From: Daphnia carinata
Taxonomy: Eukaryota
Assembly: GCF_022539665.2 (NCBI RefSeq)
Contig: NC_081333.1
Location: 6,076,001-6,140,000 of the forward strand
DNA length: 64,000 bases
Reading direction: 5' to 3'
In this document: positions 1 through 64,000 of the stretch, piece after piece
Position numbering within the stretch: the first letter of the stretch is position 1
Layout: every line of letters begins with the position of its first letter
Program-made: the position numbers and the translations under genes
The notes under the pieces: generated by a model
Database searches by the model: none
Told to the model about the DNA's origin: nothing
What the model saw: the letters and a program-made list of their open reading frames with translations, nothing else

Positions 1-257
1 AAAGCAATACGCAGACCGTTTCTCAAGTTAGGCAGGTCTAGCGTAGCCTTCTGATCCAATTGGAAAGAATTCATGCCACCTTCAAACATCGTAAAGACAA
101 AAATTTGCCCGCGGTCGCGTTTCGCAGAAATAAACAAAAGATAACGGATTATTTTAGAAGATAGAATTAGATTTAAAAGAAAAAAGTGAACAACACAATA
201 GGAATAATGGAACACAACGTTTTTCAATGGCTAAGAAATAAACCACAAAAAATAAAG

Positions 258-2614
258 CTATTCAATAACTTTAGCCATAAAATCTAGAAAACGGCGACCA
301 TACTGATCGGGCTCGACGGTTGAGATTCCGTCAACATGGGATCCATATTTGACAGTTTTGGCTGCTTTTGCGGCTTGTTTCTTCACGCCATAATGTGTCA
401 AAATGTCGATTAATGCTAGGAAGTAAATTTCGCGATTGGGTGCATCTGTCAAGGATACAAATAAATTATATATCTACAGATAGGAATTAGCGGCGTAAGA
501 TTTCATGGTTAGCGGAATCATGTTTCTTATTCGTTTTTTCTCTTTTATATTACAAGCACATTTTTACCATTTGTTATTAAAATTAATTAGAACCTCTTAA
601 TTCAAAGGCCTTGTATGCGTACAAATATGACGTTTCTTATCGTTAACATAATATCTAAAAAAAATATTACAAGCGACTTGACAGGCCTTTTCAAAACCTA
701 TGAAAACACCAGAATGCTTATTAAAATTGAACAGTGACGAAAATGTGTCACACCTTTACATGTTCCATATACTTTAATTATTGAATCGAATGTATGTTTT
801 GAACTTATTTACCTTCTTTGCACGGGATGGCGTAAATATCGAGCTCTGGTATAATTTTACCAGTATACTGATGGGGATATTGCTGTGAAATGGAACGTGC
901 AGCTCTGCCCTTTTCGCGTCCCATTTGAGGAGAATCCGGCGGAGTGGGTCCTGTAGCTCCCCCTACTCCTACTGTGGAACCACATGAATCTTCATCATCT
1001 TCATTATAACTGTCTTCAGCAGCAGGCACAAAATCCGTTTCTGGAATAAAAAAAAAAAATAGGTATGAAGCTGTTAAACGTGCTGCAAACACAGTTCAAT
1101 ATCACGAGAAACTTAAAATAGATAGTAAATGCACAGGAACATTCCAAACTAACAGGTTAGACGTTTCACGTATGACCCGTCAACTATAAATTAACGTTGC
1201 AGCTTGGATTTGATCTAATTTCGCTTTATTTGGAAATCTGGATTACGGTGCAACGGTAACATGGAGGAACCAAATGGCATTAGTTTTTACTCACGTTCTG
1301 GTCGATCCAATATTTCCTTATTTTCTTGTTCCGCTTGTTTGCAATCATGTACACCCAGGAGCAAAGAGTAGTCCATCATCTGAAGTTTCATAAGAAACTG
1401 AAAACGAATAAAGCACACACGATTAGAACTTAAACCAAGAAGAATAGGTCTGACAGAGGAAAAAAAAGCGATAATAATAACCCATTAACCTCAACATCAG
1501 CTGTAAGGGTTTCCATCAGGCGCTCTCTAGCATCTTCACCAATTACCACCTTAGTGCCGTCTTTGACAAAATCATTGTCTTTTAAAGTAGGCAATTCTTT
1601 CTCTTTTTCTTTTTCAGAAGCCTCTCGATCTACTGTCGACCCTTTAAGATCGTATTTCCTGAAATCATATTTCTTTTAGCTGAAAAATTCATAGCGTACA
1701 CGTCTGAAAATTGACGGAAATTATTGATACCTGTGTAGGGGCAAACGGTTGCTGAACACGTTTCTCGTGACGACTAGATAGTTTTCCACCCCATCCACAG
1801 TCAGGCGGTACATGCCGAGATACTGTGGCAGCAATGTCTTGCCATGTCGCTCAACAATATACTTGCATGATTAAAATGAAAGTGTTTTTGAGAGAAATAC
1901 AGAGCAATTAATTGTCATCTTAGTACTTACGGGGTGGTACTCTTTAAGCAATAAATGCATTTGCTCAACCTCTTCCCTAGTCAATGTTTTGATGACAAAT
2001 AGTCCATCACTAGAATTATAAAACTTTGCTCCACTGCGACCAGGTGAGTCTGATATTACAGGTTGTGATCTGTACGAAACAAATATTATCATAGAAGAAT
2101 TATATAACACACATAATGTTACGTAAAAACCTTGTTAAAGACTGGCGATAATCACTATCATCAATAGCAAATCTTTCTCGTAGATTACGAAATACAAGAG
2201 GACAGTATTCCTTGATTTTAAAATGACTGGGCATGTTTTCTCTAGAATATTAGGAAGGAAATTGAAATATTATGCTAGCTGATTCTAGAATTTTTTAAAA
2301 CTTACTTGTTAAACAGATGATTGTCAACTTTAACTTTGGAGTATGCTTTAAAATCATTTGGCATCAGCATGACAGGGATATTTATATAAACCAGTTCTTT
2401 TATCTAGGTTGAAGATTGATTATTTAATGTGTTGATGTAAATCTTTGGCTTTAAAACTACTTACAGTATGATTAATACCCCACATAAATACTGAAAGAAT
2501 TGGTTCACTAGCTCTGAAGAGCTTGACTTTTTGATGTTTCACACGAATATGTTTTTTCTTCAGTTTTATACTAGGCATGGAAACTGGAATAGCAGTGGAA
2601 TTCTGGCTGCTCAT
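258..2614 (-). CDS. PIP4K2: Phosphatidylinositol 5-phosphate 4-kinase type II, 9 coding exons (approx. 2614-2465, 2403-2306, 2241-2131, 2069-1931, 1861-1731, 1658-1490, 1397-1295, 1040-813, 445-258)
   Basis: Spliced translation gives hallmark motifs: [113 protein letters not shown]...[12 protein letters not shown]. All introns are GT-AG. Confidence 0.95.
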
Positions 2615-3681
2615 TTTCACTGCTAGAATTTAGATTTTTTTTTGCCCCCAATCCTCGATTAAATTGCTTACTGGTGAATTAAATTTTCCGTGTTTAGATC
2701 GTTCTGCTCGGAGTTAAGCATTAATAGCTGTGTGAAGACGTCACCCAGAAGTTTAAGACGACTGCGTATTCTAAATTTAAATCTCACTTTCTAGAAGAGC
2801 CAGAATATTTATGATAGTTACAAGGTTTCATAATCATGATCTTCTAGAAATACGTCAAAGGAAACTTGGTGGTGCAAGTTTGCATCCAAATCGTGGACAC
2901 CAACGTCTAGGGTTCACTACTTTGCTTCTTCGCCCGACTACAATCACAGCTTACTCATTGGTGAAGGCCTGTAAGACCTGAAGCTACTGTGATGGCAAGA
3001 CTGCAGCAAGCGAAGTTTCTTTCCACGACGAGTAAATCAGAAGAAAAAGGTTAGGCTACGACTGCACCACCTAGCGCTCGCTTTTGTTATCCTCTTGGAA
3101 ACCCAAATAAATAGAAAGAATACAGACACACATGAAGGCACAGATACAAAACGCGGATACAGAGGTACAAGTGACAATTTTTGATCTTTTGACATCGATT
3201 TAGTAATTTAATTGTTTACAATGAAATGGCCACTGTGTTTGGAGCTAAAAACTTATTGCCGAGTTGAGTAACATTGCCGTGTTGAGTAACAATCACTTGC
3301 CTGTCGCGGGAACCTTACATTCAAGTAGATAATATGACCTAAAATAAGACGTCTTTAAATAAGACGTTTTACTGTGGCGAAATAGAATCTCGAACATCAC
3401 AGCATAGCTCTTATGCGAAAGCGTTAATCAACATCTCGTTTTTTCAGTAATAGGAAGACAAATGATGACAGGTAAAAATAGATATAGATTTATTTTCCTA
3501 TAAGAAAAGATTTTCTACATCCACAAAGAGTTTTCGACTAAAAGTTAGACACTGTTAATATTAAAGACACATTGAACTGTTATACATAGTGGCACTTCAA
3601 CTTTTATCTGAGGTTTTCTATAGATGGCAGCAGATGGTGCAGTCATAGCCTCCCGGTTTGTCCTTATAGACCGGTTCCCGA

Positions 3682-3985
3682 ACAACATGGTCTCCGCGAG
3701 TTGACTCGACCGTTCGGGTTCCCAGCGGCACCCCCATTCTTGCGTTCTGATTGGCTCTCCAGCTCTGATGCCAGTAGCAACCACCACTGAAAGAAAGCAA
3801 GCTGTTGACGTGTCGTCTGCTTGTGCTGTCTGCCTGTCGTCTGCATCGATTTTAATTTTCAAATCACAAACTTACTAATCAAAAATCATAGAACGTTCCT
3901 AAAATCAACACTGACATCTTTTACCACAACCCCTTGGACTCGACGGTAAGCAATTTTTTTGTTTTTAGTGAGCCATGATAATGTA
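3682..3985. repeat. Dispersed direct repeat, copy 1 (~300 bp; copy 2 at ~6807-7126)
   Basis: Near-identical stretch from ACAACATGGTCTCCGCGAGTTGACTCG to CCATGATAATGTA, also seen as near-identical ORF translations (MKIKIDADD...QLAETML). Confidence 0.9.
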
Positions 3986-4139
3986 AGTAGTTGTAAAAAT
4001 AATGTAAGACTGTAAATATTTGAATATGAAAATCAACCAAAATGAAAAAGCTTTTCTTTTCTTTTTGTATTATAATAACGATTATCCTATACCATAAGAC
4101 AAACTTGAAATCGTAAAACTGTTTTTGAACTTTTTTTAC

Positions 4140-4258
4140 GTTGATCATAATGGAAATTTTAAAAATCCCGCCTAAAAATAATGGCATAAGTTTTCTCTAC
4201 TGTGATTGGTTGCTCGTAATTTAGTATATCTTTAACTAATTCGATAAATTTTTGTTGT
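4140..4258. repeat. Dispersed repeat fragment, related to ~9143-9248 and inverted-related to ~4463-4500
   Basis: GGAAATT..AAAAATCCCGCC.AAAAATAATGGC...GTTTTCTC.ACT.TGATTGG is shared with 9143-9248. TACTAAATTACGCGTAACCAATCA at ~4464 is the approximate reverse complement of ~4200-4226. Confidence 0.6.
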
Positions 4259-5463
4259 TTAATGGCCACCAAAACATTCCTCGTGACACAAGGAAGCTAG
4301 ATATTACCTTTATAACATATAATAAGCCTAAAGAATGCCTTAACGAAGGGCCCAAAGTTTTCGGTTTTTCATAGTTTCCCCTCCTCCCATACACCGTCCA
4401 AAAATAAAATATTTATTAATGGACAAACTATTGGTCTAAAAAGAATAATTCTTATTGCAATGAATACTAAATTACGCGTAACCAATCATAGGGAAAAAAT
4501 CTCAAAGGCAAAATGTGTTTTTGTTGTTTTTCGATCTAAGGTTCTAATGGACGTAACTGATAAAAACAAAAAAATAGATGTTACGCTTAAACTTTTTCCT
4601 TTTCTGAAAATTTAACATAAATTTCATAGAATTAGATAGCTCTTGATAAGAGCTATCGATTGATGCAAAATTTGTCAATTTTGACTGTTTATTTTCCTCA
4701 TAAATAATTATTAAAGGATTTCATGATTTTAGAAAGGGGAGGGGATGTGTGAAAAAGACGAAATTTTGCATTGATCGTTTGATGCTTAATCTTCGTCAAA
4801 ACAGGAAATCATTATAATATTTTTGTTGCTGGTGATTCCAGGAACAAGTTGTTATAAACGATTACTTTTAAGATGCTATATTTAACCCCAAAAATTACGT
4901 TTGAAAACTGGTTTTTGATAAACTATTATGGCGGCCATTTTTTTACCGCGCCAAGTTCAAATTTTAAAAAGTGTAAATAAGTGTAAAAAATTGTAATTAT
5001 AAGTAGATATTTACATTTTATTTGTGTCTAGAGAATTTCAGTATCCGTCTTAGATAGAAAATCTTTAAAATTAACTAAGATAAGCTAAACAAATTTATTT
5101 CGTGGGTTCTCATTTAATTTACAATTTTAGGGGTCTTTTTCCACATTTCCGCGTGGAAAGCTACATTTTATCCCGACTTCCGCATGGAAAAACTCCAACC
5201 AGACAATATTCCAAAAAACTTTTGACTAACGCCCTGCACGTTTATCATTTAGCCCATAAGAAAAAGTGCATCTGCAACTATGTACTACTTAGTACATATG
5301 TAGTGAGACCATGTTGTATATATATATATAAAGGACAAACCGGTGCCGTTCAGTTTACCGTTTTTTCCCCAACAGATAGCACAGTGGTTTGATGGTTTTT
5401 ACAATCAGTTTGTACCCACTGTGTACACTGCGGGTTTACGATTTACACACAATAAGTCGGAAA

Positions 5464-5528
5464 CAGACTTGTCACTAGAGGGCGGAAAGATTGATCGCTA
5501 AAAATGATCGGATCGCGATCAGTTTTAC
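5464..5528 (+). mobile_element. Deleted fragment of the GATC-rich hAT-like MITE family seen at 18361-18830
   Basis: Terminal CAGACTTGTC joined to CTAGAG..GAAAGATTGATCGCTAAAAATGATCGGATCGCGATCA, which matches 18666-18712. Confidence 0.7.
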
Positions 5529-5529
5529 T

Positions 5530-6370
5530 TCTCGTCTCATTCAAGAAGAGACTCAGTAAAAAAAAAACAGGAGAGCAGCAGTGGAATCAAACGCGCGGCA
5601 CCTATGTCGAAAACTGCATAGCATTCTCGCTTAGCCTCATCATAAATAGGAGTTTAGTGGGCCGAGCCTGAGAACACTGTAGCAATGTGGGACACTCGAT
5701 CACCGTCTATCAAGCCAAGAACTTCGATGACGCTGTTACAGCAAAAGTGGCACCAGCCTGGAGGGTCGGCAGGTTTCATGACTCATCAATACGATTAGGT
5801 CGCTTCTCTAGAACGCGAGTTTGCTATAAACTCGACCGCTTTCGGCGACCGCATCGGCTGAACACGGCTCATCAACAGCTTGGGTGCTGGTTTCTGGTGC
5901 GACAATTCACATGACCGGCCAAGTTAAGTTTTTCTGGTTCTAAAAGTCGGTCAACTCGGATGAAAGGTCGGTGCAAGGGGTCAATGTTGATCTGAAGAAA
6001 GGCATGAACGGAGTTGGCACCTATGCATTCAAGTTCAGCGAGAAGACTATGCACATAATGGATTGCTTCAAAATGCACGATTTCTGGTTTGCAGGTGAAC
6101 TTTTTCTTAGTGGATGCAGCTGCAGGCCAAGGCTTCGAAATATACTTCTCCGCAGATGTACACTCTCGGCATGGCTGCAGTTCCTCCAAAGACGACCGTA
6201 TACCCGCCGATCGGTATGCTCTAAAGAACACATCAGCCGCTATGTATCCGGCACCGATGATTGGCACATGACAACCTTGACCTAGTGAAAAGGATGGCCA
6301 CTGAGCAACTCGCTTGTGGTCTCAACATCTGATCTTTCTTTCGACGACTCGTGTGGGGCCTCCAACTAGG
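5530..6370 (+). pseudogene. Degenerate Ty1/Copia gag-pol fragment (zinc knuckle, protease, GAG-pre-integrase)
   Basis: Broken frames read *EHCSNVGHSITVY (CCHC knuckle), WVLVSGATIHMTGQ (protease D-S-G-A-x-x-H-M motif), GLQVNFFLVDAAAGQGFEIYF and HR*LAHDNLDLVKRMATEQLACGLNI, in Copia order, with stops and frameshifts. Confidence 0.75.
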
Positions 6371-6806
6371 TAAGAATCAGGTTACTGGCTACAACTTATA
6401 CTACCATTTTTCGGTACAACGAAACCTGAATTTTTTTTCTCAACTGCACACATGAAAGTAATTTAAAATAGAAGAACCCCCTTTTTTTTATCTAGATTTC
6501 CAGATTTCAATGTTTTAACATATTGATTTACGTTTTTATCTTTCTTTAGATCCGAAAGGAACGGTAATTGATGATAAAGAAGATGCATGGATAGCAAAAG
6601 GCAATTTCTCGGAAGCTTTAAATTTTTTTCCAGTCTTTTTCTTCTGAACAATTAAAAAAGCTATATATATCCTCTAATTCTTGTTATACAGAGGTAAGAA
6701 GATGGGAAACGGAATAGGGAAAGCCGCCATGACAGATTTCGGCACTCCATCTACCGGCTGATTCCCTCCTTTTCTTATTAGCAGACGAATTCCCTGCAAG
6801 CAAGCA

Positions 6807-7126
6807 CAACATGGTCTCCGCGAGTTGACTCGACCGTTCGGGTTCCCAGCGGCACCCCCATTCTTGCGTTTTGATTGGCTCTCCAGCTTTGATGTCAGGG
6901 GCAACCACCACTGAAAGAAAGCAAGCTGTTGATGTGTCGTCTGCTTGTGCCGTCTGCGTGTCGTCTGCATCGATTTTAATTTTCAAAATAATTCAATTTT
7001 CAAATCACAAAATTACTAATCAAAAATCATAAAACGTTCCTGATATCAACACAGACATCTTTTACTACAACCCCTTGGATTCGACGGTAAGCGACTTTTT
7101 TGTTTCCGGTGAACCATGATAATGTA
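6807..7126. repeat. Dispersed direct repeat, copy 2 of 3682-3985, with a short internal duplication around ATTTTCAAA
   Basis: Direct sequence comparison. Confidence 0.9.
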
Positions 7127-7379
7127 TGGTTAGACAATGCGCCGGATTATAACACAAAAGAAAGTTTTATGATTAAAAGTAAACTCTCAACGAAATTAGT
7201 TGTACAGATTGCTGTATAACATGACTTATTTAACTGGTTACGATTAAAAGTTTCTTCAGACATATTTTGACTGAATAATTTGATGTAAGATAAACATCTT
7301 ATTTTGAAAAACCTGCTAATAACAAATTTGACGAGGTAATTAACAATATTCCATTCCTCTTCATGCTGGTATATTTGGT

Positions 7380-7472
7380 GCTGGTCCTATTTCTCCTGTA
7401 GAAATAGGACTTGAATTTTCAGTCCTACTTCTCCAGTCCTATTTCGTTTCAGTCATATTTCACCGCCAATCC
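7380..7472. repeat. AGTCCTATTTC-rich subterminal-like repeat cluster, related to ~9710-9808; probable TE end remnants
   Basis: Both clusters contain several GTCCTATTTC/GAAATAGGAC units and end in AGTC(A/C)TATTTCA(C/T)CGCCAAT. Confidence 0.5.
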
Positions 7473-9243
7473 ATCCCAGAAATAGTCGTAAAATTTCTAA
7501 AATTGATTGTGGGTAAAATAATAAACATAAAATAATGATTTTCGAAAAGAATTGCATAGTTCTCACCAAGATCTACCGTTTTGTTTAAACTGTACACTGA
7601 AATGTTTTCTTTGATAATTTTCCAGAGCTGCCATGATCGATTTCGATCGATCGGTTTTGGTAATCGGGAACAATACGTTGAAACAGTTCCCTAATCGAGA
7701 TGGAAATCGGCGATTTAGTCGTCTCGATCAGCGCCAACAATGCCATCTTTGTTTCATAGATACAAGTTTCTCCTTTATGTTTTTACAGTAATCATTCGAA
7801 AAGCTTTAACTACCAATTATGATCAGCTGCATGGCGCTGTTGGGTCTCTAGTTAGCGCCATGGGACTGCTGAAACAAGGCTCTGCGTAACACTCTCCTCC
7901 TATAGGAAAGGCTGAAAACGATATAACGAAAGCGATATAACGACAGCAGCACGTTCAGTAGCTAATGTTTAGAGGGAATCATAGTTTCTTTGCATATTTT
8001 ATTTGTTATATTTGCTTTAGGAAATGTAAATAACAAACATTTTTTCGGGAAGCAGCCCATTTTTGGATCGTTTTTCCTTTAATTCTAATCTTAATAGTAT
8101 TTTGAAGTCATTAATTATATTGAGCCAGGAGTGCTTTTTATTATTAGTGCAGCCATTACAATCCTCCTGTTTGGCTTGGTTTGTTTGTTTAACTATTCTG
8201 CCCAACTTGGTCTCCGTCACCTAGGCCAACTGTTTGGCTCTTGCATTGAGCCAGACAGTTGGCTTAGGTGACGGGTTTTTCGAAGTCCCTCCTAGCCAAT
8301 GCCCGTATTCTTCTTGTGCGCAATTGCTTATCCACCGGCTTTGACGTTTGAAATTCGTCTCCTTAGGTGACATTTCAGTGATTTTTTTAAATTGATATTT
8401 CGACATTTAAGTGACTTTCAGTGTAAATAACATTTGTCCGTTTGTTCAGGACTGTAAGTAAGAAAAACTTTCTTTTTTGCAATTACCTCACTAATTATTG
8501 TTTTGGATAACACAGATCTATTTGCATCATCATAATTCAAATCTTCTGGCTACGTAAAAGCTAATGCAGAATTCTTAAGTGGAGACATAATAAGCCAGTG
8601 ATCATTGGCAGCTGGAACATAGTTCAAGAAGAGCACAAAGGTCCCAAAGGTAGGTCGTCATTTTATGAAATGTAAATGTTGTTTAAATAACAATTTTCCT
8701 TTCTACAAGGGTAAAGAAGATCGTGCTTGTGCATTATATACAAATTAAAAAAACACGTTAAGGCATACAGGGTCTGTTAAAATTTTTGTGTTTTTAAAGA
8801 TCAATAAATGTGTAAAAATTTTTGAAGCATGCCATTTATTTCTGGATTTCATCCTTTATCTTAGTTTTACTGTTGCCAACATAAATCCTGCCCTCTCAGT
8901 ACCTCGCGCCATTCTGTTGTGTGTCCTTCCTTGAATTATATTGCAACACAGTGCACGTTAGTGGCATTGTGATAACTTAAGCCAAAAGTGTATAGCAAGG
9001 CAATACAAAAGTGTATGAATTTTAAAAATAAACCGATTGAAAAGAATATAAGTTTTTTAAATTATAATTATATACGACTACACCCCAAGACTAATATATA
9101 ACTGCATAACTTGTTTCAAACCTTGTCTTACGTAAACAACAATAGGAAATTAAAAAAACCCGCCAAAAAATAATGGCTTCTGTTTTCTCGACTATGATTG
9201 GCTTTTAATAATTTAGAATTTGTTCAACTAAATTGACAAATTT

Positions 9244-9426
9244 TGTTGAAGAAGAGGGGGCTCTGCTGTTGCTGGCCGCCCTCGCGTAAGTCCTTTAAGA
9301 AGGAGCTCTGCGGAAGCTTGCTTCCCGTATAGTGTATGTGTTGTAAGTATTGTTATGTGTTATTTTGTATGAACTGTTTGTTGTAATGTCTGTGTCGGTG
9401 TACGAGTAAATGAAGAAACTGTAACA
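9244..9426 (+). mobile_element. Possible Copia-type LTR remnant
   Basis: Starts TGTTGAAG and ends CTGTAACA, the same termini as the LTR at 14604-14829, and has a TG-rich interior. No matching TSD found. Confidence 0.4.
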
Positions 9427-11309
9427 GGAGGGCCACAAGAGGCTGGAAAGTTGTGGAGAAACATGCCAATATTTTCAATTCAAGAAATTGTTGGTGATAT
9501 ACTCACGAGTGCTTTAGGAGATCCCTCCATGAAAGTAGGACTCGTGAGTTTTAAAGTATCACAAAAACATTTGGCTCAAGTAGAACTGTTAGATAATGTA
9601 AATTTTGGGGTTTACCATTTCAAATAAGAATTGAAATTAAAAATTTAGAATTAGGTAATGATAGTAGTATGGATTGGAGGCTCATCGTTCCAATTGGACC
9701 AATTTTAGAAATTAGGACTATCTCTAAACAGAAATAGGACTAATGCCTTGGTCATATAGGACTGACCAAAAATATTTTAAAAGTCAGTCCTATTTCATCG
9801 CCAATTCCAATACAAGAAGAGTTTTTGAAATTGAATGTACAATTTTGAATATTCTGTTGTCGTTTAATATTCAGTTTATGTGTTAATTACATTCAATTCC
9901 TATAGAACTAATATAAAGCCACTGGGTATATCGAAGACATATGTCACACAATTTTTTTCATCATGGGAGGTTCTTGGTACTACCTGAGGATGATGTAAGA
10001 GGGACTGTAGAGCCTGTCAGGCAGCTACCAGGTAACCAAAAAAAAGGTTCTAAGAGAAATCGAGGACGGTTATGGGGAAGACTGGGGAGGATAGCAGGAT
10101 GTTCTGCGGAGGTACTTCGGAGCCAGTTGTGCCGTGTGGGTCTTATCAATGGTTTCATACGGAACTGCCTAAGCTAATAACTATCATGCTATGGGTTAAC
10201 TATTTTCTCTTTTCAATCTTTATATAAACAACGTAGAACAACATGTGACTCTGAATTTTTAGTTGGATGCAGTTTCCAAAAGGAGACATTGTCAGTTCCA
10301 ATTTGTTACAGTACATCACCTGAATAAGCTTTAAGCTATCCGCAGCTAACACATTACAGGAAATTAAAACAATGAATTTTGAAAAAGCAACTGTCCTAAA
10401 ACTAAATTTTGTCCGGATGTAGCTCCACATTGGTTGATTTTTGTAGGTAACAAGCCATAGATATAAAAAGGTGCATTTTGGTATACCGACCGACGTTCTT
10501 TCTTACACCTGAGGAGAATGTCATATATAAATTGCATAGCTGCCTTTGCGTCACGCACACCAATAACCACTAATAATTTGAGCCACGAATTTAGGAAAAT
10601 TTCCCAAATGTTGAAAACTTCAGAGAAGAAACCATAGCTACAGTAATTCCTCGCAATTAGTGATGTATTGAGCATCTCGGAATCAATCCTGTTCTCTGCG
10701 GAATCTGCCAAAAAATTATTCTACTATTTTCTTGGTTATTATTTCTTTAAATTTTCATAAATTATTATTATCATTAAGTCAAGAGACTACTGAGTGATTT
10801 TCATTTTTAAAAATGAAAAATGTTCGAACTCACGGTGCCATGTGTTTCACTATGCAGCCATACGTAATCTAACTAACGCTAAAGGCGTCACCCTCCATGT
10901 TCTCGCGCAACGGTAAACGTAATATCCCATTTCTCACTACTTGTTGATATTGCCTTTCTTAAATAAATTATATACTGCTCTTATGTTCGTGTAGCATGAA
11001 TATCCCGGACACCATCATAAACCCTAATTCTCTGGAAGATGGTACTTTCACAGTTACTGAAAATAACCAGTAGGCTTCGATGAAATAAGTTAATACACCA
11101 ACATCAAATGTATCATGTATCTTCCACAAATGAGGTAACAATTAACGTTATTTACGTAGCATTTCAACATCCGTAAAACATTTTTCTTTCGGGAACTTAA
11201 AAATGCAAACGAAGGAACTAGGTTAGAAAATGCAGCTTTGAAAGAAAAGCTGATGGTTTTAGAAAAATTATAAAAAAGGTTTTGATGGAGAAGGCGTTAA
11301 ATTGGGCAC

Positions 11310-11369
11310 AATTTCCACATCAAAAATCAAAAAAATAATTGTAATTAAAAAAAATCGTAAAGAAAATGG
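11310..11369 (-). pseudogene. nad3: Micro-NUMT: fragment of mitochondrial NADH dehydrogenase subunit 3
   Basis: Translates PFSLRFFLITIIFLIFDVEI, the conserved ND3 motif. The flanks do not resemble ND3. Confidence 0.8.
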
Positions 11370-11944
11370 GTTATCACTATTAAAACTGTTTAATATATTT
11401 CGATAGAAAACCCTACCGATTTTCAGTTCTGCCAAAGTAGATACCAATAATCGGTATCTATCTACCATACGTCGGTGCCGATTTCTCGGTTGGTACGAAT
11501 TTTCACCAATAAACGGTATAAATACATACAAATATTCGTCGCTTACCCTACCTGAAATTTGCTTTAGTAATACCCAGCTGAAAACATAATAAAAGCTAGG
11601 CAAAAATTTGACTTAGTTATTTTTTTGGGAAATGAACTAAAATCCCTAAAAATAAACTGAATCGCTAAAAAGTTTTGGTTGTTAGTATTCAGGAGGGTGG
11701 TTGTTTTAGTATATTGCTTCCATGATTTCTCTTCTTCGCTGTTGTTCTACCAGGTAAATCAACATCTACTACATCACGTGCTTTGCAGAAAATGCACTAA
11801 ACAGCAAAAGCTCTTCTGAAACAACCCCCTACGGAACGGTAAGCTTCAGTTATGCGATGTCCGAAAACTAGTTTCATCAAGCTTCCCCATCGCTGGCTAA
11901 TAGAACCATAAGCTAGTTTAACGTTTAGACATGGCCTACTGTAA

Positions 11945-14460
11945 TCAAAATTTTTTACACAAAAATGTACACAGAAACGTGCTATGTTTCCCGTCGTCAC
12001 AACATATCAGTTCTTCGCATTTCGACAAAGTAGGTACAACGAATTCTACGAAACCATCAACTATTTTGATGCAGGTGCGTATTTCCGGAAATACCCTTTT
12101 GAAAAACCTATGTAAAGTCCACATGCGGTATGCAATTGCTTCGCAAGGATATTTTAAACCACCTCGATCTGTAAAATAAGTAAATAACAACACATTATAA
12201 TGACTATGTTAGAAAAAACCTATTTAATTACCAAGATGTTTTATCAGCCGTAGGTATCGGGCGTTGCTTGTTAATTTGTTATAACAATCGATGCAGAAGT
12301 CATTCATTTGTCCAAACTTGAATATAACATATCCAGTTATGTAAACGCATGATAATGCATCTGGAATCAATGGAAGGTGATCTATTTTTAAAAAATTCGG
12401 CACTAAACTACTAAAAACAAAAAAATGTGTGCGCTAACAAACCTGGGGAATAATTAAGAGTTTGCAACAAGTTAAGATTTACTTCGTTTGTTTTCATTAA
12501 GATTTTCTTTGCCCGACATTTTGTGCACTTTGATTTTCTTGCGTTCATAATTGGTGAGTCTGTTTGCCTAAGAACCACCTCGGTTACCAGAGGAGTGTTG
12601 CACTGCATTGATGTCATTGCCAATTGAGTTCGGCTTATTCGTTCAATTGCGCTCAAGCAATGGCCAACTGCGGGATGTAGTTACGGATTGCGCCGTGAAA
12701 ACGTTTGATGTTGTCAGTGGAAAAACGTCTTGTGAGGACGAATTTGAAGCCACTGCCGAGAAGATGTCTAATGCAATTGGCCGTCGAACGAGAAGTTAAT
12801 ATTATTGCATCCAAAGTTTCTTGTGTAAAACACTCTAATGCATTTTTCTTGTTTTTATTCCAGAGTAGCAGTTTCTGAGGGATTTCTTCTTCAAGTTCAA
12901 ACAATCTTTCATCGCTCGTATCAGAAAACGGCTTTTTCATATCCAGCCTCTGTTGGTAGTATTGAGTAAGGTTACGCACGTCATGGAAATTGTACCACTT
13001 CCAGAAATATTCCAAGAAAGTCGTCAGCGGTTCAACATCTTCAAATCCTAAAACGAATAAATCATGCATGCTTCTTAAAGCAGCTACAACCTTCGGCTTG
13101 AAAATATCTCTTGCGTTCGATACTTTCATTTTTTCAAAATTAGTTGGGTCAATATGTTTTCTCGTTAAAAAACGACAGAGAGGTAATCCATCATTGATTG
13201 ATTTTGCAAAAAGCAATTTAATTAAGGAAAAATCAACTCTTCTACCGTTCCAGATTAAGGTACGATCAATTAATTGGTTTCTAATATTTTTTATGATGTG
13301 GGTATAGGCGTAGGAAACAAACAATATTCTTGATGGATTACAAGGATGAGTTACTCGGCAGTCTTCTTTATCACTTGGTTGACGAAGTAATTTGAACAGC
13401 TTCACGTTCACTTTTGCATTGTCACCGACAATACGTTCGACTATGAATCCGATTTCTTCTAGTTTTGTTATTATATGAATGGTGAGAAAGTAGAGCTGTC
13501 TCCCAGTAAGTTTAGCGACAGGCCAACATCCAACTATACAAGAAAATTTTGTAGCGAGACCAGTAATAACAAAATTGATAATACTATTGGCAAGAACAGG
13601 TGGCCCACCAGCATTAACTGTTTGCTCATCTTCCATAAATGCAGCAAGTTTGGAAATTTTCCCACCATCATAGTCTATTCCTAGACCAACTGTTTCTTCT
13701 TCGCCTTGAACTTCACTTTCATTTTTGTCTTCTTCCAAGCCTTCATGAAATATGTCATTCAAATTGCGCTTCATTCTAACTTCTCCGAAATCTACTTCTC
13801 CAACGAATTTCTGCCGTGATTGTATCCACAGCAAAAGCGACTTGCACGCCATTTCGTCTATTTCCAGGCTGACTCTTTTTTCGTATTCTTCTTTCAGGGT
13901 ACTAAAAATCATTTGTAACCGGGCAAAATTTACATTTGTTACTCCAACTTGTCCGTTAGTGGATCCTGTATAACTTATTATGGTATTTCTTGACGGAACT
14001 GTCAGCAAGTCATGTTCTCGAATGAAGTTATATAACGTTGGACTTCGTCCTTGAATAGCGATGGAATATTTCAAAGTCCACTGGCAATATCTTCTTTGAC
14101 GTTCAATAACTAAAATAAAAATCTCATTATGAATTAGATAAAAACTGTGGATAATAAACATGGAATAACCTATACCTGACATAACAGAAATGATGCTTTG
14201 GAATTGTTTTCGCATTGCTTGTCAAGCTCTGCTTCAAAAACATCCATCAAAGCTTGGATAGCCACTGACATACGCCCCTCAGATTTGAACAGATTTAAGG
14301 CTTTCTCTCCTAGAAATCCTTTCATTGTTTTCAATTTATTTTCCAGATAACATATCTTGTGGCGTAATTTTCTCACTATCATATGTTGATTTTTTAATGG
14401 GTCCTCGGGTAATTCTTTTCGTCTTCGAATGTTAGACTGGTTTTTTCGCTTATTTGCTAA
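11945..14460 (-). pseudogene. P-element/THAP9-like transposase: coiled-coil, catalytic core and C-terminal exons
   Basis: ORF 12653-14215 has SLEIDEM, IVGDNAKVN, YAYTHIIKNIRNQL (D-x2-H motif altered), FEKMKV and TRRFSTDNIKRFHGAIR (catalytic E replaced by K). C-terminal DRGGLKYP. Frameshifts present. Confidence 0.9.
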
Positions 14461-14829
14461 TAAAAAAGAGCGTATATAAGTTTTAAATTTGCATAACATA
14501 AAAGATTTAACAATATAAATTTCGATATTTACCGAGCAAGTCGAAGGAAGAAGGAATCATACTAAGATTGTCAGAGACCAGCTCTTTTTTATGAGGTGTT
14601 GATTGTTGAAGCAACAAACACAAGAGGTTGCACAAACTCACTCGAGTTGCGGAACCCCTCAGGTTTCCGTTTAACCTTAACCTGTACCTTAGTTCTCGTG
14701 TGACATCTCTAACATACAGTTTCTCTCTCTTGGTTGTGATCTCATTGTTAAAGGTTGTACCTTCCGAAATACAACCTTCTGTTGAATCATCTATATATTA
14801 TCCTTGTCTACTTTATTTACACTGTAACA

Positions 14830-14843
14830 GGTTATGGGCCCAG
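14830..14843 (+). promoter_or_regulatory. Primer-binding site of the copia type (internal initiator tRNA-Met fragment priming)
   Basis: GGTTATGGGCCCAG immediately after the LTR end; this is the Drosophila copia-type PBS. Confidence 0.85.
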
Positions 14844-14911
14844 ATTTCTCAGTGCGTATACTAATAAACTTACATACTACATTTTTTTTCTCTCCTCTTC
14901 TTCTGTAACAG

Positions 14912-17199
14912 ATGGCTAATCCTACCTCTAAGGATGTCGGCCACATAGCCAAGTTTGATGGTACAAACATTCCTTCTTGGAAACACGGAGTGTTGATGCT
15001 ACTGGAAAGGCACAAACTAATCGCCATCGTGGATGGAACTGAAGCTAAGCCTGTTGAGGTAACTAAGTTTTCTAATCAGACAATGAATCGTACCAAGTGT
15101 ACTAACCATGCATGTGTGAGCATGTGTGCTGCGAGTTACTGTTGTGTGTGACTCAGAGACCAAGGACAAGTCACCACAACATTGAGTACGCTGTAGTTGT
15201 GATGCATGTGATACGGGTCATCGCTGCTTGCGACCCAGGTCACAGAGATAATATCTGATATAATATCTGATTAGAATATCGCATGACAAAACTGTGAACT
15301 GAAACCAGTATCCGTGTTCCACACATTTGGTGTGAGATATAGTATTGAGCAATACTTGTCAAAGCAGAGGAACCTAGTAAAAGAATGTATTTCCTGCTTC
15401 CTAGATTCTAAAAGATGCTGATGTAATTACGGACCAAGAGAAAATCACGAATTGGTTGGAGAAGGATGTGGATGCAAGGACCTATTTGTACTCCACCATA
15501 AAGTTTGAGCAGCAGGCGTCGTTGCATGGCTGTATGATTGCACATGGCATGTGGATCAAAATCCAAACCGAGTACGCAGAGACTGCTGCCGACAACGAGC
15601 ACCTACTGATGGCAAAATTTTTTGATTTAAAATTTCAGCCAGGTCAAAGCATGATGTCCCTTATAGTCTCGGTCGAGCAAATCGCTGCACAGCTTAAAGA
15701 CCTACAATCCCAAATAAGTGAACTACAAATGATGTCAAAAATCATCATGGCATTACCGTCCAACTATAGACACTTTGTTTCAGCCTGGGACAGTGTCCCC
15801 GGAGCTGATAAGAACATAACGTTGCTCACTTCAAGACTGATTAAAGAAGAAAAAATGAATAGATTCTGAAGTCTCCCGGAAACAACTTCTAACGAATCAG
15901 CCCTTGTATCATCAAGAGTCTTCACAAAACAGAGTTTCAGAGGCCACAGGGCCGGTCGGTTCAGAGGAAGGGGCAGAGGTCTCCACCACGGTGGACGGAA
16001 TAAATCCTGGACCATCTGCTACTATTGTGGGTTTCCTGTTCACGTTGCAGTGAATTGCAGAGTGCGAGCGAGAGATGAGAAGAAGAGTAATGTGGAAGAT
16101 GAACAGGGGGATTCGTTGAATGGATCAACAGTAGAGAAAAAAGACTTTGGTTACGTGTCACACGTAAAATTTTCTGACAGCAGACACTTTGATTGGTTCG
16201 CTGACTCGGGGGCAACAAAGCCTATGACCGATCAGCCTAACATTCTTCGAAACTTCAAAAGTGCTGAAGCAGGATCATGGTCCGTCTCTGGAATTGGTGG
16301 CACTCAACTCTTGGTCCTTGGTCATGGGGATGTACACGTCACGTCCTTTGTCAATGGAGAATCTCTACAAGGAGTTCTTAAAGGAGTCTTATACGTACCT
16401 GGGTTGGGTACAAATCTCTTCACTATAGGTGCCGCAGACTTGGGTTGTGAAGCTCACTTCATTGGTAAAACAGTGTCCTTCACTAGAGACGGAAAAATTG
16501 AAGTACAAGGACAAAGAGTTGGAGATACCCTCTATCACCTGGATCTGCTAGCGGAAGACATTAAGGCAGAAATAGCCGCAGCAGCCAATAGCACCACCCT
16601 GCCCATTGAAGTCTGGCATCAGAGACTCGCCCACCTCAACCATCGAGCCATCAGACGGATGAACAACCTAGGCTGCGTGACGGGTCTGAACCTTGCTGAA
16701 CGCAAAAACGAAACGAATGCCCTGTGTGTAGGGTGCATATTTGGAAAGATGCATCGTCTCCCGTTTAAGGTAGGTCGTCCGTTACGACTGAGATAGGAGA
16801 AATTGTCCACTCTGATGTATGTGGACCGATGGAAAATCCCCTCTGTTGGCGGTGCCAAATACTTTGTCGTTTTTTGGGATGACTCCAGCGGGCGGAGCAC
16901 AACGCAACTTATGAAGCAAAAATCTCAAGTAACCGAACTATTGAAGGCTTTTGTGATCAAACTTCGGATGGAAACAGGAAAAACAGTAAAGACAATTCGA
17001 AGTGATAATGGAGGTGAATTTTTCAACATTGTGTTACATAGATAGCTGGCCGGAAAAGGGATTCGTCACGAAAGTAGTCCTACACCCCCGAACAGAACGG
17101 GGTTGCTGAAAGAACCAATCGTACGCTGATGGAGGCAGTAAGAAGTCTAATTCACAGCCAAGGTACAGTTTCTGATCTCTGGGGTGAAGCACTGATGTA
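14912..17199 (+). pseudogene. Copia gag-protease-integrase; gag split by an apparent intron at 15059-15404
   Basis: MANPTSKDVGHIAKFDGTNIPSWK...PVE / ILKDAD...; ALPSNYRHFVSAW; CYYCGFPVHVAVNC knuckle; WFADSGAT protease; WHQRLAHLN..CVGC; IRSDNGGEF; TPEQNGVAERTNRTLME. Premature stops at 15867, 16794 and 17043, plus frameshifts. Confidence 0.9.
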
Positions 17200-17610
17200 C
17201 AGTACCCTTCAAAAGTGTCCGAACACTAGGGGTTTTTGGGGCCATTTAACATGGCGTCTTACGGCGGAAGGAGACTTGCGCAAATGCAAAAAGAGGACAG
17301 AAAAAATTTAGATAAAAAAATAAAAAAATGTCCAGGTGTTAATCAAATAATCCCCTATCTAATAAATTTTTTTAAATTTTCTATCTATCAGATTTATTGA
17401 CTAGCATGATAGTCATGTATTAACCGAACACCACGGTTAGCGTACGGGATACCTAATGACACTACCTCATTTTTTAGAATTTTTTTTTTCATACACGGAG
17501 CTGTTTCCTAGACCTCGCAATTACGTTAATCAATAGAGTATTCATTAAACTATATCCCTTTCTAGTACTATCACTTAATATTAATTATTTTAGGAAAGGG
17601 AATTTTTTAA
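17200..17610 (+). mobile_element. Truncated Tc1/mariner-like element (left end only) inside the Copia integrase
   Basis: TA|CAGTACCCTTCAAAAGTGTCCGAACAC is a Tc1-like terminus that interrupts ...GEALMY. Copia resumes in RT at ~17611, so the right end and the IN-RT linker are deleted. Confidence 0.6.
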
Positions 17611-17899
17611 AGTGAAGAGATATACATGGACCAGCCGGAGGGATTCGTTGTTCCTGGGCGGGAAAGTGAGGTGTGCCGACTAAAGAAGTCTATCTACGGT
17701 CTCAAACAAGCTCCACGTTGCTGGAACAACAGGTTCAACGTCTTTCTTCTAGAGTATGGACTCATCCGCTCCGAAAATGATCCCTGTGTCTACTACTGTC
17801 GTCAAGGGGAGGAAGTTCTTATCGTTGCGATCTTCGTTGACGACGGATTACTGTGTAGCAATAAGAAACAGACCATCGACAAAGTATGCAGCTTCCTGA
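17611..17899 (+). pseudogene. Copia reverse transcriptase fragment
   Basis: EEIYMDQPEGF...VCRLKKSIYGLKQAPRCWN...DPCVY...AIFVDD. Confidence 0.93.
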
Positions 17900-18119
17900 C
17901 TCAATCCGACTCACCTACCCCTACGTTCAATTTAGCCCGACACAACTACCCCTCCGTTTCTAATAATCCGACTCACCTACCCCTACGGTCAATTTAGTCC
18001 GACACACCTACCCATTTGTTACAGACTTTTTTATTGGTGTATTTAGACTGGCTTAACTGTACCTCTGATAAAAAGCACCCGTTTTTAATCATCTTTCGTT
18101 CTGTAAGGAGATACCGTAA

Positions 18120-19665
18120 TGAAACAACATGATATTATTTCCATTTGAGATATCGTACTGTTTGTATTATTCGATCAACTTTAACAATATTATGATGCTA
18201 TGAAGGGGGTTACAAAGACAGACTGGAAAGTATTCGATGATTCGTCGGACATAATATAACCGACATGCGTACGACCATCTTTCTTGGTATTATTCCATGT
18301 GGCAACCCACAAATATGTATCAAATCAATACGTAATCCATGGAACGAGCTTACGCCGTACCATACTTGTCGCGCCGATCAATTTTCCGATCGCGATCTCC
18401 GATCCGATCTTTTGAGTTTGATCGGATCGGGCGATCCGATCAAACTGCGAAAGATCGGATCGGCGATCAAATTTTGCCGATCATTTTTAGCGATCATTTT
18501 TGTGCAGCATCTAACGGTAAAAATTTACACTGTTTCGCGAAAATAGCATTGGCTGTCACAGCGACAGTCACTGGCGGCCATTGAGGGTGAACACTAAACA
18601 GTTTCCTTCAATTGGCATTCGCATAAATAGCAGTGAAATAGAACCCTGCGGCTGAAAATCTACAGCTAGATGGCGAAAAGTTTGATCGCTAAAAACGATC
18701 GGATCGCGATCAATTTTTTGGGATCGCCGATCCGATCTCCGATCTTTTTCAAAAGATCGGATCGGCGATCAATTTTTTGATCGGAGATCGGATCGGCGAT
18801 CAATTTTTGATCGCGATCGCGGCAAGTCTGCGCCGTACCAACCGGTTGGGATACACCTCCACCGCCAAATGATCGCTCTAAACACTTGTCAGTTGCTTTA
18901 TGAATGACCTTCCCGAAAAATCTGTCTGGTGCACAGGAAAAGTTCTCAGACCAAACGTTCTTCAAGCACCAAGTAAAATCATTGCATTTAAACCTATCAC
19001 GCAATGGCATAGCGACCCTATGGCTGGGCATCACGAAGACGGTTGGCTTCAGGGTTCATTTTGAAAAAGAATTCTTTCCATTCGTCCATCCATACTAGCG
19101 CAGCTCGAGCAAGATTTGAATAGAGGATTTGGATTGACCCCACCTGGAAAGGTGTAAGGACTCGATTTCTGGAATACGTGAGCGACATGGCTACATGGGG
19201 ACGTTTCTACTCGACCACTAAACTGCCAAATTCATGAAGACATTTCAATGTTCTCACCACCCCAAATATCCATCTGGTCGTCGTATGTTCCAATCTTTTC
19301 AAAAATAATCTCTGCCAATTGCAAATAATCCGCCTGTCATCACTTGAGACCTGAAAGGAATGGTCCTGTTCCCACCTCGACATTAAGGCTTCCGATGCAT
19401 CAAACCATCGAAAGTGCAGATTGCATGACATACCTTCGTGATGAAGTTAGAAACTTCGTAATAGGGGAACGCGGCCATCGCTAATAATGTCAATTATTGG
19501 ACGTACGGCTGAGTTTGGGTTCATTTTTATACGCTATAGAAGTTGCTCAAGCCACTCAACAGTAGTTGCGCAGTGAGCATCTAGAAACTTTAGCACATCG
19601 CCAGTGGCCCTGCGAGCTCCCATGAGTCTAGCTTGTATCAGGCCAATTCTCTTGCCATAAATTCT
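18120..19665 (-). pseudogene. Polypeptide N-acetylgalactosaminyltransferase (pgant/GALNT) fragment: catalytic and ricin-lectin parts
   Basis: [28 protein letters not shown] (DxH motif), [90 protein letters not shown]. Many stops and frameshifts; left boundary approximate. Confidence 0.92.
18361..18830. mobile_element. 470-bp hAT-like MITE with GATC-rich palindromic subterminal arrays
   Basis: Perfect 8-bp TSD CGCCGTAC (18353-18360, 18831-18838). TIRs CA(T/G)ACTTG(T/C)CGCG. Confidence 0.92.
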
Positions 19666-21664
19666 GGGGGAAATAGAAAATAGTAAGAATCAAGCAAAGT
19701 TAATTGGAATCGCTAATTTAAATCAAAATTTTATTGGAATCAAAATTGATTCGGTGGATCACTGCCCAGCACCCATCAAACGCCACGCGGAACTCATTAA
19801 ATTTTCGTCCTTACCATGTAGTTCTTTCCTTTGTCCGCGAGAGACACTACGATATGTTGTTTTACACTCAAACGGATGGAACGTGCTACGCACAATGATT
19901 TCGATTCGGCAATAATAGGGTACAGGATTCCGCAAATAAATGGGGTAAAAGCAACGTTGTGTGTTTAATAATCGATCAAATCGAAAAAAAACTATGCAGA
20001 ACACTTAAGAACACATAAGCATTCGACATCGTACAGTCTAGGAACTTTGTAAGCGGATTCGGTTGAAGAGAAGGCTACTAGGTAGCAAACTGGAATACGA
20101 TACTCTTCGACAAACCAACCTATGGATCAACCCCCGGGGTGGGGTACTGGGTACGTTGAATTGAAGTGCCGAAGTTTTTCCTTGGGGATCATGGAAATAG
20201 GGTTGGGCGGAGTGTAGTCAAGGAGAACTCTGGATGGTCGAGAATTTTCTAATTTTATCAATGCAACGACGACCCATGGGTTGCAACAGTACTCATTTCA
20301 TGGTTGATCATTCATTATTGATTTTTCAATATAATTCGTCGTTCAGATAATACCAAGAGGAAAGGCGTAATGCAAACCGGCTTTAGAGATGGAAGATATT
20401 TCGACAACAGATTCAGAAAGGAATAAAAGAAGTCTTGCCAGGAAAGGGAAACAAACATTCGACAGGAGGAGTCCCCACCACCTCCTCCACCTTCTTTGTC
20501 TCTTCCGTATCCTGTAGGTTATTACTAAGTTTAATTCACATAATATACAAAACAAAACAATCCTTTCTATCAGTTTTCCCAGTTCCGCTTAGAGTTTTAG
20601 ACTTCAGCTTATTTATGGAAACGGGGTAATATGGTATGTGTAGAAACAGAAAAAATAGGTCATTAATATTTAATGTTTCGAAGAAATGAATTGCAGTTTG
20701 GAGACGGTGGCCAGAATAGAAAGTAGGCAGGGAAAATCTTCATTGAATATTTTGTAATCTACTTCATAGTATTATAAAAATATTAAAGCTAATCAAATAA
20801 TGAAAACCATAGGGTAAGCGGAATCATCTTGTTTCCACATCTTATCTTACGAGCAAAAAGATGATAAAAAATGGATGCTGCTTATCAGAGGTAGATTGAA
20901 GCCAGTCTAAATACATTTTTAAAAAGTCCTGTAACAAAGGAGTAGGTGCGTCGGGCTCTATTAAACGAAGGGGTAGGTAAGTGGATATTTCAAACGAAGG
21001 GGTAGGAGTGTCGAACTGTTTTTACAGAAGGGGTAGGTGTTGCGGAGTGTATTAATCGCATTGGTACGTGTGTAGATCAATTTCCAGTGAAGGAGTACGG
21101 ATGTCGGACTGTATTAATCGAAAGGGTACGTATGTCGGACTGTATTATCAAAGGGGTAGGTGTGTCGGACTGTATTAATTGAAAGGGTAGGTATTTCGGA
21201 CTGTATTAATCAAAGGGGTAGATGTGTCGGACTGTATTAATCAAAAGGGTAGGTATGTCGATCAGTGTTCAGCGAAGGTTTGTCGGTCTCAGTTAAACAA
21301 ATGGGTAGATAAGACGGTTTTTTTAAAATAAATGTTTAAAGGGGTAGCTGTGACGGGAGCGTTTTTAAATTTTTTATTGGGTACATATGTTGGGGTAGCT
21401 TTGACGGGAGATGTTTGTTCCATTTTCTGTAAGGGTAGGTCTGTCGGGATAGGTTTGTCGTTTTTTGGGGTACGTCTGTCGAAACCTCTAGGTACTTATG
21501 ACGGGGGGTACCACTGTCTCTATCCCGTTCTCGTGTGACATCTCTAACACACAGTTTCTCTCTCTTGGTTGTGATCTCATTGTTAAAGGTTGTACCTTCC
21601 GAAATACAACCTTCTGTTGAATCATCTATATATTATTCTTGTCTACTTTATTTAAACTGTAACA

Positions 21665-22465
21665 TTGATTGCCTATTGAAATCTGTATCTGGTTCACAGG
21701 AGGAATCCATTACGAGGTCTATTGCCTAATAATAGCAGTTGAATTAGTATAAAAAAAAGACTGAAAATAATTAAATTATAGAATGTAAGGTTTACCGGGA
21801 ATACTGTAGATTCAAAATTACCACTAACATTCATGAAACAGTTGGCAAGAGATGTTGATGAGCTACTTACATGGAAATCTGGATAAATGTTACCAGAGAC
21901 AAACTGTTTTTCATGAGGTGTTGATTGTCTATAAAAATATGTATCTGGTTCATAGGAGGATTCCACTATGAGGTCTGTTGCCTATTAATAGCAGTTGAAT
22001 CAGTATAAAAGAAGAATGAAAATGTTGAAATTATAGAATGTAAGGCTTACCGGGGGTACTGTAGATTCAAAATTACCACTAACATTCATGGAAGAGTTGG
22101 CAGGAGATGTTGACGGGCCACTTGTATGGAAATCTGGATAAACGTTACCAGACACAAACTGTTTTTTATGAGGTGTTGATTGCCTATAAAAATATGTATC
22201 TGGTTCATAGGAGGATTCCACTATGAGGCCTGTTGCCTATTAATAGCAGTTGAATCAGTATAAAAGAACAAGGAAAATGTTGAAATTATAGAATGTAAGG
22301 CTTACCGGGGATACTGTAGATTCAAAATTACCACTAACATTCATGGAAGAGTTGGCAAGAGATGTTGACGGGCCACTTGTATGGAAATCTGGATAAACGT
22401 TACCAGAGACAAACTGTTTTTTATGAGGTGTTGATCGGCTATTGAAATCTGTAGCTGGTTCACAC
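21665..22465 (-). repeat. Tandem ~255-bp exon+intron units (about 3.2 copies) in the P transposase linker
   Basis: Unit starts at 21665, 21921, 22176 and 22431. Each has a phase-0 exon (e.g. 22236-22051, 186 nt) and a ~69-nt GT-AG intron. Confidence 0.9.
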
Positions 22466-22605
22466 GCAAAGTCTTGATCAAACTGGGAATCCATGGTTTG
22501 TTCTTTCTCCTAAAAACGTAAATATATTGGTTAAAAGATTAGCCGGACATGTCACCACCTAAATTTCAAATACTTACCAAACATGTTGAAGGAAAAATAC
22601 TACTA

Positions 22606-23570
22606 GGGGAGACCGGGGCTACTCGGGACACGGGTTACTTGGGACAAGCTACGTTTTACAAAAACGCTTTATTATAAAATTATAAAATTTACACATCATG
22701 TTTGTTAACTACATGCGCATTTGGGTATGAGTTTTTGTGGTAGAGGTTGCATCCGTTGTTGAGATACGGCCATAAGAAATTTTTAAGGGTTAGTAAAATT
22801 ATGTTGGGCACTAATAAAATATTTATCTACGGCTACGTCATTTGGTGTATAATTTTGCAAAAAATATAATGAAATCCACTGTTCATTTTCACACATTTCT
22901 TTGGTTTCAAAAAAAAATTCTGAAGCGATTTGCTGAAAATCACACATTTTCAAAGACACCACCCATGGGGCAGGTTGGGACAACAAATTCTGGGGTAAAA
23001 TGGGACGGTATAAAGCTATTCCGCGGCCGGATATGTAAATTCCTTTCTTGTCACTATGTTAATTTTGTCCAAACAATATTAGAACTCAGCTGTGATTTTA
23101 TATTTTGTATTTTCATCATTCATATTTCAGTATTTAAAAGTTTTTTTAATGCTGACTTTTTGTCATTTCATCTTGTCAATTTTCTAATCTACAGCAATTT
23201 TACAAAATTCTCGCCGATTGATTTAGCAAACCATGCCAAACTATATACTATCTGGTTGGTAGAAAGATAACGTACTTGAAAACATTTTTTACAAAATTGT
23301 AGGACCAACCAGTAGCCCGATATTAGCTCTGTCCTGAGTTACCCCATGTCCGTCCCAAGTTACCCCGGCCATCGAGTGAGTCAACGGATTTTAAGTAAAT
23401 TTCAGTATTTTTTTTTAACCACTAAAAATGAAAATATTTTCCTTTAAAAAATACTGTGTATAGATAAAGATAGTGCGGATTTAATGGAAAAGAAAAGTTA
23501 TGTTCATCTTTCACTAGTCGAGAGTTATTTGACAAAAAAGAAACGCGTCCCGATTAGTCCCGGTCTCCCC
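22606..23570. mobile_element. 965-bp non-autonomous TIR element with TA TSD (probably Tc1/mariner-pogo superfamily)
   Basis: TA|GGGGAGACCGGGGCTACTCGGGAC ... GTCCCGATTAGTCCCGGTCTCCCC|TA. Removing it restores the in-frame P-transposase exon ...KSTFSSIFPSTCL. Confidence 0.9.
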
Positions 23571-23717
23571 TAAAGGTAGACTTTGTTCCTGGAAATTCTG
23601 ACCGATCATAGGAATTGGAAATCAATGAACCCATTGCCTGGTCATTTGCCTGAAACGGAAAAATGTTTTTGTTACACAATTAGCACTGTACATAAGATTA
23701 TTACATGTCGAGGTAAC

Positions 23718-24016
23718 CTCATCAAGAGTAGCAGTGGATGGCCATGACCGGAACAGACTTGGTACAGCGTTTTTCAGCAATTTGTTTGTTTTTTTTCATT
23801 AAAGCAGTTAGGTTCAAAGTGCAAACTGCAAATGCGGAGATTTTTGTGTAATTTAAAATACTTGCAAAAACCTGTTATCGCACTGCTCGATGTGAAATGA
23901 CGAAGCCATAGTTCAATTACATTTTCGTCTCTTGGCCAACGAAAGAAACGAAGATCACTTTCTTTATTTGCCTAACTTGAACTAGAACAAAATAAAACGC
24001 AACACTTCACTCTCAT
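23718..24016 (-). pseudogene. THAP zinc-finger exon (N-terminus of the P-element transposase)
   Basis: MRVKCCVLFCSSSS*..FFRWPRDENVIELW...RICSLHFEPNCF...KNAVPSLF: C2CH residues, W and AVP box, with one stop and one frameshift. Confidence 0.9.
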
Positions 24017-26139
24017 TGTTAAAAAAACTACCTTACACAAAAATCACTAACGGCGACTGAGACGCTGTCTACTTAAAGAAGCATTGCCGAGCAATGGCAA
24101 AAGTCAAGAAAATTTTAATGGGTGGAATTATGCTTTGGAAAGTGGAATTCAATTTGGGGTATTACGCCCCTCTGGCAATGCAGTTTTAGGCGCTGGGGGT
24201 ATTGCGCGTTGACAGGCCGTGATTACAGTAGACCATGCGTTTAGGTTAGCTTGAGTTCTGGGAAAGCTTAAAATTCAACTTCCACCAGCTATGAAGCCAC
24301 AGGCTTGCCGTTTAGCTTACGAGAACCAAGCCATTAATATAGACGTAAGATAGAAAAAAGGGAGTCAAAAAAATATATATTATTTAGCATAAAACAACTT
24401 AAAAACAAGCATTAGTTTTGATAGGATTTTGATTTCAAATAATTAAATATTCTTAAAAACTTTACAAACCATACTGATTGATCAAAATGTAAATTAATAT
24501 ATGTTTGAAATGATCCAGTGGAAGACCACCCGCTGGAAATAAAAGTGTGATTCCGCAGTTGTCCTTTTCTCGAAAAACCATTGCCACAAAAAATTATGAA
24601 ACAAAAAACGAATCGTGGGAGTAAAGTAACATTAATTTTTGTAGCAAGTGAAAATTTTGCGTATTGTTAACATAAAGCTCATCTTGCAATGTGAAAAGCA
24701 CATCATTCCCAAATTTTGATAGGAAAGTAAAAACCTTGGATTCGTCCCTTCATGGGGTCATTAAAACTCAAAAGGAGCTTCCACCTACCAAAAGTGGCTT
24801 TTCAATTTCCTTCGTTGCGCTTTCTTGGATAACAAAACAAGATTTGACTATTTTCTTTCGGCTATGCAGATTTAGTTATTCAAGGGCGTCGTTCTCGATG
24901 ATAAGGCACCACAAAAGGGCTGATGCTATGTTTTTAAAAAATCACATTTTGAAAATTATTTTTTATAGCCTACATAAGTTGTACAACCCTCCAAAGTTCG
25001 AACCTTCTTGTTTGACGCTTAAGATCCTGCGTACCCTGAACACAATGTGCAATAGATAATTTAATCGATAGTATTATCTGAAAGCGAAATTCGAGGCTAG
25101 TAGTTGTAGTATTATGGTGTCGTCTACAGTCGTAGCGCATCCAAACCTGCACAGCAGCTAGTATCAATTTGGTTATTTTCGCAACCATATCCTACGTTCA
25201 GCAATACAGTTAACGACAAAACGATTGCAATTTTGAATGCCATGCCGATTGTGGACAGAAGATATATGAGCGGAGACACACCGAATTTAATCTGAAAATT
25301 CGTTTCTAAACGGGAGTCTTGTATACTCTATCTGGTCATTCTGGAATATACGCCGATCTTTTTAGAATTCAAGAAATTGTCCTTGTCCTCTCAAAAATCC
25401 TTCGGTTTCCCTATCTAGATTTGGAGTGTGTCACTTCAATGTTAGAGATTCAGAAGTAGATGGTTTACAAGAAAAGAACCTGCCAGTTTTATTCTTCAGC
25501 CTGGCGCTCGCCACTCCCACATTGCCTTTTACGACATGGCACAAACATCTTTGATGAGACAGTATATTATTAAATGCAACACCAAAGACGCGCGACATAA
25601 CCAAGTATATAAGCTTTAATTTGTCCGCTCTCGTTTCAATGAAAGTAATTGATATGTATTGCTTCCAATTTCTTATCGAAAATGTGTAATGTGAACTTCA
25701 CGAACCGGTCTTGAAGAAATTGTTGTTCTTTCTTTGGATTTACGTAGGCTAACGTTGTTGTACGAAATAACTGTAAACGACCATACATTAAGTCTTCAAT
25801 CGATAACAATCAGCTGTAAAAACAAATCCAACTTTAGCTACGTCCATGATGACGAATCACCAAAACTCATGTAATCGAAAAATGTTTGGAATTAAAAGAA
25901 TGTCATGTCAACTAAGAGCTAGTCGATAAATCAAACTTTTCTTGCACGTTGTTACCCCCTTCTTTATCGAATAAGATATGATGACTGCTAATGAACTACG
26001 CGACGAGGTTCAAAACTTTTTTATTTAGTTTGGCAAGTTGCCGAAAATAGAAGCCGTGAATATGTTTGTCTTTATACTTCAAAGTTCGTCCTACCAACAT
26101 GTCACGGTTTCATTATATTTATTGTGAAATACAGAACTC

Positions 26140-26672
26140 TGCAGCTATTTTTATTTATATTTATTTATTTATGCTTCATATCATAACAAATTATTCTTTC
26201 ATAACCTACAAAACTATAACTAGTTGTTTAATCACATAATTGGTTAATAAAATCAACAATCAAAAATAGAAATGCTATAACTAATTATTCGTCTTGTTGC
26301 CAATATGTTAAGGGTTAAATTCTTTATTTTTCTGATATTTATTTCATATTGCTGTTCACCTGCTTAGTATGAAATAAATATATAAATGAGCGTTTTTGAC
26401 AAAACGATAAAGAATGCTGTTTAGTATCCTTTTTCAATGTAGGATATGTAGGGGTATAATGCGAGAATCGTTTTTCACATGCCATATTTCACACACGAAA
26501 ACCGACGATAACCGATAAGCAAGTGAAGCTTTGCAGTAATCACCCCCTGTTAACGTTTTCGTTTGTTTTTAACGGACGAAGAGTGTTAACCAGAGATTAC
26601 CTTTCTGAATATCGCAAACTCCGCTCGATATTAGTGGCCCCCTAACCGACGAAAGCCGTAACCCAAATTAAC
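26140..26672. repeat. Diverged right-end fragment of the same CACTA/EnSpm family as ~29100-29642
   Basis: Long direct similarity to ~29160-29638 (e.g. GTTAACCAGAGATTACCTTT.TGAATATCGCAAACTCCGCTCGATATTAG), lacking the terminal AGTG. Confidence 0.8.
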
Positions 26673-26819
26673 GTACATGACACGAACAGCCTTACTTGAG
26701 TCGCTTCCGGCTCTGTCCTTCTTTCACTTGTTGACCAAACATAAAATGAAGCGCCAAATTCCAATGCTAAACAACCACGTTCCGATTCCTCTGGTTCGCA
26801 AGCCGGCCAATTTGGAGTG

Positions 26820-29642
26820 CACTGTTAGTTTTAGTTAGCGGTTTTCGTACGGAAAAATAGTCTGAAAGCGGTGGACAAGGGACGCATGATTTAACCGACG
26901 AAAACCGACGGTAGGTTTCCGAAAACGAAAATCGTCAGTTTTTTTCAGACGACTTTCGGTAAGTTTCTTTGACGAAAATCGTTATAAAATACCATCGAAA
27001 TTGGCCAATATAATTTTTTTATATACAGCTAAAAATGCAACCATAACCTCCCAGAAACCCTCCTATCCACCCCTTTATTTCCAAATATTTTTAATAATTA
27101 TGGTAACCCTCAATTTAAAATAAACAAAAATAACACAAAGATTTTCAACTAATGCTTTATTCGCAAAATGTGTACATAAATTTATTTAACAATAAATATT
27201 CCAAATGAAAAATGATTTGAATTGACAATCCGGGACCTGGAAACGGGTGACGTTCCTGTAATTCTGCAGACAGACCCAGTTCGCTCCCTAAAGCTCTTAC
27301 TTCACCTCTATGGAAGTCTATCGAGAAAAATTTTTAAAAGAATAAAAATCTTGTTAGAATGCCATAACGCAGGAAACACCTTAATATCATTACCTTTAAG
27401 AAGTTCTACTATACGGCCGCGAAGGCACAACTGACGAACCATTTCGGAATCGTTATGATGAGTCTTTATGGCATCAGCGCGCGAAGAATCCATATGCGAA
27501 GCTGACTCAAATTAAATGTGGCCTCAAAGTACCTGTAATATTTTCATAAATATTGAAATTAAATATTAGGCAATATGATGCAGTAAAAAAACAAGGGAAG
27601 GTTGATACCTTGTCCAAGAAGTAGTTTATCCCAAGTGAGGTTTAAATCGTTGCCGTTCTATGTGCCACTTTCACAAACATATCGCCAATAATACGCCGTT
27701 TTTCTTCCGGATTAACAGTCCAACACAACGACAAAGTTTGGCGACCATGCACTTTGGTGGAAGCATCGTAGAAAGTCAGGCTTGCTTTAACAACCCAAAA
27801 AAATATGGAACATCTAATCTGATCCCTGGTATGAAAAATTTCAATTAACTTTACTTGTTTTTGAACATACTATAACTGATTTAAAACAACCTTTATTTCT
27901 TTTTAAATATGAAGCGATAATAATTCCCTGAATAGACTTCATGGACTTCCACAATACACAGAGTGCCGATCACATCGGTTGGTAAATCAGATTGGCATGA
28001 AGGAGTTCTCAGTATAGCAAGTAGTTATTTTTACGTGAACATGCTTCACTCCAGGTAGAACAGCCCATGATGCTAATTTCTCAAGGAATGACATCCTGCA
28101 TCTGACCATCTTGTTTTCGAAAAATGACGTTGCTTACAAACGTTAAATAAACTTTAAGAAAAAGCTGTACCTTAATGTTTTACCTGGATGCCGCTGGACA
28201 AGCGTTGTACACTTTTCGCAAAAGGACCTATAACGTTTGAAAATAAAATATTACATGAGTTTTCTATTTATATAATATTAACTTACCTCGAGTCTACTTT
28301 TACAAATTAAGTACAATACAAATATTCCTAAAAAAATATCCCGAAAACAAGAGCACAAAAACTTCCTTCTTTAACGATAACATGACGCTTTGCTTTAACG
28401 TTGCCAATTTGCGAAATTCGCGTAATTGCCATTTTTTAATTTTATCTGCTTTGTAGCAGACCAAAATAAGCTGGAGGTTTTTGGGAAGGAAATAGGGGGA
28501 TTGGGGATGTCTAATAAATGGCTTTGAGTTGCTTTGCGGGATATCTCTGATTGGATTATTTTTTAATTGCCTTGCACAAAATTTATATTTCCTGCAAATG
28601 TAAAAATTGCGAGATTTCCAATTTGACATTTGTAAATTTAAAAGACGATGGGACGAGGTAAGAGCGTGGGGAGTAGGGTTGGAATTAGCAGACAATATAC
28701 TTATGTCATTGTTCTGAATTATATCGAACAATTATATTTTATATCGAGCAGATTTTGTAACGAATTGAATTGATTAGATAATATTTTAGGTAAATATATA
28801 TTTTAGATAAAGGTATTCTACGTTTCTTTTAAGAAACTTAACTTAATTATTTTTAAGGAGGCTTTTTGGATGACATGGCCCTTTATGTGGTCTAAATAAC
28901 CAACAAAACGAAATTTCAAACAAAAAATTTTAGCTTACAATTGGTTTTGGTCGAAATATACAGTATGTATATTGATACGTGCCAGATTGGTAAGAGATCA
29001 GATTCCAATCACAAAGGTATTTGTTTCAAGTCCAGTCACTGTCATAACATCTTTAATTCTCGATAAAAGTTTTTTTAACTTCAGTTTCTTTTTGGTACTG
29101 GAATTACACGATATTAACTACAACATTTAAGTTGTGAACATCAATAAAAATTCTTCTTCCCTATAACCTAAAAACTATAATTTGTTGGTAATACGTAATT
29201 GGTTAATAAAATCAACAATGATAAATAAAAATGCTATAATATAAAAATAATTTCTTTGTCCTGTTGTCAACTATCTAAAGGACAAAATTCTTTTTCATCT
29301 GAAATATATTTCATACTGCTGTTTACCTGCTTAGTATGAAAGAAATATAGAATGAGCGTTTTGGACAAAACGATAAAGGATGCTGTTTATTCTTCCTTGC
29401 CAATGTAGGACTGTAGGGGTATAATGCGGAAATCGGTTTCATATGCCGTATTTCACACAGAAATTCTGACGAAAACCATTAACCAAATGCACCTTTGCGG
29501 AAATCACTCGCGGTTAACGTTTTTCGTTGGTTTTTAACGAACGAAGAGCGTTAACCAGAGATTACCTTTGTGAATATCGCAAACTCCGCTCGATATTAGT
29601 TACCCCTAACCGACGAAAGGCGTAAACCCGAAATTAACAGTG
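26820..29642 (-). mobile_element. CACTA/EnSpm (CMC) non-autonomous element with captured gene fragment
   Basis: Termini CACTGTTA...TAACAGTG, 2-bp TSD TG, subterminal CCGACGAAA repeats. A remnant FLEKLASWAV..GVKHVHVK.LLAILRTPSCQSDLPTD (~27975-28095) resembles an EnSpm transposase N-terminus. Confidence 0.8.
27219..27800 (-). pseudogene. GMPS: GMP synthase fragment (three exons, two introns retained) inside the CACTA element
   Basis: [93 protein letters not shown] introns at 27533-27608 and 27318-27393; frameshifts present. Confidence 0.9.
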
Positions 29643-32600
29643 TGGATAAAGCAGTTGGTCCCAAGTAGTAGAGCCAAAACATTCCGTATTACGAGAAACT
29701 GCGGGGTGAGAGTACGCGTTCTGTTATGTGTATTAAAGGACTTTGTCGTCCTAAAACTCTATTCCCCGTCACATCTAATCACCTGAGTGACACTGAGGGG
29801 TGTTGGAAGAATTCAGGAAGTAGGTTAACTCCTTCGCTTATGCCAACGTCCCAACTGGTTACGTCTCATAATAAAAAAAAAAAAGATTGGCATTACTTTG
29901 ACACTGCATTTTTTACTCTGTGCCCTTACTATTTGGTCTGGCCTATTCCTAATCCTACCATCCGTTTTTGTTTCATCTTGTATTTGTTGCGACGCACATC
30001 CTTTGCCTTTTGGCTTGGGTTTACACCTGCTACCTCGGTCCGCTACCCACACAGCCTCCAAGTCCGAGAGCGGCACTTCTACTAGTAAGACGAAAAAGCC
30101 AGAGGTCAATTCACTATCTTCATCCATTACAGGTATGTTTCATAGCACTCCGTAGGAAAGCATGACAACTTGATTGGTTTCGTATTTGCCCCCGGATGCT
30201 ACCTTTGTTTCGGTGCAAATTTACGACCTACTGCATATTGTATGTATAATTTATTTGCCTCCTGATATTTATGCACTCCATACAGAAATCGCCTCGGGTC
30301 TCTTTATTTACCAAACGATTTCAAGTGGAATGTCACGTACATCTGCGGCTATTGCTATCATATGTGATTATATGGAACGAATTTTCGTTTTCAGCTGTTG
30401 CGGCAACGGGATCATCTACCAGAAACGGAAATGACAATCTCGCAGAAAATCGTAAGCTTTCTGCGAGAACCTTCCCTTCCGCGAGCTTCAAACCGACTTA
30501 TAAGGTAGTTGCCTGAATGAGATTTTTATAATTATCTTCCTATTCACAACTTGCATGCTTATTGTACGAAGTATTACTTGAAAAGAGATTACTAGTGTCA
30601 AACTGTAAATTCAAGTTCATAGTGAACCAATTCAAACGTTTGTTGTCTTGTTTTCTCATTGATATGGTTGGATTGGCACCATTCAGCAATTTAGGTTTTA
30701 TTTACGGCCATTTTATGTTGACAAGATTCTGCCACATAAATTCTCTGTTATTATGAGTCAACTGTTTCTCGATTTGCGCTCACGTGGTATTATTATTTTA
30801 TAGCTGGTCCAAAATATCAAGGAATTAATATAGCAAAATCTTTTCTACATAAAATGGGCGTAAATAAAATCTAAATTACAGTATCCATTTTTAACACCAA
30901 AAAAGTATGGCAATATATCTTACAAGTTCGTATGATCTTTTCTCGAGCTCTGTATGTTCGCAATTTTTTAAAAATCAAAGGAATCTTCTATCCAAGGTTG
31001 ATTGAATAACCAGATTTTCTTGTTCAATCTCTATAACATTAGTGAAAGCAAAAATGGTATCCAATTTGTCGTAACTAGCTGAGGAAAACAGAAGCCATCC
31101 CTCTGTATAACACTATTTTTATGAGAAGGCATAGATATGTCTAAGATTGGTTTTCCTTCGGCGCCGAAATGGTCCGCGTCACACCCTTCGTGTTGCAGGT
31201 GAAAATTGCCTTCTTTTCCTTTTGTACCATCCTTTGGTATGCCAGAAGCTAGTGTTGCACTACTGCTATTTTGTCCCTGACGATTGAGCTTTTAAGCCAA
31301 TATTTGGGCCATAGCTTTCAAAACGATTTTGGTTTAAATGTTTCAAGCTTAGCCCACTTCAGTGTTCATGTTTATGTACAATAATGCATTTTTGTAAATG
31401 TTCACAATATTCTTTTTTTTGCCATTGCTCAATGTAGGCAGTAAAAAATAATACAAAGGGTCAAACATTTCGGTCGATTGTTGACATTTTTAATGCTTAT
31501 CTTTCCTAGAGGGAAGTGAAGTGACTACCACAACCAGTAGTCGTCATTTTATCATACGATGCTCTTTGGTGTGTTGAACAGCTAACAAGCCTTCCCTAAT
31601 CTATTCGCACAAAATTCATTGATTATGGCAGTACAAGGTCGTTGGTGAAAAAACTTCCAAACTATTTAGAACTGCAGTAAATTATATACTGTAGCTATAC
31701 AGATGCCTTATTTTGCACGCAACCATATATACTCAGCTATTTCAGTATGAAATCCAATATTATCATAACCCGATAGCTTGTCAAAGAAGGCGAAAATCTT
31801 TGATTCAATAATTTCAAAACATATTTCAGATGCTTTAGTACAATTCCCCATTGATTCAATCATAATATGGAACCAGCGATACGTGAGATGAGCAATCAAA
31901 ATATTTTCAGGAAAATGAAGGTTACAATGTGATATTTCACTGATTCTCGATGCACGTTAATAATCGAAAATCTACGAAAACGTCAAGACCACGAACTCTT
32001 TCGATAAACCTGACCGATGCAAGCTACTTTTCTTTTCTAGCAGCGCTCTTGTAGAGATCTACAGACCAATCAGCGGTAGCAAAGTAAAGGATGGATTTCT
32101 ATTGGAAGTCATGGATCACTAGCCCGCCCACTCTAGCCCTGCGAACTCGTTCTGCGGGTTGGGCAATGGAGTTGAAACGGATGAAGCCTAATAGGAACAT
32201 GTAAAAGTGCTGTAGTATGAAAAGCCATGTGCTCGGCTTCGGTTCATTTTGTTACGGAAATTTTAGCCATCTTTAATCGACAGTGAACAGTACCATAGTG
32301 TGTTTTCTTTGGCAAGTGGTTGTTCGGACCGTCGAACTTATTTTACAACGTGCAAAACCTGATTAGCTAAACTTTTCCTGGAATTGGACTCCCGTCGCGT
32401 CAACATAAGAATTCAGTTTCGGAAACCACAGTTACAAACGGCTAAAGCACAGCGGAACAATCGCTTCTACAAAATGGGCAAGTAAACTGTTTACTAAATT
32501 GCATAGATTGGTAACCTGAATCGGTAAGCAGATAGGCTATCTTTACTTTTTTTCCTACTTCTGGTCGACCGAACGCAGTATTATTTCTACATCGCTGCAC

Positions 32601-35208
32601 GAAGCTTCGTATTAGGACATCATGAACTCTAACAAAAGAAAAATGACCGTATTTTAATACAAGTGCTGAAACACTGAATCAGCGAGAGTAAAAGGCACTA
32701 AAATTCAAAAAGCAAGATTTAACGTATTTCCTTTGAGCTAGTTTGTGACCTTTGTGGTCGCCGGTCAGTATTTATATTACCATTTCTTCGACCACACGCA
32801 GTTTATTCTGTGTGGGATGTCAAGACTTATCGTGCGGCGCCTAGTTTATGTCTGTGTTGACTAGTTGTGTTTATCAAATCACAAAATCCCGTTCATGTAG
32901 TTATCTCGTGCAAATGTGCAGATGTTGCGGGTCACCGTGGTCTCTCGATTGTGCTCGATGCGTTTTCCTTCTGTTTTGTTCATGACTGTCCAAATAACTT
33001 GCTCGTGAACATATCTCAAGTTGTTCCCGTACGACTCCGATGTTTTCTATTATAGGCCTATAGGATATGCATAGATAATGTTTGCAGATTTTGTCACAGT
33101 TTCTAAGGGGATTTTCGCCGTGTTTTTGCACATTATTTTCTACTTAAGAAACCGTTTTATTAACATCCCATTGCTGCTTTCGTAGGATTGTTTTCTGGAT
33201 TTTTTTTTTCATATTGCTCACATAGTATAGCCTATACAAATAGCCCACTGCTGGTCAACAAGGCCTTATGTATGTTGTATCACCGCTGGTTTCTCGACCT
33301 CCATTATCCAATCGTTTCATTATTTTTTGCGTTTGAAAAAGTTTCTCATTCTCCGTGAAACTGGTCCGTTTCATACATTGACGTGGTTTTTACTTTTTCT
33401 AATATTGATACTATCTTAATGCAATATTAGCTATTGTAGGTTGTATGAGATGCAGCCGACGTACATCACATACTTCAAGGTGGAATTTCTTATATAAGAG
33501 CTATCAAAGCTGTATTTCGTAGAGAAAAATCCCGAATCATCGTATTATAAATGGGTAGTGGGAAATTCCATAATAAAATTAATAGGATCACTATAGTTTT
33601 GCTGTACCATATCACAAGGATTTTTTTTAAAATCGGATGCTCATGCGGAAACATAAATAAATATTTAACTTAAATTTTTTCGCCTAAGAGTTTTTCGTAT
33701 TTACGATTGCCACGAATAACTTTAGCCTTTCCTTCATTATTCTGAAAACGATTTTTAAATAATCTAATATTCATAACGAATACCGTCAAATTCGGTCGAC
33801 TTCGATCTTTAACCGTATACACGCGATGGCAACGCCTAAAAATAACAAAACTACCATCAAGCTAGTTTCTAGGCGATCGTCAGCTTTATTTAATGTATAT
33901 AAACATAAAGTTTTACTGTTGGAACAAGCAACACTTTTTTACAAAATGGATTAACTTTGCCTAAGCTTATTACCCGCCATATTTTTTGGTGTTTCTCCTC
34001 CCTCTTCATGCTAATGCCCACTCCTAAATTATACCAGCTTATTGACATGTGTTTCCTATAAGGAACACGCTAAAGAATATTCAGTACAATTAAGTCCAAT
34101 TAAATGCACAAACTGCACAGGGAACTACCATAGAATTAAAATTTACACTCGACTTTACACGCGATTTTCACCTAACTTTATACGGACTATGTAGAGGTAC
34201 GAACATCCTGTCATATCAGTTTGACGTATCTATTTGACGTATCTGTTTGATATGAGCTTGACAAGTTTCACGCTTCGAGAAAAGCACTCAACAGATTTGT
34301 GCTTGATTCCATTTTGTACAAATAAGTACTAGGACAATTTACCTCAACAGCATCGTGTCTTTAGTGTTCAGTAGGACTGGCTGAATTGCCTTATAGGTAT
34401 ACTGGAAACTATGCTACAGACAGCGGCTTTAGTTTTTATTCTGCGTCCCCTCTTCCATCGTCCCCACCCTCTCCCTCCTTAACAGAAAAGAATTTACCCC
34501 GCAATTTCTGTCTTTGTACTTTTGCCAACGATTTGAAATATGCCAGAATGTCATGAACGAGCCATCGGGATGACGATGTTTGCCCATCTCACGCAATGCG
34601 TTTTTCCAGTTTTTGAGGACGAGAAAAGATTTCATAGTAGCACGCAGGCAGCACGTCATGTCATGCTCGAAACTGGATGTTTCAAGTATAACTTCTAAGG
34701 ATATACCCGCCATCCGAAATTCTTCCTCTTTTTTTCTTTTCTTTTTTTTCGATTTCCCTCTTTTTCTCTCTTTGTATTTGCTGCTTTCAGCGCGTGTTAT
34801 TTGTTCACCACGCGATAATGTGGGCATGTGCTCATAATTTTATTTGCGTGATTACTGGGATTTCGCATCTTATTTAGTTTGGGAATTTGTTGCAAATCGC
34901 ACGAGAATGCCGGTATTTAGGCTTAATTCTCAGGATGCTCCAAAGAGCCCTATACGATCCACATATATTAAATGGTATTCCACGAAAATTTTAATTCAAG
35001 TATGGTGTTCAATAGATCAGCCTGATTTGATGCTATTGTATTTGTATGGCAAAACTGCTAATGCTATGTGTTAACGGATAGAATGAGCGTTATTAAAAGT
35101 TTCTCTGTGCAATATTGAATTACGGCTAAACTTGTTTATCAACGACAATAATGTATAAATTTGATTGGGAATCATACAAGTTTTTAATCGATGCATTTTT
35201 GGAAATAG

Positions 35209-36478
35209 GCGATACGCAAATATCGCAATATGGCGAGGTGAATCAGCTCGGGGGAGTATTCGTAAATGGCCGGCCACTGCCTAATGCAGTTCGATTGCGC
35301 ATAGTTGAATTGGCTCAACTTGGCATCCGTCCGTGCGACATATCACGCCAGCTAAGAGTCTCCCATGGATGTGTCTCGAAAATACTGGCTCGTTACCACG
35401 AAACGGGATCGATTTTACCAGGAGCCATTGGAGGATCTAAGCCGCGAGTCACTACCCCCAAGGTCTGTTAAAAATCTATAGAGAACTGTATCCTGAATTT
35501 AGCTCTAGACTTTGACTGTTGTTTGTAAAGTTTCCCTCGTCGTTCGTGAAATATTTTTCAAACTTCGTTTTCTCTTGCTGCACCCTTCCCTTACATGCTC
35601 AAATATCATCCAGTTTACTAAAGCCTGTTACCAATCGCCGTATAGGTAGTGGGATACATTAAAGATCTGAAAAGTAAGGATCCTGGAATTTTTGCTTGGG
35701 AAATCCGCGATCGACTTCTAGCCGATGGAGTTTGCGACAAGTATAATGTTCCTTCAGTCAGCTCTATTTCTCGGATACTCCGCAACAAAATTGGAACTAT
35801 GGCTCATCTGACAGGCAAGTTGCCATTCAGTTCTTCCAAGTGTCACAGCTTTCGGTTTACCGGAAACATATAGGTGTAACGTCTAACATTACTTCAATAG
35901 GAAATGGAGTTGTGCATTACGACAAGCACAGCCACCACCACCATCCGATCACAACGTCTGGTGCTGCTAGTCAGACATCGTCTTCCGTGACGGCTTTATA
36001 CAACCCTTTGTACCCACCTTATTCCACTTACGGCGGAGTTAGTGTCGGGGTCGGTGTCGGCATTCATCATCAGTCGCCGATCGCAGCGACAAGTATCGGA
36101 CATCACATGTCACCGCGTAACAATCCACCTCTATCGCCAAATCGCCCATCTCCGGCCATATCGTGGCCTAGTTCTCACAGCGTCACAGACATCCTTGGTG
36201 TCGGTCTCAATATAAATGTCGGACTGGGATTCCGACCCCCCCAAGCACCACCTATGACCATCGCTGCACAATCAACTCCCATGTGTGCTGGTTCGGATGC
36301 ATCGAATGCGCACAACTACAACTACAATTACAATTACTACATGTACCTTCAGTCGTGTAATTCTGCGGCGACAGGCCATCAGCATGGATCCTCTAGTTCT
36401 TTGATGAACTCGGGTCACATGATGGCTAACGGTTCCGGACAATCCATTGTCAACAGTGTCCATGGCATCACGGCCTAG
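35209..36478 (+). CDS. Poxm: Pax1/9 (Pox meso) paired-box transcription factor; exons 35209-35462, 35646-35814, 35874-36478; first coding exon not resolved (candidates ~34540-34690)
   Basis: [122 protein letters not shown]; octapeptide [12 protein letters not shown]; no homeodomain. Confidence 0.95.
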
Positions 36479-39400
36479 TCTAAAGCAATTTACTTCTTCC
36501 AATTCATTCACTTTGTCTTACTTAACGTGGTTTTTGCGGTTTTTATGTGGCTTTGTTTTTCGAAATTTAAATGTTTGAAAAACTACTTCGCACCTTCGTT
36601 TAATTTTTTCTTCATTTTGCTTTATATCAATATCCAAAGCTGTCATAATATCATAGCAGATTGCTCGATACACCTCGATGATCATTGTTATATGATGCTA
36701 CCTTTAGCCCAATTCTGCTCGAAGACGTGCCTACAAAAACCAAATGGGTTTCATTAGATTGAATGTAATATTTTGTATATGATGTAAGCGTAATTACAGA
36801 ATTTATTTTTTATTATTGTTATTATTAGTCATTGAGTCTTGAGGCCTTACAATGACATCAGTTTCATCTATTTAAACAAATTTCGTGTTTCCTAGTGTGT
36901 GTCAATTTATGTGATGTAACGAATTAAAAACTAGAAACATACATAACATTTGACTGCAAAATCCAGAAAAGCAGTTTTTATAGCTTCGTAGCCGAAAATT
37001 GGTCAAATTACTAATAATGGTTGCAATCGAAACTTTTGAAATTGAGATTGGCAAGGCACGTGTGGCTCAGTTCTTAAAGCCAGTTACCACATCGGGTAGC
37101 TGTTATTCCCGTCAATTGCTTCCTGTTTTCTGTTTCGTTGCCTGACTAGTCTTGGATAGTCTAGTTTACTTAAACTTTTAATTCTTTACCACAGTCCTGT
37201 CACTACAATTAGCTTGTAGCTACAGTTTTGTCTCACCCCAAATGTTGCACATGTCGATTTAATTGATAACAGTGATTAGCTCTTATGCAGTGCAATTGTT
37301 AAAATCCCCAAACAACAAGACTGCTGTATAACAATAAACGACAGTACAGATTACAGTACGCAACACCTATACCATTACTGCACAAGAATTTCAATAATGG
37401 AACGTCGAACTAAGATTTACACGTAGTGCTCTTCAACAGACGAATAGCTGTTACCACAATAGAGCTATTGTGCTATTTCGGTTAACACAACCCTTGGTGT
37501 ACTATATGTGCCTGTGATACATTTGCAATGTAAATATACCTGTCTACAGAATGGAAACAGTTGTGAAAATGAAATATTCAGTGTCGGAAAACAAGAAGCA
37601 GCGTGGCCGGTACATCGGTAAACGCTTATTTCTAGGAGGATATGGTTATAAAGACAACAGGGAAACCACACCTATTAATCTCCGATACGATGCGATACCT
37701 AATCGCATCAAGTATTGGAGGCTAAGCCAATGCTTATTTTAGTATTAGGGTGAAACTTCAGCTGAAAGTGTGTTAAAACGGTTGCTCAACTAGGTTTATA
37801 TCAGAAAAAGTTTCTTCTATTTCCGTGTTAGTTTTCTTTTTTTTTTCATGTCAACCTGGGGCTAGATCACCGGCCCTTTAACCAGCTTTATCGGCAACAT
37901 AAATCACTCAACCTGTCATGAACATGTCGAAAATATCAACTGTAGCGCAGGATAGTCTCCCAGTCCCGCCTCTTCCTATATTACGGTAGATAACTAGGCA
38001 CGGAGGAGCGGGGCACATGGGGACACAGTTGCGTCCTTTAAGCGTGTTCTTTTCTAAAGTGACATTCTAAATTAGTCGTGCTTATACCAATACCTTAAAG
38101 CTGAAGATAGATTCATACATGGGAACAGCAATTAACGAAACGTTTCGGCTACGGCGGTTCAAGGGCTTCCGTACTATTTTTTTTAAGTGGGTTGTGAATA
38201 TCTAGGCTCGTCATTATGATAATTTTAAATTTTGCCTCAAAACTTGGTAGGTATCACTCCAGCAGGGACCTAGTATCCTTGGCACATTTAAAGAGACGGC
38301 AGCTTCTATTTAGGTTAACTTAGATTACGCCGTAGCTTTACTGCCTCAAACATTTTCACATCCGCCAGCTCGTAAGGTGTGTCGTATTAACAGCTAAAAA
38401 CTGCTTACATTTTCTCTGTTCCTTCCCAATTCTTGTGTGCAGAGTGAAATGACTTCGGAACCCTCTGCAAATTTTCAGGCTACGTTTAAACAAACTGCAC
38501 CGAATTATTACTGCCAAAAAAGAACAAAAAAACGGGGTGCATGAGAGCCTGTTTGATTTTGTTACATTTTTTTTAGCAGCAGAGCGACAGCCACCTTTTT
38601 CTACAGAGATGGATGTTTGGTCCCCTTCCTTTTTTTTTTGACCTTTTTTTTTATGTGCCGCTCTGAAAGCGCTCCGATTACCAAAGTGACGCCGTACAGC
38701 TAGCTTTTCTTTAGGTTAACCATAGCAATGTGGCAGCAGGGCAGGAAAAAGATTTGTTGCACCAACAATTCTCGATGATCACCGCATATATATATTTATC
38801 TCTTGAAATATTTGTGTTTTCCTCTTGTATTCAATAAATCAATGTCTACTAACCTACGTCGGAAGATGATCGATAGCTACATAACTTTCGTTTTTATTAA
38901 TAGTCTAGGGCACGTGTTGTGTCGGAGTATTTGAAAGAGTGACGAGTTCCAGGCATCCGAAAGCCATCGCCGATGTGAAATGCTAAGAAAATAGACTAGA
39001 CTGTTGGCTCATTAGCCAGCCGTTTTACTCATATTCTACTCTTTTTGTGGTACCGTTCTATTTGGTGGGACCCCTAGCCTCATTAGGCCTTGCCGCAAAA
39101 GGGATGAGTCCGGATGTTGGGGATCAATTCCAACTCTTCAAGCACAGGCAGCCCACACCCCTCCCACACCCACATGTAAATATGAAAAGAATGTACTACC
39201 AAGAACATTTACAGTTGAAGCTGAAATGCGGTGAAAACGGACATACGCAAAGCTATGAGTTGAGGCACACACCCTTTGACCTCGACAACAAAACCGCCAC
39301 CGTCAAACAGACTGTTACCGATTTCAGAATCATATATGTATACACATTTTTTTTTGTACAGTGAAAAGGATGTATAGTGTCATCTGGAAGACGTAATTCT

Positions 39401-42400
39401 ATGTATTGTATGTTGTGCGAGCTTCAATTGTATACTGTCGAAAAGTAACCCTTAAATCACGTAAATTTTGTACTAAAGTACATATTACTAGATATATGTA
39501 GCTGTTTTTTTACTTTGTCGCCATTAACAGAGCCAGCAGTATTCAAGAGCTAAAAAAATTCACTTCGATTACCTATTATTCATGTTGTTCTTCCGATGCA
39601 TTTTTTCGGTACTCGAACAATGTGATCCTAAGAACAATCGTGTTTTTTGTGATGTAGCCTACCTTTGTTTTTTTTGTTTTTTTACTTACATTTTTCCAAG
39701 TTAAACCAAAAACTATTTTATGGATTTAAGCTATGACTAAATCTATTTAATGTGTTGTAATAATCGTATTTACGTTGGAAATATTTGTAGAGAATTGCTC
39801 ATTTTTGACAATTGTTCAGAACGCATACGTTAACATACATATTTGCAAATAGGAGAACCATTTTGATATTTAAAAACAACTCAACGTTACTTTAGATTGC
39901 ATAATTGATTGACAAGTAATGGTTGCACCACAAATAGGATTGGATTGCAAAATGCAGTACACCGTATAGGCCAGTAAGGATTTGTAACATTTTAAAGCAC
40001 TTTCTCCTTTGTTCAAACAATGCCATCTCCGTAGTTCATTAGTTGATAGTGACGACTAACCCATTATCTTCATTTCCTTGTGTTCATCATATTGTTTAGA
40101 TTGGTCTACATTACTTTATATTCTACTGTCAGTTCAAACCGAGCTGTGATTTATATGCTTTCCAAGTTACCGTTTGCATATACACATGACCGCTAAAGAA
40201 TTGACGGAAGAACAAATATGGTCGTTTTCCCTATTATGAAACATTTTCTATTGCAGAACGTTTGAGTGCCCCCCCCCCCCCCCCGAATGCATATTTTTTA
40301 TACTCTTTCTGTGAGGCAGGCAGTAAAAAATCGAAATAAAACTAAAATCAATAAAATAAAAAATTATAATGCCAGTTCTTGTTGTACAGGGCTGAGTCGG
40401 ATTTCAATGTGTGGCTGACTGACTAGTCGACTGCTCGGAAACACGAGAGTTAATTTAGGAACCGGGCGATGACGGCTGAAAACGTTGGAGGCATCTGAGG
40501 GGAGTTGGCAGCTGTGTATGGCGCTCGTATCGTGGATATGGGGTACTGTGCAGGCGGCTTGATTGAAAAAAGATCACTGCCCGATAACCTAAGCATTCCT
40601 ACGGCGGCTCGGGCTAGGAGCCGAGGAATTAGCGCCGATAAGAGTGAGCTGCCATCTTACATTTTCCGCGGCCCCTCTCCGACTCTGCGCTGTCTTGAAA
40701 AACCTCTCCCCCCTTCCGTATTCGTCTTCGTGTTCTACTCTTATACAAGCACTCACGTTCTATTTATTCGATGCGAGAGCAAATCATGATTGCCTCAGAA
40801 ATTTCCACCAGGAAAAGTTTAATTGATAATTGTTGCTTCATGGGAAATTTTGGCATGCTAATTTCTTCGGTTGTTCTAATTATGAGCAACGATTCAATAT
40901 TTGATAAGGAACTCAAATTACTTGCAATTATTACGTCACCATTCCAAGAGGAGAGCTAAAGTAAACTACGCGTTGTAGAACTCGCTTAGAACTCGAGTTG
41001 TAGAACACTGCGTGGCTGCATGGATAGGTTCGCGTAGTCGCAGGGACTTGTAAAACTTTGTCGACAAACAAACGTTAGCAATTAGTTAATTTACCTGATG
41101 GCTAAATGGCGACGACGAAATCGAGGACGGAAAAAATCGAATTATTTGACATAATTTCTAAAAACGACGACGATAATTCGTTTTTACGATGCATCTGGGT
41201 TCAGAATTGATGACGTAACACGAGGGGTTACACTTCAGACGGTCATAATATGATATCCTAACGGTCTTTTTCATGGATATGTAGTGTATAGATATTTACA
41301 TACTGTGCGCGGTATATGTCTTGTGAAGAAAGAAATTTGAAGCTAATTTCATATTTCGTAAATCTTTAACGAGAGGAAAAGGGTGGATTTGATGGTGTGA
41401 TGCGTGTACGCTCTCCACTCTGCTGTAAGCTGTTCGTGGAAATGAAAGGCTGAGAAAGACGGGTGAAAAAAAAATTGGGAGGAGCAAATGGGAGGGATAA
41501 GGGAGCGTCACGGGTGGAAAGTAAGACTTTCCATTTCATGCTGTGACTTCAAACCGAACGCCGCATTCACCAAAGACGCTAACCGTATCTGAAGTTGTGG
41601 GCAAGCAAGTCTGCTCGTAACTGTCGAACCCATTGCACATACCCAGAAAATGGATTGCGAGCAGAATTAACGAATGTAAGAGCTCACGACAGAAAAGGGC
41701 CGTACGCAGATACGCAGAATATTCCCGAAACCACGAAACGGTTCAGCTGAGCAAACTGATTAGTACACCAGACTTTATGAGCCGGAGAATTGAAAAGAAA
41801 ACAGCTAGAATAACTCAAATGAGTTTTTACAAATCAAAATATAATAGTTTACACCAAGCGGGAAAGTGACAGACAGGAGTAGACCATAAGAGTACCGGGT
41901 TAAAAAAAAATACACATATTAATTTAATTATTTTTTAAATTAAATTTTTTTTCTCTTTGCGCATTAAAAAAGTTCATTTATGCCCGCCAGCGGTCGACTT
42001 CAACGTTCTCACGGATTTTTTTTTTGTTCCGACTTTATAAGACTGGTTTATTTTATATGATTCTGACGCAATATAAGGTTGCTTTGCAGGAATGAGTGAG
42101 TAGGGGAAATGGCTGGGGGGAGGTCACACCTCTTTTTACCGCCCCACGTCCACTGACGGAAACACAGGTGCAGCACGGGGTAAGTCAAGTATTAGTCAAC
42201 TACGACGGACAACTCAAAAATTATGCATGCGCATTATTGCTGTGACACGATTGGGAGCCTAATGCAAAACAACAGACGACGTCAATTCATTTACTACGGC
42301 ATTTGTAAATGTTTTCGATTCAGCTAGTGGTGCCGAAAGGCCTGGGAATTTATAGAAATGCTGTCCAACACACCGAACGGCATCGCATGATAAAATAGCG

Positions 42401-45308
42401 GCTACTGGTTTCTAGCTATATTCACAGACCATATAGCTCGCGGTATTGCATTAGGAGGGAAATCTCATGCAGAATGCAGTAACCTCGGAAAAGAGTCTAT
42501 AGCTTACCTTGATGAAAAATGCAAATGCGCATATTGGATTTGATTCAAAAATGGCGATTCAGCGATAAAATCGGATTAAATAGATGCCGACGAAGGCCAT
42601 TTAAGAAGTGCTGCGTGCATATTCACGAAAGATTGGAAATGACACATTAGGGAATGGAAGGCGACACTGAGCGATTCAACATGCGCGGGAACGGTCGGAA
42701 AATGCCGACAATTGGTTCTGTCACCAGCTCCCCTACACCGCTTCTTTGGTAGAAAATTTACTTCCAATGACTAGTGACTGACATTCTTCCGCCTCCCCCT
42801 TGTTGACTTCCCCCTTGCTCTATAGCTGTTTGACGGTATATAGTTGAAATTCCGAGATCCAGATGCTGCAAATTCCCGAGCTGCTCCCGTCTAAGTTGCC
42901 TAGCCAACTTTGCTGCGCTTCACCAAACCCACGGAATATACATCAACGCCATTCTTCAACATTACAGAGACACTTTTAAAGCAATAGTGCACAGTTACGT
43001 ACGGGATCTTAGTCACATAAAAAACGTAACAAATAAACGAGCCCTTCAGAGTCATTTAGGATCCTATAAAACGCATTTGAAGGTATACACAAACAGGCTC
43101 AGCGTCGTTGAGCGGTTTTCGGATCATTGGAGCGACTCGAGTGTGTGTGATAAAGGAGAAAAAAATCATTCCCAACTGGTTATAGTGTTTTTTTTTGTTT
43201 TGTTTTTTGTTTGGTTTTTTGTTTGGTTTTTACCAGCAGGAAACCATATAGACTACCAAGTTTGCAATAAAACGTTCCATGATTTTTTAAGATTAAAGGA
43301 TTTTACGTGAAAATATATACAATATACATAATTAGGCCCAGTAAAATAGTCAATCGTTCTGAAATATAGGTCCCTAATAAGCTGCAAGGATGACTGAACA
43401 GCCAACCAAATGTCCATTTTTATCGCCATGGTTGTTCTGCGATAACTAGAAGAACGTGATGTGGGTTACTCTTTGGTAACGAAGCCATACGCTGGCACAA
43501 TGGTTTGCCAAATAGCATTCTACAGAACACCTAGAACGGCAGCTGATGCTGGTTTAAATACAAACGTCAATTATAAACCAGCTGGCTCGTTATTGATACG
43601 GCGTAATAGTAAACGACACATCAATGTGAATACAAAACAGCGGGCACTGCCGTATTTCTTCACCGTCGACCCACTCTAGACGCTCACGATTGTTAACTCG
43701 TGGGCCAACTGAAGAAACACGAATAAAAAGAAAAACCAGACCTGTAAGGTCTAAATGTGTATTATAACCAGCAAGTACAAACAGCGTGGAGAGGAGTACC
43801 TACTACCGCCACTTTAACCTTGGAGTAATATTTCGTAAGAAAACAAAAAAACCAACGAGACGATATTGAAGTGTGTATATAAACGGTTGCTGGTTGGGTT
43901 TGGGCCAGGGAGGTTAATAATAGAGAGTAATAATATGGAGTTGTATCAGGAATGGCTAAAGCTAGATAAACTAATACCAACATCGATACACAAGTAAACG
44001 GATTAATGAGAGACACATAATTTTTAAAAAATGGACTATAAGAAAAGAGACTATGCTTATGAAAAAGATGAAAACAGCGGATCAGAATTCTCAGCGGTAG
44101 CAAAACCACGTCCAACTAGCTAAAATGTCCCAATCTTTCTTGTTCTGTTATTGTTTTTTTTTTTTTTTTCTTTTGCATCTTCAATTGAGTCTGTTCACGT
44201 AGCACATAATGATTCTCCGTATTTCGATGTAACGAACGTCATGCAGGTGACCCAAAAGAAAGTCATTCACGTAACTTATTACTGGATTTTTGTTTTTCGA
44301 TTATCACAACAAACAAAGGAGATAAAAATGAAACTCTTCAAAGTGCCGCTTCTTCCCTCCTCTTTACAAACCCTTTTTTTTTGCCACCCCAGCAATGACT
44401 TTTCTTTGGCAAAGGTATCCGACTAACCGACTTTTTCTCTTCCTGCCAATCATGGACAAGGCAGGTTTCCAGTTGCGATGGAACAGTTTTTTTCTTTTTC
44501 TTTCCCTAATTAGCAGGATTGTGCGTCCACAACCAGAGAGGAGGTTTAAGGCTAGCGTAAAGTAAATGCAGTTTCGGTATAAAGAAAAGAAAGAAAGAGA
44601 AAGGGGTGAAACAAAATCTAACCATCGCGCTCATCAATCAAAAACCGAAAGTTTGGAGATGGACGAACTTGTGAACAAGGAACCAACGAAAATGTATCAG
44701 GTCAAAGGGACTTTAGACGGTATCGAGTCACGGGAAATATAACGCCTTGCAGTTCGGAAAAAAAAAGGGAAAAACATTGACAAGAACGAAAAAGAGGGAA
44801 AGAAAATGAAGCATCTGTTGTCCAGCCACGAGCAAATACAAAAGCCACAAGAACATGAACTGTACATGTAAAAATTGGGATAACTTAAACGGCAGACAGC
44901 ACATGGAGAAACTGAAATATGAAACCAAACAACGAAGGGGTTCACAAGCCAAGAGTGCTATTGGGAAAAGAAAAGAAAATTTTTTTTATTGTGATGGTGT
45001 TGATTTTAAGAAAATTCGTGGTCGGAAGCGTTATTGCACAAATTTTGGAAACGGAATCGATACAAGGAGAAATACAACTAGATACGGTCGTAAGTAAGAA
45101 GTTGTCAAGCACTTATCGTAAGATGCCGCCGATAACGACACATTCAAATAAAACAAATACTGTGATATCAGAAACATAAACAAAGTCAGAATCCTTTTAT
45201 TTTTTTTATCCACCTATTTTTTTTTTCGCACCGGCAGACAAAGACAGCTTTCTGTTTGTTTTTTTCTTCCCTTTTGTAGAGTTCATTTTCGTCCAGTAAT
45301 GAATTTCC

Positions 45309-48300
45309 TTAGGCCTTCTTTAGTAATTGTCCAGCACGTTGATTGGCGATAGATATCCTGTTCTCGTTGGATTCACCCTGTAAATGAAAGTGTAATTAGT
45401 AGGATCGACTTTGAGCCAATGATTAACGAAGTGCCTCTAGCCTACAAGAACTATTATTGCTGTTCTACAACAGCGATTTTCTCCCAAAAGGGAGGAACGC
45501 GACGCGCAAATCGAAGGTTATCGCATGGCAGTTCAATGATTGCATTTTCCCAATATTACGCAGTAAATGGCTACAATATCTCTAAACCGTAACTGTTCCG
45601 ATAGTAGCGTCTGCAAAAGCGGCAAAATACGCAGAAAAAAAAAAAAATAAACAAAATAAAACGGTTAAAACTGCAAAAGAAGCGCCCGTCTATTTTTTTT
45701 TGGAGGGGGGGGATTAAAGTATGTGTCTTAATGTCCGTACTGCACATGTTCGTTTCGTCAATCGGGAGCTTATTTCAGCAACTTGCCAGCATGCTGGCTC
45801 GCTTCCGTGACACGAACGACGTTCGAAGTGCCCTGCACAAGATTATCGCCATACATTTTACCATAAATTTAAATCTGCCATCACATGTTTATAGGATGTT
45901 TAGATATATAGGACCATATGGGATAAAAAAAAAAAGTTGCATTTTGCCATACTTTTTTTTTCCTTTTTTCTTTCTCGCAAAATTTCTTCTTACCTTGGCG
46001 TTGATTCGATCCAGTTGTCTGTTCTGGTTCTCGATTTCTGACCCCATGTCGATGGCCATATTGCGCAAATTACCAATCATGGTGCTCACTTGGGTCATAT
46101 TTTCCTCCATTTCACCTTCTCGAGCATCTTTGCTGATCCTGTTCAAAGATAAAACACAAGCACAAACAGCATCAAGAAAAGACTCAATTGGCAGTAACTG
46201 CTAGTAAGTTCTTATAGGAAGACTACGCCTTACTTGGCAATGTAACCGCCTGCTGGACCAATTCCGTTGCGGTCATCCATGACCCTAGTTGGCTGATTAT
46301 TGACTATTTTACCATCATCGTTGCCTTTCCACGTTCCTTCATCTTCCTTAAATTGCGACGATCTGGAAAAAAGGCCGCAGAAAATATCAATTATTTATTA
46401 TTACGCACACACCCATTCACATTCAAATTCACCAATGCAAAAACAAACAAAAAACAAAACAAAACAAAATCCTTGTTAAGTAACCCCCCTCTCCCGACCC
46501 TACTGCTTACAAAACGAAAAATAATGGAAGGGAAAAGACGTATTTGCTAAAGCTCACTTGTTGCAAGGAAGGACACACAGCCCGCAGCACTTCTCCATGC
46601 CTGCCAGATTACTCTCGGCTTCTTTCATATCCGCATTAATTTGGTCCATACCCTCTTCAATGCGGTCCAGTTGTTCTGTATTTATGTGTTTATCATAAAG
46701 CTTGGATTAACATCAGAGTAATGGTATTATGGCTGAACAGACTGAAGACAAATAGTCATGAACACACACAAAAAAAGCGAAAGTATTAAAATGGAGGAAC
46801 TAAAATGCTAGGCATGCTAAAATTGTCCCAATTTCTCGAGGAAAGCTTGTGATTTTGATTTTAAATGAGATGCAACGCATTAAAAGAACGCATGCAGCTC
46901 TCTTAAAGTATTTTAACATAAATTTTGAAAAAGACTGCACGAGAGATAACCCATGCTCGATGATTAACCAAGCGGTGTCAAGCGATAACAAGCAAAAACC
47001 AATTGGAAACGAAATGGCCTGAGAACAAGATTTGACCCTTCCCAGTGAGATTTGTGCATTAAAAACGAGAGCAAATTGTTCAACTTTGTTACAATACAGT
47101 AAAGACAAACTGAGAATGAACAACAATCTTACCGCCTTGTCCGTGCAAATTTTCAAGAGTTTTGGCACCAACATCTTGACTCTACGGGGGAAAAAAATGG
47201 CAAAACAAAACTCAAAAAGCTATAAAATAAAATAAAAATTTACGAGCAAAACTGAAATTATACGTAACAAATGATAAACGAAAAAAGATAGAACAATACG
47301 GGAAAAAACGACAATACGGCAATGTACTAATACAGCTAGGCATCGGTCTATCAACCGTCGGAGGCAAAAAAAAAAACCCAAATCAAGTTGAACTATCGTG
47401 GCTAATAAGTTATATCAAAATTTATTGTAAAAAAAATGTGGTGAAGGTAAAAAGATGTGGTGAAGGTAAAAAGATGTGGAACGATTCATTTTCTAACGAC
47501 TGACGAAACCAAGCAATGGCGATCTAATGCATCACCTTTCGATTCATTGATGGACACGGCTAAGGATAATAATTGATTCGAGATTGTAATGGGCTTTGAG
47601 GCCGTGCCTTTTTCATCTCAACCCAACAGGCAACCACGAGCATTTATCGTAGCCACAAGTGATAGTTACGTAAAGGAACGAGAGGAAGTTGCTAGCAATA
47701 AATCCGTCGATAGCAATCATGTGGAACTAAATGCGCCCAGTGAAGCAGAAAAATCGCAAAATGCGACAACATGCACGACAACACTAATTCAAGCTAAAAT
47801 GATACAGCTAGATAACAACAATGAAACTTAAAGTTTTCTTTGAACGGCGGCTAACTGATTTTCGATATTGACATTGCAATAAAACGTCAAACTTGGCAGA
47901 AAAGAATATAAATGTTATTGCGCAGGTATGTTCATGTACCTCCTTGGTCATCCAACGCCACAAGTGTCCGAATGCCGGCTTCTTTGCTCTAGAAATACAA
48001 ACAAACAATGGCGACACGTTGGCGTGACAGAAAGACGACCCAAACAACGACATCGGAAACGAAACAAACGCTGTCAAGGCATCCGTGTTTGCTGATACCA
48101 TTTAAAAGTGATATGCAAGTTTCTGCTGCACTCTCTCAAACTTTTTTTTACATTCAGTTTTATCAGTTTACTTCAGAAGTGGTATGATTTGATGCGGACG
48201 TTGGCGAGATACAGAGCAGTGCAGAAATGTCTTGATTTCTCAAATGGTAACAACAATACCTCCACGTTCAATGTTCGGTTCAAGTTTTAACGATGTTCGC

Positions 48301-51300
48301 GCTGTGCGAATACCGAATCAGTACAATGCAGACCCTGCGCGAGTATGCAAAAATCAATAGGGAGCACTAGGCCGTATGATTCGAATGGCTGCACTTTGCC
48401 CTTCTTTTCTTCACGAGCGAAAACTTAGTTTGGGTGGCACAAAACGATGCACCATGGCTGCAAACTTGGTACTTTCCCGTGCGTAGGAGGAGAACACCAC
48501 AGGTGTCACACGGCTCTATTCTACACACGTTTTCTCCCAGTAGTTGCTCGAGAGAACTTCCTTTCATTGAAAGCCATATCTCCGACAAACCGGTGGAACA
48601 TCACTACCCGACATATATACTTTTTAAAACCTAACTTCCCAACTTACCTCTTCGCACAGCAACATCATCCGACGAGTGCTCTCCAACGACTTGAAAAATA
48701 AACAAGAAACATTCATTGATTAATTGATTTTGTAAGCTAGCGATATTGCAAAAATAAGTCTGATTTTCATAACAAAAGCACATTGACAGACGATGGGTTC
48801 ACTTTTTCGCATAAAGAATTAGGGTTGACAAAACTTTTTACGAATACGCCGTGGTCAACTATGAATGGAAAATCAACTAGAGCACCTGAAAATATTGTGA
48901 GGATCCTCATGGACGGGGAAGGGGCGACTTCAATTTCTGTGAAACGTTCAATGAAGATAAAACACGATAGCCTCTAGATATAATCTTGCTATAGGTCAAC
49001 CTGGCGTAGACTTTGTCGGTCAAGGCACGCACTGCTCTAATACAGTGCAAACTAAATTCCAAGTGACGGAATTAGTCACTAAACAAAAAAACAGGCGATC
49101 TTCTGACGGAAATTGAAAAATATAGCCTAGCTTAAGGTACGCTCTTTGAACAAAGGCCGCGAAGCTATTCAGGCGACGTGGAAAATCCATTGAGCAGTGA
49201 AAGAGCGCAGACGAAAGGCAGGCGTAGGTGTCTGTGCGCTACCGAGGAATGATGATAAATTCATGAATGTAGATTAATAAAATAGAAGGGCGTTGGCCTC
49301 GGGAGTAGGCCAACTGTATAAGGCTACATTAGGGGCACTTACGTGCACGGAAAACACGATGACGAAGGTACATGGAAGGATACGACCTCATTGCGTGTTC
49401 AAGGTACAGACAATAAGAAATGACATGGCTAGGGACAGGGAAAAGGCCAACTAAAAAAGAAATAAAATTAAAAAAAAAAAAGTAAGTAAATAAATAAAAA
49501 ATTCCAAAGCGAGTGAATTGCTACGAATATCGTGGTAACGCCGGTTCATCGAAGGAAAATAGGTAGCCGAACAAGACTAGTGACAATGACGAAACAGACC
49601 GACAGGCCAACAAGGCTAGGCGACATTCTGACGTGCTCGCCCAAGCGCATCTTTTGTCTCGCGCCGTTATCGTTGCTTATATCGGCGCCTTTGATATAAG
49701 GCGGAAGGTTATTCCAGCCATGCGAACAAGGCAGAAAGAAGAAAGGCGTTCTAAAAATGGACCAGAGGCGGCTACGGAGACAACCATGGCAAAGAAAAGT
49801 CCTAGAATCAAAAAAGCTAAAAACTAAAAACACACGCACACATAAAAAAAAACTAAATCCTTATGTTCTTTTATCTAGACCGAATGGACACAGCCAATTA
49901 CGGATTGGCAATGGGCTAGATATGTGTCTCACGTCTAATCGTTAACAGCACACCGCCTCCGATCATCTTCGCATTATTAAATGGCCTTTTTTTTCTTCAC
50001 CAACCGATTTGTCATTTCTCTTCACGAGGATGCATTCGAAAAGGAGTGAGAGTATCATTGAGGATTGCATGTTGTGGAAAGAAGCTGATACGTCAACACC
50101 ATCAACGTACAATCAACTGGAAGCAAACAAAGGAATCCCCGAGGTTCAACGTTTGCATGCCCATTAGTACCCACAGCCCACGCCGATTTTCATTGGTCAT
50201 GAAGAAAGTGGCTTGTTAAGCCTACCTCTTACTCTGTGCCATATACTGGGTGGATTGGGTGCGGGGAAAACGAGGTGTGAGATAAAGTGGTATCCATAAT
50301 CACCTCGACGGTGACATCCTCGATGTCTTGCTGGAGCTGATTGGCAAACTGGCGAACGGGTGGGTTGGTCGGTGGGTTCTTGGGATCGGTGGATCCTTTG
50401 ACAATCGAAGAGCCTTTGCTCTTATTACCTGGTGCCGCTTCGACCCCCATCGTCGTCTTGTATGTCGCACAGGATTGATGAAATGCGCTTTTTTTTCAGC
50501 CTACGGTTTTCTAAGTGTCAGACAGCCAGATTCCGCCGACCTCAGATTTCCAGTAGGTTCCCGCTCAAACAACACAGCGCAAACAATCGCTTTGTTCTTG
50601 AAGGACACCGTGAATCCGATGATCAATTGAAGGAAACCTTATCCACAGTGAAGTATCAGTCGGTGTTGGCGCGAGTATCAGTGCAGCAATAGCGATGTTG
50701 ATGGTGAATGGCGACAGAAAGCTAGGACGCACGTGAAGTCACTGGAGTCATCGTTTCCCTTGGTTACGCGATCCATACCTACGGTGACGAAAAGAGGCAC
50801 TTCCACGCGGCTATTTGCAGTACGCCTAGACAATTCTGCCGAGTAAGCGATCTACAGTTTTTTTTCTTTTTTGTTGTGGCTCGAGTTTGACGTCCCAGTC
50901 GCTGTTTAGAGACCAACGTCCCAAAACAGAATTGACTGGCCGACGCCCTACCACCTTTCGCTACACAATTTTGGAGAAAGTCAAACTATTCTTGCTTATC
51001 TGTTTCCTTTTTATTCGATGTAGACTTTCTTTTTTCCTTTTTCTTGTTTTATTCTGTCGTACGAAGAAATAGTCGAGCCAATGGAGGCACCCAAAAACCC
51101 AAGCAAGCGAATGGCATACGATGAAAACGTCAGTTGCGGAGAAAAAGGGTGACGCAAAGCACGCGACCAAACTATCAACCATTGGCCAAAAGTCCAATGG
51201 AGAAACGTTCCAGCCGTTCGTGTTGAGAGTCTGTCCGGGTTTGACCAGCCGTTGCCCCTTCGAACAAGGATAGCGGTAATAACTATCGAAAGACGAACGT

Positions 51301-53759
51301 CACACGCAAAGATAAAGTTGTGTGAATAACAGTTGAATAAACTGACCAACGGTTGGGGAAATACATCAGCGCGTCACACGATAGACGAGAATAGAACGAG
51401 AGAAGAGGGAAGGCTTTGAAGAACGGCAACTTGAGCAAGGTTCATACCATGAACAATACGATTGGTGGGGAAAACGAAGAGTCGCACATAGTGCAAACAA
51501 AAGGCCAAAGCCGGGTAAGCAGGTTCGATAAACTGGTTATTAGAGGTTCCGGCTAGCAGACAGGCTTTTGGCCAATATCGGTGTTGGCGTGAATCAACGC
51601 CAATAGAAACCGACAAAGAAAGACGACAAATTGGCGACTTCTATCTCCGTCAGACAGACGACACACGGTTAAAAGCTCAACTAGTTTGACCAGAAGGGGA
51701 CTTTTGTCAATGCAGAACACAAGACTCCCGTCTTCCATCGGTCGAACGATGGTTTCTTCAGGTGAATGTTTCCATTATGGTTGTCTGCTGATTCTTTATT
51801 TTTTCCTTTCTTTTTTTTTTTTTTTTTTTGCTTGCTCCAGGGATTAGAACCACAAAGAAAAGGCCGAGTTTCTAAGATTGATCCATCCGGTCTCTTATGT
51901 TGCACGAGCTCCAAATGTCTGCGCTAACGGCTGAGGTAGGGTAAGGTAAACGAGAGAGCGTAATCACCAAGGAAGAACGACGTTGATGAGGCTATCACTC
52001 AACAATTCCAATCGACAAAGAGAATGATGCCACCTGATCGAAGACAAGGATGCACCCGAGGAGAGACTAATGAAGAAGACACTGGGGAAGTGTTTGGAAC
52101 AATGGCCGTGCACAAAAATGTGACTGAGCACGTATGTCACGGTCGTCGAACTACGTGACACTTTGGACAGCTCGTCAACGAGCAAGTCACAAGAGGCGGA
52201 GGAGAAGAAGAATAAGATTTTCTTTACTAACTCCCACTTCCTTTTTTTTTTTTTTTTTTTTTACCTTTGGGACGATCGATACGTCTATAATGGCAGTATT
52301 CAAAACAAGCAAGCAGTAAAACAGCCGAAAACTTAACAACGTAAAGTCACGACCTTGACGGTCGATTACAATATCACGTTGGTAAGTAAAACGCAAAAGC
52401 GCTTAAGAAACGTAACAGCACATCTTCGCCTCGCTTCGTTCTTGTCTTTGTTTTTGTTGTTGAAAAATTCAAGTGGAGGCAAGACCAAGACGATGCAGCC
52501 GGTCCGAAACGAAACTGTGCCCTCACTGGAACTTGGTCGGTTAGTACTTATTCTCCGGGACTAAGGATGAGCGGATCGATTCAGGAAGGCGGAAACAGGC
52601 TGCTCCGTAACGGCGCACCTGTCCGACGACGCCGCTAGTCCCTTTCCGTTGCCCTTGCAGGTAAATTGGTTCACACTTGTCCTTCCTTTTCCCGTTTTTC
52701 TCTATCGAATTCGATTTCCTGAAATATGTTTTTAAGTAATTCTCTGTATCCAGAATAATCAGAGACGCCGGTCTGGCCAACTTTGTCCGACTATCAACAG
52801 GCTGGTTTAATTCCTATAGAGTTAGTCAGTCTACGGCGACGGAATGAAGAAGGCGCAAGGTGTAATCGTCAAACTGATGCAGCGCGTTTGCATCGAGTTG
52901 GGCCCGTTTACGCGCACACCTAGCCACAAACGTTAGGACGACGTAAAGGCGGCAAAGGACTGGCAGAAACAATTCAGTCGTCCAGGCACGAGACTTCGAT
53001 GAAAACGCAGGCAAAAGCGACACACAACGCGCCCGCGCGCATCCTGTCTCACGCAGTTATCGGATTTCGAACTATAGTCTGGCGCACTTACGCGCTTTAT
53101 TTTCTTTTACAATTCAGCAAGAACTACGCCGAACGGACTCGGCCGGCCTTTCCTTACAGTCACATGTCGACATTTCACTCAAGCAATATTGTGACTTAGC
53201 AGTGGATTCTCTTGGAATCAATCTTGACACTCTAGACGCAGGCACACTTTTAGCAGGTATTGTTGGGGAAAAAAATGGCGAAAACTGACTTCTGTGCAAC
53301 GGTCGCACAGACACATGGTTACATATAACTGGTGCTTGTTTACGCGCTTGGCTGACATATGGGATAAAATGTCAGCGCACAGTCACTTACGTATAACCGA
53401 TCAATTTATATAGTGGATATAACAGGCGGTATCGACTCCTACGCGCATTCTCCCGTATGGTTGTGAGTTTCAATTTCGGTGGTGAAATGGAACGCGCGCT
53501 TGCCTTTTGAATGTTAGTCACCTCAAATGTCCGGGTGGAATCATTGACCGTTCTGGTAGTTGCGCGATTCTATGACATGTTTCTCCGTTATAAACGTTAT
53601 AATGTACTTGGACAGGTAGCATCGGCTAAAGTGAAACCATCGTCGTCTAATGGAAAAAAAATGGACTGAACACGTTACCTCGTCGGTGACTTGATTGGAT
53701 TTCATCTGCAACTCCTGCAGTTCGGTCTTGGGAGCACCATTTTCCGCTGCGGCTGCCAT
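45309..53759 (-). CDS. SNAP25: Synaptosomal-associated protein 25; canonical-like isoform exons 53759-53679, 48689-48648, 47988-47940, 46675-46558, 46362-46234, 46138-45994, 45377-45309
   Basis: [97 protein letters not shown]|...|[70 protein letters not shown]. All introns GT-AG with consistent phases. Confidence 0.97.
45770..45832 (-). CDS. SNAP25: SNAP-25 alternative terminal coding exon ([20 protein letters not shown])
   Basis: TGTGCAG acceptor, phase 0. Aligns without gaps to the distal terminal exon (G-x-SN-xx-R-xxx-A-x-Q-x-AG-x-LLK). Confidence 0.85.
   Translation of the reverse strand, partial: GTSNVVRVTEASQHAGKLLK
47133..47181 (-). CDS. SNAP25: SNAP-25 mutually exclusive exon B ([16 protein letters not shown])
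   Basis: 49 nt, CCCGTAG acceptor, G|GTAAG donor. Same length and phase as 47940-47988, with homologous translation. Confidence 0.88.
50304..50450 (-). CDS. SNAP25: Putative SNAP-25 alternative first coding exon (MGVEAAPG...[16 protein letters not shown])
   Basis: ACGATGG start context with an in-frame upstream stop; 49 codons ending GAG|GTGATT (phase 0). [11 protein letters not shown] parallels [11 protein letters not shown] of the 53759 exon. Confidence 0.65.
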
Positions 53760-56700
53760 TTTTAAATGTATCTTTTGCGGTTAGTCACCTGCACGAAACA
53801 TAAAATTACGAAGAGATTAGAATTTGAAGAAGACAACAACAAAATATAGGTAATCCAAACTGATAGATTTATTCTTATTTCCGACAACGTGCACTTCAAG
53901 GCATGGATACTATGGAGGTGTAAGACTAAAATTTTTCTCATCCGGCAACGCGTGCGTAAGTACCAAACATGGCTGCCATCCTGGTATCCTTTTGATGCAA
54001 AATTGCAAATATACTCGAGGCGGTCAGTACCACTACGATAGTCATATTCTGTACTTAGAGCCTCGTTACTGAATGAGGCAAAAAGCAAAAATTTATGGTT
54101 GGATGTCTCTTTACATTTAGTTCTTGGTTCCTCCTTCCGCTACCTTCCCTCCCGGTAGCCAAGCAAGCCGTCTCCTATAGCCCCAACCTCTTCTCCGCCT
54201 CTGTCTCTGGCTGACGGAGGTCGCAAATGATATCGCAAATTTATCAAAGTGGTCTGAGTCAGAATGTTTCAATCCACCGGTGGGGATGATCGGTGATGCG
54301 CATGGTACCACGCGAACCGCGAAAGCTGCACGCAAGGCTGGTTAGGGTTTAGTAGATGCTCTATGGTGAGCGAAGGAGACAGTGACACGAAACAGATCTC
54401 TTTCATCTTTTTTCTTTTCGTCTTTTATGCAAAAACTAATTAACTGCACTTAGAATCAATGTGCAATTGCAACAATGCATCATTTTAACGTATCGAAAAG
54501 ACTTCAAGTAACTATCCATAAGTTCCTTTTTTTTCTGGTTATACAGAACGCAAAACATCGACAACACAATGGTATTGACGCCAGCTAGTTCTCGTGAGCT
54601 AGCTCACAGGCAAAGAATGAAAAACGTTGGCAGGAAAGGCAATTTAGTGGGAAATATGATATTGTGTTAAGTGACTATATAACGATTTTTCTACCATCCC
54701 AAGTTGCCAGCGCTCTGATGTCAGTCAAAGGCCACCTAGCGATAGCAACTGGCGTTTACTTGAAAAAGCACATGTTCCGCTGTGCAATGGCGCCGTTATT
54801 GATCTACAGGATACTATGAACAGCACGATCTTCCTTTATCAACATTTTTTTAACACCTTCTAGCTCTACAGCGTCTCAGAAAATGGGGAAACTGGACTTG
54901 TTTGAAAAGTCAAATTGTGGGGGACGGCCAACATTTCAAGTCTTTTTTTTTAGAGCTCAAGTTGATCCAATCTTTTATTAATGGGTGATTCTCAAACGGG
55001 GAGGTTGACGGAAAATTCACGCGGGAACATTGGGGGAGTGGTAGCCAGAAGCGTGCAATGTAGGCTCTTATTGATTTTCATTGATCCTCGCCTCGCCTCC
55101 AGTTGATCGTTCTTTGGCATCATTGTGAGGCGTCTACGCGAAGGTCGGCCCGCATTCATCCCAAAGTCGCATCCCCCCCCCCCCGTTGTGGTCTTTCCAC
55201 GCCCTTTATCTGGCCAACAAATACACAGGCGCACAGCCGAACAATATTAGATCCAGCGCGTACATCGACAGTACCGGCCTCCCATCCAACACCCTCAAAA
55301 CGACGCAAACTGGCGGCTAGCTTGCCAAGTAGAGCTGCGAAGATGGCGGTGCCAAGCAGATGGATTGCCCCGATTGTGGTACATCGACATGTGTACAAAC
55401 TTGGCCAGTTCAGCCACCTCAATCCCATGAAAGAATTAGAAATCAAGGAAAAAGAATAAATATGTCAAATTACACTGCATGAAAAAAAAATATATATAAA
55501 TGTAGATATAAACGAGCATATCCCGCTGCAAGGGAAATGGATCGATACAAGAAAGAAATTGAAATGGGCAGTGAAATCCGTAGAAGCCTGACTGCAATTC
55601 TTTAACATTTTAAATAGTGACAGCTTTCAGCTTTACCTTGTAAATTGGCTAACCTGCTACTTCGCTTCTAATTGTGAACCAAATTAACGGCCTGGCGAAA
55701 TTTTGGTGATCATTCTCCGGAAACGTCAATACTTAAGCGCATTTCAAGGACCACTAAATAATAGCTGCTGCCAGGCAGCATTGTGCCATCGATCAGTGTG
55801 GTTAATAGCCCCGTTAAAAACTAACGTTCTTAACGCTGCATCTTCAAAAGAAAAAATAAAACAAATAGGGACAATGGTCGATTTCAGATTCGAACAAGAG
55901 TCGGTGCGGAAAAAGTGGTAAACTAAACTAAAATCACACCATCCGTCTTTTGAATAATGCCCCCTTCCATCTCTTACAATTGCTGAATGCCGTGGTAGAA
56001 GCCATTTTGCCTGTTTTGACTGGAAACCCAACTGAATTCACTCGAAGGTTTTCCAGGAGATCAAATCTTCGTTCATTTCGTGATGCTGTTTCACACAACA
56101 AGGAAAACTTCACATCTTGGCCCGTTTGGCATCTCATTGGGTTTCTATTTGTCCTTTGTTTGACTGCAATCCAAATGCAAACTATGCTAATACAAGCGTG
56201 GTTTTATCACGCTGATGGGCGGGCGGCGAAAGGCAAACACTGGAACCTACGATGAAGCAGCGAAAGAGAGCTATGCATGAACTTAACAAAGAGATTGCAA
56301 AGGCAAGAACAACTGCTCCAGATGGAATGGGGGGGGGGGAGCAGCATAAGAACTCAGTAGTACCATGCGGATCAATAGCTGGAAAAAAAAGGGGCAAGCT
56401 ATCGCATTACTGCTTCGTGTTGAATGTGTGTACTAAGCCCACCATAAGATCTGCTCACCTCTTGTTAGTCAGCATAAACAATGAGCAGTAACTTGTTTTT
56501 CTGGACAACAAGATGAATTAACTAGGTAAAAAGACATGGAAATCATGAAGTTTCAAATCGTGTGCAATTGTAGCGCTGATCCCTTGTGCCTTAGCCACGG
56601 ATTTTTATCAATAGACCATGGCGTTAACGAATAAACAGAAAACACAAAGACCCATCAACACCAAGACACGAACCTGGACCACAAGATATGACGTACAAGA

Positions 56701-59700
56701 ATGACAATTATGGGTTGTTTTGCTGAAGAAAGAATACTTTTGTCCATCCTAGGAGTATTACGGAGTACTTGAATGATTACTAAACTTTAGTCCTGTGGAC
56801 TGACGTTCATGTTGCTGGGGACAGCATCAACTTTATGGAGTAGCAGCAACTGCCTTAAGCACTTCAATATAAATACGCTGCAAAAACTGCTACTGTGCGG
56901 TTGAAAACGAAGAAAAAGCTTGTGGGTTGAAGCTATTGAAACTACAAAGCATATACCCACTCAAGTTAATTCGCTAAGTCAAATCGCCAACACAATGAAC
57001 AGAACTTCAAAAATAAAACGGAAAAAAAGGAAGAAAATTGCTTCTTTTTACAATTTTAACAGTAACACAGCCATTGTGCATGGAATAAAAAAGGAGAGTT
57101 GTGGGAATATTATAAAAAACTATCTTAGGAATATTAATAGCAGTTGTCTGCAATGCAATTGACTGAGATAATCCATTACTATCCGGCGTGCGTGCAATAG
57201 TGCATTTTAATATTTTCGATGCCACAAATAGACGACAGGCATTCCGACAAAAATTTTGTCAACCAATTCAGTTTGAATAAAACATTTGTTGATGCTAATA
57301 TGACCAGTTAGTCCACAAAATGCATACGAATTGTCCGCCAGGTACTGAGAAGGAGGAATTCGCACTAATCAATCTCTTGAGACGGAAGATATTTCGCGTA
57401 GAGATGAAAAATTCGTATGGTCGTCAATAATCACTGGCCTATATACACACGAATTAAATTTAGTGACGCCACATCGTTGGTATCACACTTGCGGCAGGCG
57501 AAGTTCGATTGACACTAGAGTTTGGTCAATCTTACCTCACGCAGTTGAAGTGCGGTCAACTAAGGACAGACTGTTTTTATGGTAAATTTCACTAAAACTA
57601 GCCGGAAAATATGTCTTTATCGTTAGAGCTCTACCGAGTGATCAGTAAGGTGGTAGACAGCAGTCTACCGCACGACGCTAAGTAATTAGTGGAAAAATAG
57701 GAAAATTCATTTTCATCTTCATGAAAATAAAACATAAAAATTAAAATCCGGCATCCGGTGCGACTGGTTGTTGATACGAACGCACCAGTTTGCCGTTTGA
57801 TAAACTCGCATACAATCGTAATACCGCTATCGGCCATAAATATATAAAAATTAATTTTTAAAAACGATTTTGAAGAGGAAGTTTTAAAGAACGACATGAG
57901 AGCCTATGAAAGGCGAAAAACGCAACATATTTGACTATGGAAAAAGAAGTGCGCCGAAAAAAGCGTATTTCCGATACTCATTGGTCACTTCTCTGCGTCA
58001 CGATGATATTCTTCCCACACGTAATCATCCGAACCCATTTCTACTGTCACGTTCACTTTGCCCAAGCTCGTTTATTCCATCCGTTATCACGCGAGGCTGA
58101 AATGGAGTAATAATGAAGGGCAAAAAAATTATCACTAGTTTGAAAGATATTTTTCTCGAATCGAATTGCATATCGTTGCATTTCAACTTTCCAAAAGTAA
58201 TTTGAAAGAAAAACCGATTTAACGGATGCCAAAATTTCTCGGAAAGAAAATAGAGTTAAGTTTAAACAAGTGACATGAAGAGCCACGACGTAAAATATTC
58301 TGGTCCCAGAGTCATACAAAAAGAATTCCATCAATTTCAATCAATGTGTACACCTACCATTATGAAACAATAGAACAAGGCATCGACTAGATTTACTGTT
58401 CCACACCCCATCAATGGGCCATATTGATTAACAAGTAAATAAAAAAAATTTGTTCTTTGCTATCAAAACTCAAAAATGGTCTATCGTATTTACATCTCAA
58501 GTTCTTTTTCTGGTTTTTAAGAGATGTTTTTTCTCGAGCTTCAGAATGGAACAAAGCAATTTAAGAACTGTAATTCACTTAAACAAAAAATATGATAATG
58601 AAGGATAATTCTCTTGTTTAGAAGTTCCTGTATGAAACAGAACGATCAACAATATATTAGATTAAGTTAAAAGTCAATAAGAATAAGAGATACCAACACC
58701 TGAGAAAATCTTGACAAGGAACTGTTGTGAACCATTATCCCTAATGCTGCTCTCGCTGATAGGGTACTGTAATCTGGTAGGGTCTAACTTTAAAAATGAT
58801 ATCTTATGACAGAGGCCTTGAAAGAGCGCATCTTTGTTTTCTAAAACTAAAGTCAGAGAGAGCTGGTAAATCAGAACTTCATGCTTTACAGCATTAAACT
58901 TTAGCTTTGCCTAAACAAGACAATGCAGGCAGTTGCTGTTACTATGACTACAGAACTTTTGACTGCACAGAAACAGATGAATGCTAACCGCGTAAAAAAC
59001 AAAGCTTACCTGAATTGTGAATGAAATCGAAGACGAAGGTTTCCGGTGTTTTCGTTCTCACACAACTAAATACGATGGACACTTTAGAAGTGGCTACGAC
59101 CGACCAGTACGTCACCGCCCAAGCAGACGTAATAATGAAGCGCCACGGAGGATAAGTATAGGAGGGTGCAAACTATCGATTGAGTATACAGCGCCTCATG
59201 TTGCTCTCGGCAGTTAACAATAACAGCGAAAGAGAGGAAGCGCTTCTTGGTAGTCGCCGACACAGTGTGCATACATATAGGAGCATATTGCTCCTTGTAT
59301 TTACTTCCTTGAGACAACCGAAAGTCCGAAACTGTATGGGGTGTACTGAGTGCAGACGTGTAGTATGGTATAGTATGACTAGTACCGAAGAAATGTGAAA
59401 ATCGGAGAAATTATTTGTATTTCTTTTACTTGCAACAAAAAATAATCTGAATTGGCGTTGATTTCTCCTGCCACTACGCAAAATTGAACGCCTTTCGCGA
59501 AACTATTTTAAAAATGTCAAAGCGTTTCACTAGATTGTTTTCCAACGACATGTTGATATAGCACTTAATTTAAATTGCTTTTTTTGGAATTGCTTATTTC
59601 TTTTTTTTTTAATTTGACTAGTTACTGTGAGAGGATATCTTTATTTCTGAAGTTCTCAAATTTTCTATTCTACAAGACTGCCTTTAAATTGCATATATTA

Positions 59701-60982
59701 CATGTCTTACAAGATTAATTGGATAATTCGCACCTGTATTACTTAGCTGTCATTAGATACACTTGCATACTCCAATCAAAACTACACTTGCATCAAAACT
59801 ACCAACGGAAATCATAAGAATTTATTCACGAAAAACCATGAAAAATTGTTTGCGCTGTTTTTGCTATTTCGTTTCAAGGAAAAGTATTACTTGAAGATAT
59901 CGAACTATTTATAGTAATGCGTGATCTGAATACCCATTCCATTTGTCATCTGTACAACGTGCGTTTAATAAACTCATAAGATGAGGAGATGGGAAGAATC
60001 CTTATACATCAAGTAAAAGTGTTTTCCGTCCGATTTGGGTTCAGCCTTCTAATATCCGGAAATGCGGTACGCCATTTCACCGTTTTCTTCAGCATTCGAT
60101 GATCGTTCATCGTTATTAGAACAAAAAAATGCGTGTCGTAATTAACATACGCGCATTGTAAGTCAGTTAGAAAATTCCCGAATAACTTAGAATATGCAGA
60201 GAAACACCTGCCTTTGGATTCTCTGTGGCTTCCCACCACCCCTTTCGTTTCGTATTGGTTGGCTCAACCTGTTCAGGCAAAAATGTCTTACCGTTTAATA
60301 CGATCCCTGATGAGGAGTTGGCAACTCACCGGCAAAGTGTACGGGATTCGAAATTTTGGCTGAGGTTCACAATAGATTTTGGGATAAGATTTTTATTTTG
60401 GCTTTAGATTCACACAGGTTGTGGCTTAGCTTAAAAATTATTTTTGACAGGTCATACGAAATTCGAACCAGTTGCCAACAACCTTTCGACCCCTGTTTAG
60501 TGAAGGCAACATATCGGCTTAGATATGATGATGATATGATAAAAATATTAAAGCTTTCTTTTCGTTCCAAGCTTTCCAGAATGTCATAGATGCCACTCCT
60601 AGCATAAAGCATGATGTATACCTGGCGGTGAAATACGACAATTTTTTTCAGTTTTTTTTTACTATTGCAGAAGGCTGCTGACGTCATCGTTCCAGCAGCT
60701 ATTTTTTGAAATTACTTTCGTTGCCAACGCTTTTATAGAAACGTTTGATGATGTAGGTTCTCAGTTTTTTGCACAAGATAAGTAACGGCCCAAGTTATTA
60801 TTTCCCCAGTGACTGATGAGGACGTGGCGGTTGCTTATCTTATTACAAGTCCAGTGTTAGTGTCCACTCGTGGAATTAAATATTAACGTGAATGTTGATA
60901 CTTTTGCAACAGGGTAAACGATAACAATATACAGCGAAGTAAACGGCACAAAACATTTATTTACGAAATATTGAAACAAATT

Positions 60983-63043
60983 TTAGCTAGACTTCTCCAC
61001 GGTATCTCTGGAAGTATGTCGCGTTCGAGCTTTGACCACCTCCTGTAAATGTTTTGGTAAAAGGGGGATAAATGGGTCGCCTTGACCGTCGTATTTAGCA
61101 ATGGATTCCACGCAACACCTATGAAAAGTTTTTCGTTATGTTATTTCTAACCGTTTTCGTATATTTACTAACCTGAGAAGAGTTTTAGGAGTGACAGTCA
61201 TCGACAATATGTTATCAGCATAAACCTGTACAGAAAGGTGGTGATTAAGTAATAAATGAAAGTTTTAAATAGTTTTATCCTAAAATACCGTGCCATCTGG
61301 CTGGTAGCTGTGGATATTACTTCGAACTCCACCTATCACGATCCAATCGCTGTCGACCTTAGCACTTTGATGCCATAATCGTTTATCGGGTATCTTTAAT
61401 GGTATTTCGGTCCAGTTATTTCGTTCTATATCGTACATCCAACAATCCCCTATGAAAATACACTCATTACATAGATTATTGTAAAGCTTATTTGCTATTA
61501 TTTAACCAGTTTTTAAAATACAATTTCGGTTGAAAATTCGCAATGCTTGTGGTCCTTATCTGAACAATTTTCTACGATTTTGGCCAAAAAATTCTTTCAC
61601 TCCGGTCGATCGTCGGACTACCGGGTTGCCAGTAAACGATCTTTTTCAGAATTAAATGGTATTCTTTCGACGAGAAACGGGGTTACATTATTTTGTTTTT
61701 TAAAGCATTCTTGCCCCTCACTTTTTTTTTACATAATTTCTTGGAAGACAAGATTAGTTGACAACCCCTGGTAAAAAAAAAAAAGGAAAGACGCAGGACC
61801 ACAGACAGTGCAACATTTTTGGGCAGATTAAGAACGAGGACGAAACAAAAAAAAAAAAGATATATATGGCAATCTAATAATAGAAAGATATGAAATATAA
61901 CTATACCCAATACTTCTCCTTCTGCCGAAAGACCACCATAAAGAATTGCTTTTGTTGATCCAACATAGGTGAAAGAATGCCATGAACGACCACTTGGAAA
62001 GAACTTGCCTGGATTTAAACTAAAAAGTAGTTATTAAGCAGATTCGGTCGTCAAGAAGCAAAACAGTACGATTTACTTTTCACTCCACGACATGGACTTC
62101 AAATCAAGAACGTAAAGATCATTCAATCGTGTTCCCTGAAGCCTGCCACCGAAGATATACACAAGAGATTGGCATCGAAATCCAGCAAGAGCTGCACGTG
62201 GACTTGGAGGTAGCCCACTTGTTTCTGGCCATTCCCATTTGTTAGCATCTATGTTGTATGCAACTAATTGATTATTCCACCCTCTGCCCATGTACCACTG
62301 ATGACTTCGGTCAGGAACGTATTCATAATGATCGACATTGCGATCACCTTCAGCAGGAGGTGTACCGAAGCCCCCAAAAAAGAATACCCTGAAACATAAG
62401 TTTGGTATTAGCAAATAAATACAGGCAACACAATATTTCAATTTACTTGTTACAGTAAGCCCATCCAAAGAGTTTATCACGATGTAAAGGTTTGCATCTT
62501 GTTGCATCAGGTTCTAACCTTGTCCACATCCATGTGAACAGATTGAGCTGATAAATGTTATTACTATTTCCTTCAAGATCAGGGTCTCCAAAATATCCTT
62601 TTAAATGCCTAAATTGAAATATTACCGAAAGTGTTGAAATGAAATTCTTTTACCTCCATAAATATACAAAAGGTCCCCAACCACAACACCACAAGCACCC
62701 GAATTAGCAGGTGGTATGTGTCCCTTTGTTGTCCTTATTGTCCTAAATTTCTTCAATGAATAAGGAGAATACTTTGTAATAAAAAAACATTATGATCACC
62801 ATCTTGCTACCATAGGATCATACAACAAGATTTCACTGGGATCATGATATTCCTGATAAAAGGTTTCTCGGTTGGGATTTTGCTGTAAAAAGGAAAACAA
62901 CAATGATTTATGGTACACTAAAAATGAATGAAATTACTCACCGTGTAACCACCCCATACAAGCAACACGTGCCCATTGTACCTTTGAACTTCCAGAGCTA
63001 TATGGCCAACTCTCAGCAACTTACGGTCCACTGTATCATACAT
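60983..63043 (-). CDS. Kelch domain-containing protein, KLHDC1/2-like Cullin-2 substrate receptor (about 9 exons; start codon tentative)
   Basis: RVGHIA..LLVWGGY, GHIPPANSGACGVVVGDLLYIYGG, RDKLFGW, VFFFGGFG..RGWNNQL, PPSPRAA, LYVLDL, PSGRSWHSFT, RLWHQSA; C-terminal BC-box/Cul2-box-like PKTLLRCCVESI...LPKHL. Confidence 0.88.
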
Positions 63044-64000
63044 TTCTTCTATATGTATCTCACTGAAACCCAATGCTAGACTGGTACAAACTTCTCAAAT
63101 TGCTTTAAACTGCCTATGCTTGATCAGGATAATCATAATTAATAAAAAAAACATTTTCTGTATTACACGTTTTCTACAGTGCACAGTAATACAACAAACG
63201 TGTATTTACTTACCACTACCCACGTATCCATATCAGGAAAAATCGACTAGAATAGATCTACCTAACTGTGAGTGAGAGGTTTATGTAAACAACCCACGTA
63301 TGTGTAGTATTTATACACTGTGGTCGCACATCACCCCGTATTTCACGAGTTACAGTATTCGATTCTGCTATTTAATGTTCGTTGATTTGCGTTTTAATAT
63401 GCGAAGACGAATCGGTTTTCCACCAAACGGAGATCTGTTTTAACCTACCCGTAAATAGATATAGCTAGCTAAGTAAACAGAAGAAGACTGCTGTGCCCAA
63501 ACAGTACACAATTTAACCGTTTGTCTTCCTTTTTCGTCTGCTGGTAGTGAATCGTGGAAAACATTTCCCATGCCCCTACCGAGGCGGGAACGCAGGACAT
63601 GCCATTCAACGCAACCGTGCCCATCTAGGTTGGTTCTATGTCTCTGATGTTATGCTCGTATGTTAGTTCTCCTCCTGTTTTTGAGACAGAATTTTAAGCT
63701 CTGCAACTCAGCATCCGGTACAACTCTATTCTGAATCATTTTAGGTAAAACATTCTAACAAATAGTATCATATAAACATATAAGTCACCATAATACAAAT
63801 AAATGAATGAATGGACATCGTATATGTATATACTAACACGCAAATGTAGCTATGAATCTAATTCACAAATATTAAAATATTAAGGCTTATTAATTGTATA
63901 TTCTCTAATAAACTAAAGAGCAATCTCTCCTAAGGAAAAAAGAACAAAAATATAATTTCTTAATAGTATAAAGGAAGAAAAAATCGGATACATAGCGGAG

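What the first reader, a model, noticed from the sequence alone, without database searches (positions are those of the whole stretch)
45309..53759. One SNAP-25 locus appears to encode a second, paralog-like SNARE through three sets of duplicated exons
Besides the canonical-like exon chain there is a divergent alternative at three positions: first coding exon (50450-50304), SN1 internal exon (47181-47133) and C-terminal exon (45832-45770). The Cys-rich palmitoylation exon, linker and most of SN2 are shared. Up to 8 combinations are possible. Coordinated use of the divergent set would yield a protein differing at the N-terminus, part of SN1 and the C-terminal zippering end. That would parallel the SNAP-25/SNAP-23 (vertebrate) or SNAP-25/SNAP-24 (Drosophila) split, but achieved by splicing rather than gene duplication. 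Vertebrate SNAP-25a/b duplicate the 118-nt Cys exon, which is single here. The functional interpretation is inference.
Basis: partly seen in the sequence, partly recalled or inferred. Interest (0 to 1): 0.85.

Follow-up and report, generated by a model that had tools for sequence, protein, structure and literature searches.

The report
Swappable SNAP-25 exons in water flea
This water-flea SNAP-25 gene has alternative first, middle and last coding exons that are chosen separately rather than as one set, and the common middle alternative replaces the residues where the calcium sensor synaptotagmin docks in mammals, so one gene likely supplies both a nerve-type and a general secretion version of the protein.

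Summary
The exons are real and the coordinates right. This is Daphnia SNAP-25: 4 of 8 exon combinations equal RefSeq D. carinata isoforms. RNA contigs of a related Daphnia splice both first exons and both 49-nt middle exons. The alternative last exon is conserved in crustaceans, but its junction was not among the rows shown.

The coordinated 'second paralog' reading fails. The divergent middle exon 3b is the major form (about 60-100% of junction depth), while first exon 1b is 0-12%; public models mix the exons in 7 of 8 ways.

Exon 3b keeps the five SNARE core positions but changes K40, V48, D51 and E52, the synaptotagmin-1 docking face. Across 113 pancrustacean species-exon rows, type a is identical in 32 of 32; type b keeps both acids in 2 of 66. 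Two gut-labelled RNA sets show only 3b. Likely role (inferred): 3a synaptic, 3b sensor-uncoupled general secretion.

The isoforms are in automatic annotations, this scan noted the same middle-exon pair on two other genomes, and ten paper searches found no description. New variant of a known kind; moderate interest.

The parts
59010..59093 (-). Non-coding upstream exon spliced to exon 1a (5' end approximate)
   Evidence: Joint 53763-59008 in run X11 with 85 letters on the short side; GT donor at 59009
53679..53759 (-). Exon 1a coding part (canonical N-terminus, 27 aa); exon begins at 53788 after an AG
   Evidence: junction to exon 2 in 4 of 4 runs
50304..50450 (-). Exon 1b coding part (alternative N-terminus, 49 aa, ends before the SNARE core); likely from its own promoter near 51340
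   Evidence: junction to exon 2 in 2 of 4 runs, depth 12.6 and 11.4; contig runs to 51338 with no splice joint shown; 100% identical in D. magna, 76% in D. pulex
48648..48689 (-). Exon 2, shared (rat residues 25-38)
47940..47988 (-). Exon 3a, 49 nt (rat residues 39-54); keeps K40, L47, V48, D51 and an acid at 52
   Evidence: junctions on both sides in 2 of 4 runs; peptide identical in 32 of 32 pancrustacean rows
47133..47181 (-). Exon 3b, 49 nt, mutually exclusive with 3a; K40Q, V48E, D51H, D52G among 9 changes; core S39, G43, T46, L50, Q53 kept
   Evidence: junctions on both sides in 4 of 4 runs
46558..46675 (-). Exon 4, shared, single copy, 118 nt, Cys cluster (counterpart of vertebrate exon 5)
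46234..46362 (-). Exon 5, shared linker
45994..46138 (-). Exon 6, shared, most of the second SNARE motif
45770..45832 (-). Exon 7a, alternative last coding exon (20 aa and stop), minor; no canonical poly(A) signal before 7b, so likely an upstream acceptor sharing the 3' end
   Evidence: same type in D. pulex, Artemia, crayfish, crab and barnacle models; junction not among rows shown
45309..45377 (-). Exon 7b, canonical last coding exon (22 aa and stop)
   Evidence: junction from exon 6 in X11 at depth 145; loose ends at 45993 in X5 and X9 read by eye as 7b

Best explanation
This is the Daphnia SNAP-25 gene with three separately chosen modules (two first exons, a mutually exclusive 49-base exon pair, two last exons), and its main switch is exon 3a/3b, which likely makes either a synaptotagmin-coupled synaptic protein (3a) or a sensor-uncoupled protein for general secretion (3b). 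Shown: the exons, open frames, splicing of 1a, 1b, 3a, 3b and 7b in a relative, dominance of 1a+3b, and the residue pattern (helix core kept, sensor face replaced). Inferred: that 3b still zips into a normal four-helix SNARE complex; that it binds synaptotagmin weakly and so gives less calcium-triggered and less clamped fusion; that 3a is neuronal and 3b non-neuronal. Exclusivity is likely kept by reading frame and decay, since using both or neither exon gives an early stop. Exon 1b likely reflects a second, cell-type-restricted promoter and alters only the tail before the SNARE core. Exon 7a is a minor C-terminal variant with the core positions kept.
For:: 3b share of exon-3 junction depth 100%, 100%, 59-63%, 73-76% in X1, X5, X9, X11; 1b share 0, 0, 2%, 12%. 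X1 and X5 are labelled invertebrate gut metatranscriptome, from two studies, and show no 3a junction; the D. magna 1a+3b+7b protein is on 40 contigs, the 1a+3a+7b protein on 2; exon 3 aligns without gaps to rat residues 39-54. PMC8967716 (passages) lists K40, D51, E52, E55, Q56, D166 as important and K40, L47, V48 as at or near the primary interface. PMC11494337 (passages): D51N/E52Q severely impairs evoked release and raises spontaneous release. (113 rows, classes set from positions 39-50 only): type a 32 of 32 identical; insect type c 15 of 15 with D51/E52; type b 66 rows, 64 species, 57 peptides, both acids in 2 of 66, K40 in 0 of 66, V/I48 in 7 of 66; entropy 0-0.47 bits at the five core positions against 2.7-3.6 at 48, 51, 52. 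In the subset found with the exon-6 query, blind to exon 3, 2 of 11 distinct b peptides keep both acids; double inclusion or skipping gives a stop 415 or 344 nt before the last junction; the 3a-3b intron is 758 nt, too long for steric exclusion.
Against: No tissue-resolved data: 'gut' is a record label I could not verify, and contigs drop rare variants, so absence of 3a is weak. Depth is one figure per contig and the runs come from a relative at about 90-95% identity; only 4 of 24 listed runs (4 of 8 studies) were laid. Type b still has an acid at 51 in 18 of 66 and at 52 in 11 of 66 rows, and E55, Q56 and D166 lie in shared exons, so the interface is weakened rather than removed. Vertebrate SNAP-23 keeps D51/E52 and supports calcium-triggered secretion, so non-neuronal does not imply loss of the acids. 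Many b rows came from a search whose query carried 3b, and rows are related species, not independent events. No binding or fusion test was possible. Net charge of the two exon peptides is equal (-1).
Confidence: 0.6

Rival explanations
1. Both exon-3 forms act in neurons or neuroendocrine cells, and the switch tunes release mode or developmental stage (evoked against spontaneous or peptide release), as vertebrate SNAP-25a/b do.
For: D51N/E52Q shifts release from evoked to spontaneous in neurons (PMC11494337). SNAP-25a/b are a developmental switch (PMC2581893). SNAP25 splicing changes in butterfly brain after pheromone exposure, exon not stated in the passages seen (PMC12857021). Insects carry a third exon type.
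Against: 3b is the only form in two gut-labelled sets and the major form in the other two runs. Its surface varies freely across species while 3a is invariant, which fits loss of a partner better than a tuned synaptic contact.
Confidence: 0.25
2. One reading: exons 1b, 3b and 7a are used together and make a second, paralog-like SNARE.
For: The 1b+3b+7a protein is a RefSeq model in D. magna, D. pulex, D. pulicaria and Artemia. All three alternative positions recur in Artemia and in the crinoid Antedon. A rare cell type making only this form cannot be excluded.
Against: 1b can account for at most 0, 0, 3% and 10% of 3b transcripts. The 7a region has depth 3.6-14 against 145-495 for shared exons, and in X1 and X5 its contigs run on into the upstream intron. 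Models in hand mix the exons in 7 of 8 ways in D. pulex and Artemia, although such models are partly computational.
Confidence: 0.07
3. Exon 3b is a redundant duplicate under relaxed selection on its outer face with no distinct function, and 7a is mostly unspliced intron in Daphnia.
For: Surface positions of type b are highly variable. 7a contigs look unspliced and its junction was not among the rows shown. Drosophila SNAP-24 can replace SNAP-25 at synapses (PMC8377282), so such variants can be interchangeable.
Against: 3b is identical in five Daphnia species and b-type exons occur in 64 pancrustacean species with the core intact. 7a-type exons with a shared signature occur in branchiopods, decapods and barnacles.
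Confidence: 0.08

Closest known systems
Vertebrate SNAP-25a/SNAP-25b (mutually exclusive exons 5a/5b; PMC2581893, passages)
   Same: Tandem duplicated, mutually exclusive exons recoding part of the first SNARE motif of one SNAP-25 gene; nine residues differ in both cases.
   Different: The duplicated exon here is the one before (residues 39-54, 49 nt); the exon-5 counterpart is single. The changes fall on the synaptotagmin face, not in the Cys region. That paper dates the 5a/5b duplication to bony fish and reports none in Drosophila.
Automatic RefSeq isoform sets of arthropod SNAP-25 (D. carinata XP_057367028/029/031/032, D. magna XP_045024493-498, D. pulex, Artemia, aphids, decapods)
   Same: The same exons; 5 of 8 combinations equal stored proteins exactly.
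   Different: These are unexplained gene models, with no statement on use, coupling or function.
C. elegans ric-4a/ric-4b (PMC12084653, passages)
   Same: SNAP-25 gene with two alternative first exons used differently between neuron types.
   Different: Homology of Daphnia 1b to ric-4b was not tested; the passages seen mention no exon-3 or last-exon choice.
SNAP-23 (vertebrates) and SNAP-24 (Drosophila)
   Same: Likely analogous job, a non-synaptic plasma-membrane SNARE. 3b shares K40Q and a change at 48 with SNAP-23.
   Different: Those are separate genes. SNAP-23 is identical to SNAP-25A at the interface except K40Q, L47I, V48T, so it keeps the acids that 3b loses. No SNAP-24 sequence was identified here.
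Cockroach SNAP-25 cDNA variability (Johard et al. 1999, PMID 10327594)
   Same: Title reports sequence variability of an insect SNAP-25; may be an early sighting of these isoforms.
   Different: Only the title was seen, in a reference list; the paper is not held.

Membership tests
SNAP-25 family (Qbc SNARE) | PF00835 above its curated cut-off | tested here: met
   5 of 5 isoforms, about 68 bits against 25
SNAP-25 family (Qbc SNARE) | Two SNARE motifs and a Cys cluster colinear with solved SNAP-25 | tested here: met
   P0154 aligns over 1-207 to 6mdm_H, E 1.4e-65; triple-alternative P0143 E 1.1e-59
Mutually exclusive tandem duplicated exons (exon 3a/3b) | Same length and phase, sequence similarity above chance | tested here: met
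   49 nt each, 26 of 49 nt, p 5e-5
Mutually exclusive tandem duplicated exons (exon 3a/3b) | Each joined separately to the same flanking exons; both or neither is not productive | tested here: met
   Four junction types seen, no 3a-3b or skip joint among the 15 rows shown; early stops. One D. pulex model does contain both exons (P0150)
Vertebrate SNAP-25a/b splicing event | The duplicated exon is the 118-nt Cys exon | tested here: not met
   Single copy in 59100-44000
Paralog-like isoform made by coupled exons | 1b, 3b and 7a are used together | tested here: not met
   1b at most 0-10% of 3b transcripts; a rare coupled form is not excluded
Paralog-like isoform made by coupled exons | Genome lacks a separate SNAP-23/24-like gene | not testable with these tools
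   No genome held. No divergent Daphnia paralog was named among the best 120 rows (of 718 and 790 hits), which is not exhaustive
Duplicated first exon | 1b is a copy of 1a | tested here: inconclusive
   22 of 54 nt, 5 of 18 aa; not in the top 4 of the locus scan. Scores to other species' alternative first exons (2-24) overlap those to canonical ones (up to 27)
Duplicated alternative last exon | 7a is similar to 7b and conserved as a coding exon | tested here: met
   11 of 20 aa, 31 of 63 nt; same type in other crustaceans
Duplicated alternative last exon | Exon 6 is spliced to 7a in RNA | tested here: inconclusive
   Not among the 15 of 16 joint rows shown; present only in gene models
Synaptotagmin-uncoupled SNARE | Reduced synaptotagmin-1 binding or calcium-triggered fusion | not testable with these tools
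   Only inferred from residue mapping

The most novel reading that the evidence does not exclude
For the whole history of insects and crustaceans, one SNAP-25 gene has spliced the calcium-sensor docking face in or out: an invariant synaptic exon and a freely drifting, acid-poor exon that serves non-neuronal secretion, doing by one 49-base exon what vertebrates do with SNAP-25 and SNAP-23. Some flies appear to have exported alternative isoforms into separate genes.
Probability: 0.4. Interest if true: 0.68.

Novelty: new variant of a known kind. Interest (0 to 1): 0.42.

Why it matters
If the inferred role holds, exon 3b is a natural, highly expressed counterpart of the engineered D51/E52 and V48 mutants used to probe the synaptotagmin-1 primary interface. 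It would allow a test, in an animal and without changing gene dose, of whether that interface separates triggered from general secretion. It would also explain how arthropods could cover both jobs with one SNAP-25 gene, and it warns that the most abundant whole-body SNAP-25 transcript in Daphnia is not the canonical one. The value is limited because the isoforms are already in public automatic annotations and the function is untested.

Tried and rejected
Whole-genome search for a paralog: no genome held. Coupling across exons cannot be read from contigs, because the shared exons are longer than the assembly word; only depth bounds were used. Further hidden copies of exons 1, 2, 3, 4, 5, 6, 7: none above background in 59100-44000, so there is no insect-type third exon 3 here. 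Homology of 1b to alternative first exons of horseshoe crabs, molluscs, a brachiopod and a crinoid: suggestive but inconclusive. RNA pairing as the exclusion mechanism: longest complementary matches between the flanking introns are 9-11 nt and mostly A/T, rejected as unsupported. Initiator-like TCAGTY at 51345-51340, near a contig end at 51338: the motif occurs 71 times against 68 expected and another contig reaches 51414, so only a weak hint. Structure and complex prediction were not run: no Daphnia synaptotagmin or syntaxin was in hand. A search for fly SNAP-24 gave divergent fly copies, none named SNAP-24. Ten paper searches found no description of the arthropod exon-3 cluster in the listings; subscription papers are mostly missing. 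Hatje and Kollmar 2013 on Drosophila mutually exclusive exons and Johard 1999 are not held and may bear on novelty; one search opened an unrelated paper from a wrongly recalled id. No supplements were read. Earlier-findings searches by sequence and by place gave nothing.
Full report
What is there. The minus strand of 59100-45309 holds a SNAP-25 gene. Its coding exons are 1a (53759-53679), 1b (50450-50304), 2 (48689-48648), 3a (47988-47940), 3b (47181-47133), 4 (46675-46558, the Cys exon), 5 (46362-46234), 6 (46138-45994), 7a (45832-45770) and 7b (45377-45309). All internal exons have AG/GT ends and all 8 combinations give one open frame. Four combinations equal RefSeq isoforms of Daphnia carinata and a fifth equals a D. 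magna isoform, so the window is Daphnia SNAP-25 and the isoforms are already in automatic annotation. Five isoforms pass Pfam PF00835, and the two tested align along their length to solved SNAP-25.

Are they duplicates? Exons 3a/3b are both 49 nt in the same phase with 26 of 49 nt identical (p 5e-5). Exons 7a/7b share 31 of 63 nt and 11 of 20 aa. Both pairs stand clear of background in a scan of the locus. The first exons share 22 of 54 nt (p 0.01) and 1b is not among the top four hits for 1a, so duplication is not shown for that pair. Comparison with alternative first exons of other phyla was inconclusive.

Splicing. Of 24 runs listed (8 studies), four from four studies were laid. They are contigs of a related Daphnia at about 90-95% identity. 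Junction depths for X1, X5, X9, X11 were: 1a-2 140, 127, 558, 82; 1b-2 0, 0, 12.6, 11.4; 2-3a 0, 0, 215, 40.5; 2-3b 254, 224, 371, 111; 3a-4 0, 0, 201, 38; 3b-4 230, 179, 284, 122; 6-7b 145 in X11, with loose ends in X5 and X9 that read by eye as 7b. The 6-7a junction is not among the 15 rows shown (1 hidden). The 7a region is covered at depth 3.6-14 against 145-495 for the shared exons, by contigs that in X1 and X5 continue into the upstream intron, so its use is at most a few percent and cannot be told from intron retention. Contig depth is a rough measure and contigs drop rare variants, so zeros are not proof of absence.

Coupling. Exon 3b makes up 100%, 100%, 59-63% and 73-76% of exon-3 junction depth; 1b makes up 0, 0, 2% and 12% of first-exon junctions. 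Hence 1b can be on at most 0, 0, 3% and 10% of 3b transcripts. The common protein is 1a+3b+7b; in D. magna it is recorded on 40 contigs against 2 for 1a+3a+7b. Gene models in hand cover 7 of 8 combinations in D. pulex and Artemia, 6 in D. pulicaria, 5 in D. magna and 4 in D. carinata (two clusters were listed in part, 15 of 17 and 15 of 16 members). The divergent exons are therefore not a coordinated set, though a rare triple-alternative form may exist and is among the models.

What exon 3 changes. It aligns without gaps to rat residues 39-54. The core positions S39, G43, T46, L50 and Q53 (layers -4 to 0; layer numbering recalled from the SNARE literature) are the same in 3a and 3b. Nine outer residues differ, among them K40Q, I44A, V48E, D51H and D52G. 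PMC8967716 (passages) names K40, D51, E52, E55, Q56 and D166 as important for the synaptotagmin-1 primary interface and K40, L47, V48 as at or near it. PMC11494337 (passages) reports that D51N/E52Q severely impairs evoked release and raises spontaneous release. Among named pancrustacean proteins chosen by hand (113 species-exon rows; unnamed, fused and non-pancrustacean records left out), classed on positions 39-50 only, type a is identical in 32 of 32, an insect type c keeps D51/E52 in 15 of 15, and type b (66 rows, 64 species, 57 peptides) keeps both acids in 2 of 66, K40 in 0 and V/I48 in 7, while its five core positions stay nearly fixed. In the subset found with an exon-6 query, 2 of 11 distinct b peptides keep both acids (3 of 22 proteins did not parse). 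Twenty-four species have two or three forms in hand. The rows are relatives, not independent events. Mollusc, horseshoe-crab and crinoid alternatives mostly keep the acids, so the acid-poor form looks pancrustacean.

Mechanism. Shown: an exon pair that keeps the helix core and rewrites the sensor face; an invariant 3a and a variable 3b; only 3b in two gut-labelled RNA sets of different studies and both forms in two other runs. Inferred: 3a serves synaptotagmin-triggered release in neurons and 3b serves general secretion with weak sensor coupling (confidence 0.6). Against this, the gut label is unverified, E55, Q56 and D166 are in shared exons, and SNAP-23 keeps the acids. Using both exons or neither gives a stop 415 or 344 nt before the last junction, and the 758-nt intron between them is too long for steric exclusion, so frame and decay likely enforce exclusivity; a D. 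pulex model (P0150) is in fact a double-inclusion product read from an out-of-frame ATG inside 3a.

The other two positions. Exon 1 ends at residue 24, before the SNARE core, so 1b changes only the N-terminal extension. A contig runs to 51338 with no splice joint shown, which suggests its own promoter. C. elegans ric-4 has alternative first exons used by neuron type (PMC12084653, passages). Exon 7a keeps the six C-terminal core positions (G, N, V for I, A, A, L), has no canonical poly(A) signal before 7b, and belongs to a type also modelled in Artemia, crayfish, a crab and barnacles. Alternatives at all three positions are also modelled in Artemia and the crinoid Antedon; whether these share one origin was not resolved.

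Known or new. The kind is known: vertebrate SNAP-25a/b arise from duplicated exon 5 (PMC2581893, passages). This is another exon with another target surface. Ten searches of the held library showed no paper on the arthropod exon-3 cluster; a 1999 cockroach paper on SNAP-25 variability (title only) and Hatje and Kollmar 2013 could not be read. This scan had noted the same exon pair and the synaptotagmin-face reading in an arthropod and a sea urchin; I had reached that reading, and those notes are not independent support. Verdict: real, conserved, already annotated, apparently undescribed in function; new variant of a known kind, interest 0.42.

Noticed in passing
P0406 (Stomoxys), P0411 (Sarcophaga), P0439 (unnamed); Divergent SNAP-25-like fly proteins (the Stomoxys one on a different contig from its main gene) have tails whose best match is a dipteran alternative last exon rather than a canonical one (52 against 41, 46 against 32, 49 against 28); exon 3 is nearest type a in P0411 and ambiguous in the others. 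Hint that fly paralogs arose from mixed isoforms; none is named SNAP-24.
   Followed up: partly
P0150 (D. pulex X8); window 47951: The 173-aa model starts at an out-of-frame ATG inside exon 3a joined to 3b (3 mismatches to the window-derived frame). Drosophila X3 models P0282 and P0284 begin in the same way by eye. Likely decay-bound double-inclusion transcripts annotated as proteins.
   Followed up: yes
window 49791-48690: RNA contigs at depth about 10-14 cover this intron stretch in X1 and X5, in X5 running unspliced into exon 2; one D. magna model (P0153) starts here. Possible third start site or retained intron; the 1a-2 junction has only about half the depth of 2-3b in these runs.
   Followed up: no
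window 45993-45833; P0011, P0012, P0014, P0144, P0145: In several relatives the intron between exon 6 and 7a reads through in frame into 7a. In the window it is 161 nt and out of frame, and the length filter of the search favours such ORFs, so probably chance.
   Followed up: partly
P0147 (D. magna XP_045024091): A near-identical second SNAP-25 model with 3b and a damaged exon-2 end, on a contig of the same length as the main gene; possibly an assembly duplicate.
   Followed up: no
P0207, P0209, P0205 (fused gene models): Models that fuse two exon-3 copies give the order a-b (mayfly, wasp) and b-c (moth), matching a-b in Daphnia; suggests one old cluster a-b-c.
   Followed up: partly
window about 63750-60980, minus strand: Upstream multi-exon gene that by eye resembles a kelch-repeat protein; not tested.
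   Followed up: no
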